Part shown: piece by piece, positions 1 to 32,000 of the stretch
Layout of the letters: each line of letters opens with the position of its first letter
Position numbering within the stretch: position 1 is the first letter of the stretch
NCBI GenBank assembly: GCA_964510585.1
Contig: CAZECW010000140.1
Coordinates: forward strand, 22,135-54,134
Length of the DNA stretch: 32,000 nucleotides
DNA from: an uncultured archaeon
GTDB taxonomy: Archaea; Asgardarchaeota; Jordiarchaeia; Jordiarchaeales; Jordiarchaeaceae
Direction of reading: 5' to 3'
Program-made: the position numbers and the translations under genes
Notes under the pieces: model-generated
The model's input: only the letters and a program-made list of their open reading frames with translations
Databases searched by the model: none
What the model was told of the DNA's origin: nothing

Positions 1-1
1 G

Positions 2-994
2 ACTGTTGACCAGCAACTTTCCGCTATACTTAACAAAGCTAAAGCAAAAGTTCAAGTTTTTGGTGTAGGAGGGGCGGGCAATAATGCAGTCACCAGGCTG
101 ACTAAGTGTAAAGTTGAAGGCATTGAAACTATTGCGGTAAATACCGACGCGCAAGATTTACTCTATACAAACGCGGATTACAAGTTATTGATAGGTAAAA
201 AACTAACCGGAGGATTGGGAGCAGGTAATAATCCGGAAATAGGTATGGCGGCGGCCCAAGAAAGCTTGGAGGATATAAAGAAGGCTGTTTCGGCAGAAGT
301 GATTTTTGTCACATGTGGGTTGGGAGGTGGAACAGGAACCGGGGCAGCACCCATAATCGCTGAAGTCGCCCGGAAATCAGGTGCACTCACAATCTCAATA
401 TGCTTCCTCCCCTTCCTAATAGAGGGCAAAAAGCGCTGGCAAAGTGCGGTGGAGGGACTGAAAAAACTGCACCGAGCCTCAGACACGGTAGTAATTATAC
501 CCAACGAAAAACTATTGGGAATAGCAGACAAGATTACCCTTACAGAAGCATTTAGTCTCGCAGACGAAGTTCTAATAAAGGGAGTCAATTCAATATCCGA
601 ACTAATCATAAAACCGGGTCTCGTAAATGTAGACCTTGCAGATATAAGAACAGTAGTCAAAGATAGTGGAGTTGCATTTATTGGGGTTGGAGAATCAAGT
701 GGTGGGGATAGGGCCTGCCAAGCAGTTGAAAAGGCTTTAGGAAACCCCCTACTAGATGTTGATGCCAAAGATGCCAGAGCAGCATTAATAAACATAACTG
801 GCGATCAAAACCTAACAATCAGAGAAGCAGAATTAATAGTAAGAAAAGTATCAGAAAAAGTAAACCCTAACTCAGAAGTCATTTGGGGCGCTAACATAAA
901 TCCAAACCTAAAAGATACCCTACGTGTAGCAACAATTATCAGCGCTGTATCATTACCCTACATTGAGAAGCTAATCAAAGACATCGAAGTCTAA
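2..994 (+). CDS. ftsZ: Cell division GTPase FtsZ (FtsZ1 type), 5' end outside window
   Basis: Frame is open from base 2 (TVDQQLSAIL...VFGVGGAGNNAV...AVNTDAQDL). Tubulin signature GLGGGTGTG, NVDLADIR; upstream of secE-spt5 as is typical for ftsZ1. Confidence 0.96.
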   Translation, partial: TVDQQLSAILNKAKAKVQVFGVGGAGNNAVTRLTKCKVEGIETIAVNTDAQDLLYTNADYKLLIGKKLTGGLGAGNNPEIGMAAAQESLEDIKKAVSAEVIFVTCGLGGGTGTGAAPIIAEVARKSGALTISICFLPFLIEGKKRWQSAVEGLKKLHRASDTVVIIPNEKLLGIADKITLTEAFSLADEVLIKGVNSISELIIKPGLVNVDLADIRTVVKDSGVAFIGVGESSGGDRACQAVEKALGNPLLDVDAKDARAALINITGDQNLTIREAELIVRKVSEKVNPNSEVIWGANINPNLKDTLRVATIISAVSLPYIEKLIKDIEV

Positions 995-1207
995 AAAAGC
1001 AAAACCTATCCAAAAGGTATATGGGAAGCCAGTAAAGGATGTGTGTTAGATTACTTTTTGTTTTATTCTAAAAACTTAATTTTACTTCGAATATAAAGGC
1101 AGTTGGGGAAGCTATAAACTCAATTAAATTTAAAAGATACCAAGTTAACACCCTATTTAGCTAACATCACCCCAAAAGGGATATGAGCGGACATCGGAGG
1201 CCAGCAA

Positions 1208-1408
1208 ATGGATATAATTGGTTTTATCAGAAGATCCAGACGATTATTCAAACTCGCCAGATATCCTACCCGCAAAGAAATGTGGGCCATAATCAGAGTC
1301 TGCATATTAGGCATCATCATAATAGGGGCACTAGCATTCGTAATCACCATGCTCTTCGTAAATGCCTTCCTCCCCATAATCAGACCCAGCACAATAATAT
1401 ACATATGA
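1208..1408 (+). CDS. secE: Protein translocase SecE/Sec61-gamma
   Basis: 66 aa, RRLFKLARYPTRKE followed by one TM helix; between ftsZ and spt5; GGAGG SD. Confidence 0.9.
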   Translation: MDIIGFIRRSRRLFKLARYPTRKEMWAIIRVCILGIIIIGALAFVITMLFVNAFLPIIRPSTIIYI

Positions 1409-1418
1409 GGGGAAAACA

Positions 1419-1940
1419 ATGGAAGAAAAAGGTTCTAAAAAGAAGGAAATTATGGATCAGAAAAAAGATTCTAGAAAAACGAGCATATTTGCATTAAGAA
1501 CCACAATTTCTCAAGAAAAAAGCGTAGCCGCATTAATAGAGAAGAGAGTGGAAGGCAACCCCTCAGCAAACATCAAAGCTATACTAGCACCCGAGTCTCT
1601 CAGCGGCTACCTATTCGTTGAGGCCCCCAGCCAGAGGGAGGTAAATAGAATAATTACCGGCATACCCCACGTAAGAGGAAAAGTGGTTGGGAAAATAAAC
1701 ATCGAAGAACTAGACGACTTCCTAATACCTAAACCCTCAATCGAGGGAATTAACAAAGGCGATATAGTAGAAATAGTAGGAGGCCCATTCAAAGGCGAAA
1801 AGGCTAAAGTGACAAGAATAGATACCGTCAAAGGAGAAGTGGTAATAGAACTAATAGAAGCTACTAACCCTATTCCCGTTAAAGTCAATGCAGATTATGT
1901 TAAGCTCGTGGAGAAGGGAGAGGCTGAAGGAGAAGGGTAG
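1419..1940 (+). CDS. spt5: Transcription elongation factor Spt5/NusG
   Basis: NGN domain (LSGYLFVEA) plus KOW motif (GDIVEIVGGPFKGEKAKV). Confidence 0.95.
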   Translation: MEEKGSKKKEIMDQKKDSRKTSIFALRTTISQEKSVAALIEKRVEGNPSANIKAILAPESLSGYLFVEAPSQREVNRIITGIPHVRGKVVGKINIEELDDFLIPKPSIEGINKGDIVEIVGGPFKGEKAKVTRIDTVKGEVVIELIEATNPIPVKVNADYVKLVEKGEAEGEG

Positions 1941-1981
1941 CTTAAAAACCCAGTCAGTTTTTCTCAACATTATTCTGGTAG

Positions 1982-2002
1982 AGGGTAGCAAGAACCCTTT
2001 TT
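1982..2002 (+). terminator. Possible hairpin + T-run terminator after spt5
   Basis: AGGGT-agcaaga-ACCCT followed by TTTT, about 40 nt after the spt5 stop. Confidence 0.35.
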
Positions 2003-2339
2003 GGTTAGGATGTATGTCTTTGTTTGATGGTAATTTATAAAGGGAAAAATTGAATTGTTTTTCCCGATTTTTCAGACTTACTATGTGAGTCAGGCAGAAT
2101 TTTTAGGTAACCCAGATAACAAAAAGCGGACCTGTTTTGCTGTACTATAGGTTTTTCGCAAAAAATTTTTAAACTTGGAAAATGATGTCTTCCGAAGGTA
2201 GATTACATTTAAAAGGTTAAGATATAGAGGGAAACCATAAATCACAATGAGGATTTCTATATAATAGTAAGCTGTTGTAAGATAGGTAGTACATTATTAA
2301 TTATTTCATCGTATAAAGCTGTTGAAGAAGGATGCTGAA

Positions 2340-2828
2340 ATGGTGCAAAAGGTTACTGTTCAAGCCCTTGTTGACGGTGGTAAAGCTTCAGCGGGGCCTC
2401 CCATTGGTCCAGCTCTAGGCCCTACTGGAGTTAATCTATATCAAGTTGTTCAGAAGATTAACGAGCTGACAGCGAAGTTTAAGGGTTTGAAGGTTCCTGT
2501 GACGATTATTGTAAATCCAGAGGATAAGAGTTTCGAGATTGAAGTGGGTTTGCCCCCGACTTCTGCTTTGATTCTTAGCGAGCTAGGTGTTGAAAAGGGT
2601 AGTAAGGATGCAAAGCAGAGTAAAGTTGGAAATCTGAGTTTGGATGCTATAGTTAGGATCGCTAAGATGAAGAGTGAGAAGCTTTTTGCAAATAGTCTGG
2701 AGGCTGCCGTACGTACAGTACTGGGCACTTGTTTGTCAATGGGTGTTACGGTTGAGGGTAAGAATCCTAAGGAGATACAGAAGGAAATTTTGGAAGGGAA
2801 ATATAAGGAGTTACTATCACAAGCATAA
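2340..2828 (+). CDS. rpl11: 50S ribosomal protein L11 (uL11)
   Basis: GGKASAGPPIGPALGPTGVN motif; ATG at 2340 preferred over the ORF-track start at 2322. Confidence 0.96.
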   Translation: MVQKVTVQALVDGGKASAGPPIGPALGPTGVNLYQVVQKINELTAKFKGLKVPVTIIVNPEDKSFEIEVGLPPTSALILSELGVEKGSKDAKQSKVGNLSLDAIVRIAKMKSEKLFANSLEAAVRTVLGTCLSMGVTVEGKNPKEIQKEILEGKYKELLSQA

Positions 2829-2927
2829 TTTTATTGCTTAATTATGGGTTAGCGATTTTTGGTTTCGTATGGTTGATTTGAAGGTTAAATATTGTTTTAT
2901 GATTACCAATTATGGAAGGAATGTGTG

Positions 2928-3572
2928 ATGCCCCTAGATAGGAAGAAGATTATTGAGGCTATTAAGAAAGCTAAGGAAAAATCGAAGAAAAGAAATTTCG
3001 TGCAGTCAATAGAACTGGCTGTTAACTTGAAGGACATCGATTTGAAGAAGCCTGAAAACCGTTTGAACACAGAGTTAACTCTTCCAAATGAAACTGGCAA
3101 AAACCCTAGAATTTGTGTTATTGCGGCAGGGGATCTTGCTGTTAGGGCAAAAGAGGCGGGGGTTTATGTGATAGACAAAGATGAACTAAACGATGTTGCG
3201 CGTACTAAGAAGAATGTGAAAAACCTTGCTCAACAATATGATTTCTTTGTTGCCCGTGCAGACCTTATGCCCCAAGTAGGTAAAACACTTGGTCCTGTGC
3301 TTGGTCCGAGGGGAAAGATGCCGAAACCGATTCCCCCCAATGCAGATATTGGCGCAGTTCTTGATCAGTACAAGAGGAGCGTGCGTCTCAGAATCAAAGA
3401 TAACCCAGTAGTACATTTGAAGGTGGGCTCTGAAAATATGGAGGAAGACAAGATCGCGGATAATGTCCAGAGCGTTATTAACTTTTTAGAGGGTAAATTT
3501 GAAAAGGGTCCAAGGAATATTAAGTCAGTCTATCTGAAAACTACCATGGGCCCGGCGGTAAAAATAGAGTAA
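2928..3572 (+). CDS. rpl1: 50S ribosomal protein L1 (uL1)
   Basis: KRNFVQSIEL, GPVLGPRGKMP, KTTMGP; ATG at 2928 (MPLDRKK) preferred over 2892. Confidence 0.96.
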   Translation: MPLDRKKIIEAIKKAKEKSKKRNFVQSIELAVNLKDIDLKKPENRLNTELTLPNETGKNPRICVIAAGDLAVRAKEAGVYVIDKDELNDVARTKKNVKNLAQQYDFFVARADLMPQVGKTLGPVLGPRGKMPKPIPPNADIGAVLDQYKRSVRLRIKDNPVVHLKVGSENMEEDKIADNVQSVINFLEGKFEKGPRNIKSVYLKTTMGPAVKIE

Positions 3573-3586
3573 AGGAAGCTTTAAAA

Positions 3587-4489
3587 ATGGCGGTAACAGC
3601 TAGAGGAAGACCTGTACCAGAGTACAAGGTCGAAAGGAAGGAAAGAATAAAAGAGTTACTGGAAAAGTACCAAGTTATTGGGCTAACTAGTATGGAAGGA
3701 ATGGGTGCGAGGCAGCTTCAGGGTCTAAGAAAGAAATTAAAGGACACAGCAATCATAAAAGTAGATAAAAACACGCTTATTGCACGCAGTCTTGTAGAAA
3801 TTAAAGAAAAAAAGAAAAACGCTGATAAGCTAGCGGAATATGTGAAGGGGCCAGTGGCACTAATACTCACGAATATGAGCCCATTTAAATTAAGTAGAAT
3901 TCTTGACAAAAGTAAGACTCGGACTGCTGCAAAGCCAGACACTGTAAGTCCAGTTGAAATTGTTGTGCCTGCAGGAAATACTGGTTTTCCACCAGGCCCT
4001 ATTATTAGTGAGTTGGGGGAAGTAGGGCTCCCAACTCGTGTAGAATCAGGAACAATTTGGATAACAAAAGATACTGTTGTAGCAAAGCCGGGAGATTTCA
4101 TTCCCAAGAAACTAGCCTTAGTTCTTAAAAGGCTTGGCATAGAACCCATTGAGGTAGGGTTAGACCTCCGCGTAGCTTACGACGATGGTCTGATATTGAC
4201 AAGCGATATCTTGTCTAAGAAGCCTGAAGAGTACTTGAAGGAAATTAAGGAAGCACACACTCAAGCATTGAATCTAGCATTACACGCATCAATAGCAACG
4301 CCAGAAACAGTAATTATTATGCTGAGAAAAGCTTACATGGAAGCTTCAAATCTGGCGATGAATGCAGAGCTAGTTATTCCAGAGACTCTTCCAAACATAA
4401 TAAGGAAAGCGGAAAGCCAAGCATTAAGCATAGCTATGAGATTATCAGCAAAGGATCCAAGTTTATCGGTATTAACTGAAAAAAGGTGA
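3587..4489 (+). CDS. rpl10: Ribosomal stalk protein P0 (uL10), lacking the acidic C-terminal tail
   Basis: KVDKNTLI, PAGNTGFPPGP, three C-terminal stalk helices; ends ...SVLTEKR. Confidence 0.94.
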   Translation: MAVTARGRPVPEYKVERKERIKELLEKYQVIGLTSMEGMGARQLQGLRKKLKDTAIIKVDKNTLIARSLVEIKEKKKNADKLAEYVKGPVALILTNMSPFKLSRILDKSKTRTAAKPDTVSPVEIVVPAGNTGFPPGPIISELGEVGLPTRVESGTIWITKDTVVAKPGDFIPKKLALVLKRLGIEPIEVGLDLRVAYDDGLILTSDILSKKPEEYLKEIKEAHTQALNLALHASIATPETVIIMLRKAYMEASNLAMNAELVIPETLPNIIRKAESQALSIAMRLSAKDPSLSVLTEKR

Positions 4490-4658
4490 AAGAAACAAAA
4501 ATTTAAGGGAGAACTTAAAAAGCATCAAAAACATGAAACAAAAGCAAAAAGGGTGAATTCGCATCCTTAAGTTAATAAGAAGTGTTGTCATAAATAATAT
4601 ATTTAACAGCTTTTATAAATTCAATCCAAATTTATGATAAAAATATGAGGTGAAAACA

Positions 4659-4967
4659 ATGGAATACGTATATGCTTCGATGCTTCTCCATAAGGCAGGG
4701 AAAAAAATAACTGAAGAAAGCATTGCTAAGATTCTTGAAGCAGCAGGAGTAAAAGTTGATATGGCTAGGGTCAAGTCTATAGTCGCCGCTCTTGAGGAAG
4801 TGGACATTGAAGAAGCAATTAAGACTGCAGCTCCCATAACAGCGGTAGCAGTACCCACAGCACCAGAAACCAAAGAAGCAAAACCAGCCAAAGAAGAGAA
4901 GAAGAAAGAAGAGAAAAAGAAAGAAGAAGAGGAAGAGGTAGCGGGTCTCGGAGCACTCTTCGGTTAG
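4659..4967 (+). CDS. rpl12: Ribosomal stalk protein P1 (aL12)
   Basis: [12 protein letters not shown]-terminus, [15 protein letters not shown]-terminus; GAGGTG SD before ATG 4659. Confidence 0.96.
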
Positions 4968-5078
4968 AGAAAAATGAAAATTGGAAAATATGACTAGACA
5001 ATCATGCTGTCTTGTGTTCCACTAAATGCTCCTAAATAAAGTAGATAAGCGTAGATGCTGAGGGTGAGGTAGACCCAT

Positions 5079-7814
5079 TCACTTTTTATTTTGCTTTATT
5101 AGGCTCTCTATCTTGCTTAGCATTTCTTGAATTTTCTCTGTTTTTGGTCCGCCTCCCCTAGCTAGTCTACCTTTTCCGCCTCCACTTCCTCCCACAACTT
5201 TTGAAGCTTCTTTAATGATTTCGCTGATGTTAAGATTAACAGATTTTCCCATCATACCTATGACGTCGACTTTATCGTCTGATTTTGCCAGTACCACCAC
5301 GGCGTTTGGCTTCTCTTCTGTTATTTTACTTGCGACCTTTATTGCCTCATCTATGCTTAACTTTGTTTTTTCTATAATGAATTCGTATTCTTCAAATTTC
5401 TTCATTTTGTTCATAATTTCCCTGGCTTCGATTTCTGCTATCTCGCTATGCAGCCTTTCGATTTCCTTGCCTCTCTGTTTCCATTCTTCAAAAAATCTTT
5501 CTGCAGCTTTTGGCAATTGAGTTTTGGGGACGCGAAATATGCTTGCTGTTTTTTCCAAAAGGCTGTCCGTTTCTTGGGAGTAATCAATTGCTGGCGTACC
5601 CGCACTAAACTCTAGCCTGACTACGCCATCCTGTATTCTTTCTGCCCCTTTTATCTTGATTAGGCCTATTTCCCCTGTATTTTTAAGGTGAACACCCCCA
5701 CATGCCTCAGTGTCCCAGTTTTCTATATCGATAATTCTTATTATACCTCCTGGCACAACACCTCCCTGATATATTTGAAAGCCGTATTTTTTTTCAGCTT
5801 CGTCTCTACGCATCCATTTTGCTGTAACTGGTCTACATTCCATAACTACTTCATTTGCAATTCTTTCTATTTTTCTAATCTCTTCTGTGTTTAGTGCCTT
5901 ATAGTGGGTAATGTCTAATCTTGCTCCTTCGGGAGTTTTTTCCGCTCCCGCTTGCCAAATATGTGGACCGAGAACCTTCTTAGCGGCGCCATTTACTATG
6001 TGTGTAGCGGTATGGTGCCTCATAAGGGCGATTCTTCTATTCCAATCTATTTCTCCTTTAACCTGTTGTGATGGTTTTAACCCAACTGGTCTATCTAGTC
6101 TGTGTACTACCACGTTACCCAATTTTTCAACATTAATAACTTTGTACCCGTCCAATTTTCCTGTATCGTGAACCGCTCCGCCACCTGTAGGGTAGAATAG
6201 AGTTTGGTCTAATATTATACTAGAGTCTAGAACCTTCAAGATTTTAGCTTCAAACTTCGTCTGGTAGGGCTGCTCATAGTAGAGAGTTCTAGTTGGAGGC
6301 AAATCCTTAAACGCGTCCATTAGAGTATCCTTAGTGCTAGTAAGGGTAACTTTTTCCTTTTTGCTACCTAATTGCACATAGAAGTTTCCTGGGATTTCCA
6401 GTTTTATATCGAAATTTTCTGCGATTTCTTGCACCATTTCAGGAGAGATTCCTTTCGATTCATAGAGCTCGATTAAAGTATCTAAATCCAGTTTCTTTTG
6501 TCTTTTGAGGAGCCCCTCCACATGCTTTTTGCCCTTCTCCAGTGTTTGATAATATCTTTCACGTTCAATATTAAAGATGTCATTAATAATGTTCGAAGCT
6601 GCTTCCACGCGTCTATATGTTTTTTTCAAATATTCAATATGCTTATGGAAGAGCTCTAAGAAGTCTAGTTCAAAGCTGTATAGGTCGTTTAGGCTTAAAG
6701 CCCGTCTTAGGATAATACGTAAATTGTAGCCGCCCCCAATGTTTGAGGGAATCCCTCCATCTGCGATTGCAAAAACAAGTGTTCGAGTATGATCAGAAAT
6801 AGCGTACAATGCTTCTAGAGGACCTAAAGATTTGTGCAAATCTTCTTGTTCAATGCCTAGTTTTGCGGCTACATCTCTCCTAGCCTTATCAATATTGTCT
6901 ACTTCGTCCACGTTAAGAAGACCAGATAGAACAGTGTAACGTCCTAAGAGTTCTTCGTCCACGGACACCCCTGTACTCTCCTTTAGCCAATCCAACACAG
7001 GTCCGAAAGTTGCCTCATATATGGTTGGTGAACCTTGAGTAAACCAACCTATACGCTCAACTCCCCAGCCTACGTCGATTACCTTGATGTCCAATTCTCG
7101 GTAAGTACCGTTTGAAGTAAACGCATATTGCATAAATACGTTATTAACTATCTCCAAACCTCTACCAAAAGCCTCAAGGCAGGGGCCGAAATTACCACCT
7201 CCAGCCCATACATCCTCTTTATAACTCACCTCATCTCGATTCAGTTTAAGGCATTTCGTGAGAAACTCAAAATTGAGTTCAATGCAACGGTCCATCCAGT
7301 AACCCTTACCATCATAATTAAAAGCGTGCTGACCACCCATGACAAATAGGCTTAAATGCCTACCAGTCTTCCCAACATTATCAATATCGTTGAATCCTTT
7401 GCCACCGAACCTTATACAGGGCTGAGGAACCACTAGAGGATTCGCTGGAGGCTCAACGATACCCTCAACCACATATGGTTGAAAATCAGTAATAGAAGCG
7501 ATAGTGAATGGAATATCATCCCTCCACCTTGCAACCACGGGATACTCACTTATCCTCGTGTGCCCACGCTTCTCAAAGAAGTCACACCAATTCTTAACAG
7601 ACTCATGAAAATCCCAGCCTCCACCTATTCTACGTCCGATAAACTTGTATCCCCCAACACACTTTGTATCTCCACAAAATTCATTATCGCTGGTTGTCCA
7701 ATACCATTCATTACAGGATCTACACTGCCTTCTCTCAAAACCTTCCCTTTTGAACAATTCTACTTCGTAGCTTTCTTTACCAAACTTTTTCCTCAGCTCC
7801 TCTTTGAAAATCAT
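5079..7814 (-). CDS. alaS: Alanine--tRNA ligase, archaeal type
   Basis: N-terminal CxxC/C zinc site, FTIASITDFQP, VDVGWGVER, editing HTATH...CGGVH, C-terminal GGGGK; ATG at 7814 (MIFKEELRKKF) with GGAAGG upstream. Confidence 0.96.
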   Translation of the reverse strand: MIFKEELRKKFGKESYEVELFKREGFERRQCRSCNEWYWTTSDNEFCGDTKCVGGYKFIGRRIGGGWDFHESVKNWCDFFEKRGHTRISEYPVVARWRDDIPFTIASITDFQPYVVEGIVEPPANPLVVPQPCIRFGGKGFNDIDNVGKTGRHLSLFVMGGQHAFNYDGKGYWMDRCIELNFEFLTKCLKLNRDEVSYKEDVWAGGGNFGPCLEAFGRGLEIVNNVFMQYAFTSNGTYRELDIKVIDVGWGVERIGWFTQGSPTIYEATFGPVLDWLKESTGVSVDEELLGRYTVLSGLLNVDEVDNIDKARRDVAAKLGIEQEDLHKSLGPLEALYAISDHTRTLVFAIADGGIPSNIGGGYNLRIILRRALSLNDLYSFELDFLELFHKHIEYLKKTYRRVEAASNIINDIFNIERERYYQTLEKGKKHVEGLLKRQKKLDLDTLIELYESKGISPEMVQEIAENFDIKLEIPGNFYVQLGSKKEKVTLTSTKDTLMDAFKDLPPTRTLYYEQPYQTKFEAKILKVLDSSIILDQTLFYPTGGGAVHDTGKLDGYKVINVEKLGNVVVHRLDRPVGLKPSQQVKGEIDWNRRIALMRHHTATHIVNGAAKKVLGPHIWQAGAEKTPEGARLDITHYKALNTEEIRKIERIANEVVMECRPVTAKWMRRDEAEKKYGFQIYQGGVVPGGIIRIIDIENWDTEACGGVHLKNTGEIGLIKIKGAERIQDGVVRLEFSAGTPAIDYSQETDSLLEKTASIFRVPKTQLPKAAERFFEEWKQRGKEIERLHSEIAEIEAREIMNKMKKFEEYEFIIEKTKLSIDEAIKVASKITEEKPNAVVVLAKSDDKVDVIGMMGKSVNLNISEIIKEASKVVGGSGGGKGRLARGGGPKTEKIQEMLSKIESLIKQNKK

Positions 7815-7982
7815 TATTCTCAAACCTTCCTTGAACAACAATAATGTACCTAAAACATTGCGGGGTAATTCTAAAAACTTTATGCATAAAACACACAATT
7901 AATTAGAAACCACTAGTAAAATAAAAAGGTGCAAACAAAAATTTTTTCCAATAAACGGTCAAAAAATCGCAGAGGATCCATC

Positions 7983-8645
7983 ATGTTTATTAACCATAAA
8001 ATGCTAGAAGCAGCAGAAGACATGCGATACCTCTTAAACAGAAATTATAACAGAGACCGAGCATTAAACTTTGTAGGGGATCACTATAAACTAAAAAAAG
8101 AGGAACGCTTCATTTTATACAGAGCAGTATACAGCCAAAAAGAAGTTGAAGAAAGAAAAGAGAAAACCGTAAACTTCAAAGACCTCAAAGACAAAATACT
8201 AACCATAGACGCATACAATGTAATCATAGTCCTCGAAACAATGCTAGAAGAAAAAAACTTAATTGACGCTGACGACTCATTTGTGAGAGATATCGCAGGA
8301 GTGTTTGGCAAACATAAAATATCAAAAAACACACACCAAGCAATCGACCTAATAATGCAAACACTCAAACAAAACCCCCCAAAAGAAACACTTGTATTCT
8401 TTGACAGCCCAGTAAGCAGGAGCGGAGAACTGGCAGCATTCACGAGAAAAAAAATGGAAGAGCATGGCATAAAAGGCACTGCACAAGTAGCAAAACAGGC
8501 AGATAATGCAGTCATAAAGAGGGGACAAGTGGTGGCCACCAGCGACACAGTCGTACTACAAAAAGCCAAAAAGGCCTTCGACCTAGCGGGATACATTGTC
8601 AGAACAAGAAAATACAAATATCTATACTCCCTAAAGAAAGAGTAG
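7983..8645 (+). CDS. DUF434 family protein (Mut7-C/PIN-like fold)
   Basis: EAAEDMRYLLNRNY..ALNFVGDHYKL, IDAYNV, DSFVRDI, FDSPVSRSGELA motifs recalled from archaeal DUF434; start 7983 inferred. Confidence 0.8.
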   Translation: MFINHKMLEAAEDMRYLLNRNYNRDRALNFVGDHYKLKKEERFILYRAVYSQKEVEERKEKTVNFKDLKDKILTIDAYNVIIVLETMLEEKNLIDADDSFVRDIAGVFGKHKISKNTHQAIDLIMQTLKQNPPKETLVFFDSPVSRSGELAAFTRKKMEEHGIKGTAQVAKQADNAVIKRGQVVATSDTVVLQKAKKAFDLAGYIVRTRKYKYLYSLKKE

Positions 8646-8711
8646 AAAAATATTTTAAACCCGGTAAGCCTAATAAACCAGATATTCATAAACCCATCAA
8701 AAATTAGGTTT

Positions 8712-8830
8712 GGGCACGTCGCCTAGCCAGGATTTCAGAAACCTGAAAGGGCGCCGACAGTTAGGCGTACGCCCTCTAAAATCCTGGAGGATAGCCGGTT
8801 TCATCAGGGGTTCAAGTCCCCTCGTGCCCG
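8712..8830 (+). tRNA. tRNA-Arg(TCT) with three 14-nt introns (8734-8747 in D-loop just before A21, 8757-8770 at 29/30, 8779-8792 at 37/38)
   Basis: Acceptor GGGCACG/CGTGCCC, T-arm AGGGG-TTCAAGT-CCCCT. After intron removal the anticodon arm is CCGGC-CC-TCT-AA-GCCGG. BHB central helices CAGG/CCTG, GCGC/GCGT, CCTC/GAGG. Confidence 0.85.
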
Positions 8831-8886
8831 CCTATACTTTTATACATGTGGTTTATTTTTTAAATTATTGTTTAAAATTTTTGTTG

Positions 8887-9873
8887 TCATCTTTTAAAGT
8901 GTTCGTACCCCTTTGGATATATTCTTCTTTCAGTTTGGTTAGGTAGACGTAGCACCATATTTTTTTCTTCAGTTACAATTCCTATGGGGTACAAGTTGCC
9001 TCCAACGATCTTTACTGCATCTACGGCTTTGTTCCATTTCACGGAAGGAACTGTGACTACAAGTTCGAATTCTTCGCCACCATACAGTGCAAGATCAAAG
9101 TAGTTTAGTCCGTGTTCATTTGCAAACATTTGCACCTCTTTTGGGACGGGTATTGAATCAATAATAAATCCCACGCCGCTCATCTGTGAGATCTCGTAAA
9201 GCGACCAAGCTAGACCGTCGCTACTATCAATGCTGGAGGACGCGAGACCCCGCTCAGATAGAACTATCCCTTCTTTCAAACGGGCATGAGGTTCATAAAT
9301 GGCGCGTAAACCCAACTCTTTAGTCCTCGAGTCAGCGCTCAATTTTTCGAATAGTATCTTGAAGCCCATGGCGGTTAAGCCGAAATGTCCAGTAACAGCT
9401 ACTATGTCTCCAGGATGCGCCCCCCTGCGTGAAACGATTTTATTTCTTTCAACTATCCCAAAAACGGCTCCCGAAACCACAAGATCGGAACACTCATTGG
9501 TATCACCCCCCAAGTAATAAAATCCATACTCCCTGCAACCCGCATTTAGTCCCTTAACCAAATCTGCAGCTTCATCCCGAGTTGTCCCCCTCGGAAAACC
9601 CAGGGAGAAAACGCCACCCATTGGTTTGGCGCCCTTAGCAACAACATCGCTCACATTCATAACAGCTGCTTTTCGCCCCACCTGCCAATATGTCATACCA
9701 GGAGGAACATCTGTTTTACCCACAAGCATATCTGTGTTAACTATCAGAACATCGTTTCCGAAAGGAATCCCCACAGCGTCATCACCATAAGGCAAAACCG
9801 CACGCGGAAAGCTATCGATTAAGGTGTGAAATAATTCAATTAATCCACGCTCACCCACATCTTCCACAGTCAT
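8887..9873 (-). CDS. thiL: Thiamine-monophosphate kinase
   Basis: GERGLI, GDDA, NTDMLV, NVSDVVAKGAKP, GGDTN, DSSDGL, GGEEFEL. True start 9873; the ORF-track extension to 10026 runs through tRNA-Thr. Confidence 0.95.
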   Translation of the reverse strand: MTVEDVGERGLIELFHTLIDSFPRAVLPYGDDAVGIPFGNDVLIVNTDMLVGKTDVPPGMTYWQVGRKAAVMNVSDVVAKGAKPMGGVFSLGFPRGTTRDEAADLVKGLNAGCREYGFYYLGGDTNECSDLVVSGAVFGIVERNKIVSRRGAHPGDIVAVTGHFGLTAMGFKILFEKLSADSRTKELGLRAIYEPHARLKEGIVLSERGLASSSIDSSDGLAWSLYEISQMSGVGFIIDSIPVPKEVQMFANEHGLNYFDLALYGGEEFELVVTVPSVKWNKAVDAVKIVGGNLYPIGIVTEEKNMVLRLPNQTERRIYPKGYEHFKR

Positions 9874-9906
9874 TAAGAACCACCCAAAAAGCTGATAAAA
9901 AGGAAC

Positions 9907-10062
9907 TGGAGCCCCGGGCGAGGTTTTTGGAGCAGCAGAAATTGCAAGCTCTATCGAACTCGCGACCGTCAGCTTACTCAGACCACACTTTGAATGTGTG
10001 ATTGTACGAGGCTGCTGCTCTGCCACTGAGCTGTCTCGCCTCTGTTTCAGAGGAACCGAGGC
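9907..10062 (-). tRNA. tRNA-Thr(CGT) with three introns (10033-10054 at 8/9, 9975-10004 at 37/38, 9924-9952 at 59/60); CCA encoded
   Basis: Acceptor GCCTCGG/CCGGGGC, U73-CCA, D-arm GCTC-AGTGGCA-GAGC, loop CT-CGT-AA, T-arm GCGAG-TTCGATC-CTCGC; each intron has BHB geometry. Confidence 0.9.
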
Positions 10063-10212
10063 TCACCGAAGGCTCCATCTTTTACTAAAGAGTTCAAAGC
10101 ATTAATAATCTTTACTATGTGTGTCCAATGTGTCAATTTTTAATGTTAAAAAATCGAAGGATAACTAAGCGGGAAGCGGCATAAAAGATTCATTTAGTTG
10201 TTTTGGGAGTGA

Positions 10213-10357
10213 TGGTGCTCCGGCCGGGAGGCTCAAACTAAGTTTAAAGGTTAGCTTAGTTATTTGAACCCGGGTCAAAGGATCGATTGGGCAGATTTTC
10301 TTGAGCCCCTTATGCTTGGTCCATTTGGTTTGTTTGACCGGACTACACCACCGGAGC
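10213..10357 (-). tRNA. tRNA-Glu(CTC) with three introns (10316-10333 at 21/22, 10287-10302 at 34/35, 10230-10262 at 59/60); CCA encoded
   Basis: Acceptor GCTCCGG/CCGGAGC-A-CCA, GTGTAGTCCGGTCAA D-arm, variable TGAC; central helices GGTC/GACC, GGGC/GCCC, TTCA/TGAG. Confidence 0.9.
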
Positions 10358-10394
10358 ACCCTTAAGGAATGTTTTTCAAACCCATTTTTAAATT

Positions 10395-10874
10395 TTATTC
10401 AAAATTCCAAATATCGTCTCCAACGTGGTGCAGATTCTTTATAGCGGGTCCTTTGCTGGAACTTTTTATGGTTTGTGCATCCATAAGTGCTAGCCCTACG
10501 GCTAATGGTTTATCATGTTTTTCATCTGTGACCACGACTAGGGAGAATTGCTTTATGTTGTCGTCGACTTTGACGATTCCTGGAACCATGACGTCGGCTC
10601 CTTTGGTGATGAAGCCAACAGCGCCCATATCTACGGTGACTTTTGGGAGTTTTATAGCTCCGTTCAATATGGCTTTAAGGGTGGGAAAAAGTAGGTCTAC
10701 CATGCGAATAAGGAAGGGAGCCCCATCTACAAGATACAAATGAAGATCGTCTTTCAATACTCCGTACTCTACCTTTTCGGGAATGGAAAAGTTCTCTCCT
10801 AAACGCTCTCTTAGCTCCTTTTCCAATTTTTTAATTTCTTTATCGCGTAAGAAGTGACGATTCTTCAACTTCAA
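10395..10874 (-). CDS. PUA-domain RNA-binding protein (MCT-1/Tma20-like)
   Basis: RHFLRDKEIKKL N-terminus, VTVDMGAVGFITKGADVMVPGI PUA motif, LHHVGD; TTG start with GAGGCGG SD; divergent from lsm. Confidence 0.9.
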   Translation of the reverse strand: MKLKNRHFLRDKEIKKLEKELRERLGENFSIPEKVEYGVLKDDLHLYLVDGAPFLIRMVDLLFPTLKAILNGAIKLPKVTVDMGAVGFITKGADVMVPGIVKVDDNIKQFSLVVVTDEKHDKPLAVGLALMDAQTIKSSSKGPAIKNLHHVGDDIWNFE

Positions 10875-11216
10875 GAATACCGCCTCAACATAGACACTAA
10901 AACCTTTTTCTCATCCTTATTACAAACTTTCTATTTCCACATGAAATTCTCTAAAATATTATGACTTACTTAAAATAATAAGCTCTAAATATTTCAAAGT
11001 TGCGGAAAATGATATTAACCGCCCCAAAAACATATTACTATGGGTATTATATTAGTCCAAGTGTTTATAAAATTGGACTCAAAAAGAATATAATATCCGA
11101 ACAACAAGATTAAAATATATTTGGATATGACGATTGTAATCCGATATACTTAAATATTAACCTAATTCCAACAGAAAATACACAACCATATTTTTTCTAA
11201 AGGAGAGAAAAGCGTA

Positions 11217-11462
11217 ATGAGCGAATCAGGTATAACAAAACCTCTTGACCTACTTAACAGATCACTCGAAGCTAGAGTACTCGTTAAACTCAAAGGAGGA
11301 CGAGAACTTAGAGGCAAACTCAAAGGATTCGACCTCCACATGAATCTCATACTAGATGAAGCAGAAGAAGTAATAGATAAAGACAACAATAAAAAGGTAG
11401 GAACCGTAATAGTGAGAGGAGACAATGTGATCCTCCTCAGTCCTGGAATAAAAACAGAATAA
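11217..11462 (+). CDS. lsm: Sm-like (Lsm/SmAP1) protein
   Basis: Sm1 GKLKGFDLHMNLIL and Sm2 VIVRGDNV; followed by rpl37e as in the conserved archaeal pair. Confidence 0.95.
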   Translation: MSESGITKPLDLLNRSLEARVLVKLKGGRELRGKLKGFDLHMNLILDEAEEVIDKDNNKKVGTVIVRGDNVILLSPGIKTE

Positions 11463-11492
11463 AACATAAAATAATTCATAATAGGGATTGCA

Positions 11493-11678
11493 ATGACTAA
11501 AGGAACACCAAGCAAAGGCAAAAGAGACACAAAAACGCATATAAGATGCCGAAGATGTGGAAAACACTCATACCACGCCACAAAAAAGTACTGTGCAGCT
11601 TGTGGCTATGGAAGATCCAAAAGATTTAGAAGATACAGCTGGCAAAACAAAAAAATCAGAGGAAATAGACTAAAATAA
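11493..11678 (+). CDS. rpl37e: 50S ribosomal protein L37e
   Basis: [16 protein letters not shown]...CAACGYG zinc finger. Confidence 0.96.
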
Positions 11679-11736
11679 AGATAAAAAGTGTTTCTAATGG
11701 CAGAAAATAGGAGCGCCAATTAAAAAATTAGAGGGT

Positions 11737-11861
11737 GGGCCCATAGCTCAGCCTGGTATGAGCGCCGCGTTACTCATACCCTACTAACAAGGGCATGAGG
11801 GCGAAGGCAAGCTATCCCAAAATCGCGGAGGCCGCGAGTTCAAATCTCGCTGGGTCCACCA
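11737..11861 (+). tRNA. tRNA-Ala(GGC) with two introns (11772-11805 at 33/34, 11810-11822 at 37/38) and a 4-nt anticodon exon; CCA encoded
   Basis: G3:U70 acceptor GGGCCCA/TGGGTCC-A-CCA, Ala-type D-arm GCTCAGCCTGGTATGAGC, stem CCGCG/CGCGG; spliced loop TT-GGC-AT. Confidence 0.85.
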
Positions 11862-12306
11862 ATAATAATTAGTTTACCTGCCTTGGTGATGGGATAAGGA
11901 AGCTTAATATCAGAGAAGAATATTGGTTTTTATTGGTGTTATTATCTCAATATTTTATGTATTACCTAGTTCCTAGGTTTCTTGGTTATTCTTCACTATA
12001 CGAACGAATAGGGAAGAGAGACTGGAGACTAAAATCTCAATTATCATTCACCCTAAAAATTTAAATCAACATTAAAAGCCTTATGAATAAAGAGGTCGCG
12101 ATACAGATTTTTCAACTAGATAAAGATAAGAATACTGTCTTCTCCCTTATGCAGATTTGAGGACATATTTTGTAAGATTTACAATTTAAGCTCACTAATT
12201 TATCTTGGGATTCTTTTCAAATTGCAGACATATCTATGTAAAATGCAGAAGAGATGTCAGCCCGAGTAGAATGCTGGGCTTGTGTAGGTTTGATTTAAAA
12301 GAGAGG

Positions 12307-12407
12307 TGGTGGACACTGCGAGATTTGAACTCGCGGCCTCCTGGATGCGAACCAGGCGCTCTTGGATACCGCTTGTTTGGCGGAATCTTCCACTGAGCTA
12401 AGTGCCC
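12307..12407 (-). tRNA. tRNA-Ala(CGC) with one 26-nt intron (12361-12386 at 22/23); CCA encoded
   Basis: G3:U70 acceptor GGGCACT/AGTGTCC, arm CCTGG-TT-CGC-AT-CCAGG, central helix TGGA/TCCA with outer CCGC/GCGG. Confidence 0.92.
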
Positions 12408-12603
12408 TTTTTTTGTTATCTTTTTTCTTCTGCAGGAGTTTTTTAGATTTTTGGATATTTTAGCTTTTCTAGTTCAAATAGTTCATCCCTAAACTATTTA
12501 AAGCATTTTTGCATATGAGTTGAGGGAACAACAGGTTTTTGGTTGTGAAAACCTGTGATATCTTAATAGATTCGGTTTTACAGTTTTGTAGAAGGGCTTT
12601 GAA

Positions 12604-15057
12604 GTGAACGAACCTAAGCTCAGGAGTAAAAGATGGGATCTAAGTAAGGAATCAGAAATTTGGGAACTTTGGCAGAAGGAAGAAATATACAAGTTTAACA
12701 CAAACAGCGGTAAACCCATTTTTATTATTGATAATCCTCCCCCATATGTTTCCGGAAGATGGCATGTCGGCGGTGCTATTCACTACGCTGCGATTGATTA
12801 CATTGCACGTTTCATAAGGATGAAAGGATACGAAGTTCACTATAAGTTTGGCTTGGATCGTAATGGATTACCTGTCGAAGTCAGTGTGGAGAAAGAGTTT
12901 GGGATTAAGATGAGGGAGACGCCACGAGAGGAATTCATCGCCAAGTGTAAGCAGTACCTTGATACGGTTGGAGACTCGATACTGAATATTTGCAAAAAAC
13001 TTGGTTTTTCCAATAATTCTTGGAAGTGGGAAGAAATATACAAAACGGATCATGAAACTTACAGAGCTCTAACGCAGGAAACGTTTATTCAACTATGGAA
13101 TGAAGGGTTAATCTATGAGGATGATCGGCCGAACAGCTGGTGCACAGATTGTCAAACAGTCATAGCAGATGCCGAAGTAGAACGTAGAGAACAGGTTACT
13201 ACACTTGTCACAATCAACTTTAAAGTTAAGGAGAGCGGAGAAAACCTACCTATAGCCACTACCAGACCTGAACTGATATGTGCCTGTGACGCAGTTCTAG
13301 TTAATCCCGAGGATGAAAGATATAAACAGTTACATGGAAAAACAGCAATTACGCCCCTCTACAATAAGGAGGTACGCATTATTCCGCATCCCTCAGCCAA
13401 ACCAGAATTCGGTACGGGTGCGCTCATGGTTTGCTCTTATGGAGACATTACCGATTTGAGACATTTTAGAGAATTAAACCTTAAGCCAACATTTTCTATC
13501 GATAAAGATGGCTATATGACTGAAGCAGCCGGTAAATACAGGGGCATGAAAGTTGAAGAGGCAAGGAAGGCTATCGTTAATGATTTGAAAAGCCAAGGGT
13601 TATTAGTGAGGGAAGAAAAAATCACGCAAAGCCAACCGATATGCTGGAGAAGTAAAACGCCTATAGAATTCGTGGGTATGAAAGAGTATTATCTTAAACA
13701 GGTCGACTTCATTGAACCATTAAAGGAGATAACCGAAGACATCATCTGGCATCCACCTACTGCAAAGAAGCTTTGGCTTGATTGGCTGAACTCAATCACT
13801 ATGGACTGGCCCATATCTCGTCGAAGATACTATGGAACAGAAATACCTATATGGTACTGTAAATCATGTGGAGAGCCACACCTACCAAAACCCGGAAAAT
13901 ACTACCAGCCATGGAGAGAAAAAGCGCCATTCGACAAATGTAAGAAGTGCGGCTCAACAGAGGGATTCATAGGAGATGAACGCACACTAGACACTTGGAT
14001 GGACTCCTCAATCAGTCCTCTATATATATTAAAATATCCCCATGCATCAAATGATACTGAGTTCTTCGAAAGAGAAATCAAAAGGGATTATGTATCAGAC
14101 CTCCGACCTCAGGGAAGAGACATAATAGGGACATGGCTCAGTTACTCGCTACTCCGAATATATCAACTCTATAAAAAACCCGCGTTTAAACACGTGTGGA
14201 TAAGCGGCCACGTAGTAGACGCTGAAGGAAGAAAACTATCAAAAAGCCTCGGAAATGTGATCTATCCAGAACCACTCATCGAAAAATACGGTGCAGATGC
14301 AGTAAGACTGTATGGGGCAATGGCAAGCACATTAGGCTCCGATATCAGATTTGATGAGAAACGTCTAGGTGGAATCAGCAGATTCATAAACAAACTGTAC
14401 AACATAGCTAGATTTATATCCACATTCCCAGAGCCTAAAGAAGACGAAATAAAACTCTCAGCTACAGACAAATGGATAATCTCAGAACTAAACAAACTAA
14501 TACAAAGGGTAAATGAAAGCTACGAAACATTTGACTTCCATATCGGAGCCGAAGAAATATATAATTATGTATGGAACATCTTTGCAAGCCATATAGTAGA
14601 AATGGTTAAAACTAGGGCTTATAACCGAAATCACGACTTTACAGAAATAGAGCAAAAAAACGCAGAATGGACGTTACATCAGTGCCTTAAAACCATACTG
14701 AAACTCCTTGCACCAATTACGCCCTTCGTAACAGACTACATATGGAGAAGCATTTACAGTAAAGAAAGCATACACATACAAAAATTTCCAGAAGCCGACC
14801 CTAGACTAATACTAACCGAAGACCCGACGCCCATAATAATTAAAACGAACTCCGCAATTTGGAAAGCCAAAAAAGACGCCAACATATCTCTAAAACAACC
14901 CATAGAATATGCGAATCTACCAAAAGAACTAGAGCCATTCGCACAAGACCTAAAACAAATGCACAACATAAAACAAGTCACATTCATGGATCAACCCAAA
15001 CTAAAAAATGTAAAAACCTATCAAGTTGAAGAAAAAGAAATCCAAATCAAAATCTAA
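12604..15057 (+). CDS. valS: Valine--tRNA ligase, archaeal type
   Basis: DNPPPYVSGRWHVGG (HIGH variant), GTGALMVCSYGD editing motif, DWPISRRRYYG, KLSKS (KMSKS variant). Confidence 0.93.
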   Translation: MNEPKLRSKRWDLSKESEIWELWQKEEIYKFNTNSGKPIFIIDNPPPYVSGRWHVGGAIHYAAIDYIARFIRMKGYEVHYKFGLDRNGLPVEVSVEKEFGIKMRETPREEFIAKCKQYLDTVGDSILNICKKLGFSNNSWKWEEIYKTDHETYRALTQETFIQLWNEGLIYEDDRPNSWCTDCQTVIADAEVERREQVTTLVTINFKVKESGENLPIATTRPELICACDAVLVNPEDERYKQLHGKTAITPLYNKEVRIIPHPSAKPEFGTGALMVCSYGDITDLRHFRELNLKPTFSIDKDGYMTEAAGKYRGMKVEEARKAIVNDLKSQGLLVREEKITQSQPICWRSKTPIEFVGMKEYYLKQVDFIEPLKEITEDIIWHPPTAKKLWLDWLNSITMDWPISRRRYYGTEIPIWYCKSCGEPHLPKPGKYYQPWREKAPFDKCKKCGSTEGFIGDERTLDTWMDSSISPLYILKYPHASNDTEFFEREIKRDYVSDLRPQGRDIIGTWLSYSLLRIYQLYKKPAFKHVWISGHVVDAEGRKLSKSLGNVIYPEPLIEKYGADAVRLYGAMASTLGSDIRFDEKRLGGISRFINKLYNIARFISTFPEPKEDEIKLSATDKWIISELNKLIQRVNESYETFDFHIGAEEIYNYVWNIFASHIVEMVKTRAYNRNHDFTEIEQKNAEWTLHQCLKTILKLLAPITPFVTDYIWRSIYSKESIHIQKFPEADPRLILTEDPTPIIIKTNSAIWKAKKDANISLKQPIEYANLPKELEPFAQDLKQMHNIKQVTFMDQPKLKNVKTYQVEEKEIQIKI

Positions 15058-15104
15058 TAGAAACCAAAATCCTTGACCTACAGGAACCGAAGCGGGGAAT
15101 CTAA

Positions 15105-15638
15105 TTATAGCATATACTTCTCATACAACCTTTTTGCCATTAGCTCAAAAACATCATCAACTTTTTCTCCAGTCTTAGCTGATGTCTCAAAAAATTCTAA
15201 ACCCAACTTGGAGGCCAATTCAGCCCCCACAGCCCTAGAAATCCGTCTATCATTTATTAGATCTGTCTTATTCCCGATAAGGAAACAAGGAATGTTGCCA
15301 CAAATACTCATAACATCATTATGCCAATTAACAATATGTTCGAAGGAAGCTGTATTGGTCACATCGAAAACAATGAAACATCCGCGGGCGCCACTCAAAT
15401 AAAATCTACGTAAAGTCCTATATTGTTCCTGTCCTCCCAAATCCCAGCAAGCCAATTTGATGGCTCTACGCCTATTATCGTCCCCCTTGAGTTCAACAAC
15501 CTTAACGGCAAAATCTGTACCCAGTGTGGGGATGTAACTTTCGACGAATCGCCTTTCCGTATATCTTATTAGTATCGAGGTTTTCCCCACATTTGCATCT
15601 CCCACCAGTACCACTTTGTACATAAATTCTTCAGTCAT
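15105..15638 (-). CDS. Rab-like small GTPase (Ras superfamily)
   Basis: G1 GDANVGKT, G2 PTLGTDF, G3 WDLGGQ, G4 NKTD, G5 ETSAK; GAGG SD. Confidence 0.93.
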   Translation of the reverse strand: MTEEFMYKVVLVGDANVGKTSILIRYTERRFVESYIPTLGTDFAVKVVELKGDDNRRRAIKLACWDLGGQEQYRTLRRFYLSGARGCFIVFDVTNTASFEHIVNWHNDVMSICGNIPCFLIGNKTDLINDRRISRAVGAELASKLGLEFFETSAKTGEKVDDVFELMAKRLYEKYML

Positions 15639-15741
15639 TGGTGCTGCCTCAGATTGTTCTTTATTTAGGAATTTTATTTTTCATTGTGATTTTATTTATC
15701 ATTGAACTTTTAATAATTTTCCTAGTATTTTTTTAAGGGTT

Positions 15742-16563
15742 TTATTTTTGATTTCTTGTTAGTTCTTCTATTCTTTTTTTGGCGGGTATGTTAAGGGATA
15801 ATAGTCTTTCCGTTAAGTATTCGAATGGTCTTACGTATGTGGGATTTCGGATCCATATTCCTAGGTCGTAAACTAGGAGTGGTTCCCACTTTCCTATGAA
15901 GGTGACTAAACAGTCTTTGCCGTCTGCTATATATGTTCCTATGGGGATTTCTCCGAGAGTCCAGTGGTATATAGTTCCATTTTGGCTTAGTTTTTGGGCT
16001 ATTTCTAGTGTGTTTTTGTCAATTTTCCATCCCGCGATAACTTCTACTTTTTGTTGGACTTTTTCTTCCAGTATTTTAAATATTCTGTTCGGCTCCTTGT
16101 CTGATTTCGTGAATGTAGGAGTTATTATAGAGTGTATACTGTTTCTTGCGCGTTGCAGTATATCTTCTATTATTTCGTTTATTCTCTTTTCTCCATCTAT
16201 CAACCAAGCAGTGGGTACTCTTCCTGGTGCTACGACTTGCCCTTCTTGGAACCATTTCTTAAGGTTCTGAGCATATTGTTCTTTATTTTTCAGGTCTTTT
16301 TCCACATCTGCGAGAACTATGTCGGGAGGGACTGCGGAGTAAAGCGGGGCGCGTTTTACAGCTTCTCTTTCTGCGTATCCTTTTCTTATTAATTTCTTTA
16401 GAACTGCATAGACGTTTGGTCGGGGCACTCCTGAGAGGTTTGATAATTGTGTTGGGTTTAGAGAGCCTTCAGTTACTAGTGTTATGTAAACTCTAGCCTC
16501 GTAGTCAGTGAAGCCAATTTTTTGCATGAATTCTAGTACCTTTTCTTTTTCTACTGGGCTCAT
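15742..16563 (-). CDS. TrmB-family transcriptional regulator
   Basis: GFTDYEARVYITL...SGVPRPNVYAVLKKL wHTH plus effector-binding domain; ATG at 16563 preferred. Confidence 0.88.
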   Translation of the reverse strand: MSPVEKEKVLEFMQKIGFTDYEARVYITLVTEGSLNPTQLSNLSGVPRPNVYAVLKKLIRKGYAEREAVKRAPLYSAVPPDIVLADVEKDLKNKEQYAQNLKKWFQEGQVVAPGRVPTAWLIDGEKRINEIIEDILQRARNSIHSIITPTFTKSDKEPNRIFKILEEKVQQKVEVIAGWKIDKNTLEIAQKLSQNGTIYHWTLGEIPIGTYIADGKDCLVTFIGKWEPLLVYDLGIWIRNPTYVRPFEYLTERLLSLNIPAKKRIEELTRNQK

Positions 16564-16981
16564 TATACTCACACCGTTTACTTTTACACTGACTATATTA
16601 GAGAGAAAGTTTGGGAGTGGTAGTGGATTTAAAGATGGCTTTTAGAATGATTTTATCCCCTTCTGGAACTAAACTTGTAGTAGGTTGCTACTTTCTAGGA
16701 TATGCTTATTTTTCGGTAATTTAAGTTTTTCTGTTGCATTAATACATCATTATAGGGAATTTATAGTTTTCTTTTTATATTTATTATTATGAAGTATATA
16801 GTTAATTTATTTTGAATATTATTAATTTTCTTCTTATAGAAACCAAAATATTTATGTAGTAGAATAACAAAAATATGGATAGAAATATTTGTAGCTTAGC
16901 TACATTATTCTCATCCCCCTACCAACCTAAAAATGCCCCCACCACCATCAAATAAAGGAGACCCCCAAACGACAAACTCCC

Positions 16982-17009
16982 GGAGGAGAGAAAAAATCTT
17001 CTCTCCTCC
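16982..17009. repeat. Perfect 11-bp inverted repeat (hairpin)
   Basis: GGAGGAGAGAA-aaaatc-TTCTCTCCTCC in the aRF1-trmB intergenic region. Confidence 0.8.
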
Positions 17010-17248
17010 CATCGCTCTGTCAAACCCCAAATTTTTGGGGGGAAAGCACTCTTTTTAATCACTGAAACAATGTAACGATTCTATTTTTGGGGATAAACTT
17101 CTTCGCTCTAATTTTTCCAGTAAAAAAGTCTAGGAACGTCCGTCCAATTGGGGGCGAATCTTGTTGTCTAGCTCCACAAAAGTTAATCCTAAAACTAAAA
17201 GCACTATCTCATACTTTCCAAAGGCTTACAAAAGTATTATCATACATG

Positions 17249-18529
17249 TTAATTGTTGAGATTGTAACGTAGTAGTGCTGCGATGCCGCCGAATGCTTGT
17301 TTTAGCTGTTGTCCCTCTTCTGTCTCTGGGGATATTATTTCTACATTGGCTCCTGTTTGCTCGGCGAGCTCACCTAATTCATCGATTAAGGGTGTAACCT
17401 TTTCGATAGATAGCAGGGAGCTGGCACAATTTGGGCAGCTTCGGCTCTGAGTTTGTTGCTCTAAAGATGGCAATTCACTCTTTTTAATTGTCAATTCTTC
17501 TTGGTATTTGCAGTTAGGACAACTAATTATGACACGTAGTATGTCAAGTTCTTCAGATAGCAGTAAGGTATCTACTGCTCCTTGGTTAAGGGCTTTTCGA
17601 ACTTCCTTTTCTCCATAGGCTACTAAGCTATCGTCCTTCACTAGCTGAGTCAGAAATTTTTGCACTAAAACTTTCTCTTCGGAGTATCGAATGTTTTGAA
17701 GTAGGTCTTGGGATTTATCAATTAGTTCGTCGATTCCGGAGCTTCCAGTATATGCTAAATCAACCACGCCTCGAATGACGTTCTTTAAACGATAGTCGAG
17801 GTAGCTGCTTTCAGCAAATTTATTTTTTGAGGGACCAGGGCCTCCTATTATTATGCCTTTTAAATCTGGAATTTGGAGGTAAAGTTCATTTGCGTACTCT
17901 CCAGCTCGTTTGAAGAATTCATGGCCTGCTTGTTCAATTAGTCTTTCAAATCTTCTTTGTGATTGTCCCCCTGCGTGGTGTTTTCCTGGAGCTCCAGAAG
18001 TAATTTTTTTGAGAATTTCCAAATGGTTTCCTTTCAGAATGGCAAAATCTGCTTCAGATCTATCGATTACTATGAGTCCATAGGTGTCTTTTTCAACCAG
18101 CATATCCTTAAGGGGATCTAAGAAAAATTTACTATCACAGTGGTATTTGTAGATTTTAATAGGTTCAGGTGGAACAATGGTGATAAGCTCCATTCGCTCT
18201 GTGCCTTGGCCGTTGGTAGGAATCGCACCACAGAAAATGACTAAACCAGTAGGTGGAGGTCTGGGCACATTTTTGAGCAGAGCCAGAATTTTTTGAATAG
18301 CATCCATCACATTTTTCCTAGTGGATTTAGACTTGATGTTGGAAGCGGTTCCATACTCTTGTTTTAAGTAGTTGGTAACATCGCTGATTTGCCTGTCTGG
18401 GGGTATGTATAGGGAAACCAGCTCAGTATGATAACCTCTCTTTTTTTCTAGAGCATCCAATTGCTGTTTTAATTTGTATTTTTCAAACGATGACCTTTTT
18501 TTCTGCTCTTGTTGCTCCAATACTGACAC
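17249..18529 (-). CDS. prf1: Peptide chain release factor aRF1
   Basis: TASNIKS, YHCDSKF, HHAGGQSQRRF; C-domain insert with two CPNC motifs. Start could be GTG 18529 or TTG 18520. Confidence 0.96.
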   Translation of the reverse strand: MSVLEQQEQKKRSSFEKYKLKQQLDALEKKRGYHTELVSLYIPPDRQISDVTNYLKQEYGTASNIKSKSTRKNVMDAIQKILALLKNVPRPPPTGLVIFCGAIPTNGQGTERMELITIVPPEPIKIYKYHCDSKFFLDPLKDMLVEKDTYGLIVIDRSEADFAILKGNHLEILKKITSGAPGKHHAGGQSQRRFERLIEQAGHEFFKRAGEYANELYLQIPDLKGIIIGGPGPSKNKFAESSYLDYRLKNVIRGVVDLAYTGSSGIDELIDKSQDLLQNIRYSEEKVLVQKFLTQLVKDDSLVAYGEKEVRKALNQGAVDTLLLSEELDILRVIISCPNCKYQEELTIKKSELPSLEQQTQSRSCPNCASSLLSIEKVTPLIDELGELAEQTGANVEIISPETEEGQQLKQAFGGIAALLRYNLNN

Positions 18530-18878
18530 CTTCTATATTGTAGTTTGATTAAAAACAGGGGGTAACCCCAAAATTTTTAGAGTGGTAAGCTATGAACACA
18601 TGAGATTTCCCTACTCGAAAAGTCAAAGTAGTATCTTTAGTTAATAAAGGTAGATAGAGTTAGTTTATCTAATTTTTGGAATCACCCAATTAACTTTTTC
18701 AAAGGCATACTAAGCAAATACAATTAACAGTATTAAACCTTTCTTAGCTTCTAGTTTCTTTAAAGTGAAGGGGGTTCTTTAATGGGGAGCCTAATTATTT
18801 AAAGGGAGATTCAGCAACATTTAACAAAATATAAAAGATTTTATTATTCGATTTCAAATTGGAGAGTGATTCAACAAA

Positions 18879-19568
18879 ATGAAGATTGTACTAAAAATTG
18901 GGGGTTCCTTAATCCAGGACGAATCGGGAAACATTATCTTGGAGAGATTTGCCGAGTATGCCAAAACAATCTTGAAACTCAGAAAAGAAAACATAGACAT
19001 ACCAGCTATTATTCTTGGGGGAGGCAAAATAGCGAGAAAATACATCGAGGCCGCACGTAAACTAGGAGCCCCCGAAGGTCTTTGTGACGAGATTGGAATA
19101 AGAGCCGCCCAGTTAAATGCTCAATTGATGGTAGGTGCTCTAGATAGAGAAGCCTATCCCACAATTCCAGACACCTTACAAGAGGTAGCCGGTGCAGTTG
19201 CGACGGGAAAAATAGTAGTTGTCGGTGGTTTACAACCGGGACAATCAACTAATGCCGTAGCAGCACTTGTTGCAGAGCGAATAAAAGCAGACATGCTAAT
19301 AAACGTTACAGACGTAGATGGGGTTTACACCAAAGACCCCAAAAAGGATCCAAATGCCAAAAAAATTGATAAAATCACAATAAAGGAAATCCAAGAAATA
19401 CTAAGTGAAAAGGGCTTCTCTGCAGGTAAATACGAGTTATTCGACCCAGTGGCATTAAAGATTCTAGAAAGATCAAAAATTCCTGCATGGATAATTAGTG
19501 GGGAAGACCCCCAGAACATACTGAAAGTAGTTGCGGGGGAGAATATAGGAACAAGAATAGTATACTAG
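18879..19568 (+). CDS. pyrH: Uridylate kinase
   Basis: VLKIGGS, GGGKIARKYI, PGQSTNAVAA, TDVDGVYTKDPK, FDPVA. Confidence 0.95.
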   Translation: MKIVLKIGGSLIQDESGNIILERFAEYAKTILKLRKENIDIPAIILGGGKIARKYIEAARKLGAPEGLCDEIGIRAAQLNAQLMVGALDREAYPTIPDTLQEVAGAVATGKIVVVGGLQPGQSTNAVAALVAERIKADMLINVTDVDGVYTKDPKKDPNAKKIDKITIKEIQEILSEKGFSAGKYELFDPVALKILERSKIPAWIISGEDPQNILKVVAGENIGTRIVY

Positions 19569-19585
19569 TCTCAGGTGAATTCGTT

Positions 19586-19864
19586 TTGAGAGAATTAGAG
19601 CAAATTTTCGGTAGCTTGGCTCAAACTCGAATATTACAGTTCCTACTAGAAAATAAAGGCAAAGCCTTTAACTTATCCGAAATTGCAGAAAACACAAAAG
19701 TAGCCAATAGCACAGTGGGAAGAGTAATAAAAAAACTCCTAGACCAAGATTTAATTGAAGAAATAACAAGATGGAAACAAATGAGAATCGTAAGATTAAA
19801 CAACGAAAGTGAAAAAACAAAAATCTTACTAAAGTTCCTAGAAGACATTAAAAAGACAAAATAA
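19586..19864 (+). CDS. Small winged-HTH protein (ArsR/MarR-like)
   Basis: IFGSLAQTRILQFL...FNLSEIAENTKVANSTVGRVIKKL; TTG start with AGGTGA SD. Confidence 0.8.
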   Translation: MRELEQIFGSLAQTRILQFLLENKGKAFNLSEIAENTKVANSTVGRVIKKLLDQDLIEEITRWKQMRIVRLNNESEKTKILLKFLEDIKKTK

Positions 19865-20242
19865 ATTTATGAAGATGCTTCAAAAACAAAACCAGTATGG
19901 AAGATATTAATTAAACAATCTGAAAGATGCTCCTGTCGATTGATAACATTATGTTTATGTATAAGTTAACACATGTCAAAAGGTTTCTTTGAATAATCGC
20001 TAACAGGAGGGGGTAAATTAGAAAAAAATCTAAAAGACAAACAATTATCCTTTCACATAATATGCAGAATTAAGTTTTACAATATTGCTCTACCATGACA
20101 GTTATTCTCCAGTAGGATCCTTTTACCCATTTGAATTAGTAATAATAAATAGCATTAAAAGATATGTCGGTACCCCAGTAATATGTTTTTAGAGCAGATT
20201 GTTTGAGCGTAAAAAAAGCGGGTTAAATAAGGGGAAGAAGGT

Positions 20243-20386
20243 TGGTGCAGGGCAGGAGAGTCTCGGGAGATGAAGCCAATCTCCATTCGAACTCCTGAAC
20301 CCCTACGGGACTGGATTTCTTAACTATTTGTTGTTTTTCTCTTTGATCTTGAGTCCAGCGCCGTTGACCTGCTTGGCTAGCCCTGC
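20243..20386 (-). tRNA. tRNA-Leu(CAA) with two introns (20317-20347 at 37/38, 20260-20285 at 59/60); CCA encoded
   Basis: Acceptor GCAGGGC/GCCCTGC-A-CCA, CTGGA-CT-CAA-GA-TCCAG, long variable arm TCCCGTAGGGGTTC; T-loop intron has TTCG/CGAG helix and GGAGAT/ATCTCC outer stem. Confidence 0.92.
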
Positions 20387-20602
20387 AACCATTTCTTCTA
20401 GGCTTTCTTTATGTTGTTTGTTTTAAATATTTGTCGGGTGGAGTCTATAAGGATTATTAATATATATTTAATGTTGCCATTTAAGGATTTAAAAGTCTTG
20501 GATATACTGTTAAAATTGCTCAAATAGTACAATAGTGGATACAGTTCAAATTTGAGCGTAAAAATATCTTCAATTTTTGTTTACATTTAGGAGGTGTAAA
20601 TT

Positions 20603-21058
20603 ATGAGAAGTGGTGAGGTACATAATAAAGGTGAGATTTCTCTTATGGATATTATTGGTGAAATTAGGAAGAACCCGAATATTAATAAGGCTGGCGCTAT
20701 TGCCTGTTTTATTGGGATTGTTCGTGGCGAGTCGCAGGAGGGAGTTCCTGTAGAAAAGCTAGAGTTGGAAGCATACGAGGAAAAGGCAAACGAAACACTA
20801 ACTGGTATCTGTGAGGATATTAAACGTAGGGAAGGTATAATTGATGTGCATATTCACCATAACGTTGGAGAATTTGGTGTAGGTGAGGAAGTGGTGTATG
20901 TGGTAGTTGCTGGAAAGCATAGGAAGGAATTGTTCTCGGCGCTTATCGATGCTGTGGAGAGATACAAGAAAGAAGCTCAAATATGGAAAGCTGCCTAGGA
21001 ATAAGCAGCCCATAAAAAGGAGTATACTTTAAGTGGAGCTCGCTGGGTGAAGGAATAA
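20603..21058 (+). CDS. moaE: Molybdopterin synthase catalytic subunit, spliced: join(20603..20988,21016..21058), 142 aa
   Basis: GAIACFIGIVR, LELEAY, HHNVG, GKHRKE; removing 27 nt restores ...AQIWKKEYTLSGARWVKE*; AGGAGGTG SD. Confidence 0.88.
20989..21015 (+). other. Candidate 27-nt BHB mRNA intron in moaE
   Basis: ATGG-[AA|A]-GCTGC-ctaggaataa-GCAGC-CCAT-[AA|A]; contains in-frame TAG and TAA. Confidence 0.82.
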
Positions 21059-21092
21059 TCTATCACATATCATTATGTGGGAGGCGTTTTGA

Positions 21093-21605
21093 TTGCTGGT
21101 TGGTGTGATTTCGGATAGTCATGATAGGATTGAGGCTATTCGTGCTGCGGTTGAGCTGTTTAATTCGGAATCTGTTGAGTTGGTGCTTCATGCGGGGGAT
21201 ATTGTGAGCCCTTTCAGTGTTAGGGAATTTGAGAAATTAAGGTGTAAAATTATATGCGTTACTGGTAATAATGATGGTGATCGGGCTGCTTTGAGAAAAT
21301 TTTTGGGTAGGTTTGGTGGAGAATTGAGGGACGGTTTTTGTAAACTTGATGTTAATGATAGGAGGGTGGCGCTTATACATGGAGAATTTCCCGAAGTTGT
21401 TGAGGCACTTATTCTGTCTGGGAGGTATGATGTTGTAATTAGTGGTCATAGTCACGAGGCGTATATTAGGGAGCAGAATGGAGTTTTGGCACTAAATCCG
21501 GGTAGCTGTAGTTACCCTATTGTGAATGGAGTTGTGACCATTGGGAGGGGAACAATTGCTATTCTGGATCTGAGGGGTATGAGAGCGAATCTTATAACAA
21601 TTTAG
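21093..21605 (+). CDS. Metallophosphoesterase, MJ0936/YfcE family
   Basis: SDSHD, HAGD, GNND, IHG, SGHSH, NPGS motifs. Confidence 0.92.
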   Translation: MLVGVISDSHDRIEAIRAAVELFNSESVELVLHAGDIVSPFSVREFEKLRCKIICVTGNNDGDRAALRKFLGRFGGELRDGFCKLDVNDRRVALIHGEFPEVVEALILSGRYDVVISGHSHEAYIREQNGVLALNPGSCSYPIVNGVVTIGRGTIAILDLRGMRANLITI

Positions 21606-21612
21606 AGATGCC

Positions 21613-22797
21613 TTAGGGTCGAGTTAGAGCGGCAATAAAGTTTCCGGGGGTTCCATGTAAATCTGGTTCGAATCGGATGGTTTTTCTTGCCTCTGAGAAG
21701 TAGCGTGATAGCCCTGGAGAGCCAAAGGTTTTGGATAGGTCTTTGAGTTCTAGTCCGAGTTCTTCTAGGCAATATTTTATGTTTAGTTCATTTTCTTCGA
21801 CTGTCAGGGTGCATGTGCTGTAGATCATTGTGCCTCCTGGCTTCAATAATTTTGCAGCGATCTTTAAAAATTGGCGTTGATATGCCGATGTGGATATGAT
21901 TTGTTTCTCGGTGGTGTTGTCATAGAGTTTTGGTCTTACTCCTATTGCGGTGCAAGGCGGATCTACTATGATTCTGTCCGCTTTAAGACATGGGTATTTT
22001 TTATTTAAGATTCGGGAATCTAAATTTATTGAAATTACGTTTTTGATTCCTAGGCGTTTTATGTGACTTCTGAGTTTTTCTATCTTTTTTTTGGAGCGGT
22101 CTAATGCAAGAATTTTGCCAGTGTTCTTCATTAATTGGGCAGTGTGTGTAGTTTTTCCTCCGGGCCCTGCGCACATGTCGATTATGAACTCATCTTGTTG
22201 TGGTTCAAGAAGTATGCTAGCAATAATTGCTGGGAGACTTTGAAAGTAAATTAATCCTTGGGAATAGATCCAAGAATCTTTCAGGTTGGGAACTTTGTAT
22301 ATGGACTTTGTTGTTTTCACCGCAACACCATTTTTTCTATTCATTATGTCCTTACTATCCATTACCGCCACCCCCTCTGCTACCTTTAATCCAGATCGAT
22401 CCTCAATTACGACAGGGTCATTTTTCTTTATTCTTTCGAGTTTAATTATTCCTGAAGAGTATAGGTCAGAGCCTTGCATTACAGCTTCACATGCGAATTT
22501 ATCTGCGATAACTTTTTTTCCTATTGCTTCTATTGGAAATGGACCTTTAACTTCTAGGAGAATGGCCTCACTAATGTCGGGGTGGATTTTAGCACTTATG
22601 GAAGACTGTTCTAATTCTCTTAACACATGGTTGGCGGATGTTAACAGAGTGTTTATTCTAATTGAGAAAATTCGGCTTGGTGTTTTCAATTCTTTTATAA
22701 TTTTTTCTGCCCTTGTGTATCCATAGTATTCGATTAGTCTAGAAACCACACTTGGAGAATAATTATACTGACTAGAGAGTTGGGCAGTCTCATCCAA
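21613..22797 (-). CDS. RsmB/NOP2 (Nsun) RNA m5C methyltransferase with PUA domain
   Basis: PUA (AVMQGSDLY), DMCAGPGGKT, VDPPCTAIG, YSTCT. Confidence 0.93.
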   Translation of the reverse strand: MDETAQLSSQYNYSPSVVSRLIEYYGYTRAEKIIKELKTPSRIFSIRINTLLTSANHVLRELEQSSISAKIHPDISEAILLEVKGPFPIEAIGKKVIADKFACEAVMQGSDLYSSGIIKLERIKKNDPVVIEDRSGLKVAEGVAVMDSKDIMNRKNGVAVKTTKSIYKVPNLKDSWIYSQGLIYFQSLPAIIASILLEPQQDEFIIDMCAGPGGKTTHTAQLMKNTGKILALDRSKKKIEKLRSHIKRLGIKNVISINLDSRILNKKYPCLKADRIIVDPPCTAIGVRPKLYDNTTEKQIISTSAYQRQFLKIAAKLLKPGGTMIYSTCTLTVEENELNIKYCLEELGLELKDLSKTFGSPGLSRYFSEARKTIRFEPDLHGTPGNFIAALTRP

Positions 22798-22880
22798 TTT
22801 GAATATTCACTCTCTTACATGGTGGTGAGTTAATTTTGGCGCCTTTTTTCTGTAAGGATATTGAAGAATGAAAAATGCTT

Positions 22881-23402
22881 TTAATTGACTTTTTTTGATA
22901 TCCGTCTCTTTATGTCTCCACCACATATTTCACAAACTTTCTCAGAATAGATGGCGGGATATTGTTTTTTACAGGAAACACAATATTTTACCCAATGGAA
23001 GCGTTGTTTCACACCTTCTCTAATTACAGTTTTGAAGGGTATACCTAAAGTTTTTGCAGCGTTTTGAAGAGAGTAATCGTCCGTGACTAGTATGGGATTT
23101 TTATTTTCATTCTTTAAATCGAGAGCCAGAGCTAGAATATGAATATCTACTGAAGATAGGGTAAAATCGTCACCTGTACTTTTCGCTGCATCACTCGCAA
23201 CTCTAATTGAAGCGGGTGTGGGTTCTCTAACCTTTACTAGGTTGTTTGATACGGCTAAGTTTAGAATTATACGTGAGCGGTTATCTATTACCTCCTCAAA
23301 GACCTCGGGCACTATTAGATGTCTAGCGTTTGTCAAATTGGGATTATAACCACCAATTAGTGCGGAAGAATCCAAAACGTAAATTTCATCTTTTTCGTCC
23401 AT
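22881..23402 (-). CDS. nob1: Nob1-like endonuclease (PIN + Zn ribbon)
   Basis: VLDSSALI, LSSVDIHILALA, TDDYSLQN, CVSC...CEICG; ATG 23402 has a GAGG SD (ORF track starts at 23480). Confidence 0.9.
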   Translation of the reverse strand: MDEKDEIYVLDSSALIGGYNPNLTNARHLIVPEVFEEVIDNRSRIILNLAVSNNLVKVREPTPASIRVASDAAKSTGDDFTLSSVDIHILALALDLKNENKNPILVTDDYSLQNAAKTLGIPFKTVIREGVKQRFHWVKYCVSCKKQYPAIYSEKVCEICGGDIKRRISKKVN

Positions 23403-23616
23403 AACTACATGATCCTCTGTACTTGTCTGATATTTAAAAGACTCAGATTTTTGTGGTGGAGGGTAGCTAACGATTCTCATTAAATGTGAAAAACATTTTC
23501 AAGATTTGTCTCAGGTATTTGACGTGAGTAGGTTTTTAAAGTAAAGAAATTATTTGGAAGAGAAATAATGGGTTTACCATTCAAAAAAGGGTATTAACAT
23601 ACAAAACGGGGGGTAG

Positions 23617-24015
23617 TTAGCCCTTTATTCTCATTAATTTTTTCTTACCCATGACACTCCAGTATTCTGCTTCTGCACCTTCTTTAAGCTTTGATACCAA
23701 CTCTTCTTCTTTAGGTTTAGGAATCTCAAAGGTTTCATAGGTTTCCAAGTCCATTAGCATGACAGTGTTTTCTCCGACAGATATCACTTGACCATTCCTT
23801 TTGTCAATCAATGGAACCTCAACCTTGGAGTCACCAGGAAGTACTATGTCTTTTTTGGTATCATCAAAAAGGTTCACTGCCACTATTCGTGTTTTGGCGT
23901 GACCATGCTTTCCTGATTTTGAGGTTGCTGTACTTACAACTTTGTAAGGCTCATTGTCAATTAGAAGGTATGAGCTAACTTTTAGTTTCGAAACCTCAGT
24001 TATTTTTTTAGACAT
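23617..24015 (-). CDS. eif5a: Translation factor aIF5A
   Basis: SKSGKHGHAK hypusine motif. Confidence 0.96.
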   Translation of the reverse strand: MSKKITEVSKLKVSSYLLIDNEPYKVVSTATSKSGKHGHAKTRIVAVNLFDDTKKDIVLPGDSKVEVPLIDKRNGQVISVGENTVMLMDLETYETFEIPKPKEEELVSKLKEGAEAEYWSVMGKKKLMRIKG

Positions 24016-24072
24016 TTATTTCCACCTGCACGTATTCATTAAGCTAGAGGAATAACTAAAGTAGTATTATAA

Positions 24073-24528
24073 TTAGTCTATTTGTATTTTTTGTTTGGTT
24101 ATTTTTTTGGGTAGAAATATACGCAGTATGCCTCCTTTAAATTCGGCCTTTGCCTTTTCTGGATCTATCCTGCTCGGTAGTTTTATTGATTTGTGATAAC
24201 AGTTGAAGGATATGTCACGCTGTATTGTTCCCCAGCGTTCGAACCGTATAGAGTTTCTCATTTTTGCGTCTATGTCCAGCGTATTTTCTGTAGCATTTAT
24301 AGTTATGTCTTCTTTATCCACGTAGGGTAAATCTGCTGTAACTACTATTTCCTCGGGGTACTCTTGAACATCGACGAGGGGAACAAGGCAGCACCTTTGT
24401 GGATCCCAAGAAGGCTCAGTAAATCTAAAGGGTCTTAATATCGAGTAGAAGGCCTCATCAAATCTTTTCTCAAACTCTGAGATATACTCCATAAATTGTT
24501 CAAAAATATCTTTTTTCTTTTCAGACAT
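24073..24528 (-). CDS. Small heat-shock protein (Hsp20)
   Basis: Alpha-crystallin domain PLVDVQE...ADLP...LP..IDPEKAKAEFKGGILRI, C-terminal IQI motif. Confidence 0.92.
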   Translation of the reverse strand: MSEKKKDIFEQFMEYISEFEKRFDEAFYSILRPFRFTEPSWDPQRCCLVPLVDVQEYPEEIVVTADLPYVDKEDITINATENTLDIDAKMRNSIRFERWGTIQRDISFNCYHKSIKLPSRIDPEKAKAEFKGGILRIFLPKKITKQKIQID

Positions 24529-24539
24529 CGGTTTCCCTC

Positions 24540-25295
24540 CTATGAATACATTGCAGGTAAATCATACTCCTGCGATTTGCCCATAGATTCAAGCTGCTCA
24601 GCAGTTCTTTTCATAAGATCTCTTGATTTGATGCGGATTTCCTCAGCCTTTTCTAGGAGAGCACCAACATCAATGTTCATTTTCAATACTTTATTGATGA
24701 CTTTAACAATTGACGCCGCAGCGCCAGGATCTGGATAGTTAGGGAAGCTCTGTGCTAATAATGCCAGGCAGGGTATATTGTGTTTTGCACAGTCCATCAA
24801 TATGCTGGCGTAGGGCCCTGCCATAATACCCTCCTCTAGGCGTTGTAGGGAGAAATCATCAATTATCTTATTGGCGAAATCGTTTGTAGCCACGGTATAA
24901 ACATCGGGTTCATCGATGGCAATTCTATTTGGCACTGGGATGCCTGCGAGCGGCATTACCAGACTTACCTTTTTATCTATTAACCATTTTGTTATTGCAT
25001 GAGATATGGAATTAACTGCTAGTGGAGGTACGGGAATTTCAGATAAGAATAATAGGATATTATCTTTTTGATAAATTCGGAAGGGGTGATATATTTTGCT
25101 CCCATGCAGAACAATTACTGGTGGAAACAGGTCAGATTCAAGATGAGCGACAATCTTCATATCTAGAGTTTCTACAATGTGAGATGCAGATATCATTCCA
25201 ACTAAACCTACGTCAGGGAGACCGATTAGAAATTTTGGTTCACGCACTTTTACAGGGACATCCTCAATAATTTCGACAGAATCTTTTGCCTCCAT
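24540..25295 (-). CDS. Proteasome assembly chaperone PAC2 family
   Basis: GLPDVGLVGMISASH, PFRIY, PDPGAAAS; GGTGAGG SD. Confidence 0.9.
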   Translation of the reverse strand: MEAKDSVEIIEDVPVKVREPKFLIGLPDVGLVGMISASHIVETLDMKIVAHLESDLFPPVIVLHGSKIYHPFRIYQKDNILLFLSEIPVPPLAVNSISHAITKWLIDKKVSLVMPLAGIPVPNRIAIDEPDVYTVATNDFANKIIDDFSLQRLEEGIMAGPYASILMDCAKHNIPCLALLAQSFPNYPDPGAAASIVKVINKVLKMNIDVGALLEKAEEIRIKSRDLMKRTAEQLESMGKSQEYDLPAMYS

Positions 25296-25637
25296 AAATT
25301 CCTCACCGCCAAAAGTTATTAGACGCTAAACCTCGTAATAATAAAGCTATGTTATTAGTATATTCCGCCACTATTTTAGACTTTCCATGGTAATAATAGG
25401 ATATTCAGATTTTTTAGGGCTTTACCCCTCGTTTCGTGTCTCCGAATTGAGGGAGACATTCTATAACGCCTTTTTTCAGTACAAATGGCAAACAGTTTAC
25501 ATTGACTATTTACAGCTTAGAAATTGCTTGCGTTTAACCGACTTGTAGAATAAAAAGTTTCAGAAGGACAGGAGTAATTATGCTGAAAATGGGTATATTA
25601 TATTTGGAATATTTAGTTGGTGTAAAATAGGTGTTTT

Positions 25638-27119
25638 TTATTCGAGCTCTGCTAGCATTTTTCTTATCAATTTATTTGTAATTTCGGGATCTGCTTTTCC
25701 TCTTGTTTTGTTCATAACCTGTCCAACTAAGTAATTCACGGCGTTAGGGTCTTTTTTAGCGTCTTGTACAGCCTTGGGGAATTCTTTGAATACTTCGTCA
25801 ACAATCTTTTTTATTTGAGCTTCATCACTAATTTTTAAGAGGTTTTCTCTTTTTATTATGGTTTGGGGGGAGTCTCCTGTGCTTACCATTTTGCTCAGAA
25901 GTTCTTTGGCTATTTTACCGCTTATTTCACCTTTGTCTATGAGCCTTAACATGTCTGTTAGGTGTTTTGGTTTTATTTTTGATTCGGAAATTTCGATTCC
26001 TAAATCCTTTAGGTTGCGGGTTAAATCCGTCATAATCCAATTGCTAATTTTTTTAGCATCGGGATACAAACGACAGCATTCTTCAAAAAAGTCTGCAAGT
26101 GCTTTTGAGTTTGTGATTACTGTGGCGTCATACTCAGGTACGCCATACTCTTTTACGAAACGTATTTTCCGCTCGTCTGGTAGCTCTGGCATTTTGGACC
26201 GAATCTCTTCAATCCAAGTTTGTGAGATTTCTACTGGAACTAAATCAGGCTCGGGGAAATAGCGGTAATCGCTTTCGGTTTCTTTTGTTCTGAGGGATAT
26301 TGTTAATCTTCTATCAGCATCCCAGTGCCTTGTTTCTTGCTTTACGGTTGACCCCCTCCTTATTAGCTGCTTTTGTCGAATTATTTCGTATTGCAATGCC
26401 CGTTTTACCTCTAAAAATGATGTGATGTTTTTTATTTCGACGCGTTTTCCATCTTGGAGGGAAATGTTTGCATCGCAACGCATCGATCCCTGTAGGTCAC
26501 CATTAGAAACTCCTAGATGTTCTATAATGGAGCGAAGTTTTTGTAGAAAAAGCCGCGCCTCATCGGGCGAGTTAATGTCTGGTTCTGTGACTATTTCCAA
26601 TAAGGCAATGCCTGCTCTATTAAAGTCAACGAGGGTGTAAGGTGAGCTATCGATAGTTCCATAATAAGACAAACGGGCAGGATCTTCTTCGAGTTGCACT
26701 CTTTTAATCCTAACTTTTTTGACTGTTCCATTAACTTCGAAGCTAATAATTCCGCCAGTAGATAGGGGAACTCCACCAGCTTTATCGTATTGTGAGATTT
26801 GAAAATTTTTAGGCATATCCACATAAAAATAATTTTTGCGGTAAAATATTGTGCGGTGGGAAATTGTGGAATTTAAGGCAAGGGCTACCATTATCGCGAA
26901 ATCGATTGCTCTTTTATTCGTAACAGGCAAAGATCCCGGTAGACCAAGGCAGATTGGACACACAAGAGTATTAGCTTCTTTGCCCCTGTAGTCTGAAGAG
27001 CACCCGCAGAAAAGTTTAGTTTTTAGAGCGGTTATTTGAATATGTATTTCCAATCCAATTTTGACTTGGTCTTTTTCGAGGTTAATTGATCTTTGGGTGT
27101 TAACCAACTCTTTCACCAA
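25638..27119 (-). CDS. gatB: Asp/Glu-tRNA amidotransferase subunit B
   Basis: IGLEIHIQ, RKNYFYVDMPKNFQISQ, GSMRCDANIS, YRYFPEPDL. Confidence 0.96.
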   Translation of the reverse strand: MVKELVNTQRSINLEKDQVKIGLEIHIQITALKTKLFCGCSSDYRGKEANTLVCPICLGLPGSLPVTNKRAIDFAIMVALALNSTISHRTIFYRKNYFYVDMPKNFQISQYDKAGGVPLSTGGIISFEVNGTVKKVRIKRVQLEEDPARLSYYGTIDSSPYTLVDFNRAGIALLEIVTEPDINSPDEARLFLQKLRSIIEHLGVSNGDLQGSMRCDANISLQDGKRVEIKNITSFLEVKRALQYEIIRQKQLIRRGSTVKQETRHWDADRRLTISLRTKETESDYRYFPEPDLVPVEISQTWIEEIRSKMPELPDERKIRFVKEYGVPEYDATVITNSKALADFFEECCRLYPDAKKISNWIMTDLTRNLKDLGIEISESKIKPKHLTDMLRLIDKGEISGKIAKELLSKMVSTGDSPQTIIKRENLLKISDEAQIKKIVDEVFKEFPKAVQDAKKDPNAVNYLVGQVMNKTRGKADPEITNKLIRKMLAELE

Positions 27120-27190
27120 CTTAGTACCAGATTTTATGTCATGGATCGTTTAGAATAATCTTTGAAAGTATCCTAGTTCAGGATAAATTT

Positions 27191-28654
27191 TCAAAGGTTT
27201 GGTTTTTTTCTATGAAAGGGAGTATTCTGTTCATAGGAGTATGCTAGCCGTATTATGGTTTCTTCGTCGAAAAAGCGTCCTATAATCTGCATCCCCACAG
27301 GTAAATTGTTTACAAAACCGCATGGAACAGAAATTGAGGGAACACCGGCTAGGTTTATTGGAACGGTATCTATATCAATCATGTACATACTCAGCGGATC
27401 TTCGATTTTTTCGCCAATTTTAAAGGGGGGCGTTGGCATTGTAGGAGCAATAAGGGCGGAATATTTTGATAGGGCTTTTTCAAAATCATTTTTTATCAAT
27501 GTTCTAATTTGGAGCGCCTTAAGGTAATACTTATCATAATATCCTGCTGAGAGGGCAAAGGTTCCAAGGATTATGCGCCGTTTAACTTCTGGTCCAAATC
27601 CCTTTTGGCGAGTCAGGCTAAAAACCTCATTCCAGTCGGCATCATCTTTTTCCGCCCGAAAACCATAACGGATACCATCAAATCTGGCTAGGTTTGAACT
27701 CGCCTCACACATTGCTATTAGGTAGTAAGTGGGAATGGAATAAACAATGTGGGGCATAGATATTTCGTCATAATGGGCGCCTAAATCCTCAAATTTGTGA
27801 ATGGCGTTCCAAACAAGTTTTTCTACAGCACTATCTGTTCCTTCACCAAAAAATTCCCTTGGAACCCCAAGTGTAAGGCCTCTAACATCGTCGACTAAAG
27901 CATTCATGTAATTTTTATTTGGGAAGGGCGCGGAGGTGCTATCGCGGTAATCATTTCCATTGATTATGCTCAATAACAAGGCGCAGTCTGTAACGTCCTT
28001 TGCCATCGGGCCTATTTGCTCTAAGCTATTAGCATAAGCCACAAGCCCATAGCGGCTTACTAGTCCGTAGGTCGGTTTTAATCCAACGATGGAACAGAAA
28101 CTTGCCGGACACCTTATGCTACCACCAGTGTCGCTTCCAAGGGCTAGTATTGTTTCATCCGCCGCTAAGGCGGCTGCGCTGCCTCCTGAAGATCCTCCAG
28201 TAACATGTTCTAATGACCAAGGATTACGAGAGTAGCCAAAAGCGCTATTCTCAGTGGAGGAGCCCATAGCAAATTCGTCCATGTTGGTTTTGCCGATAAT
28301 TATGGCGCCTTCTTTTTTAATACGCTCAATTACTGTGGCATCGAATGGCGGAATATAATTTTCAAGAATCTTTGAGCCACAAGTAGTAACCTTATCTTTT
28401 GTAGAAATAATGTCTTTAACCGCAATGGGTATACCGCTTAGCTTCCCTACGGTCTCACCCCTCCGAATTCTTTCATCGATTATTATTGCCTCCTCTAGAG
28501 CAGAATCTCGAAATAGTGAGATATATGCATGTATCTTTGACTCGAATTTATGTATACGTTCAAAAACCGAGTTTACTATCTCCTCGGAAGAAACTTCTCT
28601 TTTATCTATCATTTCTTTAAGTTCATGACAGGTCAATTCACTGTAATCCACCAT
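27191..28654 (-). CDS. gatA: Asp/Glu-tRNA amidotransferase subunit A
   Basis: Amidase signature GKTNMDEFAMGSS, GGSSGGSAAA, GSDTGGSIRCPA. Confidence 0.96.
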   Translation of the reverse strand: MVDYSELTCHELKEMIDKREVSSEEIVNSVFERIHKFESKIHAYISLFRDSALEEAIIIDERIRRGETVGKLSGIPIAVKDIISTKDKVTTCGSKILENYIPPFDATVIERIKKEGAIIIGKTNMDEFAMGSSTENSAFGYSRNPWSLEHVTGGSSGGSAAALAADETILALGSDTGGSIRCPASFCSIVGLKPTYGLVSRYGLVAYANSLEQIGPMAKDVTDCALLLSIINGNDYRDSTSAPFPNKNYMNALVDDVRGLTLGVPREFFGEGTDSAVEKLVWNAIHKFEDLGAHYDEISMPHIVYSIPTYYLIAMCEASSNLARFDGIRYGFRAEKDDADWNEVFSLTRQKGFGPEVKRRIILGTFALSAGYYDKYYLKALQIRTLIKNDFEKALSKYSALIAPTMPTPPFKIGEKIEDPLSMYMIDIDTVPINLAGVPSISVPCGFVNNLPVGMQIIGRFFDEETIIRLAYSYEQNTPFHRKKPNL

Positions 28655-28685
28655 TGCGGGTCACTTTTAGTGGTGAGTGAAGGCT

Positions 28686-28982
28686 TCAGATGATTTTTGG
28701 AGCTTTTATGAAAGAGTCTTCTTTTTGTGAAGCATTTCTCAAAGCATCTTCTTTGGGTAAGGAGGGCTCAACCTTATCTTCTCTCAGAACATTCACTAAA
28801 TTTAGAACGTGGTAAGTAGGTTCGATATTTGAGGTATCTATCTCATTAATTTTCTTGAAGTAGTCTAGCACTTCGTTTAATTGCTTTGTGAAGGCTTGTT
28901 TTTCTTCTTCGGTTAACTCTATCCTCGCAAGCCAGGCCACATGTTCAACTTGCTCTTTTGATATGGTTGAGTTTCTAGCCAT
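28686..28982 (-). CDS. gatC: Asp/Glu-tRNA amidotransferase subunit C
   Basis: EQVEHVAWLARIEL, LREDKV, FIKAPKI; ATG 28982. Confidence 0.94.
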   Translation of the reverse strand: MARNSTISKEQVEHVAWLARIELTEEEKQAFTKQLNEVLDYFKKINEIDTSNIEPTYHVLNLVNVLREDKVEPSLPKEDALRNASQKEDSFIKAPKII

Positions 28983-29048
28983 TTTAACCACAAGCGTTTA
29001 ACTATTTGAGGACTAGGATACGTTAAAAAGAGATTAATTTAAAGATTC

Positions 29049-29720
29049 TCACTTTGCTATTAGCTCAGCCAGCTTAACATTTAAATACCCACTGTCTTTT
29101 TGCCAAATTTTCTCAGATTCGACTATTTTTATAATGTTTTTAAAAAATGGTGCATCTAGTACTAGGGTTTCATATTCTCCTCCCTCCCCTGACAAGTTTA
29201 CTCCATACTTTTTATTTAGAGTAATTAAATCTTTTAGAGAGAATTCGTCCAGTTTGCGTCCTAACCAACTTTCATCGAAGCCTAGAGCGAATACGCCAGT
29301 AAAAATTATATTAAAATCACGTTTTATCATTTCTTTCAATATGAGTATTGGATCTTTATGCCAAAGTGGGTTTATGCTATGCAGTCCCAATTTGTCTGCG
29401 ACAAATTCTATGTGTGACCTCTGATACTCGCTGGCAATAGCGCCAGAAACAATACCATCAATATCCAATTGTTGAATCACGGCTTCCAAGTCCTTAACCT
29501 CTTCATCTTTAATCCCAGAAGATTGCCTTATAACATGAGGCAAACCTGCCGCTTTAGCCTGAAGCCGAGTTAACTCGATATTAGGCACATGAAACATATA
29601 ACTATCTGCTCTCTTGGGAAAAATAGACACTAAGGCCTTAATGGTATAAGATTGATCAATACACCACTGGGTAGCATAACTTGAATCTTTTCCGCCACTA
29701 AATAAGACAACCACATTCAA
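29049..29720 (-). CDS. dph6: Diphthine--ammonia ligase (Dph6/TIGR00289 family)
   Basis: PP-loop LFSGGKDS, SYMFH, GAIASEYQ, GEGGEYETLVLD. Confidence 0.9.
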   Translation of the reverse strand: MNVVVLFSGGKDSSYATQWCIDQSYTIKALVSIFPKRADSYMFHVPNIELTRLQAKAAGLPHVIRQSSGIKDEEVKDLEAVIQQLDIDGIVSGAIASEYQRSHIEFVADKLGLHSINPLWHKDPILILKEMIKRDFNIIFTGVFALGFDESWLGRKLDEFSLKDLITLNKKYGVNLSGEGGEYETLVLDAPFFKNIIKIVESEKIWQKDSGYLNVKLAELIAK

Positions 29721-30255
29721 TTATTATACACCCATAAAGGACCATACTATTATAATTATATCGTCTCGGAAAAAGGACATCTTAGCGGTCTGTTAGAAAT
29801 ACTATCGCACTGTTTAATACTTTGAATGTATTGGAACTTAAGTTTTTTGAAAATTTGATTTTTGGAGGATCCGAATCTCTAATATGGGCGCCGAGTTGAT
29901 ACTTTAACATACAAAACGGGATATATTCTATATATTTAGGTAACATTCCAGGTTTTGGGAAAAATTTGCTGGAGTCCTCATTTCCCTCTTTTAACATCTT
30001 TCCATAGAAAGGGGACGAGTATTTGCAGAGGCAAAGAAACATCCCAAAAAAATAAGCCAATACCGCCGAATAGCATTTTGATTAAACATATGGAATTGTT
30101 TGGCTGCCCTGGCAAAAGGGGGCGGTAAGGCTCCAAAAGTCAGAAGAAAGACAATATCAGATTTTTTGAAGAGCCTTCGCCACAAGGAAGAGAAACCTAA
30201 ATTAGAGCCCTTTCGAAAAAGTAGGAATGTTCTGCCAGACTGGTTTCATGAGCGG

Positions 30256-30320
30256 AATACATAATGTTAAACGAAACTTCTATAACAGAACATTATTTAT
30301 TTCCTAATACATAATGTTAA
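30256..30320 (+). promoter_or_regulatory. Two identical 15-bp repeats AATACATAATGTTAA (30256-30270, 30306-30320), possible operator upstream of srp54
   Basis: Exact direct repeat with 50-bp period, palindromic core ACAT-A-ATGT, inverted partial copy AACATTAT at 30289-30296. Confidence 0.5.
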
Positions 30321-30378
30321 TAATTACAGTGAGCATGGTTAAAAATAACACCGCTTCGCTTTTGAGGACGTGAGTATA

Positions 30379-31752
30379 ATGGTCTTAGAGAAATTGGGTG
30401 AAGGTCTTAGGAACGCGATAAATAAGATTCTGCGTTCAAATGTGGCAGATAGAGAAGCTGTCGAGGAATTAGTTAAAGAGCTTCAGAGAGCGCTGCTAAT
30501 GTCTGATGTAAACGTGGAACTTGTTTTTGAGTTAAGCGAGAGGATTAAGAAAAGAGCTCTTGACGAGACATTACCTCCAGGCATAAGTAGAAGAGAGCAT
30601 ATTGTGAAAATAGTTTATGACGAGTTAACCAATATTCTCGGTAAAAAAGCGTATCCTCTTGAGATAACTCCGGGAAAAGCAAATATTATCATGCTCGTAG
30701 GGATCCAAGGTTCTGGTAAAACAACTACAGTTGCTAAACTCGCAAGGTACTTCACTAAAAGAGGCATAAAAACAGGGGTGGTTTGCGCCGACACATTCCG
30801 TGCTGGTGCATATGAACAACTCTATCAGTTAGTTAGTGAATTGGGTGTAAAATTTTATGGAGATCCAAATAGTAAGAGTAGTGTCTCCGTAGCCAAGAAA
30901 GGAATAGAGGTACTGCAAAAAGAGGGGTGTGAAGCGATTATCGTTGATACTTCGGGAAGGCATAAGGAGGAAAAGGGGCTAATGAAGGAAATGCAAGACA
31001 TAGCAAAGGCCATTAATCCTCAGGAGATAATATTGGTGGTGGATGGAACCCTTGGGCAACAAGCATCTGTTCAAGCCCGAGCTTTTAAGGAAGCTACAAA
31101 TATTGGGTCTATAATTGTCACCAAGTTGGACGGTTCGGCTCGTGGGGGTGGCGCTCTTTCGGCAGTAGCAGCTACGGGAGCTCCAATTAAATTCATAGGC
31201 AATGGTGAAAAGATTGAAGACATTGAGAGTTTTAACCCAACCGGCTTTGTGGGGCGCCTATTAGGAATGGGCGATTTGCAAAGTCTTCTAGACAAAGTTA
31301 GAGAGGCGGAATTAACGCCGGATAAGGAGGCGGCTATGGCGTTTTTGAGCGGAAGGTTTACTTTAAAAGATTTTTATAATGCTATGGAGCAACTTAAGAA
31401 AATGGGTCCCGTAAGTAAAGTTTTGGAACTTTTAGGAGTTGGCGCCAAATTCCCAAATGAGTTAAAGGATGTTGCTGATGATAAAATGAAGTACTGGAAG
31501 GTGATGATGCAATCAATGACTAGGGAGGAACTGGTTAATCCCAAGCTAATCGACCGTTCTAGGATAATTCGAATTGCTAGAGGATCTGGAACACAACCGA
31601 AAGAGGTCAAGGAATTAATCGACCAGTATTTTGCAGCTAAAAAAGTAGCAAAGATGATGGGAAAGCAGAGGTTAAGAGGGAAACATGGAATGCAGATACC
31701 TCAAGGTATATCGCCAGAACAGATAAAGAAGTGGAAAGGAAAATTAGCATGA
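30379..31752 (+). CDS. srp54: Signal recognition particle protein SRP54
   Basis: MVLEKLGE, GIQGSGKTTT, DTSGRH, TKLDG, M domain FTLKDF...SMT..E; ATG 30379. Confidence 0.97.
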   Translation: MVLEKLGEGLRNAINKILRSNVADREAVEELVKELQRALLMSDVNVELVFELSERIKKRALDETLPPGISRREHIVKIVYDELTNILGKKAYPLEITPGKANIIMLVGIQGSGKTTTVAKLARYFTKRGIKTGVVCADTFRAGAYEQLYQLVSELGVKFYGDPNSKSSVSVAKKGIEVLQKEGCEAIIVDTSGRHKEEKGLMKEMQDIAKAINPQEIILVVDGTLGQQASVQARAFKEATNIGSIIVTKLDGSARGGGALSAVAATGAPIKFIGNGEKIEDIESFNPTGFVGRLLGMGDLQSLLDKVREAELTPDKEAAMAFLSGRFTLKDFYNAMEQLKKMGPVSKVLELLGVGAKFPNELKDVADDKMKYWKVMMQSMTREELVNPKLIDRSRIIRIARGSGTQPKEVKELIDQYFAAKKVAKMMGKQRLRGKHGMQIPQGISPEQIKKWKGKLA

Positions 31753-32000
31753 GAATTTTCAGCGTCGTGTTAAATAGTATTTCTACAATTAACAAAAGAA
31801 AACTTGATTTGGGACTTGTGGATAACACTATTTCAAGGCTTGGAGCATGTATAAGAGCTGCTTTTTTTCTTTCTCATGGAATCAGAAAAGATACAGTTCT
31901 CTATATTATAGTTAAAGATGAAAATTACACTATCAAGTTAGTGGGCAGTGAGTTAAGATATTTAGGACCAGACATAAGATCTACTTCTATTCTGTTAATG
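31749..32000 (+). CDS. trmY: tRNA pseudouridine(54)-N1-methyltransferase TrmY (SPOUT), 3' end outside window; absent from the ORF track
   Basis: Hand translation from ATG 31749 (ATGA overlap with srp54 stop): MRIFSVV...AAFFLSHGIRKD...GSELRYLGPDIRST, matching TrmY motifs as I recall them. Confidence 0.85.
   Translation, partial: MRIFSVVLNSISTINKRKLDLGLVDNTISRLGACIRAAFFLSHGIRKDTVLYIIVKDENYTIKLVGSELRYLGPDIRSTSILLM

Follow-up and report, generated by a model that had tools for sequence, protein, structure and literature searches.

tRNA genes of the window and their introns

The stretch of DNA analysed here, hereafter the window, is 32,000 nt long and comes from an Asgard archaeon of hot springs (Freyarchaeia/Jordarchaeia group). 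On the raw window ARAGORN predicts 0 tRNAs, and Rfam at its gathering score reports two, both with large inserts. An intron-tolerant search for the acceptor stem and T-arm finds exactly six tRNA frames spanning 98–153 nt (one further match, AT-rich and within a coding sequence, is false). When 14 inserts of 13–34 nt are excised in silico, six sequences of 72–87 nt are left, and ARAGORN recognizes all of them as full intron-less cloverleafs of standard form with 7-nt loops: Arg-UCU, Thr-CGU, Glu-CUC, Ala-GGC, Ala-CGC and Leu-CAA. The original prediction that every one of the six tRNAs is interrupted, by 14 introns altogether (2.33 per gene), is borne out by this result. It had also placed 11 of the 14 at non-canonical positions, which our recount lowers to ten: three in the D-arm, three at 59/60 and one each at 8/9, 29/30, 33/34 and 34/35, with four at the canonical 37/38 (Arg, Thr, Ala-GGC and Leu). 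ARAGORN tolerates cuts displaced by a few bases and still calls the tRNAs, thus the exact junctions rest on the geometry of the BHB motif and on the 7-nt loops; those in the D-arm are ambiguous by 1–2 nt.

The gene for tRNA-Arg(UCU) (8712–8830, plus strand, 119 nt) gives a mature tRNA of 77 nt with CCA not encoded, an assignment based on the spliced cloverleaf, the frame and the orthologues. Its three introns are 14 nt each and lie in the D-loop at about 20/21 (8734–8747, plus strand; central helix CAGG/CCTG, 4/4), in the anticodon stem at 29/30 (8757–8770, plus; GCGC/GCGT) and at the canonical 37/38 (8779–8792, plus; CCTC/GAGG). The last of these helices reads CTTC/GAAG in one congener, which is a compensatory change. 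The spliced anticodon loop CCUCUAA has C33, an unusual base where U is nearly universal. tRNA-Thr(CGU) (9907–10062, minus strand, 156 nt with encoded CCA; mature 75 nt) also has three introns, the first of which, at 8/9, forms a strict BHB motif (10033–10054, minus, 22 nt; CTCG/CGAG, inner helix of 6 bp). The second is canonical at 37/38 (9975–10004, minus, 30 nt; CTCG/TGAG), and the third lies in the T-loop at 59/60 with one mismatch in the central helix (9924–9952, minus, 29 nt). Three more introns interrupt tRNA-Glu(CUC) (10213–10357, minus strand, 145 nt with CCA; mature 78 nt): one at the border of D-loop and D-stem with no outer helix (10316–10333, minus, 18 nt; GGTC/GACC), one within the anticodon itself at 34/35 (10287–10302, minus, 16 nt; GGGC/GCCC), and one in the T-loop at 59/60 with a strict BHB motif (10230–10262, minus, 33 nt; outer helix 5 bp, inner 7 bp).

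The two alanine tRNAs both have the G3:U70 pair. In tRNA-Ala(GGC) (11737–11861, plus strand, 125 nt with CCA; mature 78 nt) the anticodon is carried by a 4-nt micro-exon (11806–11809) between intron 1 at 33/34 (11772–11805, plus, 34 nt; central helix 3/4) and intron 2 at the canonical 37/38 (11810–11822, plus, 13 nt; TTGG/CCAA). The inner helix of intron 1, CTCAT/ATGAG, is CCCAT/ATGGG in two congeners, again a compensatory change, and the TTGG/CCAA helix of intron 2 exists only with intron 1 removed. An intron-less contig of another organism, in which ..GCGTT runs directly into GGCATCGC, corresponds to the predicted splice. The single intron of tRNA-Ala(CGC) (12310–12407, minus strand, 98 nt; mature 72 nt; CCA follows at 12307–12309) lies in the D-arm and has no outer helix (12361–12386, minus, 26 nt; TGGA/TCCA), and its junction slides by up to 2 nt with the product unchanged. 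tRNA-Leu(CAA) (20243–20386, minus strand, 144 nt with CCA; mature 87 nt, with a long variable arm) has one intron at the canonical 37/38 with a 3/4 central helix and no inner helix (20317–20347, minus, 31 nt) and another in the T-loop at 59/60 with a strict BHB motif whose outer and inner helices are 6 bp each (20260–20285, minus, 26 nt). Orthologous tRNA genes of congeners carry additional introns (Arg, Ala).

Interruption extends over the whole genome (96% complete), where only one of nine Rfam tRNA matches has normal length and 31 of 32 acceptor/T-arm frames span 93–311 nt, in a frame search known to have missed other tRNA genes. The tRNA introns are of consequence chiefly for annotation: standard tools detect zero to two of the six tRNAs in the window and about nine genome-wide, so tRNA counts for these Asgard genomes fall far short, as has already been documented.

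Motif geometry and splicing enzymes

We took as a BHB motif two 3-nt bulges on either side of a 4-bp helix, with the cut after the second bulge base, and the tRNA introns of the window have this two-bulge arrangement. Over 15 junctions (the 14 tRNA introns and one in moaE, described below) the central helix is paired at 4/4 in 11, at 3/4 in three and at 2/4 in one, with a mean of 3.67; at out-of-register control boundaries the mean is 1.43 and 4/4 occurs in only 1.4%. For the tRNA introns alone (n = 14) the counts are ten, three and one, and the single 2/4 helix becomes 4/4 once the neighbouring intron is removed. Many relaxed motifs had been anticipated from the first inspection, and we indeed find three mismatched central helices and several introns with the outer or the inner helix missing. 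For those lacking a flanking helix, we presume cleavage because loop-bearing (alpha-beta)2 EndA enzymes are known to accept a broad range of motifs, with HBh' and hBH among their documented substrates (PMC5829648).

The enzymes expected for such motifs are encoded in the genome. PF01974 matches at two loci represent two distinct EndA paralogues, with ORFs of 192 and 198 aa. The alpha subunit matches that of Aeropyrum pernix (3P1Z_B, E = 3e-45), retains the Tyr/His/Lys triad and aligns with it at ..FSVYEHGPGIDHAP.. and ..SVRKK..; in its loop, K47 in ..PLGIRKPKSPQF.. is aligned to APE K44 in ..PLDVEKPRGADF.., the loop lysine whose role we take from the literature (PMC5829648). The second, beta-like EndA has Thr where Methanocaldococcus jannaschii has the catalytic His125. 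A gene for RtcB is also present (578 bits). The pair of paralogues supports an (alpha-beta)2 layout of putatively broad specificity, and the proposal of a broad-specificity EndA/RtcB system is upheld by an alpha subunit with the loop lysine, a beta subunit without the histidine, and RtcB.

We consider it very probable that almost all tRNAs, together with the moaE message, are spliced by (alpha-beta)2 EndA and RtcB, and that the introns of tRNA-Ala(GGC) leave in order. Folding of the pre-tRNA would place each intron border in a 3-nt bulge next to the 4-bp helix, EndA with its crenarchaeal-type loop lysine in alpha would cut after the second bulge base, and RtcB would ligate the exons. In tRNA-Ala(GGC), intron 1 would be removed first and intron 2 second, since intron 1 has to be gone for the second motif to form. 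What we observe directly is the anatomy of the sequence, the cloverleafs and the reading frame that excision restores, the intron-less orthologues, the compensatory changes and the enzyme genes; cleavage, ligation and the order of splicing in the cell are inferred.

It might be argued that some of the relaxed inserts are not EndA introns at all, being retained expansions, substrates of another nuclease, or parts of non-functional gene copies. The candidates would be three inserts, those in the D-arm of tRNA-Glu and tRNA-Ala(CGC) and the one at 33/34 in tRNA-Ala(GGC), which have no outer helix or a central mismatch, and a recent preprint describes a minority of D-arm inserts with no canonical motif (Goswami et al. 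2026, bioRxiv 10.64898/2026.10.13.758758). However, their central helices are paired at 3/4 or 4/4 where excision restores a standard D-loop or a 7-nt anticodon loop, and a 34-nt insert left between U33 and G34 of Ala-GGC would abolish decoding. The frame search, which missed other tRNAs, finds no uninterrupted copy of the Glu, Ala-CGC or Ala-GGC isoacceptors, and the HBh' and hBH forms are among the documented EndA substrates mentioned above. We therefore regard this explanation as improbable.

The probable moaE intron and other interrupted protein genes

Exon 1 of moaE (20603–20988, plus strand) encodes the MoaE Pfam domain; after ..IW it breaks off two bases into a Lys codon. It is followed by a putative intron of 27 nt (20989–21015, plus) containing in-frame TAG and TAA, and by exon 2 (21016–21058, plus) with the stop at 21056–21058. 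The intron has a complete BHB motif: a 4/4 central helix ATGG/CCAT, two AA|A bulges and an inner helix of 5 bp, GCTGC/GCAGC. An mRNA intron ending at this coordinate had been predicted, and the motif and the intron-less orthologues agree with it. The C-terminus of the spliced protein would be ..IWKKEYTLSGARWVKE, and solved MoaE and MoaX structures aligned to the unspliced gene show a gap of exactly nine residues at the insert. Orthologues outside the genus lack the insert and its stops, and contain a contiguous WKKE(Y/H)T..G.YWV. In five congeners the insert is 24, 26, 27, 26 and 25 nt long, with the differences confined to the apical loop, and since its length varies between 24 and 27 nt the frame is kept only through excision. 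The stems are invariant over six genomes, so the moaE intron offers no covariation. One of the relatives with the intron is the published SRVP19_Freyarchaeia-1 chromosome. Most likely, the tRNA splicing machinery removes the 27-nt intron and restores the conserved C-terminus.

The same protein would result if the ribosome skipped the insert by translational bypass from AAA at 20987–20989 to AAA at 21014–21016. Identical codons on either side, a hairpin and stop codons inside the insert all fit such an event, which would also tolerate the length variation. However, what is conserved coincides exactly with the elements of a BHB motif (ATGG/CCAT and the two 3-nt bulges), which a bypass signal does not need; the inserts of rtcB and tyrS in the same genome have BHB motifs with no matching take-off and landing codons; and the genome encodes a full splicing machinery used on nearly all tRNAs. 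Bypass is thus highly improbable. Slightly less probable still is that moaE is truncated or decaying, with a shortened protein of 131 aa and the downstream similarity as a relic. The raw ORF does stop at IWKAA*, and the Pfam MoaE model is covered to its end inside the 131 residues. Against this, six genomes conserve the protein sequence of the 13–14 downstream codons although the nucleotides vary, these codons come into frame only if inserts of four different lengths are removed exactly, and the KE..G..WV tail is present in orthologues and solved structures.

The expectation that other apparently broken genes of this genome are spliced is supported as well, as candidate BHB introns are found in rtcB, tyrS and cbf5. 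The rtcB intron interrupts the metal-binding motif at PD|AH, and the cbf5 intron, a 31-nt BHB, splits the codon of the catalytic Asp after its first base. Gene callers will label all four protein genes as truncated or broken. The rtcB intron hints at a feedback in which the splicing ligase would act on the mRNA that encodes it: if the intron is spliced, new ligase could be made only via existing ligase.

Origin of the introns and comparison with published systems

How the introns arose is a separate question. The original prediction held that introns spread between tRNAs and into mRNA, and this idea taken literally means that all of them, including that of moaE, are copies of one mobile family. 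Shared sites are common (three at 59/60), and the intron content of orthologous tRNAs differs among congeners, which indicates that gain or loss is ongoing. Nevertheless, when 16 introns were compared by blastn-short with the genome and with each other, only self matches and chance matches of up to 17 nt were obtained, so there is no evidence among those tested that intron sequences were copied from tRNA genes into mRNAs, and the 2026 preprint likewise reports no general copying route (10.64898/2026.10.13.758758). A mobile family is hence unlikely, and the predicted spread, taken as copying, is not supported. A second scenario, which we put forward tentatively and hold to be somewhat doubtful, is that tRNA-type splicing recently spread into protein genes of this genus through introns that arose de novo, not by copying, and that the RtcB ligase became dependent on itself. 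If true, the self-dependent loop could be a switch or a weak point of the cell, while the genus would be a living example of mRNA intron gain in a relative of eukaryotes.

As to the suggested bearing on the eukaryotic root, the Asgard host is confirmed; the part on root history is not supported, for the introns of moaE and rtcB occur in a single Asgard genus only. They look recent and would be little informative on introns at the eukaryotic root. Because of this narrow range, the acquisition of new introns by protein genes can be studied in this lineage, which is closely related to eukaryotes. We found no paper on moaE or other mRNA introns of this lineage in the literature searched, and the searched text of PMC11291895 and 10.64898/2026.10.13.758758 does not mention introns in protein-coding genes.

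The tRNA intron load and the Asgard EndA type are already published. Heavy tRNA interruption was reported for Freyarchaeia (Valentin-Alvarado et al. 2024, PMC11291895), with 2.42 inserts per tRNA gene in Freyrarchaeaceae (Goswami et al. 2026), and in Freyarchaeia/Jordiarchaeia and Atabeyarchaeia 92–98% of tRNA genes are interrupted, more than half by multiple introns and many at non-canonical positions (PMC11291895; 10.64898/2026.10.13.758758). The window belongs to the same lineage with a matching phenotype (2.33 against about 2.4 inserts per gene), and nothing essential differs. Thermoproteales (Sugahara 2008; Fujishima 2010) likewise have multiple BHB introns per tRNA at non-canonical sites (D-arm, 59/60), and share the relaxed motifs and an (alpha-beta)2 EndA with a specific loop, but belong to a different phylum. 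The A. pernix-type (alpha-beta)2 EndA with the Crenarchaea-specific loop, L1 (3P1Z; Kaneta 2018, PMC5829648), also consists of two paralogous subunits with the triad and the loop lysine in alpha, and the L1 loop was reported there as conserved in Asgard EndA. The predicted beta-like subunit of the present genome is nearer to the M. jannaschii homotetramer protein than to any solved crenarchaeal beta.

For protein genes the closest known system is the cbf5 pre-mRNA of Desulfurococcales and Sulfolobales (Watanabe 2002; Yokobori 2009, PMC2738675), in the searched literature the sole archaeal protein gene known to need tRNA-type splicing. Its short BHB intron is cut between the second and third bulge bases by a heterotetrameric EndA, with splicing shown by cDNA (PMC2738675), and its site is that of the 31-nt cbf5 intron described here. 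In contrast, moaE, rtcB and tyrS, with their predicted introns, are host genes other than cbf5, and the introns of the first two occur in one genus only.

Interrupted tRNA genes in the window and in the genome

ARAGORN reported no tRNA in the raw 32-kb window, and Rfam at its gathering score found two, with inserts of 28 nt in the D-loop and 52 nt in the anticodon loop. Intergenic DNA was read on both strands, and an intron-tolerant search, keyed to U8, a T-arm and an acceptor stem of 7 bp, identified six tRNA frames spanning 98–153 nt; a seventh frame, AT-rich and lying within a coding sequence, was discarded as false. Each frame was parsed manually and then checked with a routine that scores bulge-helix-bulge (BHB) motifs; this gave 14 inserts of 13–34 nt each. 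Blind enumeration of BHB combinations produced many spurious anticodons, and the final set is that of hand parsing checked by BHB geometry. Once the inserts are excised, all six sequences (72–87 nt) are recognized by ARAGORN as complete intron-less cloverleafs, which confirms the original prediction of 14 introns in six of six tRNAs. Three introns each are found in tRNA-Arg(UCU), tRNA-Thr(CGU) and tRNA-Glu(CUC), two each in tRNA-Ala(GGC) and tRNA-Leu(CAA), and one in tRNA-Ala(CGC); both Ala tRNAs possess G3:U70, and CCA is encoded by five of the six genes. Four introns are located at position 37/38 (Arg, Thr, Ala-GGC, Leu), three at 59/60 (Thr, Glu, Leu), three in the D-arm (Arg, Glu, Ala-CGC), and one each at 8/9 (Thr), 29/30 (Arg), 33/34 (Ala-GGC) and 34/35 (Glu). 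The introns are thus mostly non-canonical as had been claimed, but the count is 10 of 14 and not 11.

Cuts were set between the second and third bases of every 3-nt bulge, which is the stated rule for archaeal BHB introns (PMC2738675). Among the 15 junctions (14 in tRNAs and one in moaE) 11 have all four pairs of the 4-bp central helix, three have one mismatch in it and one reaches 2/4, and mean central pairing is 3.67 compared with 1.43 at out-of-register boundaries, only 1.4% of which reach 4/4. ARAGORN was not retained for fixing boundaries, since it still calls tRNAs in 18–100% of trials when the cuts are moved by 1–6 nt; it supports the presence of the tRNAs but not their exact junctions, which are based on BHB geometry and on loops of standard size. 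For the Ala-CGC D-arm intron, moving the junction by 2 nt leaves the product unchanged. Strict hBHBh' motifs are seen in three tRNA introns (Thr 8/9, Glu 59/60, Leu 59/60), and all others are relaxed, as the original prediction held for many of them; the Leu intron at 37/38 and all three Arg introns (14 nt each) lack an inner helix, and the D-arm introns lack an outer one.

In tRNA-Ala(GGC) the anticodon lies on an exon of only four nucleotides, GGCA (11806–11809). The TTGG/CCAA helix of its 37/38 intron is only 2/4 paired while the 34-nt intron at 33/34 is present, since TT and GG become adjacent only upon removal of the latter. Splicing would therefore be ordered, the 33/34 intron leaving first and the 37/38 motif forming afterwards. 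The CCAA AA element is kept in all five congeners (the genomes of the same genus). In a short contig of another organism with a loose end at 11771, ..GCGTT runs directly into GGCATCGC, a joint that, by its sequence, is the predicted mature Ala(GGC) junction.

Orthologous tRNA genes from the five congeners were aligned. Two congeners have CCCAT/ATGGG in place of CTCAT/ATGAG as the inner helix of the Ala 33/34 intron, and in one congener the central helix of the Arg 37/38 intron changes from CCTC/GAGG to CTTC/GAAG, a two-sided substitution that also restores U33. The spliced loop of tRNA-Arg(UCU) in the window (8773–8778 plus 8793) has C33 in place of the near-universal U33; C33 is common to three congeners, and a fourth has T33 together with the compensating intron change. 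Extra introns in the variable/T-arm region, missing here, are present in tRNA-Arg of congener G005 (locus L107) and in tRNA-Ala(GGC) of G005 and G002 (L116 and L117), and intron content has thus been shifting, by gain or loss, within the genus.

In tRNA interruption the window resembles the genome at large. In the whole genome (3.78 Mb, 96% complete) there are nine Rfam tRNA matches, one of them of normal length, and a genome-wide frame search returned 32 candidates as against four on reversed sequence. All but one of the 32 span 93–311 nt and are interrupted, 21 having a T-loop insert of 17–33 nt. Contigs covering 8700–21100 from two runs labeled metatranscriptomic (probably DNA) and two DNA runs derive from a relative of about 95% identity with the introns present; they contain no spliced joints, and they are uninformative on expression or splicing. 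Among the sequencing runs listed as containing this DNA, none is recorded as RNA.

Splicing enzymes and host lineage

The endonuclease composition agrees with the broad-specificity system that had been postulated for these relaxed motifs. Two EndA genes are encoded in the genome, at L001 (ORF 1468–2046, minus strand) and L002 (ORF 1192–1788, plus strand). The first is very similar to the catalytic alpha subunit of A. pernix (3P1Z_B, E=3e-45) and keeps Tyr, His and Lys, and the lysine of its N-terminal loop, K47, aligns with APE K44, a residue linked to broad EndA specificity (PMC5829648). The second keeps Tyr and Lys, but its catalytic His is replaced by Thr, which would be expected of a structural beta subunit. 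Judged from these residues, the pair of a triad-bearing alpha subunit and a His-less, beta-like paralogue fits a broad-specificity EndA. A gene for the RNA ligase RtcB is also present.

The closest relatives are Candidatus Freyarchaeota, Jordarchaeia and Jordarchaeum madagascariense, with the complete SRVP19_Freyarchaeia-1 chromosome among them, and DNA of this organism occurs in hot-spring metagenomes. A small GTPase of the Ras/Roc family is encoded amid translation genes (15105–15638, minus strand). Ras-family GTPases are eukaryote-signature proteins typical of Asgard archaea, and its presence fits an Asgard origin. Between a TrmB-like gene and eRF1, the C-rich and A-rich intergenic stretch 16900–17060 contains a perfect GGAGAGAA..TTCTCTCC hairpin, and showed neither an Rfam match nor a tRNA frame.

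Probable BHB introns in moaE and other protein genes

The MoaE open reading frame (20603–20998, plus strand) ends in ..IWKAA*, and farther downstream the same frame reads KKEYTLSGARWVKE*. The 27 nucleotides at 20989–21015, between exon 1 (20603–20988) and exon 2 (21016–21058), form a BHB with central helix ATGG/CCAT, inner helix GCTGC/GCAGC and two AA↓A bulges (arrows mark cut or insert sites), and their excision gives ..IWKKEYTLSGARWVKE. Solved MoaE and MoaX proteins, aligned with the read-through translation, show a gap of exactly nine residues where the insert lies. Internal stops in moaE occur, among 40 related genomes, only in the five congeners, and orthologues outside the genus are uninterrupted ([IL]WKKE[YH]T..G.YWV). 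The congeners' inserts measure 24, 26, 27, 26 and 25 nt, varying only in the apical loop with an identical BHB core; as three of these lengths are not divisible by three, the gene is rescued by excision and not by read-through, and exon 2 is conserved at the protein level. Ribosomal bypass between the AAA codons flanking the insert is compatible with the frame and would give the same protein as excision, but the conserved parts of the insert are the BHB elements, and matching codons for take-off and landing are missing from this genome's other mRNA inserts, and we regard it as very improbable. Splicing of an mRNA intron in moaE, as originally predicted, is thus most probable from the motif, the restored frame and the intron-less orthologues. 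A second broken gene was not seen in the window, where all other Pfam-matching ORFs longer than 80 aa have full-length domain coverage.

It had also been suggested that other broken genes of the genome may be spliced, and candidates were found in three of them. In rtcB a 30-nt BHB insert with an in-frame TGA (L023:1561–1590, equal to contig C58:3762–3791, plus strand; CCCG AC↓A ... CGGG AA↓G) splits the conserved PD↓AHQGYG motif, and its removal gives ..LPDAHQGYGFPIGG. All five congeners share this insert, one of them at a frameshifting length, and the other relatives with a match lack it, the exception being a lone TGA in one distant genome, G027. If this intron is spliced, production of the ligase would depend on pre-existing ligase. 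In another relative, G013, an open frame of 1015 aa contains rtcB, its match being split into two distant pieces, possibly by an intein. At the HIGH region, tyrS is interrupted by a BHB insert of 30 nt that contains three in-frame stops (L125:1535–1564; contig C4, about 22120–22149), and its removal gives ..EPSGLFHLGW... The third, a 31-nt strict BHB intron in cbf5 (C18:27688–27718, minus strand, adjoining L123), surfaced through a genome-wide screen in which 221,557 strong BHB candidates were kept if they joined two open frames. The screen as a whole is at decoy level, with 3,797 candidates passing as against 3,834 position-shifted decoys, and of 10 strong candidates whose two flanks were checked with Pfam six are ordinary gene junctions and four uninformative; being unspecific, it provides no census of mRNA introns.

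Intron origin and relation to known systems

The original interpretation is partly supported: the enzymes and the further mRNA introns agree with it, but the spread of introns from tRNA to mRNA by copying has no support, as none of 16 introns has a copy or look-alike in the genome (blastn-short against the genome and one another returned only self hits and chance matches). Limited to one genus, the moaE and rtcB introns look recent and not ancestral.

Heavy tRNA interruption has been published for Freyarchaeia and Atabeyarchaeia (Valentin-Alvarado, 2024; PMC11291895), and a recent preprint gives 2.42 inserts per gene with 98% of genes interrupted in Freyrarchaeaceae and an (alpha-beta)2 EndA layout in 44 of 60 genomes (Goswami et al., 2026; 10.64898/2026.10.13.758758), while the L1 loop of Asgard EndA was reported in 2018 (Kaneta, 2018; PMC5829648). 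The tRNA intron load and the EndA inference are thus already known. On BHB introns in Asgard protein genes our literature search found no paper, the published case being cbf5. The crenarchaeal cbf5 intron is described as interrupting the catalytic Asp codon after its first base (PMC2738675), and the cbf5 intron of this genome (GTL↓DP) falls at that same site. Judged by its sequence, the moaE intron joins this classic example as a new and well-supported case of an archaeal mRNA intron of the cbf5 type.

Follow-up and report, generated by a model that had tools for sequence, protein, structure and literature searches.

The locus described here raises two linked questions: whether the 22 nt that separate bases U8 and A9 of a tRNA-Thr(CGT) gene constitute a spliced bulge-helix-bulge (BHB) intron and, if they do, how the precursor folds into a splicing motif built from bases of the acceptor and D stems. 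We analyzed a stretch of DNA of 32,000 nt (the window) from an Asgard (Freyarchaeia) assembly of hot-spring origin.

Organization of the tRNA-Thr(CGT) gene

The only tRNA-Thr(CGT) gene detected, with three introns, occupies positions 10062..9907 of the minus strand; the strand had been left unstated in a preliminary description of this DNA. Exon 1 (G1-U8, GCCTCGGT; 10055..10062), delimited from the sequence and by ARAGORN, is followed by intron 1 at position 8/9 (22 nt; 10033..10054) and by exon 2 (A9-A37; 10005..10032), which contains the D arm and the 5' side of the anticodon stem, with the anticodon CGT at 10008..10006. Intron 2 is located at the canonical position 37/38 (30 nt; 9975..10004), exon 3 comprises A38-U59 (9953..9974), and the T loop harbors intron 3 at 59/60 (29 nt; 9924..9952). 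Exon 4 (9907..9923) comprises C60-U73 (9923..9910) and a genome-encoded CCA (9909..9907). Exons 2 and 3 were delimited by ARAGORN, and the boundaries of intron 2 and the position of intron 3 match the tRNAscan-SE calls for the orthologue of Freyarchaeia-1. Intron 3 also forms a BHB, whose central helix contains one C.A mismatch. A 9-nt segment of intron 3 (CTGCTGCTC) that is complementary to bases 22-30 was dropped from consideration, as it was not kept in the orthologues G005 or G002.

A promoter-like BRE/TATA element (AAGATTATTAATG; 10100..10112, minus strand) is situated at about -50 to -38 from tRNA base 1, and the 5' leader, -17..-1, corresponds to 10063..10079. Given the position of the promoter-like element, the whole leader segment should be transcribed. 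Two T5 runs at 9886..9901 likely mark the transcription stop. In Freyarchaeia-1, many tRNA genes possess an AAAA(A/T)TTA-type element ~35-50 nt upstream, a spacing that implies leaders of roughly 10-20 nt, and the CCA end is encoded in every one of the listed tRNA genes of that genome. Approximately 35 nt past the tRNA, a protein gene that is conserved among the sister species starts on the minus strand (9850-9872; ATG ACT GTG GAA GAT GTG GGT GAG CGT GGA...). This gene explains both a weak Rfam match to ceN46 and a mechanically called open reading frame (8887-10026) that runs into the tRNA.

When the three inserts were excised, ARAGORN reported tRNA-Thr(cgt) with a regular cloverleaf, and when the 22-nt insert at 8/9 was left in, there was no call. 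ARAGORN found no tRNA genes in the unspliced window. Rfam missed the Thr(CGT) gene and, over the window, detected other tRNA genes only (11737-11858 and 12310-12407); with E values up to 10, the region 9700-10300 yielded just chance matches, such as that to ceN46. By trying BHB excisions we found an additional gene, tRNA-Glu(CTC), at 10213-10357 of the minus strand, which was also missed by ARAGORN and Rfam. It possesses three introns: 18 nt in the D loop (10333..10316), 16 nt (10302..10287) and 33 nt at 59/60 with a strict BHB (10262..10230). At the corresponding place of Freyarchaeia-1, a published table lists 'Met CAT' (no. 31) and no tRNA-Glu is listed for that genome (PMC11291895, Suppl. 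Data 4); the 'Met CAT' label may be wrong. These standard finders therefore missed two of the four tRNA genes in the window entirely.

A second Thr(CGT) gene was not found in the assembly, which is 96% complete. The Thr(CGT) gene need not be essential, since tRNA-Thr(UGU) could read ACG codons.

A strict BHB motif between bases 8 and 9

The preliminary description had claimed a 22-nt insert at 10033-10054 and had drawn a set of pairings around it. The insert is confirmed between U8 (10055) and A9 (10032), and all of the pairings are present; the drawing is also identical to the minimum-free-energy (MFE) fold of the 49-nt stretch, a strict hBHBh' of -17.4 kcal/mol. In this fold, C3-G6 (CUCG) pairs with CGAG of the intron to form a central helix in which 4/4 positions are paired, and this helix is bordered by two bulges of 3 nt each, GU|U (G7-U8|U) and AC|A9. 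The intron hairpin (CCUCUG/CAGAGG) has 6 bp and an AAA loop, and the outer helix has 5 bp, in which U-3, G-2, A-1, G1 and C2 pair with G10-A14. The insert thus has the structural attributes of a BHB intron, namely a 4-bp helix, two opposite 3-nt bulges with the predicted cuts behind the second base of each, flanking helices of at least 2 bp and a regular tRNA after excision.

The shape of the motif was rejected as evidence in itself. The z-score of the 49-nt fold was only -1.37, and BHB-shaped motifs were not enriched over shuffled windows: the strict setting detected 5 in the window and 0-6 in the shuffles, and the loose setting detected 36 and 25-44, respectively. When all cut pairs were tried, a single one restored GCCUCGGU-AGCUCAG, and this was exactly the strict hBHBh' pair. 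We estimated from these motif counts that ~2e-6 motifs are expected by chance at one given cut pair. The placement of the 8/9 motif, unlike its shape, is beyond chance, and the evidential weight lies in this placement together with conservation among relatives.

Among the sequencing runs listed as containing the locus, none was identified as RNA. Contigs assembled from four sequencing runs, of which two are labelled metatranscriptomic but are probably DNA, contained only the unspliced locus and no joints, and are uninformative on expression.

Conservation of the motif among relatives

A pattern scan identified the close relatives as Candidatus Freyarchaeota / Jordarchaeia metagenome-assembled genomes, including the complete Freyarchaeia-1 chromosome (CP147778), and the runs that contained the locus were hot-spring metagenomes. 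A separate pattern scan of metagenomes gave four matches, one of which was a true relative; in the other three, an ordinary tRNA gene happened to have a matching upstream segment. We compared seven sequences, representing six species of the genus (five besides the present one) and one metagenome contig.

The central helix was paired at 4/4 positions and both bulges were 3 nt long in all seven sequences, with flanking helices of 4-6 bp (h') and 4-5 bp (h). Intron 1 was 21, 22, 25 or 26 nt long. The only bases that had changed were base 3 of bulge 1 and base 2 of bulge 2, along with bases in the loop and at the tip of the hairpin, as expected if selection acts on the splicing motif only. The T stem read GCGAG/CUCGC, GCGGG/CCCGU or GAGGG/CCCUC among the orthologues, and these compensating changes indicate that the gene is under selection as a tRNA. 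Base pair 27:43 is G.A in four of the species. Further, the orthologue G002 has no intron 2 and its exon reads through, which confirms the boundaries of that intron. In the same orthologue (L006, 1440-1500), the T stem would have a U52.C62 mismatch (GCGTG / CCCGC) if the intron lay at the position found in the others; either its T stem is imperfect or its T-arm intron is placed differently.

Splicing enzymes encoded by the genome

The assembly encodes two EndA paralogues (PF01974; 108 and 80 bits) and RtcB (578 bits). Paralogue 1 (192 aa) aligned best with the catalytic subunits 3p1z_B, 3ajv_B and 2zyz_B and keeps the Tyr, His and Lys residues. These subunits belong to the heterotetrameric enzymes of A. 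pernix (Aeropyrum), S. tokodaii (Sulfolobus) and P. aerophilum (Pyrobaculum). Its Crenarchaea-specific loop (CSL; GQPLGIRKPKSPQF versus GQPLDVEKPRGADF) aligns without gaps and places K-P-K at K44-P-R46 of A. pernix; experimentally, the CSL confers a broad substrate range, with roles for K44 and R46 (PMC3241643). Paralogue 2 (198 aa) has Thr at the position of the catalytic His in an alignment to 1a79 and is probably the structural subunit. We infer from these alignments a putative alpha2-beta2 EndA of the Crenarchaea type.

The rtcB gene, which lies outside the window (G000:C58; ~1564-1593 of L087), is itself interrupted: an insert of 30 nt, which contains a TGA in frame, divides its LPD|AHQGYG motif. 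The flanks of this insert are BHB-like (CCCG/CGGG, with bulges AC|A and AA|G). All five sister species possess such an insert, of 29-31 nt; its interior diverges among them, and in each species it brings in a stop or shifts the frame. The mRNA of the ligase thus probably needs BHB splicing as well.

The proposal of a BHB intron at 8/9 is supported, as removal of the insert is needed for the tRNA call, the core of the motif is invariant and the enzymes are encoded. We consider it highly probable that the insert is a real intron and is spliced.

The leader carries a near-copy of exon 1

The leader contains, at -16..-6, a repeat (GAGCCTTCGGT) of the segment from -2 to U8 (GAGCCTCGGT) plus one extra T. 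The leader thus nearly duplicates exon 1 at -15..-4 (10077..10066), and its positions -3..-1 form part of the outer helix of the 8/9 motif. The segment -15..-4 is complementary to C66-A76 (9917..9907) over 11 bp with one bulged U, including the discriminator base and CCA, and the resulting helix adjoins the outer helix of the motif. The complementarity runs 4 bp past the copied exon, into U73-C74-C75-A76.

Positions -15..-1 were identical in the seven sequences save one change at -3. The A/T-rich promoter-like block is conserved in all orthologues, and the DNA between this box and -16 diverges among them. Of the 38 tRNA genes annotated in Freyarchaeia-1, that for Thr(CGT) had by far the strongest duplex between leader and 3' end (-15.8 kcal/mol), and the runner-up among the credible duplexes had -8.6 kcal/mol; the value for SeC was set aside, as it looks like a boundary artefact. 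A pairing of leader positions -5..+1 with T-stem bases 61-66, present in the MFE fold of this genome, was regarded as incidental: the T stem differs in the other sequences and, judged by eye, the pairing is lost in at least two of them.

Competition between the BHB and the cloverleaf

The motif uses bases 1-6 and 10-14, and the acceptor and D stems must therefore be unfolded when it forms, as had been claimed before; the folding calculations agree. In a precursor that retained intron 1 only, a cloverleaf-type fold had -35.5 kcal/mol; the BHB fold had -27.7 kcal/mol when the leader helix was left out and -44.9 kcal/mol when it was included. In the precursor that retained all of its introns, the central BHB helix had an ensemble probability of 0.91 for the native leader versus 0.00 for a leader cut to 3 nt. 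In silico, the leader would thus tip the precursor from the cloverleaf toward the spliceable fold.

When leaders of the same composition were shuffled, 18 of 60 equaled the BHB probability of the native leader, so that the computed effect owes much to a G+C-rich leader as such. Further, there was no covariation between the leader and the 3' end in the seven sequences to prove the pairing, because both are invariant. The nearest-neighbour model favored the leader helix even with all introns spliced out. Since some shuffled leaders do as well and covariation is absent, we treat the helper role of the leader as a reasoned hypothesis rather than as a result, and give it even chances.

A similar arrangement in a second Asgard family

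We examined the distribution of the arrangement among the Thr(CGT) loci returned by a search of 300 genomes of the phylum. The junction between bases 8 and 9 was uninterrupted in eleven loci from seven other families, among them the sister family within the same order, whose intron is in the D loop instead. A collinear arrangement was found in five genomes of a second Asgard family, which belongs to a different order. There, an upstream copy (GCCCCGGT) is followed by a 4-nt spacer, GCCTCGGT, a 29-nt insert and AGCTCAG. The insert is located at 8/9 (or 9/10) and is similar to the Freyarchaeia intron in its hairpin and its 3' part; in the MFE fold, pairing of the upstream copy with the 3' acceptor strand is perfect. 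A shift of 2 nt affects the 3' half of the motif, and no canonical BHB was found in any cut register or in a free BHB search. Two genomes of this family contain a further upstream repeat of the unit.

Proposed pathway and alternative readings

We infer the following scheme for cleavage itself, for the part played by the leader and for the succession of events. The transcript would carry a leader of ~15-19 nt and three protein-spliced introns. Its first ~50 bases would form a local strict BHB in which the intron is combined with positions -3..-1 of the leader, 1-6 of the acceptor stem and 10-14 of the D stem, and the acceptor and D stems could not form, because their bases are engaged in the motif. 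Bases 66-76, which comprise the 3' acceptor strand, the discriminator base and CCA, would pair with leader positions -15..-4, a segment that would stack under the motif. An EndA of the alpha2-beta2 type would cut both 3-nt bulges, after U8 and before A9, and RtcB would join the exons. The genuine 5' strand would then displace the leader, the cloverleaf would form and the leader would become removable by RNase P; trimming of the 5' end would have to come after removal of the 8/9 intron. We consider the complete scheme, with the gene, the BHB intron, the leader pairing and the order of steps, to be reasonably probable.

The intron could be real and spliced while the upstream near-copy of exon 1 is a scar of its origin that has no role in folding. 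The scar could have arisen by a small tandem duplication or by recombination with an intron-bearing copy, and the leader does read as a tandem repeat, GAGCCTTCGGT followed by GAGCCTCGGT. A precedent is a tRNA-Thr of Caldiarchaeum, described in PMC3293823, which has a displaced 5' tRNA fragment beside a gained intron. The frequent preference of shuffled leaders for the BHB fold and the lack of covariation also agree with this reading. However, a scar should drift, yet -15..-1 is as conserved as the exons, whereas the spacer, the intron loops and the downstream DNA diverge. Further, the complementarity continues for 4 bp beyond the copied exon, and in the second Asgard family a collinear upstream copy is retained, with perfect pairing to the 3' strand of the same tRNA. 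We therefore regard a scar without function as less likely.

A decaying or silent tRNA gene, in which the BHB-like fold is fortuitous, would fit the weak z-score of the fold, the abundance of BHB shapes by chance and the G.A mismatch at 27:43. This is very improbable, because the motif sits at the sole cut pair that restores a perfect tRNA and is kept in seven sequences despite indels in its loop, the T stem shows compensating changes, a promoter-like box and a T-run are present, and the assembly yielded no further Thr(CGT) gene.

Retention of the 22 nt, with an additional hairpin separating the acceptor stem from the D arm, is energetically reasonable (the -35.5 kcal/mol fold combines the cloverleaf stems with the insert hairpin) but scarcely credible. 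Selection preserves the CGAG strand, the partner of bases 3-6 of the acceptor, and keeps both bulges at exactly 3 nt, beyond what a mere hairpin needs; the two other inserts in this gene are BHB introns of the ordinary kind, and an insert between U8 and A9 would disrupt the U8-A14 and A9 core contacts. We thus retain the reading of a spliced BHB intron whose leader may assist its folding.

Relation to known introns and split genes

The preliminary description had suggested that an intron at 8/9 might be new. Yoshihisa's review, which names 20/21, 22/23, 25/26, 29/30, 30/31, 45/46, 53/54, 56/57, 59/60 'etc.' and 3/4, does not name 8/9 (PMC4090602), and a text search of the literature, with older catalogues outside its scope, returned no discussion of a tRNA intron at 8/9. 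Novelty is limited, however, because tRNAscan-SE had already called the orthologous intron after base 8 in Freyarchaeia-1. The published table lists tRNA no. 32 of that genome as Thr CGT (1545409-1545248) with three tRNAscan-SE introns and a mature score of 66.2 bits, the first intron being 26 nt long (1545401-1545376) and located after gene base 8 (Valentin-Alvarado 2024, PMC11291895, Suppl. Data 4). This gene (CP147778) is an orthologue of the present one, with 82% identity over the locus and agreement at all three intron positions; its intron 1 of 26 nt has an 11-nt loop, compared with 22 nt in total here. The source gives coordinates alone, leaving position, motif and leader uncommented, and among its rows that we examined, no other gene of Freyarchaeia-1 or Atabeyarchaeia-2 has so early an intron (PMC11291895). 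As far as we have seen, the 8/9 intron is therefore catalogued in a table yet undescribed.

The 8/9 intron resembles the non-canonical BHB introns of archaea (Thermoproteales, including those at 3/4, Thaumarchaeota and Asgard) in its motif and flanking helices, in the enzymes expected to process it (a broad-specificity EndA and RtcB) and in the presence of several introns per gene. In those introns, as here, the BHB motif borrows exon bases and thus competes with the mature fold. A census of hidden introns in Asgard covers Freyrarchaeaceae and reports that a tRNA gene has ~2.2-2.4 intervening sequences and that canonical BHB boundaries are in strong excess (bioRxiv 10.64898/2026.10.13.758758). 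Unlike in the non-canonical introns, the outer helix here uses bases of the 5' leader, and the copy of exon 1 in the leader can capture the 3' acceptor strand; we found no description of such a leader in the literature searched.

Split and permuted tRNA genes (Nanoarchaeum, Caldivirga, Thermofilum) likewise have transcribed extra sequence outside the mature tRNA, and a helix between complementary leader and trailer presents the BHB to EndA (PMC3293823, PMC3218864). In contrast, the present gene is continuous, and its leader helix is without a cleavage site and seems only to occupy the 3' acceptor strand.

Implications

The intron extends a known class by a rare position and had already been annotated automatically in a sister genome. 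Because the acceptor and D stems meet at this position, the precursor can adopt either the splicing motif or the tRNA fold but not both. The conserved leader offers a testable answer on how this conflict is settled and in what order EndA, RtcB and RNase P act. What may go beyond the existing record is the leader standing in for the acceptor strand, as the folding calculations suggest.

We tentatively propose a general rule, to which we give slightly less than an even chance, that introns in or beside the 5' acceptor strand persist only where the leader provides a 'stand-in' acceptor strand. If the rule is true, the stand-in would park the 3' end with its CCA, favor the BHB and force splicing ahead of RNase P. 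The second Asgard family offers a collinear case. The leader of the Freyarchaeia tRNA-Thr(CGT) gene would then be one clear case of a so far undescribed rule.

Follow-up and report, generated by a model that had tools for sequence, protein, structure and literature searches.

The tRNA-Thr(CGU) gene on the minus strand of the window (the whole 32,000-nucleotide stretch of DNA analysed here) is preceded by a 15-nt leader, which we read, with somewhat better than even confidence, as a stand-in ("anti-acceptor") strand acting in cis, in a pre-tRNA where the first intron makes use of the tRNA's own 5' acceptor strand. Introns beside the acceptor stem pose a folding conflict, because the splice motif and the acceptor stem want the same bases, and a stand-in supplied by the leader would be a simple solution. 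The support for a helper element of this kind is computational, coming from sequence comparison and folding models, and the roles assigned to it below are predicted ones.

Positions 10118-9893 of the minus strand form a complete tRNA transcription unit with three introns. Neither ARAGORN nor Rfam calls the unspliced gene in the raw window, and ARAGORN recognizes the hand-spliced 75-mer as tRNA-Thr(cgt) with a normal cloverleaf. The unit opens with a block ATAGTAAAGATTATTAA (10102-10118), kept in all six genus genomes, for which archaeal promoter geometry suggests a promoter function. A TATA-like element had been placed about 25 nt upstream of the leader copy, and the sequence ATTATTAA is indeed found within this block (10109-10102), 24 nt from the 12-mer. 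A variable 24-nt spacer (10078-10101), used here as a neutral-rate control, separates the block from the leader element, which comprises the 12-mer TGGAGCCTTCGG (10066-10077) and the trinucleotide TGA at leader bases -3 to -1 (10063-10065); the 12-mer consists of TGGA, the complement of U73-CCA, and a copy of acceptor nt 1-7 with one extra T. In every member of the genus 24-29 nt separate the end of the TATA-like box from the 12-mer downstream, so that transcription is predicted to start at the 12-mer or just before it.

Exon 1 (nt 1-8, GCCTCGGT; 10055-10062, with G1 at 10062) is followed by intron 1, of 22 nt, between nt 8 and 9 (10033-10054), and by exon 2 (nt 9-37; 10005-10032), which carries the anticodon CGT. 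Intron 2, of 30 nt, occupies the canonical 37/38 position (9975-10004) and is missing from one member of the genus, G002. Exon 3 (nt 38-59; 9953-9974) and intron 3, a 29-nt T-loop intron at 59/60 whose boundary is ambiguous by one base (9924-9952), lead to exon 4 (9907-9923), which contains the 3' strand of the T-stem, the acceptor 3' strand CCGGGGC, U73 and an encoded CCA. The trailer (9893-9906) includes a conserved T-run, GTTCCTTTTTATCA, that is likely a terminator. Position 59/60 holds an intron in many tRNA genes of this genome, DNA of which is found in hot-spring metagenomes, and 92-95% of tRNA genes bear introns in the Freyarchaeia/Jordarchaeia lineage (PMC11291895).

Intron 3 also holds CTGCTGCTC, a 9-nt perfect complement of exon nt 22-30 (GAGCAGCAG; 9934-9942 with 10010-10018, minus strand), and in the predicted fold of the precursor this is the dominant pairing; it occurs in G000-like genomes only and is absent from G002 and G005. 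A second multi-intron tRNA gene (10213-10357, minus strand; 5' GCTCCGG, 3' CCGGAGC-A-CCA) lies 150 nt upstream of tRNA-Thr, and escapes both ARAGORN and, at the gathering threshold, Rfam. On the plus strand, window positions 8712-8830 give a weak tRNA-like match in Rfam.

The intron between nt 8 and 9 has a canonical hBHBh' motif. Its central helix, C3-G6 (CTCG) with CGAG, is invariant in six genomes and has a probability of 0.8-0.9 in folding models, and it is flanked by two 3-nt bulges, GT|T (G7-T8|T) and AC|A (A-C|A9). Changes in intron 1 among the orthologs fall in the bulge bases, the hairpin loop and two loop-closing pairs; the bulge positions that vary are base three of the first bulge and base two of the second, as expected if these are unpaired. 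The intron-side helix is CCTCTG/CAGAGG, and the exon-side helix pairs TGAGC (T-3 to C2) with GCTCA (G10-A14), three of its pairs using leader bases. The leader trinucleotide TGA does therefore extend a helix of the 8/9 motif, as an earlier note on this DNA had proposed, with the correction that it is the outer, exon-side helix and not the inner one. Because the motif takes nt 3-6 for its central helix and bases -3 to 2 for its exon-side helix, it excludes the acceptor stem; and since the exon-side helix needs leader bases -3 to -1, splicing would logically have to precede RNase P cleavage. Two genes with EndA domains are present in this genome, at G000:C157:27039-27287 and G000:C126:19921-20181.

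The 12-mer can pair with positions 9917-9907 (CCGGGGC-T-CCA) through seven Watson-Crick pairs, one U-G pair and, beyond a single bulged U, three further Watson-Crick pairs. The description from which this work started, of a leader copy of the acceptor 5' strand forming 11 pairs and one bulge with the 3' end, is thus exact in sequence and coordinates. When the 60-nt leader is paired with its own 3' 11-mer using RNAduplex, the energy is -18.4 kcal/mol, a value reached by none of 200 shuffled leaders (mean -7.6 kcal/mol, sd 2.2). Among 24 tRNAs of the genome, 21 have leader duplexes of -8.0 kcal/mol or weaker, the outliers being tRNA-Tyr (-22.5 kcal/mol), tRNA-Thr and initiator tRNA-Met (-17.7 kcal/mol).

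Orthologues of the gene were compared in five other congeneric genomes, six in all. The block TGGAGCCTTCGGTGA (TGGAGCCTTCGGTGAGCCTCGGT in the alignment) is invariant throughout this set, and all 15 leader bases (12-mer and TGA) are identical across the six genomes. The adjoining spacer of 24-29 nt has an identity of 50-66% between deep lineages and contains indels, and in the contig of a further relative 10077 is precisely where the similarity begins. The leader of tRNA-Tyr, taken as a control, is not conserved in these genomes. Invariance at 15 of 15 positions beside a diverged spacer indicates that the leader element is under purifying selection. Elsewhere in the gene there is a compensated change in the T-stem, from A52-T62 to G52-C62; no compensatory covariation is seen between the 12-mer and its 3' partner, neither side varying within the genus. 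A longer pairing in the minimum-energy fold, which involves 15 of 16 leader bases with nt 61-76, was considered and rejected as a conserved feature, as T-stem changes in G002 and G005 are uncompensated in the leader. Two runs labelled metatranscriptomic behave as DNA contigs, with strain and relative variation only and no RNA ends or joints.

A search with the spliced sequence over 151 genomes of the phylum, with the loci then read by eye, places the intron and the leader copy together in tRNA-Thr of two genera, 11 genomes in total. The second of these, genus g19, belongs to another class and is represented by five genomes; its tRNA-Thr(CGU) has an intron at the same place, and GCCCCGGTA-CAT is present upstream of GCCTCGGTA. 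About 20 tRNA-Thr(CGU) loci without the 8/9 intron, in family f2 of the same order, in genus g11 (the sister genus of g19) and in families f12, f7, f19 and f25, have no upstream copy when read by eye. In this genome, two other U73 tRNAs without the intron, one of which has the anticodon TGT, have only GA or TGGA directly before G1. The earlier note had named a lack of co-occurrence between leader and 8/9 intron in relatives as grounds for refutation; the two are instead found together in g19, and the intron-less loci have neither. The introns of the two lineages are alike at both ends, so that this co-occurrence counts as one or two events and not as eleven, and to judge from these sequences the two lineages with intron and copy may share one origin.

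The copy in the genus studied here includes a counterpart of nt 8, and that in g19 counterparts of nt 8-9; in the sister genus without the intron, the 5' strand has the same sequence as the g19 copy, GCCCCGG. The g19 genes have no encoded CCA and their copy has no extension, and the copy is still kept. Two g19 loci (L039 and L040) contain a second tandem unit, consisting of the copy, CAT, exon 1 and the first 17 nt of the intron, about 40 nt upstream and partly decayed. We note that this tandem arrangement indicates that the region duplicates repeatedly, with the outer copies decaying and the proximal one being kept.

Folding models of the full precursor at 37 C depend strongly on the 12-mer. 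With the native leader the central helix has a probability of 0.91 and the acceptor stem 0.00, with a ddG (BHB minus acceptor) of -5.5 kcal/mol; with a TGA-only leader these values are 0.00, 1.00 and +6.7 kcal/mol, and with scrambled 12-mers they are 0.01-0.57, 0.37-0.99 and -0.2 to +3.7 kcal/mol. In the model, then, the 12-mer moves the balance from the acceptor stem to the splice motif by about 12 kcal/mol. Growing transcripts modelled at 65 C fold mainly into the complete motif at lengths from 52 to 160 nt, whether or not the 12-mer is included, and the exon-side helix has a probability of 0.8-0.99 in nascent transcripts. Without the 12-mer the motif collapses only upon addition of the last ~10 nt, which are the 3' acceptor strand, and with it the central helix is still at 0.81 at full length. 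This modelled behaviour is as would be expected of a stand-in for the late-arriving 3' strand. As the motif is already dominant in nascent RNA, a stand-in would be unnecessary if splicing were co-transcriptional. In models with the full leader, the exon-side helix has a probability of only 0.05 (37 C) or 0.3 (65 C), since GGTGAG has an alternative partner in the 3' strand of the T-stem.

In the spliced RNA the predicted leader-bound fold lies below the cloverleaf by 11.7 kcal/mol at 37 C and by 7.0 kcal/mol at 65 C, and a release step is thus needed if the leader is not to become a trap. Removal of the first four bases (TGGA) gives a native fold of -34.0 kcal/mol versus -28.8 kcal/mol for the stand-in helix. 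Archaeal RNase P RNA (RF00373) has full-length matches of 165-208 bits in three congeners (G003, G004 and G005) and in g19 (G047); there is no match in the whole assembly of G000 or in G002, which probably reflects an assembly gap.

From these observations a sequence of events can be proposed. During transcription the splice motif would fold freely, until the 3' acceptor strand, emerging last, would otherwise displace it. The 12-mer would capture that strand through the same seven pairs and four more with U73-CCA, leaving the central helix and part of the exon-side helix open to the splicing endonuclease and keeping RNase P off the leader bases that the motif needs. After splicing the leader would have to be released, and our guess is that TGGA is lost, for example if RNase P cleaves at the base of the stand-in helix; the bulge-free true strand would then win and the normal RNase P cut would follow. 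The extra T of the copy, by creating the bulge, would help the true strand to win in such a stepwise release. The earlier note had read the leader as a placeholder strand, and that reading is supported in part, by the complementarity, the conservation, the co-occurrence with the intron and the model energetics; the release step, left out at the time, has to be added to it.

Copies of the acceptor 5' strand are also present upstream of three other tRNAs of the genome. Two of these have intron sequence that can pair with the tRNA's own 5' acceptor strand. The tRNA-Phe gene has a 9/10 intron with its central helix on nt 4-7, and TGCCGTCG is located 22 nt upstream, invariant in five genomes, with indels in the spacer. 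In initiator tRNA-Met the copy is GTAGCGGGA, which lies 14 nt upstream and does not vary among six genomes; the intron sequence of this gene, parsed in part, includes a conserved segment, ATCCCGC, that is complementary to nt 2-8. The third is tRNA-Tyr(GTA), outside the window (G000:C4:42961-43144, minus strand; L013), which has GGT-CCCGCAGTAACT-TTA directly before CCCGCAG, at its true 5' end CCCGCAGTAACT; the copy pairs over 10 bp with the 3' end to give the -22.5 kcal/mol noted above, and the gene has no 5'-proximal intron. The Tyr copy is a 15-nt insertion restricted to G000 and G001 (two of the six genomes), and must be recent, since G003 and G004 have GGT directly before C1. Its presence without a 5' intron indicates that such copies can arise and persist without a stand-in role. 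In G002 the tRNA-Tyr gene (L018), unlike that of its congeners, has no encoded CCA (the 3' end CTGCGGGA is followed by TTTAATT) and no T-loop intron.

A rival to the stand-in reading is that the Thr leader is a scar and nothing else: a left-over or duplicated exon 1 from the mutation that created the intron-bearing 5' end, or from a local tandem duplication, tolerated since RNase P trims it and having no role in splicing. That such remnants form is seen in the Tyr copy and in the further, decaying tandem unit of two g19 genomes, and the sequences of the copies fit as well, as they carry counterparts of nt 8-12 that are unable to pair with the 3' strand, and in g19 match the 5' strand of the intron-less sister genus. 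A neutral relic should, however, decay as the spacer does, to 50-66% identity, and yet six genomes and one further lineage show no change at any of the 15 bases; at Phe and initiator-Met, too, the copy is invariant and the spacer changes, and in g19 it is the outer duplicate that decays and not the proximal one. A scar origin and a present function are also compatible. We therefore regard a scar origin as likely, the element probably having begun as an exon 1 duplicated or left over at intron gain, and consider it unlikely that this is the whole explanation. A scar alone would also give the co-occurrence with the intron, and only the conservation argues for present usefulness.

A different explanation is suggested by the ends of the other leaders. 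A regular-expression census delineated 29 tRNA genes (not the full set), including those at window positions 10213-10357, 11737-11861, 12307-12407 and 20243-20386; when the search was relaxed to admit genes whose 5' strand is interrupted, the additional hits were all false positives. CCA is encoded in all delineated tRNA genes of G000. The leaders end in a consensus A-G-G-N, with base -1 complementing N73 in 21 of the 29 genes, G at -2 in 18 and G at -3 in 14, and G is rare farther upstream, so that the acceptor stem of many precursors can extend by 2-4 bp into the encoded N73-CCA. As short leaders that pair with N73-C74-C75 are common, RNase P must routinely cut at the foot of such helices.

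This bias could point to a general end clamp, in which leader/3'-end pairing throughout the genome closes the precursor ends, protects CCA and times RNase P or 3' processing, with the Thr leader being a longer version unrelated to the intron. The Thr 12-mer does begin with TGGA, the exact complement of U73-CCA, and another U73 tRNA has TGGA directly before G1. Such a clamp leaves unexplained the further 7-8 nt of acceptor copy (the GCCTTCGG part in Thr), which is conserved across the genus only at Thr, Phe and initiator-Met, each of which has intron sequence that pairs with its own 5' acceptor strand; and the g19 genes, which have no encoded CCA and no extension, retain the copy nevertheless. 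For these reasons we think a clamp unconnected to splicing quite improbable.

It could also be asked whether exon 1 proper is the upstream copy, in which case the 11 nt before the second copy would be a fourth, hidden mini-intron. Removing those 11 nt gives the same mature sequence, and in g19 the upstream copy would make a better acceptor stem. Since the two copies are a direct repeat, however, both strands of the central helix would be the same 4-mer (GAGC), which is not self-complementary, and no BHB is possible; moreover, there is an extra T in the Thr copy, an A in place of U8 in the initiator-Met copy, and variation at that position in the Phe copy, all of which makes a fourth intron highly improbable. 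Chance complementarity in a G+C-rich leader is hardly credible, given that none of the 200 shuffles attains the observed duplex and that the element is conserved and recurs at three other tRNAs, although some scrambled 12-mers of the same composition do also favour the BHB fold in the model.

Two other candidates were tried and rejected. For removal of the leader by the splicing endonuclease, we found no arrangement in which a 3-nt bulge at -1/+1 is joined to a second bulge through a 4-bp helix, and an integration-site (att) repeat does not fit copies that are 3-22 nt apart and at the 5' end.

With the stand-in strand as the preferred reading for tRNA-Thr, we tentatively raise the possibility, which we rate a little short of even, of an undescribed class of elements in the intron-rich Asgard archaea: spare acceptor strands, derived from left-over exon 1 and gained with 5'-proximal introns, that would hold the 3' strand and CCA, make the introns spliceable, enforce splicing before 5' trimming, and be released by stepwise trimming by RNase P. 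If true, this would be an RNA folding switch built into tRNA maturation that fixes the order of processing, with splicing before RNase P, and it would account for the very possibility of intron gain close to the acceptor stem of a tRNA gene, the old exon 1 being kept as a helper. It would also add to archaeal tRNA genes a functional part that lies outside both the mature sequence and the introns. This has implications for annotation, as leaders are ignored by tRNA finders and in intron censuses.

We found no leader element with pairing to the acceptor 3' strand described in reviews of archaeal tRNA introns and disrupted tRNA genes, in the 2024 Asgard genome paper (PMC11291895) or in an October 2026 preprint on Asgard tRNA introns (10.64898/2026.10.13.758758); the word 'leader' occurs in neither of the last two. 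The genome paper reports BHB introns in the Asgard Freyarchaeia/Atabeyarchaeia, and non-canonical BHB introns in multi-intron archaeal tRNA genes are described by Marck and Grosjean (2003) and Sugahara (2008), here as relayed in PMC11291895. The Thr gene resembles these in being protein-spliced, in the unusual intron positions, in the 4-bp central helix with two 3-nt bulges, in having several introns per gene, and in being missed by gene finders. The descriptions, so far as they are relayed there, concern the intron and its flanking exon, whereas the pairing proposed here would join an element of the leader to the 3' acceptor strand.

Split (trans-spliced) and permuted tRNAs (PMC4090602, PMC4033280, PMC3978253) are similar in that base-paired sequence outside the mature tRNA makes a splicing-competent precursor. 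In those genes the BHB itself is built from the extra leader and trailer sequences, which the splicing endonuclease then cuts away. The Thr leader, in contrast, would pair with an exon strand separate from the BHB, and it lies outside both splice sites, so that the endonuclease cannot remove it. By analogy, the nearest functional counterparts may be these leader and trailer pairings together with the placeholder pairings of rRNA maturation.

In rRNA maturation, the bacterial 16S leader forms alternative helices, and pairing of the U3 snoRNA and the 5' ETS delays formation of the 18S central pseudoknot. The likeness to the proposed Thr element is that a strand destined for a helix of the mature RNA is kept occupied by a transient partner while an earlier step of processing is completed; the RNA class, the enzymes and the scale differ, and there is no known relation in sequence or evolution. 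Eukaryotic pre-tRNAs have leader-trailer pairing that extends the acceptor stem, and this is reminiscent of the Thr leader in that a 5' leader pairs with 3' sequence by the acceptor stem. Among the leaders of this genome the short GGN ones are like that arrangement, whereas the Thr 12-mer would replace the 5' strand of the acceptor stem instead of extending it.

Follow-up and report, generated by a model that had tools for sequence, protein, structure and literature searches.

How can a tRNA be made when its anticodon lies on an exon of only four nucleotides between two introns, and when the helix by which the second intron would be recognized spans a junction that only removal of the first can create? 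The question is raised by a gene in an archaeon of the Freyarchaeum lineage, in a window of 32,000 nucleotides (the whole stretch of DNA analysed, G000:C140:22135-54134, to which positions below refer unless a contig or locus is named) from a genome of 3.78 Mb in 217 contigs.

The gene is genuine and encodes an alanine tRNA of an Asgard archaeon. On the plus strand, 11737-11858 scores 50.9 bits against the Rfam tRNA model (RF00005); none of the four arms is disrupted, and in the alignment a gap of 52 nt stands in for the five central anticodon-loop positions. The acceptor stem (GGGCCCA/UGGGUCC) contains the pair G3:U70 (11739:11854) and is followed by A73 (11858) and an encoded CCA, while the D arm reads GCUC...GAGC and the anticodon stem is formed by CCGCG (11765-69) and CGCGG (11824-28). 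G3:U70 and A73 are identity elements of alanine tRNAs, and both are kept in all nine orthologues. The two halves of the anticodon stem are separated by 54 nt instead of the expected 7, leaving 47 extra bases, and with U32 and U33 at 11770-71 and U38 at 11823, a parse into two introns is arithmetically exact. Splicing in silico gives a product (75 nt plus CCA) with a cloverleaf fold, and ARAGORN identifies the spliced form as tRNA-Ala(ggc) in nine of nine genomes. The Rfam match, the identity elements and these calls uphold the Ala(GGC) assignment made in the preliminary description, and its placement of a 34-nt intron at 33/34 and a 13-nt intron at 37/38, around an exon GGCA, also holds, since the coordinates check and the arrangement recurs throughout the genus. 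The features of the gene are as follows.

11737-11861 (+): whole tRNA-Ala(GGC) gene, including the encoded CCA (11859-61), from Rfam RF00005 and from ARAGORN on the spliced form.
11737-11771 (+): 5' exon, tRNA positions 1-33, with the acceptor 5' strand, the D arm, the anticodon-stem strand CCGCG, U32 and U33.
11772-11805 (+): intron 1, at 33/34 and 34 nt long, whose hBHBh' motif is of the relaxed kind.
11773-11799 (+): intron-1 hairpin, h' CUCAU (11773-77)/AUGAG (11795-99) plus inner CCCU/AGGG, with pair probabilities of 0.92-1.0.
11800-11803 (+): GGCG, the 3' strand of the intron-1 central helix, opposite C28-G29-C30 and with a G31.G11800 mismatch; also a genome-specific decoy micro-exon.
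11806-11809 (+): micro-exon GGCA, 4 nt, comprising the anticodon G34 G35 C36 and A37, invariant in nine of nine genomes.
11810-11822 (+): intron 2, 13 nt, at the canonical 37/38 position, of the bulge-helix-loop type, with CCAA (11817-20) opposite U32 U33 G34 G35.
11821-11823 (+): 3' bulge of intron 2, AA (11821-22) plus U38.
11823-11858 (+): 3' exon, positions 38-73, with U38 (11823), the anticodon-stem strand CGCGG, the variable loop, the T arm, and the acceptor 3' strand with U70 and A73.

The boundaries of the introns were chosen by enumerating every way of keeping seven loop nucleotides (952 two-intron and 8 one-intron solutions) and scoring each against archaeal BHB geometry, in which each 3-nt bulge is cut between its second and third bases, and a 4-bp central helix H, lying between the bulges, is flanked by an outer helix h and an inner helix h'. 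A BHB was absent from all eight single-intron solutions, and the loop UUGGCAU ranked top or tied for top among the 952 two-intron solutions in each of the six Freyarchaeum species. The GGCA parse is the only solution that fits the BHB geometry while also being conserved and energetically sensible. In addition, A37 and U38 are fixed because GGCAU is contiguous in the gene of the sister family.

A competing set of boundaries arises from a tie on the crude motif score, which occurs in the window's gene alone, between GGCA and an exon GGCG at 11800-03 that the preliminary description had not noted. With introns at 11772-11799 and 11804-11822, this parse would yield Ala(GGC) with G37, either replacing the A37 form or produced beside it, and it can claim three of four central pairs, outer and inner helices of 3 bp each, and then the same perfect UUGG:CCAA helix. 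It is nevertheless very improbable. Its motif lies 21.5 kcal/mol above the MFE as opposed to 5.9 for GGCA, it must melt the intron hairpin with its near-certain pairs, and the tetramer is AGCG in the five other species, where it would give anticodon AGC and a mismatched second helix; the contiguous GGCAU of the sister family also speaks for A37. Being neither conserved nor, by the folding models, energetically relevant as an alternative exon, GGCG was rejected. A different reading again is given by ARAGORN, which calls no tRNA at 11737-11861 by default and, in intron mode (-i), reports a tRNA-Phe(AAA) with one 47-nt intron (11772-11818) after U33. That call has next to no likelihood of being right, and it was ruled out by motif, identity elements and orthologues: its boundaries lack a BHB (H pairs at two of four positions, and the flanking helices are absent), G3:U70 and A73 specify alanine, A34 is atypical for a tRNA-Phe, and the sister-family orthologues read GGCAU directly. 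Finally, the failure of default ARAGORN and the imperfect motif of intron 1 could be taken to mean that the gene is a decaying pseudogene or a mis-assembly, whose 47 extra bases are never removed. This is highly unlikely, given that the gene is the only one with a GGC anticodon among exactly three alanine genes (one each for UGC, GGC and CGC) found in a scan of the genome for Ala-type acceptor and D arms with G3:U70, while 55% of the alanine codons in open frames 300 or more codons long are GCU or GCC. Moreover, exons are invariant and splice-motif strands conserved across the six species and the sister family while loops drift, and the gene recurs in assemblies made independently, among them a closed genome and a metagenome contig.

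Two smaller points concern the decoys. A single A-to-G difference from the five congeners, at 11800, is what generates the second in-register GGC (GGCG), and the same change turns G31.A into G.G in the intron-1 helix. The preliminary description had also warned that the hexamer CTCATA of the intron-1 stem could mislead automatic tools into a Met/Ile(CAT) call; neither ARAGORN nor Rfam gives a CAT call, the actual mis-call being Phe(AAA), and the hexamer reads CCCATA in the five other species. The warning finds no support from these two tools, and it is a matter of annotation and not of biology.

Judged from its sequence, the motif of intron 1 belongs to the relaxed hBHBh' class. The outer helix h consists of two pairs, G26:C36 and C27:G35, and the central helix H has three Watson-Crick pairs (C28:G, G29:C and C30:G), with G31 mismatched opposite G11800. 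The spacing of the bulges, UU|A and AA|G, is correct, and the inner helix h', CUCAU/AUGAG, forms five perfect pairs and is extended by CCCU/AGGG; the single G.G mismatch and the perfect stem are both as first described. When intron 1 was shuffled, an H of at least three pairs together with an h' of at least five arose in 1.5e-4 of trials. The weak points of the motif are its three central pairs out of four, the purine-purine mismatch beside the 5' bulge, and the 2-bp outer helix. At position 31, the sister family has a G:C pair where the five congeners have G.A and this genome G.G. The MFE adopts a more stable register shifted by two (C30:G, G31:C, U32.G, U33:A/G), with the BHB register 5.9-8.5 kcal/mol above it, and this shift is conserved in the six species. 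The energy gap was considered as an argument against the BHB register, but this was abandoned since the sister family's perfect motif is likewise disfavoured, by about 6-7.5 kcal/mol; the gap is therefore not diagnostic, and reflects the bulge penalties of the model and not a defect of the gene. Chance alone has been reported to produce relaxed motifs at many boundaries (Goswami et al. 2026, preprint 10.64898/2026.10.13.758758). The argument for intron 1 is carried by the h' stem, conservation and covariation.

Intron 2 is of the BHL/hBH type and does not form the full hBHBh' motif. On the intermediate from which intron 1 has been spliced, its helix UUGG:CCAA has four of four Watson-Crick pairs and adjoins the 5-bp anticodon stem, which serves as h. 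The 3' bulge is AA|U38, and the 5' site, CA|A, lies inside the loop, where the inner helix h' amounts to at most one closing G:C pair and, in two species, to none. Four Watson-Crick pairs were obtained in 0.021 of trials when intron 2 was shuffled.

The dependence of intron 2 on intron 1 was modelled with nearest-neighbour energies at 37 and 60 C, free of protein. Immediately 5' of the intron-2 bulge, the primary transcript reads AAGG, so that only two of the four helix positions pair; the H2 pairs (U32:A, U33:A, G34:C, G35:C) have a probability of 0.000-0.002, and the anticodon stem one of 0.002-0.025. After deletion of intron 1, the probability of the H2 pairs rises to 0.36-0.54 and that of the anticodon stem together with UUGG:CCAA to 0.36-0.59, and the MFE structure is a cloverleaf in which the anticodon stem is extended by UUGG:CCAA, with a 3-nt bulge. 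The claim that the intron-2 helix requires the U32-U33-G34-G35 junction is thereby sustained, H2 being close to zero in the primary transcript and part of the MFE once intron 1 is gone. With the anticodon on a 4-base exon between the two introns, it follows that intron 1 would very probably be cut and rejoined before intron 2 is recognized, and the order of intron 1, ligation and then intron 2 is well supported in silico.

A less rigid scheme, in which there is no fixed order and EndA also cuts intron 2 in the primary transcript, deserves consideration. Here the anticodon stem would form with U32:A and U33:A stacked on it and G34:C and G35:C stacked coaxially, the intron-1 hairpin emerging from the middle of the helix as the third arm of a three-way junction. 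Because the CCAA strand is continuous, such coaxial stacking could in principle mimic a 4-bp helix, and broad-specificity (alpha-beta)2 enzymes are described as accepting bulge-helix-loop substrates (PMC4090602; PMC5829648). Furthermore, removal of intron 2 alone in silico leaves the fold of intron 1 unchanged, so the reverse order is not a dead end and merely lacks a substrate motif. We nonetheless regard free order as unlikely. When the three-way junction with the split helix is forced, it lies 10.7 kcal/mol above the MFE of the primary transcript and 7 above the plain cloverleaf conformer (itself 3.7 above the MFE), and the near-absence of H2 pairs from the primary transcript, together with pairing at half the helix positions of the linear sequence, weighs in the same direction. 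As for the preliminary description, which had called the order obligatory, the order of 1 then 2 finds support in the models, whereas its obligatory character is something we infer from structure models, which make a three-way junction costly, at +10.7 kcal/mol, without physically forbidding it.

The favoured explanation as a whole, namely a tRNA-Ala(GGC) with two BHB-type introns in its anticodon loop that are spliced successively, 1 then 2, is in our judgement probable; within it, the analysis establishes the gene, its boundaries and conservation, the geometry of the motifs, the model energetics and the presence of the enzymes, and we infer that cleavage takes place, that it follows this order and that ligation must come between the two cuts. 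In the first step, the 5' strand of the anticodon stem (28-30/31) would pair with the 3' end of intron 1 (RGCG), and the CUCAU/AUGAG hairpin would stack alongside, exposing the bulges UU|A and AA|G. A two-subunit EndA would then cut both bulges, and RtcB would join U33 to G34. In the second step, the product would refold to the cloverleaf, and the now contiguous U32-U33-G34-G35 would pair with CCAA of intron 2, extending the anticodon stem and presenting the 3' bulge AA|U38 and the looped 5' site CA|A, upon which EndA would cut and RtcB would join A37 to U38. In this scheme the 4-nt exon would always remain covalently attached to one larger piece; if all four sites were cut before ligation, the chemistry implies that GGCA would be freed as a tetranucleotide. 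A stronger form of the favoured explanation, to which we give an even chance, is that the tRNA could be made only by two strictly successive cycles of cutting, ligation and refolding, the 37/38 intron having been inserted beside an older 33/34 intron; on this same evenly weighted reading, the recognition helix of the newer intron would bridge a junction between exons that is present in RNA alone. Were the dependence absolute, the gene would be an extreme case of ordering at the RNA level for protein-spliced introns.

The predicted splicing machinery of the host comprises a two-subunit, (alpha-beta)2-type EndA and RtcB. Two EndA paralogues, of 192 and 198 aa, encoded in the regions of G000:C157:27039-27287 and C126:19921-20181, each carry both PF02778 and PF01974 (the N-terminal and catalytic domains), and the best match of one of them is the catalytic alpha subunit of the crenarchaeal heterotetramer of Aeropyrum pernix (3p1z_B, 2.8e-45). 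RtcB is encoded as well (PF01139, 578 bits). Asgard archaea have been stated to possess an (alpha-beta)2 EndA with a broad-specificity L1 loop (PMC5829648), and the two paralogues found here fit that published statement. As a separate observation, the sole rtcB gene (G000:C58:3702-5036; L170:247-1740) is interrupted by an insert of about 30 nt (near L170:466-495) that opens with an in-frame TGA and splits the conserved motif LPDT / HQGYGFPIGG; in appearance the insert resembles a BHB-type intron of the ligase's own mRNA.

Comparison of orthologues places the two introns in time. Both loop introns occur in the same layout in six of six Freyarchaeum species (this genome and five others), and the exons are invariant across the genus except at the acceptor pair 7:66, which has changed and is still paired. 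Throughout the genus, intron 1 ends in GCGAA and intron 2 in CCAAAA without variation, while the loop of the intron-1 hairpin and that of intron 2 drift in both sequence and length, intron 2 measuring 13-14 nt. Where this genome has GGCG as the 3' strand of H, the five other species have AGCG and the sister family CGCG. At the second pair of h', which is U:A in this genome, three species have C.A and two species, like the sister family, have C:G; between the genus and the sister family three further h' pairs have changed on both sides and are still paired. In the sister family, represented by three genomes and related metagenome contigs, a 22-23-nt intron with a perfect CGCG:CGCG central helix is present at 33/34, and the 37/38 intron is absent. 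This distribution suggests that the 33/34 intron is older than the divergence of the two families. Since the sister family has the 33/34 intron alone, the simplest history is that the 13-14-nt intron at 37/38 was a later gain in the genus. In a pattern scan of the phylum, the two related families were the only ones with matches; because the anticodon-stem sequence is fixed in the pattern, the lack of matches elsewhere in the phylum is uninformative on introns. A looser pattern, run on a collection of genome contigs, gave GC-rich bacterial noise only, while a scan of metagenomes returned mostly bacterial tRNA-Pro genes, along with four matches to relevant contigs, which added no new gene structure.

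Fragmented tRNA genes and ordered splicing are both already known. Nested archaeal introns, in which the last BHB forms only after the others have been removed, were described by Sugahara et al. (2007, RNA 13:671; 2008, MBE 25:2709) and Tocchini-Valentini et al. (2009, PNAS 106:20246), as cited in PMC3728597 and PMC3978253. The nested pre-tRNAs of the Thermoproteales resemble the present case in having several BHB or BHB-like introns per tRNA, sequential cycles of cutting and ligation, and a heterotetrameric EndA that accepts relaxed motifs, but their hosts are Crenarchaeota and not Asgard archaea, and here both introns lie inside the 7-nt anticodon loop, with a 4-nt exon that consists only of the anticodon and A37. 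Nuclear tRNAs of Cyanidioschyzon merolae also contain multiple BHB introns that are removed in a reproducible order, with the 37/38 intron last, as RT-PCR of splicing intermediates demonstrated (Soma et al. 2013, PMC3728597). In that alga, however, the motifs fold independently and the order follows their stability, whereas here the second motif needs the first splice. Closer to the present host, 92-95% of tRNA genes in Freyarchaeia and Atabeyarchaeia have been reported to contain introns, often several (Valentin-Alvarado et al. 2024, PMC11291895). The genes treated in that paper and in preprint 10.64898/2026.10.13.758758 come from the same lineage and have up to four or five introns each, many of them non-canonical, and micro-exons of 8-9 nt are tabulated, as for Arg-TCT of the closed Freyarchaeia genome (PMC11291895). 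Neither splicing order nor a 4-nt exon is discussed in the searchable texts of these two sources. The present analysis contributes a polarity for the gain of the introns, a decoy exon that was considered and rejected, the ARAGORN mis-call and the finding that the energy gap of the relaxed motif is non-diagnostic.

The gene also bears on published annotation. The closed genome G005, of the same genus, has tRNA coordinates identical to those of the published complete Freyarchaeia genome (Val-GAC at 1547486-1547561 and Ala-CGC at 1725052-1725167), which is indirect support for placing the genome of this window in Freyarchaeia. For that published genome, the tRNA table (Supplementary Data 4, PMC11291895) lists Ala-CGC and Ala-TGC only, without Ala-GGC, so that the annotation as tabulated there has no decoder for GCC and GCU codons. 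An Ala(GGC) orthologue with four introns is found at about G005:C1:1547141-1547326 (L005:1501-1686), where the table has no entry. A decoding gap is thus filled, the sole tRNA for GCC and GCU having been missing from the published table of a closed genome and missed or mis-called by the standard tools that were run. Beyond annotation, the gene offers a compact, conserved substrate on which to test whether archaeal EndA and RtcB have to take turns on a single molecule, and the dating of its second intron as a recent gain beside an older one is relevant to the accumulation of tRNA introns in Asgard archaea. The current understanding of archaeal tRNA splicing is unchanged.

The introns of the G005 orthologue are at 33/34, 37/38, 53/54 and 59/60, with exons of 4 nt and 6 nt. 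In the four-intron orthologues (G005, L005:1501-1686; G002, L006), the 59/60 motif uses T-loop bases 54-57 and the T stem, which become contiguous only after removal of the 53/54 intron, pointing to a second order dependence in the same molecule, in this case around a 6-nt exon, UUCGAA. All three alanine genes of the window's genome are interrupted. The tRNA-Ala(UGC) gene (G000:C126:27895-28016, plus strand) has an insert in its D loop and another in its T loop, and the tRNA-Ala(CGC) gene (window 12310-12407, minus strand), which lies 450 bp from Ala(GGC), has a 26-nt D-loop intron. The T arm, GCGAG UUCAAAU CUCGC, is identical in Ala(CGC) and Ala(GGC) (11829-11858) of this genome. In the loci compared (L005:1501-1686 and L152 among them), the Ala(GGC) genes of G005, G002 and the sister family have a different T stem, GCGGG/CCCGC, interrupted by the 53/54 and 59/60 introns, and in G005 Ala(CGC) is 178 kb from Ala(GGC). 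Gene conversion from the adjacent Ala(CGC) gene may have eliminated the two T-arm introns in the clade to which this window belongs.

What the first reader, a model, noticed from the sequence alone, without database searches (positions are those of the whole stretch)
20989..21015. Stop-containing BHB intron inside the moaE protein-coding gene
Seen: the ORF ends abruptly at IWK-A-A-stop. The 27 nt after ATA TGG AA form a BHB motif: central helix ATGG/CCAT, 3-nt bulges AA|A on both strands, outer stem GCTGC/GCAGC, and further exon pairing GCTC/GAGT. Cutting 2 nt into each bulge joins AA|A AAG GAG to give IWKKEYTLSGARWVKE*. Established: MoaE proteins carry a conserved WK(K/R)E motif followed by a ...G.RWV strand (E. 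coli PFWKREATPEGDRWVE). The archaeal mRNA intron I know as well established is the crenarchaeal cbf5 intron, removed by the tRNA splicing endonuclease. Two in-frame stops (TAG 20996, TAA 21002) rule out simple readthrough. Inference: a functional MoaE needs EndA/RtcB splicing, so this is an mRNA intron in a new gene and probably a new lineage, potentially tying molybdo/tungstopterin synthesis to tRNA-splicing activity.
Basis: partly seen in the sequence, partly recalled or inferred. Interest (0 to 1): 0.95.

Follow-up and report, generated by a model that had tools for sequence, protein, structure and literature searches.

The report
tRNA-type mini-intron inside archaeal moaE
A 27-base insert that seems to cut short the molybdopterin synthase gene (moaE) of this Asgard archaeon is most likely a tRNA-type intron spliced out of the mRNA, a kind shown by experiment inside only one other archaeal protein gene.

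Summary
[quoted passage not shown] It has the 4-bp helix ATGG/CCAT, two AAA bulges and a 5-bp stem GCTGC/GCAGC, in the same orientation as tRNA introns.

The window comes from a Jordarchaeia/Freyarchaeia (Asgard) genome. Twelve distinct relatives carry the insert at the same WK|KE site, and 167 other MoaE loci have an unbroken WK-[KR]-E. Insert length runs from 24 to 28 nt. Only removal of the BHB-defined insert keeps the last 14 codons in frame, and those codons vary mostly at third positions.

Every change in the inner stem keeps it paired (U-A, C-G, G-U, U-G). The structural intron bases are far more conserved than synonymous sites.

The genome has two EndA paralogues (one lacks the catalytic His), one RtcB, a single moaE and ten tungstopterin-type AOR genes. 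I confirmed similar inserts in four more genes: rtcB, a gatE-like gene, cbf5 and a TIGR00375 gene.

This scan had already reported such introns in other genes of this genome (ahcY, selD).

No RNA data could be obtained, so splicing is inferred and not observed. The outer GCTC/GAGT pairing and any regulatory link to splicing activity are not supported.

The parts
20590..20596 (+). Shine-Dalgarno-like GGAGGTG upstream of the moaE ATG
   Evidence: Read directly from the sequence. It lies 6 nt before the ATG at 20603.
20603..20988 (+). moaE exon 1 (128 codons plus the first 2 nt of Lys129)
   Evidence: Pfam MoaE PF02391, E = 4.4e-28, profile positions 17-114 of 114. It is 76-100% identical to 14 database clusters annotated as MoaE.
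20983..20986 (+). 5' strand (exonic) of the 4-bp central BHB helix, ATGG
   Evidence: Pairs with CCAT at 21010-21013. Invariant in all 12 sequences.
20987..20989 (+). 5' splice-site bulge AAA; predicted cut after 20988
   Evidence: Unpaired in the MFE and consensus folds. Cutting after the second bulge base gives the junction that homologues require.
20989..21015 (+). 27-nt BHB intron with in-frame TAG (20996) and TAA (21002)
   Evidence: Absent from 167 homologous loci and present at the same site in 12 distinct relatives at 24-28 nt. A PDB search with the read-through translation shows a 9-residue gap exactly here.
20990..20994 (+). 5' strand of the inner stem h', GCTGC
   Evidence: Pairs with 21005-21009. 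Pair 3 occurs as UA:9, CG:1, GU:1, UG:1 and pair 1 as GC:11, GU:1; the helix is 100% paired.
20995..21004 (+). Intron loop, variable in sequence and length (7-11 nt among relatives)
   Evidence: Alignments A1 and A2. 8 of 11 loop columns vary.
21005..21009 (+). 3' strand of the inner stem h', GCAGC
21010..21013 (+). 3' strand (intronic) of the central helix, CCAT
   Evidence: Invariant in 12 sequences.
21014..21016 (+). 3' splice-site bulge AAA (AGA in two relatives); predicted cut after 21015
   Evidence: On the outer side it is closed only by U20982-A21017 and then an internal loop.
21016..21058 (+). moaE exon 2: last nt of Lys129, then KEYTLSGARWVKE and stop TAA 21056-21058
   Evidence: Aligns to the MoaE C-terminus (MoaX KEFALDGVEWV). 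Its second codon (the Glu of WK-K-E) matches a Glu that is invariant in 167 of 167 intron-less homologues. Variable sites by codon position are 5/5/11 of 13 across 12 sequences, and the stop falls at the same codon in 11 of 12 as TAA, TAG or TGA.

Best explanation
moaE of this Jordarchaeia/Freyarchaeia (Asgard) archaeon is a two-exon gene.

The pre-mRNA folds locally into a relaxed bulge-helix-bulge motif. The motif consists of the exonic AUGG paired with the intronic CCAU, a 3-nt bulge on each strand, and a 5-bp intronic stem with a variable loop.

The archaeal RNA-splicing endonuclease EndA would cut after the second base of each bulge, after 20988 and after 21015. Here EndA is probably a two-subunit, broad-specificity enzyme. 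RtcB would then join the exons.

The spliced mRNA encodes a 142-residue MoaE that has the invariant WK-K-E motif and the C-terminal strand ...G-A-R-W-V. Unspliced mRNA terminates two codons into the intron and gives a 131-residue protein that lacks the invariant Glu and the last strand.

Shown here: the structure, its conservation and covariation, coding selection on exon 2 in the spliced frame, and the presence of the enzymes. Inferred: that cleavage and ligation actually happen, and that EndA and RtcB carry them out.
For: 1. Same site, variable length. Twelve distinct sequences carry the insert between WK and KE, at 24, 25, 26, 27 or 28 nt. The downstream peptide KKEY[TS]xxGAxWVx[ED]* is recovered only when the BHB-defined insert is removed. 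Lengths of 25, 26 and 28 nt exclude stop-codon read-through.
2. Exon 2 is under coding selection in that frame. Variable sites by codon position are 5/5/11 of 13. K, E, Y, A, W and V are invariant while their codons differ synonymously. The stop sits at the same codon in 11 of 12 sequences, as TAA, TAG or TGA.
3. Homology. 167 intron-less MoaE loci have contiguous WK-[KR]-E, with Glu in 167 of 167. A PDB search with the read-through translation opens a 9-residue gap exactly at the insert.
4. RNA structure is selected. The 17 non-loop intron bases are invariant in 7 sequences in which 81% of third codon positions vary. In 12 sequences, all five stem substitutions keep pairing, giving U-A, C-G, G-U, U-G and G-C/G-U.
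5. The motif is unlikely by chance at this spot, at about 2e-4.
6. The machinery is present. There are two EndA paralogues. One is closest to the Aeropyrum pernix tRNA-splicing endonuclease chain 3p1z_B and keeps His in GPGIDHAP; that this chain is the catalytic subunit is my recollection. The other has Ser where the M. jannaschii enzyme has His in the aligned KEHS stretch; that this His is catalytic is also my recollection. There is one RtcB.
7. The gene is needed. moaE is single-copy. MoaA, MoaC, four ThiS/MoaD-like genes and ten AOR-family genes are present.
8. It is not unique in this genome. I confirmed similar inserts in four other genes.
   - rtcB: a full-length match with one in-frame TGA.
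   - A gatE-like gene: TAG and TAA inside a GatB_N match.
   - cbf5: the TruB_N match starts right after the insert.
   - A TIGR00375 gene: exon 1 matches profile positions 3-236 and exon 2 positions 250-374, across a 28-nt frame-shifting insert.
9. The insert is real DNA. Contigs from two other studies hold it unchanged.
Against: There is no RNA-level evidence. No RNA run holding this sequence was listed.

The 3' bulge lacks a solid outer helix, and GCTC/GAGT is broken in one relative.

The central helix is invariant, so it offers no covariation. Its exonic strand is also constrained by the Ile-Trp codons.

Covariation rests on five substitutions in four sequences. 5 of 500 shuffles reached the observed covariation score and 97 of 500 reached the count of pairs changed on both sides.

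All database proteins of this clade are the 131-133-aa unspliced form, and no 142-aa form is on record. Those are gene calls from DNA.
Confidence: 0.85

Rival explanations
1. Translational bypassing ('hopping'). The ribosome, carrying peptidyl-tRNA-Lys, takes off at AAA 20987-89 next to the hairpin, skips the insert, lands on AAA 21014-16 and continues with AAG GAG. It would make the same protein without RNA splicing, as in phage T4 gene 60 or the mitochondrial 'byp' elements.
For: In the window and in 9 of the 11 other intron-bearing relatives, an identical AAA codon precedes the hairpin and precedes exon 2. The hairpin starts right after the take-off codon and a stop lies in its loop. The protein product would be identical, so the coding conservation of exon 2 does not tell the two mechanisms apart.
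Against: In L185 and L188 the would-be landing codon is AGA, and the only nearby AAA is out of frame. The cut-after-two BHB rule still gives AA|A there.

The CCAT/ATGG helix and the paired stem with covariation have no stated role in hopping.

In the same genome the cbf5 insert splits a codon (G|AT for the Asp of GTLDP) that does not exist contiguously in the DNA. The gatE-like insert has GAA before it and TAA before exon 2, so hopping cannot work for either.

Bypassing is not known in archaea (my knowledge).
Confidence: 0.04
2. No excision occurs. The clade uses a C-terminally truncated 131-aa MoaE, or has lost MoaE function. The hairpin is a leftover insertion and the downstream codons are decaying remnants or part of a regulatory region for the next gene.
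For: The truncated ORF keeps the whole Pfam MoaE domain (profile 17-114 of 114) and the Lys of the WK motif. Every public gene call is the 131-133-aa form.
Against: Exon 2 shows third-position-biased variation, synonymous codon changes at six invariant residues and a conserved stop position, all in the spliced frame. The Glu lost by truncation is invariant in 167 of 167 homologues. The structural intron bases are far more conserved than synonymous sites. moaE is single-copy in a genome with ten AOR genes and the rest of the pathway.
Confidence: 0.05
3. The insert is removed from the RNA, but by a different activity than EndA/RtcB. Possibilities are another structure-specific nuclease and ligase, or a self-cleaving mini-element.
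For: The 3' site is only weakly closed by an outer helix. No cleavage assay was possible.
Against: The geometry is exactly that recognised by EndA: a 4-bp helix, 3-nt bulges on opposite strands, and cuts after the second bulge base that give the correct junction. Relaxed motifs of this kind are the known substrates of two-subunit EndA enzymes, and cbf5 is described as relaxed as well (PMC10485636). A 24-28-nt hairpin with a free-varying loop has no room for a ribozyme. No Rfam family matches at gathering score in this part of the window.
Confidence: 0.04
4. The insert is an assembly or sequencing artefact, or a strain-specific insertion.
For: None found.
Against: Twelve distinct sequences from independent assemblies (NCBI, JGI, ENA, Logan) carry it. 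Contigs of two DNA runs from other studies (X4, X7) cover the site without differences.
Confidence: 0.01

Closest known systems
cbf5 pre-mRNA BHB intron of Crenarchaeota (Watanabe 2002; Yokobori 2009, PMC2738675)
   Same: A short intron inside an archaeal protein-coding sequence with a relaxed BHB motif. It occurs in organisms with a two-subunit EndA, is removed by the tRNA splicing machinery, and is regularly missed by gene callers.
   Different: The gene (moaE, a metabolic enzyme rather than an RNA-modification enzyme) and the phylum (Asgard, Jordarchaeia/Freyarchaeia) both differ. The intron sits 14 codons from the stop. Splicing is proven by experiment for cbf5 but only inferred here. This genome also has its own cbf5 insert.
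BHB intron in the 5' UTR of Haloferax volcanii HVO_1309 (PMC7714728; PMC10485636)
   Same: An mRNA substrate of the archaeal splicing endonuclease outside tRNA and rRNA.
   Different: That intron lies in the untranslated leader and does not interrupt the reading frame. The enzyme there is the alpha2-type (homodimeric) form (PMC10485636).
Non-canonical tRNA introns of Freyarchaeia and Atabeyarchaeia (PMC11291895) and other Asgard archaea (bioRxiv 10.64898/2026.10.13.758758)
   Same: The same lineage, the same small size class, the same BHB logic and the same presumed enzyme. 92-95% of tRNA genes there carry introns.
   Different: Those introns are in tRNA genes. Neither paper reports introns in protein-coding genes: a search of the 2026 preprint's text found no occurrence of 'mRNA', and the passages of the Freyarchaeia paper found with 'intron' and 'splicing' concern tRNA genes only.
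Translational bypassing elements (T4 gene 60; mitochondrial byps)
   Same: A short stop-containing insert with a hairpin, flanked in most copies by identical codons, and the same protein outcome.
   Different: Matched take-off and landing codons are absent in 2 of the 12 variants. The paired helix spanning exon and intron, and the covariation, point to an RNA-processing signal instead.
Unconventional HAC1/XBP1 mRNA splicing in eukaryotes (Ire1 cleavage, ligation by Trl1 or RtcB)
   Same: Non-spliceosomal, protein-catalysed excision of a short intron that changes the C-terminus of the encoded protein. RtcB is the ligase in metazoans (my knowledge).
   Different: The nuclease and the recognition motif differ (twin stem-loops rather than a BHB). 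That splicing is stress-regulated, and no regulation is shown here.

Membership tests
Archaeal BHB intron (EndA substrate) | 4-bp central helix between two bulges | tested here: met
   ATGG 20983-86 pairs with CCAT 21010-13. It is paired in all 12 sequences, but it never varies, so there is no covariation.
Archaeal BHB intron (EndA substrate) | Two 3-nt bulges on opposite strands, each 3' of its central-helix strand (the tRNA 37/38 layout) | tested here: met
   The bulges are AAA 20987-89 and AAA 21014-16 (AGA in L185 and L188). The layout was checked against tRNA numbering by reasoning, not with a tool.
Archaeal BHB intron (EndA substrate) | Inner helix h' closing the 5' bulge | tested here: met
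   5-bp GCTGC/GCAGC, 100% paired, with four pair types at one position and G-C/G-U at another.
Archaeal BHB intron (EndA substrate) | Outer helix h closing the 3' bulge (the strict hBHBh' form) | tested here: inconclusive
   Only U20982-A21017 pairs, followed by an internal loop and then GCUC/GAGU, which is broken in L105. This fits the relaxed HBh' class rather than the strict form.
Archaeal BHB intron (EndA substrate) | Cuts after the second base of each bulge give a functional junction | tested here: met
   The junction AA|A restores WK-K-E without a gap relative to 167 homologues, and does so for all lengths from 24 to 28 nt.
Archaeal BHB intron (EndA substrate) | Splicing endonuclease and RNA ligase encoded by the genome | tested here: met
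   Two PF01974 genes; one has the His and the other lacks it. One RtcB, PF01139.
Archaeal BHB intron (EndA substrate) | Excision and exon ligation observed in RNA | not testable with these tools
   No RNA run holding the locus was listed. Only contigs could be laid on it.
MoaE (molybdopterin synthase large subunit, PF02391) | MoaE domain plus the C-terminal WK-[KR]-E ... G..W segment | tested here: met
   Pfam E = 4.4e-28. After splicing the C-terminus matches the family consensus.
Translational bypass element | Identical take-off and landing codons in frame in every copy | tested here: not met
   L185 and L188 have AGA at the landing position, and the alternative AAA is out of frame.

The most novel reading that the evidence does not exclude
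The moaE intron belongs to a family-wide set of EndA/RtcB-dependent introns in protein-coding genes of Jordarchaeaceae, including one in rtcB itself. These introns would be spliced conditionally, so that the balance between a truncated inactive product and the full-length enzyme acts as a post-transcriptional switch. Expression of metabolic and RNA-processing genes would then be coupled to splicing capacity. That would amount to a protein-catalysed mRNA-splicing layer in a close prokaryotic relative of eukaryotes.
Probability: 0.15. Interest if true: 0.9.

Novelty: new member of a known kind. Interest (0 to 1): 0.7.

Why it matters
According to the papers I read (PMC7714728, PMC10485636), exactly one protein-coding sequence (cbf5) and one 5' UTR (HVO_1309) are established mRNA substrates of the archaeal tRNA-splicing machinery.

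A conserved BHB intron in moaE adds a metabolic gene and an Asgard lineage to that list. At least four further interrupted genes in the same genome, among them the ligase gene rtcB, suggest that the tRNA-intron proliferation already reported for Freyarchaeia has spilled over into mRNAs.

The practical consequence is that every public annotation of this MoaE is a truncated 131-133-aa protein. Gene callers therefore need a BHB-aware step for these genomes.

Conceptually, it offers a tractable case of protein-catalysed mRNA splicing in the archaeal group closest to eukaryotes.

Tried and rejected
- RNA evidence. Two run searches listed no holder on record as RNA. Two runs labelled 'metatranscriptomic' but flagged as probably DNA (X10, X20) were laid as contigs. 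One 3.5-kb X10 contig of a related strain retains a 24-nt insert. Contigs drop rare forms and the run is probably DNA, so this gives no verdict on splicing.
- Database search for a spliced form. All 14 close clusters are 131-133 aa and no 142-aa product is on record. These are gene calls from DNA, so this is not informative about RNA.
- Genome-wide census. My scan for BHB motifs whose excision joins two open frames gave about as many hits with the correct cut sites as with cut sites shifted by 1-2 nt (2294 against 2355-2429). Background from adjacent same-strand genes swamps the signal, so no count of coding-sequence introns can be given. Only individually verified cases are reported.
- Repeat or mobile element. 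The hairpin occurs once in the genome even with 3 mismatches allowed.
- Stop-codon read-through or an altered genetic code. Rejected because both TAG and TAA are present and because insert lengths of 25, 26 and 28 nt shift the frame.
- ARAGORN found no tRNA in the window. Rfam found two.
- An Rfam search at relaxed E-value over the 740-nt gap upstream of moaE found nothing.
- Pfam gave no family for the two halves of the C180 gene. NCBIfam did.

Full report
**What is in the sequence**

The + strand carries an ORF at 20603-20998, preceded by GGAGGTG. It matches Pfam MoaE (E = 4.4e-28) and ends ...EAQIWKAA-TAG. In the same frame a TAA follows at 21002. After that the frame reads AAHKKEYTLSGARWVKE-TAA.

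The 27 nt at 20989-21015 are embedded in a local fold (MFE -16.1 kcal/mol, z = -2.65). The fold has these parts:
- ATGG (20983-86) pairs with CCAT (21010-13).
- AAA (20987-89) is bulged.
- GCTGC (20990-94) pairs with GCAGC (21005-09) around a 10-nt loop.
- AAA (21014-16) follows the helix on the 3' side.

I checked the layout against tRNA numbering. In a 37/38 tRNA intron the 5' strand of the central helix is exonic (positions 32-35). The 5' bulge follows it, the 3' strand of the helix is intronic, and the 3' bulge precedes position 39. The arrangement here is the same, and cutting after the second base of each bulge removes exactly 20989-21015.

In this genome, such a motif with a stem of at least 5 bp occurs at a given position and length with frequency 4.4e-5. 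Four equivalent registers exist in the A runs, so a chance match at the homology-defined boundaries has a probability of about 2e-4.

**Who carries it**

Record titles of near-identical loci name Candidatus Jordarchaeia, Jordarchaeum madagascariense and Freyarchaeota, which are Asgard archaea. The runs holding the sequence are mostly hot-spring metagenomes.

All six genomes of the genus have the insert at the same place. All 14 loci fetched from relatives in other families have an uninterrupted WKKE.

I then widened the comparison to the 181 fetched loci that the query matched:
- 167 have contiguous WK-[KR]-E, and the Glu is invariant (167 of 167).
- 13 carry the insert.
- One has an in-frame TGA further downstream.

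Protein searches found 14 clusters at 76-100% identity. All were called as 131-133-aa proteins. Fetching their DNA raised the number of distinct insert-bearing sequences to twelve.

**Evidence that the insert is removed and exon 2 is translated**

Insert lengths are 24, 25, 26, 27 and 28 nt. In every case, removing the BHB-defined segment gives W-K-K-E-Y-[TS]-x-x-G-A-x-W-V-x-[ED]-stop. With 25, 26 or 28 nt the unspliced frame is shifted, so read-through cannot explain the conservation.

Across the twelve sequences, variable sites in exon 2 fall 5/5/11 (of 13 each) on codon positions 1, 2 and 3 of the spliced frame. Six residues are invariant while their codons differ synonymously. The stop is at the same codon in 11 of 12 sequences, as TAA, TAG or TGA.

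A PDB search with the read-through translation aligns KEYTLSGARWV to KEFALDGVEWV of MoaX. The 9-residue gap falls exactly at the insert.

**Evidence that the RNA structure is selected**

In seven sequences, 81% of third codon positions of exon 1 vary (86% of four-fold sites). The 17 non-loop intron bases are invariant in the same seven sequences.

In the twelve-sequence alignment the loop varies in 8 of 11 columns and in length. The inner stem is 100% paired. Its third pair occurs as U-A (9), C-G (1), G-U (1) and U-G (1), and its first pair as G-C (11) and G-U (1).

This covariation is modest: five substitutions in four sequences. 5 of 500 shuffles reached the observed score.

The central helix never varies. 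RNAalifold also prefers a 5-bp central helix that uses the first A of the 3' bulge. The motif is therefore best called relaxed (HBh'-like), as is said of cbf5 (PMC10485636).

**Machinery and need**

The genome has two genes with the EndA catalytic-domain fold. One is most similar to the Aeropyrum pernix tRNA-splicing endonuclease chain 3p1z_B and keeps the His in GPGIDHAP. That this chain is the catalytic subunit is my recollection. The other has Ser where the M. jannaschii enzyme has His in the aligned stretch. That this His is catalytic is also my recollection. This fits a two-subunit (alpha-beta)2 enzyme, the type with broad substrate range (PMC5829648 abstract), but the assignment is an inference.

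There is one RtcB.

moaE is single-copy. MoaA, MoaC, four ThiS/MoaD-like genes and ten AOR-family genes are present, so a working MoaE is expected to be needed.

**Not an isolated case**

Notes from this scan pointed to similar inserts elsewhere in the genome. I tested four of them:
- rtcB gives a full-length RtcB match with one in-frame TGA inside a 30-nt hairpin.
- A gatE-like gene gives a GatB_N match with TAG and TAA inside. It has a 30-nt BHB (GATG/CATT helix, AAA bulges, 9-bp stem) in the I-D-E|T-P-P motif.
- In cbf5 the TruB_N match begins right after a 31-nt BHB that splits GHAGTL-D|PKVTG.
- In a TIGR00375 gene the two halves match profile positions 3-236 and 250-374 across a 28-nt BHB.

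An attempt at a full census failed because of background.

**Rivals**

- Translational bypassing would give the same protein and is favoured by the AAA...AAA flanks. In L185 and L188, however, the 3' bulge is AGA and no in-frame AAA exists. The cbf5 and gatE-like inserts cannot be bypassed either.
- A truncated but functional MoaE, or a decaying gene end, is contradicted by the coding selection on exon 2 and by the invariant Glu.
- An artefact is excluded by twelve independent assemblies and by DNA contigs from two further studies.
- Another nuclease cannot be excluded without an assay, but nothing calls for one.

**What is known**

The papers I read state that cbf5 is the only coding-sequence BHB intron reported and that HVO_1309 has one in its 5' UTR (PMC7714728; PMC10485636; PMC2738675). 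The Freyarchaeia genome paper reports introns in 92-95% of tRNA genes, and the passages I found in it concern tRNA genes only (PMC11291895). A search of the 2026 preprint on Asgard tRNA introns found no occurrence of 'mRNA'. Full-text searches for BHB introns in Asgard mRNAs found nothing.

**Verdict**

RNA-level proof is missing. It is a new member of a known kind. Much of its interest comes from being one of several such introns in an Asgard genome.

Noticed in passing
G000:C58:3762-3791 (L104), outside the window: rtcB, the presumed exon ligase, is itself interrupted by a 30-nt hairpin insert with an in-frame TGA. The RtcB family match is otherwise full-length.
   Followed up: partly
G000:C18:16244-16273 (-) and C18:27688-27718 (-), outside the window: A gatE-like gene carries a 30-nt BHB insert (GATG/CATT helix, AAA bulges, 9-bp stem) in the IDE|TPP motif. 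cbf5 carries a 31-nt BHB insert splitting GHAGTLD|PKVTG. Family searches show stops inside the first match and a TruB_N match starting right after the second insert.
   Followed up: yes
G000:C180:1146-1173 (+) = L195: A 28-nt BHB insert (ACGG/CCGT helix, AAA bulges, 6-bp stem) shifts the frame of a TIGR00375-family gene. The two halves match profile positions 3-236 and 250-374.
   Followed up: yes
window 11737-11858 (+) and 12310-12407 (-): Rfam finds two tRNA genes that span 122 and 98 nt for a 71-position model, so they hold intervening sequence. ARAGORN found no tRNA in the whole window.
   Followed up: partly
window 19865-20602: About 740 nt upstream of moaE have no long ORF and no Rfam match even at E <= 1. 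The content is unexplained.
   Followed up: partly
G000:C126:19921-20181 (L103:1192-1788): The second EndA paralogue has Ser where the M. jannaschii enzyme has the His that I recall as catalytic. It is probably a structural beta-like subunit.
   Followed up: partly
proteins P0001-P0014: All public gene calls for this MoaE clade are the 131-133-aa unspliced product, several of them named 'molybdenum cofactor biosynthesis protein MoaE'. The annotation is systematically truncated.
   Followed up: yes
L107 (Ga0116200_10002081), about 20 nt after the WK codons: An intron-less homologue has an in-frame TGA (KEHTS*GAYWV) where a close relative (L011) has Arg. It could be a sequencing error, a pseudogene or recoding.
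   Followed up: no
window 20996-21004 and the equivalent positions in relatives: All 12 intron variants place an in-frame stop 2-4 codons into the intron (AA* or AAYD*). Ribosomes on unspliced mRNA would therefore terminate at once.
   Followed up: partly
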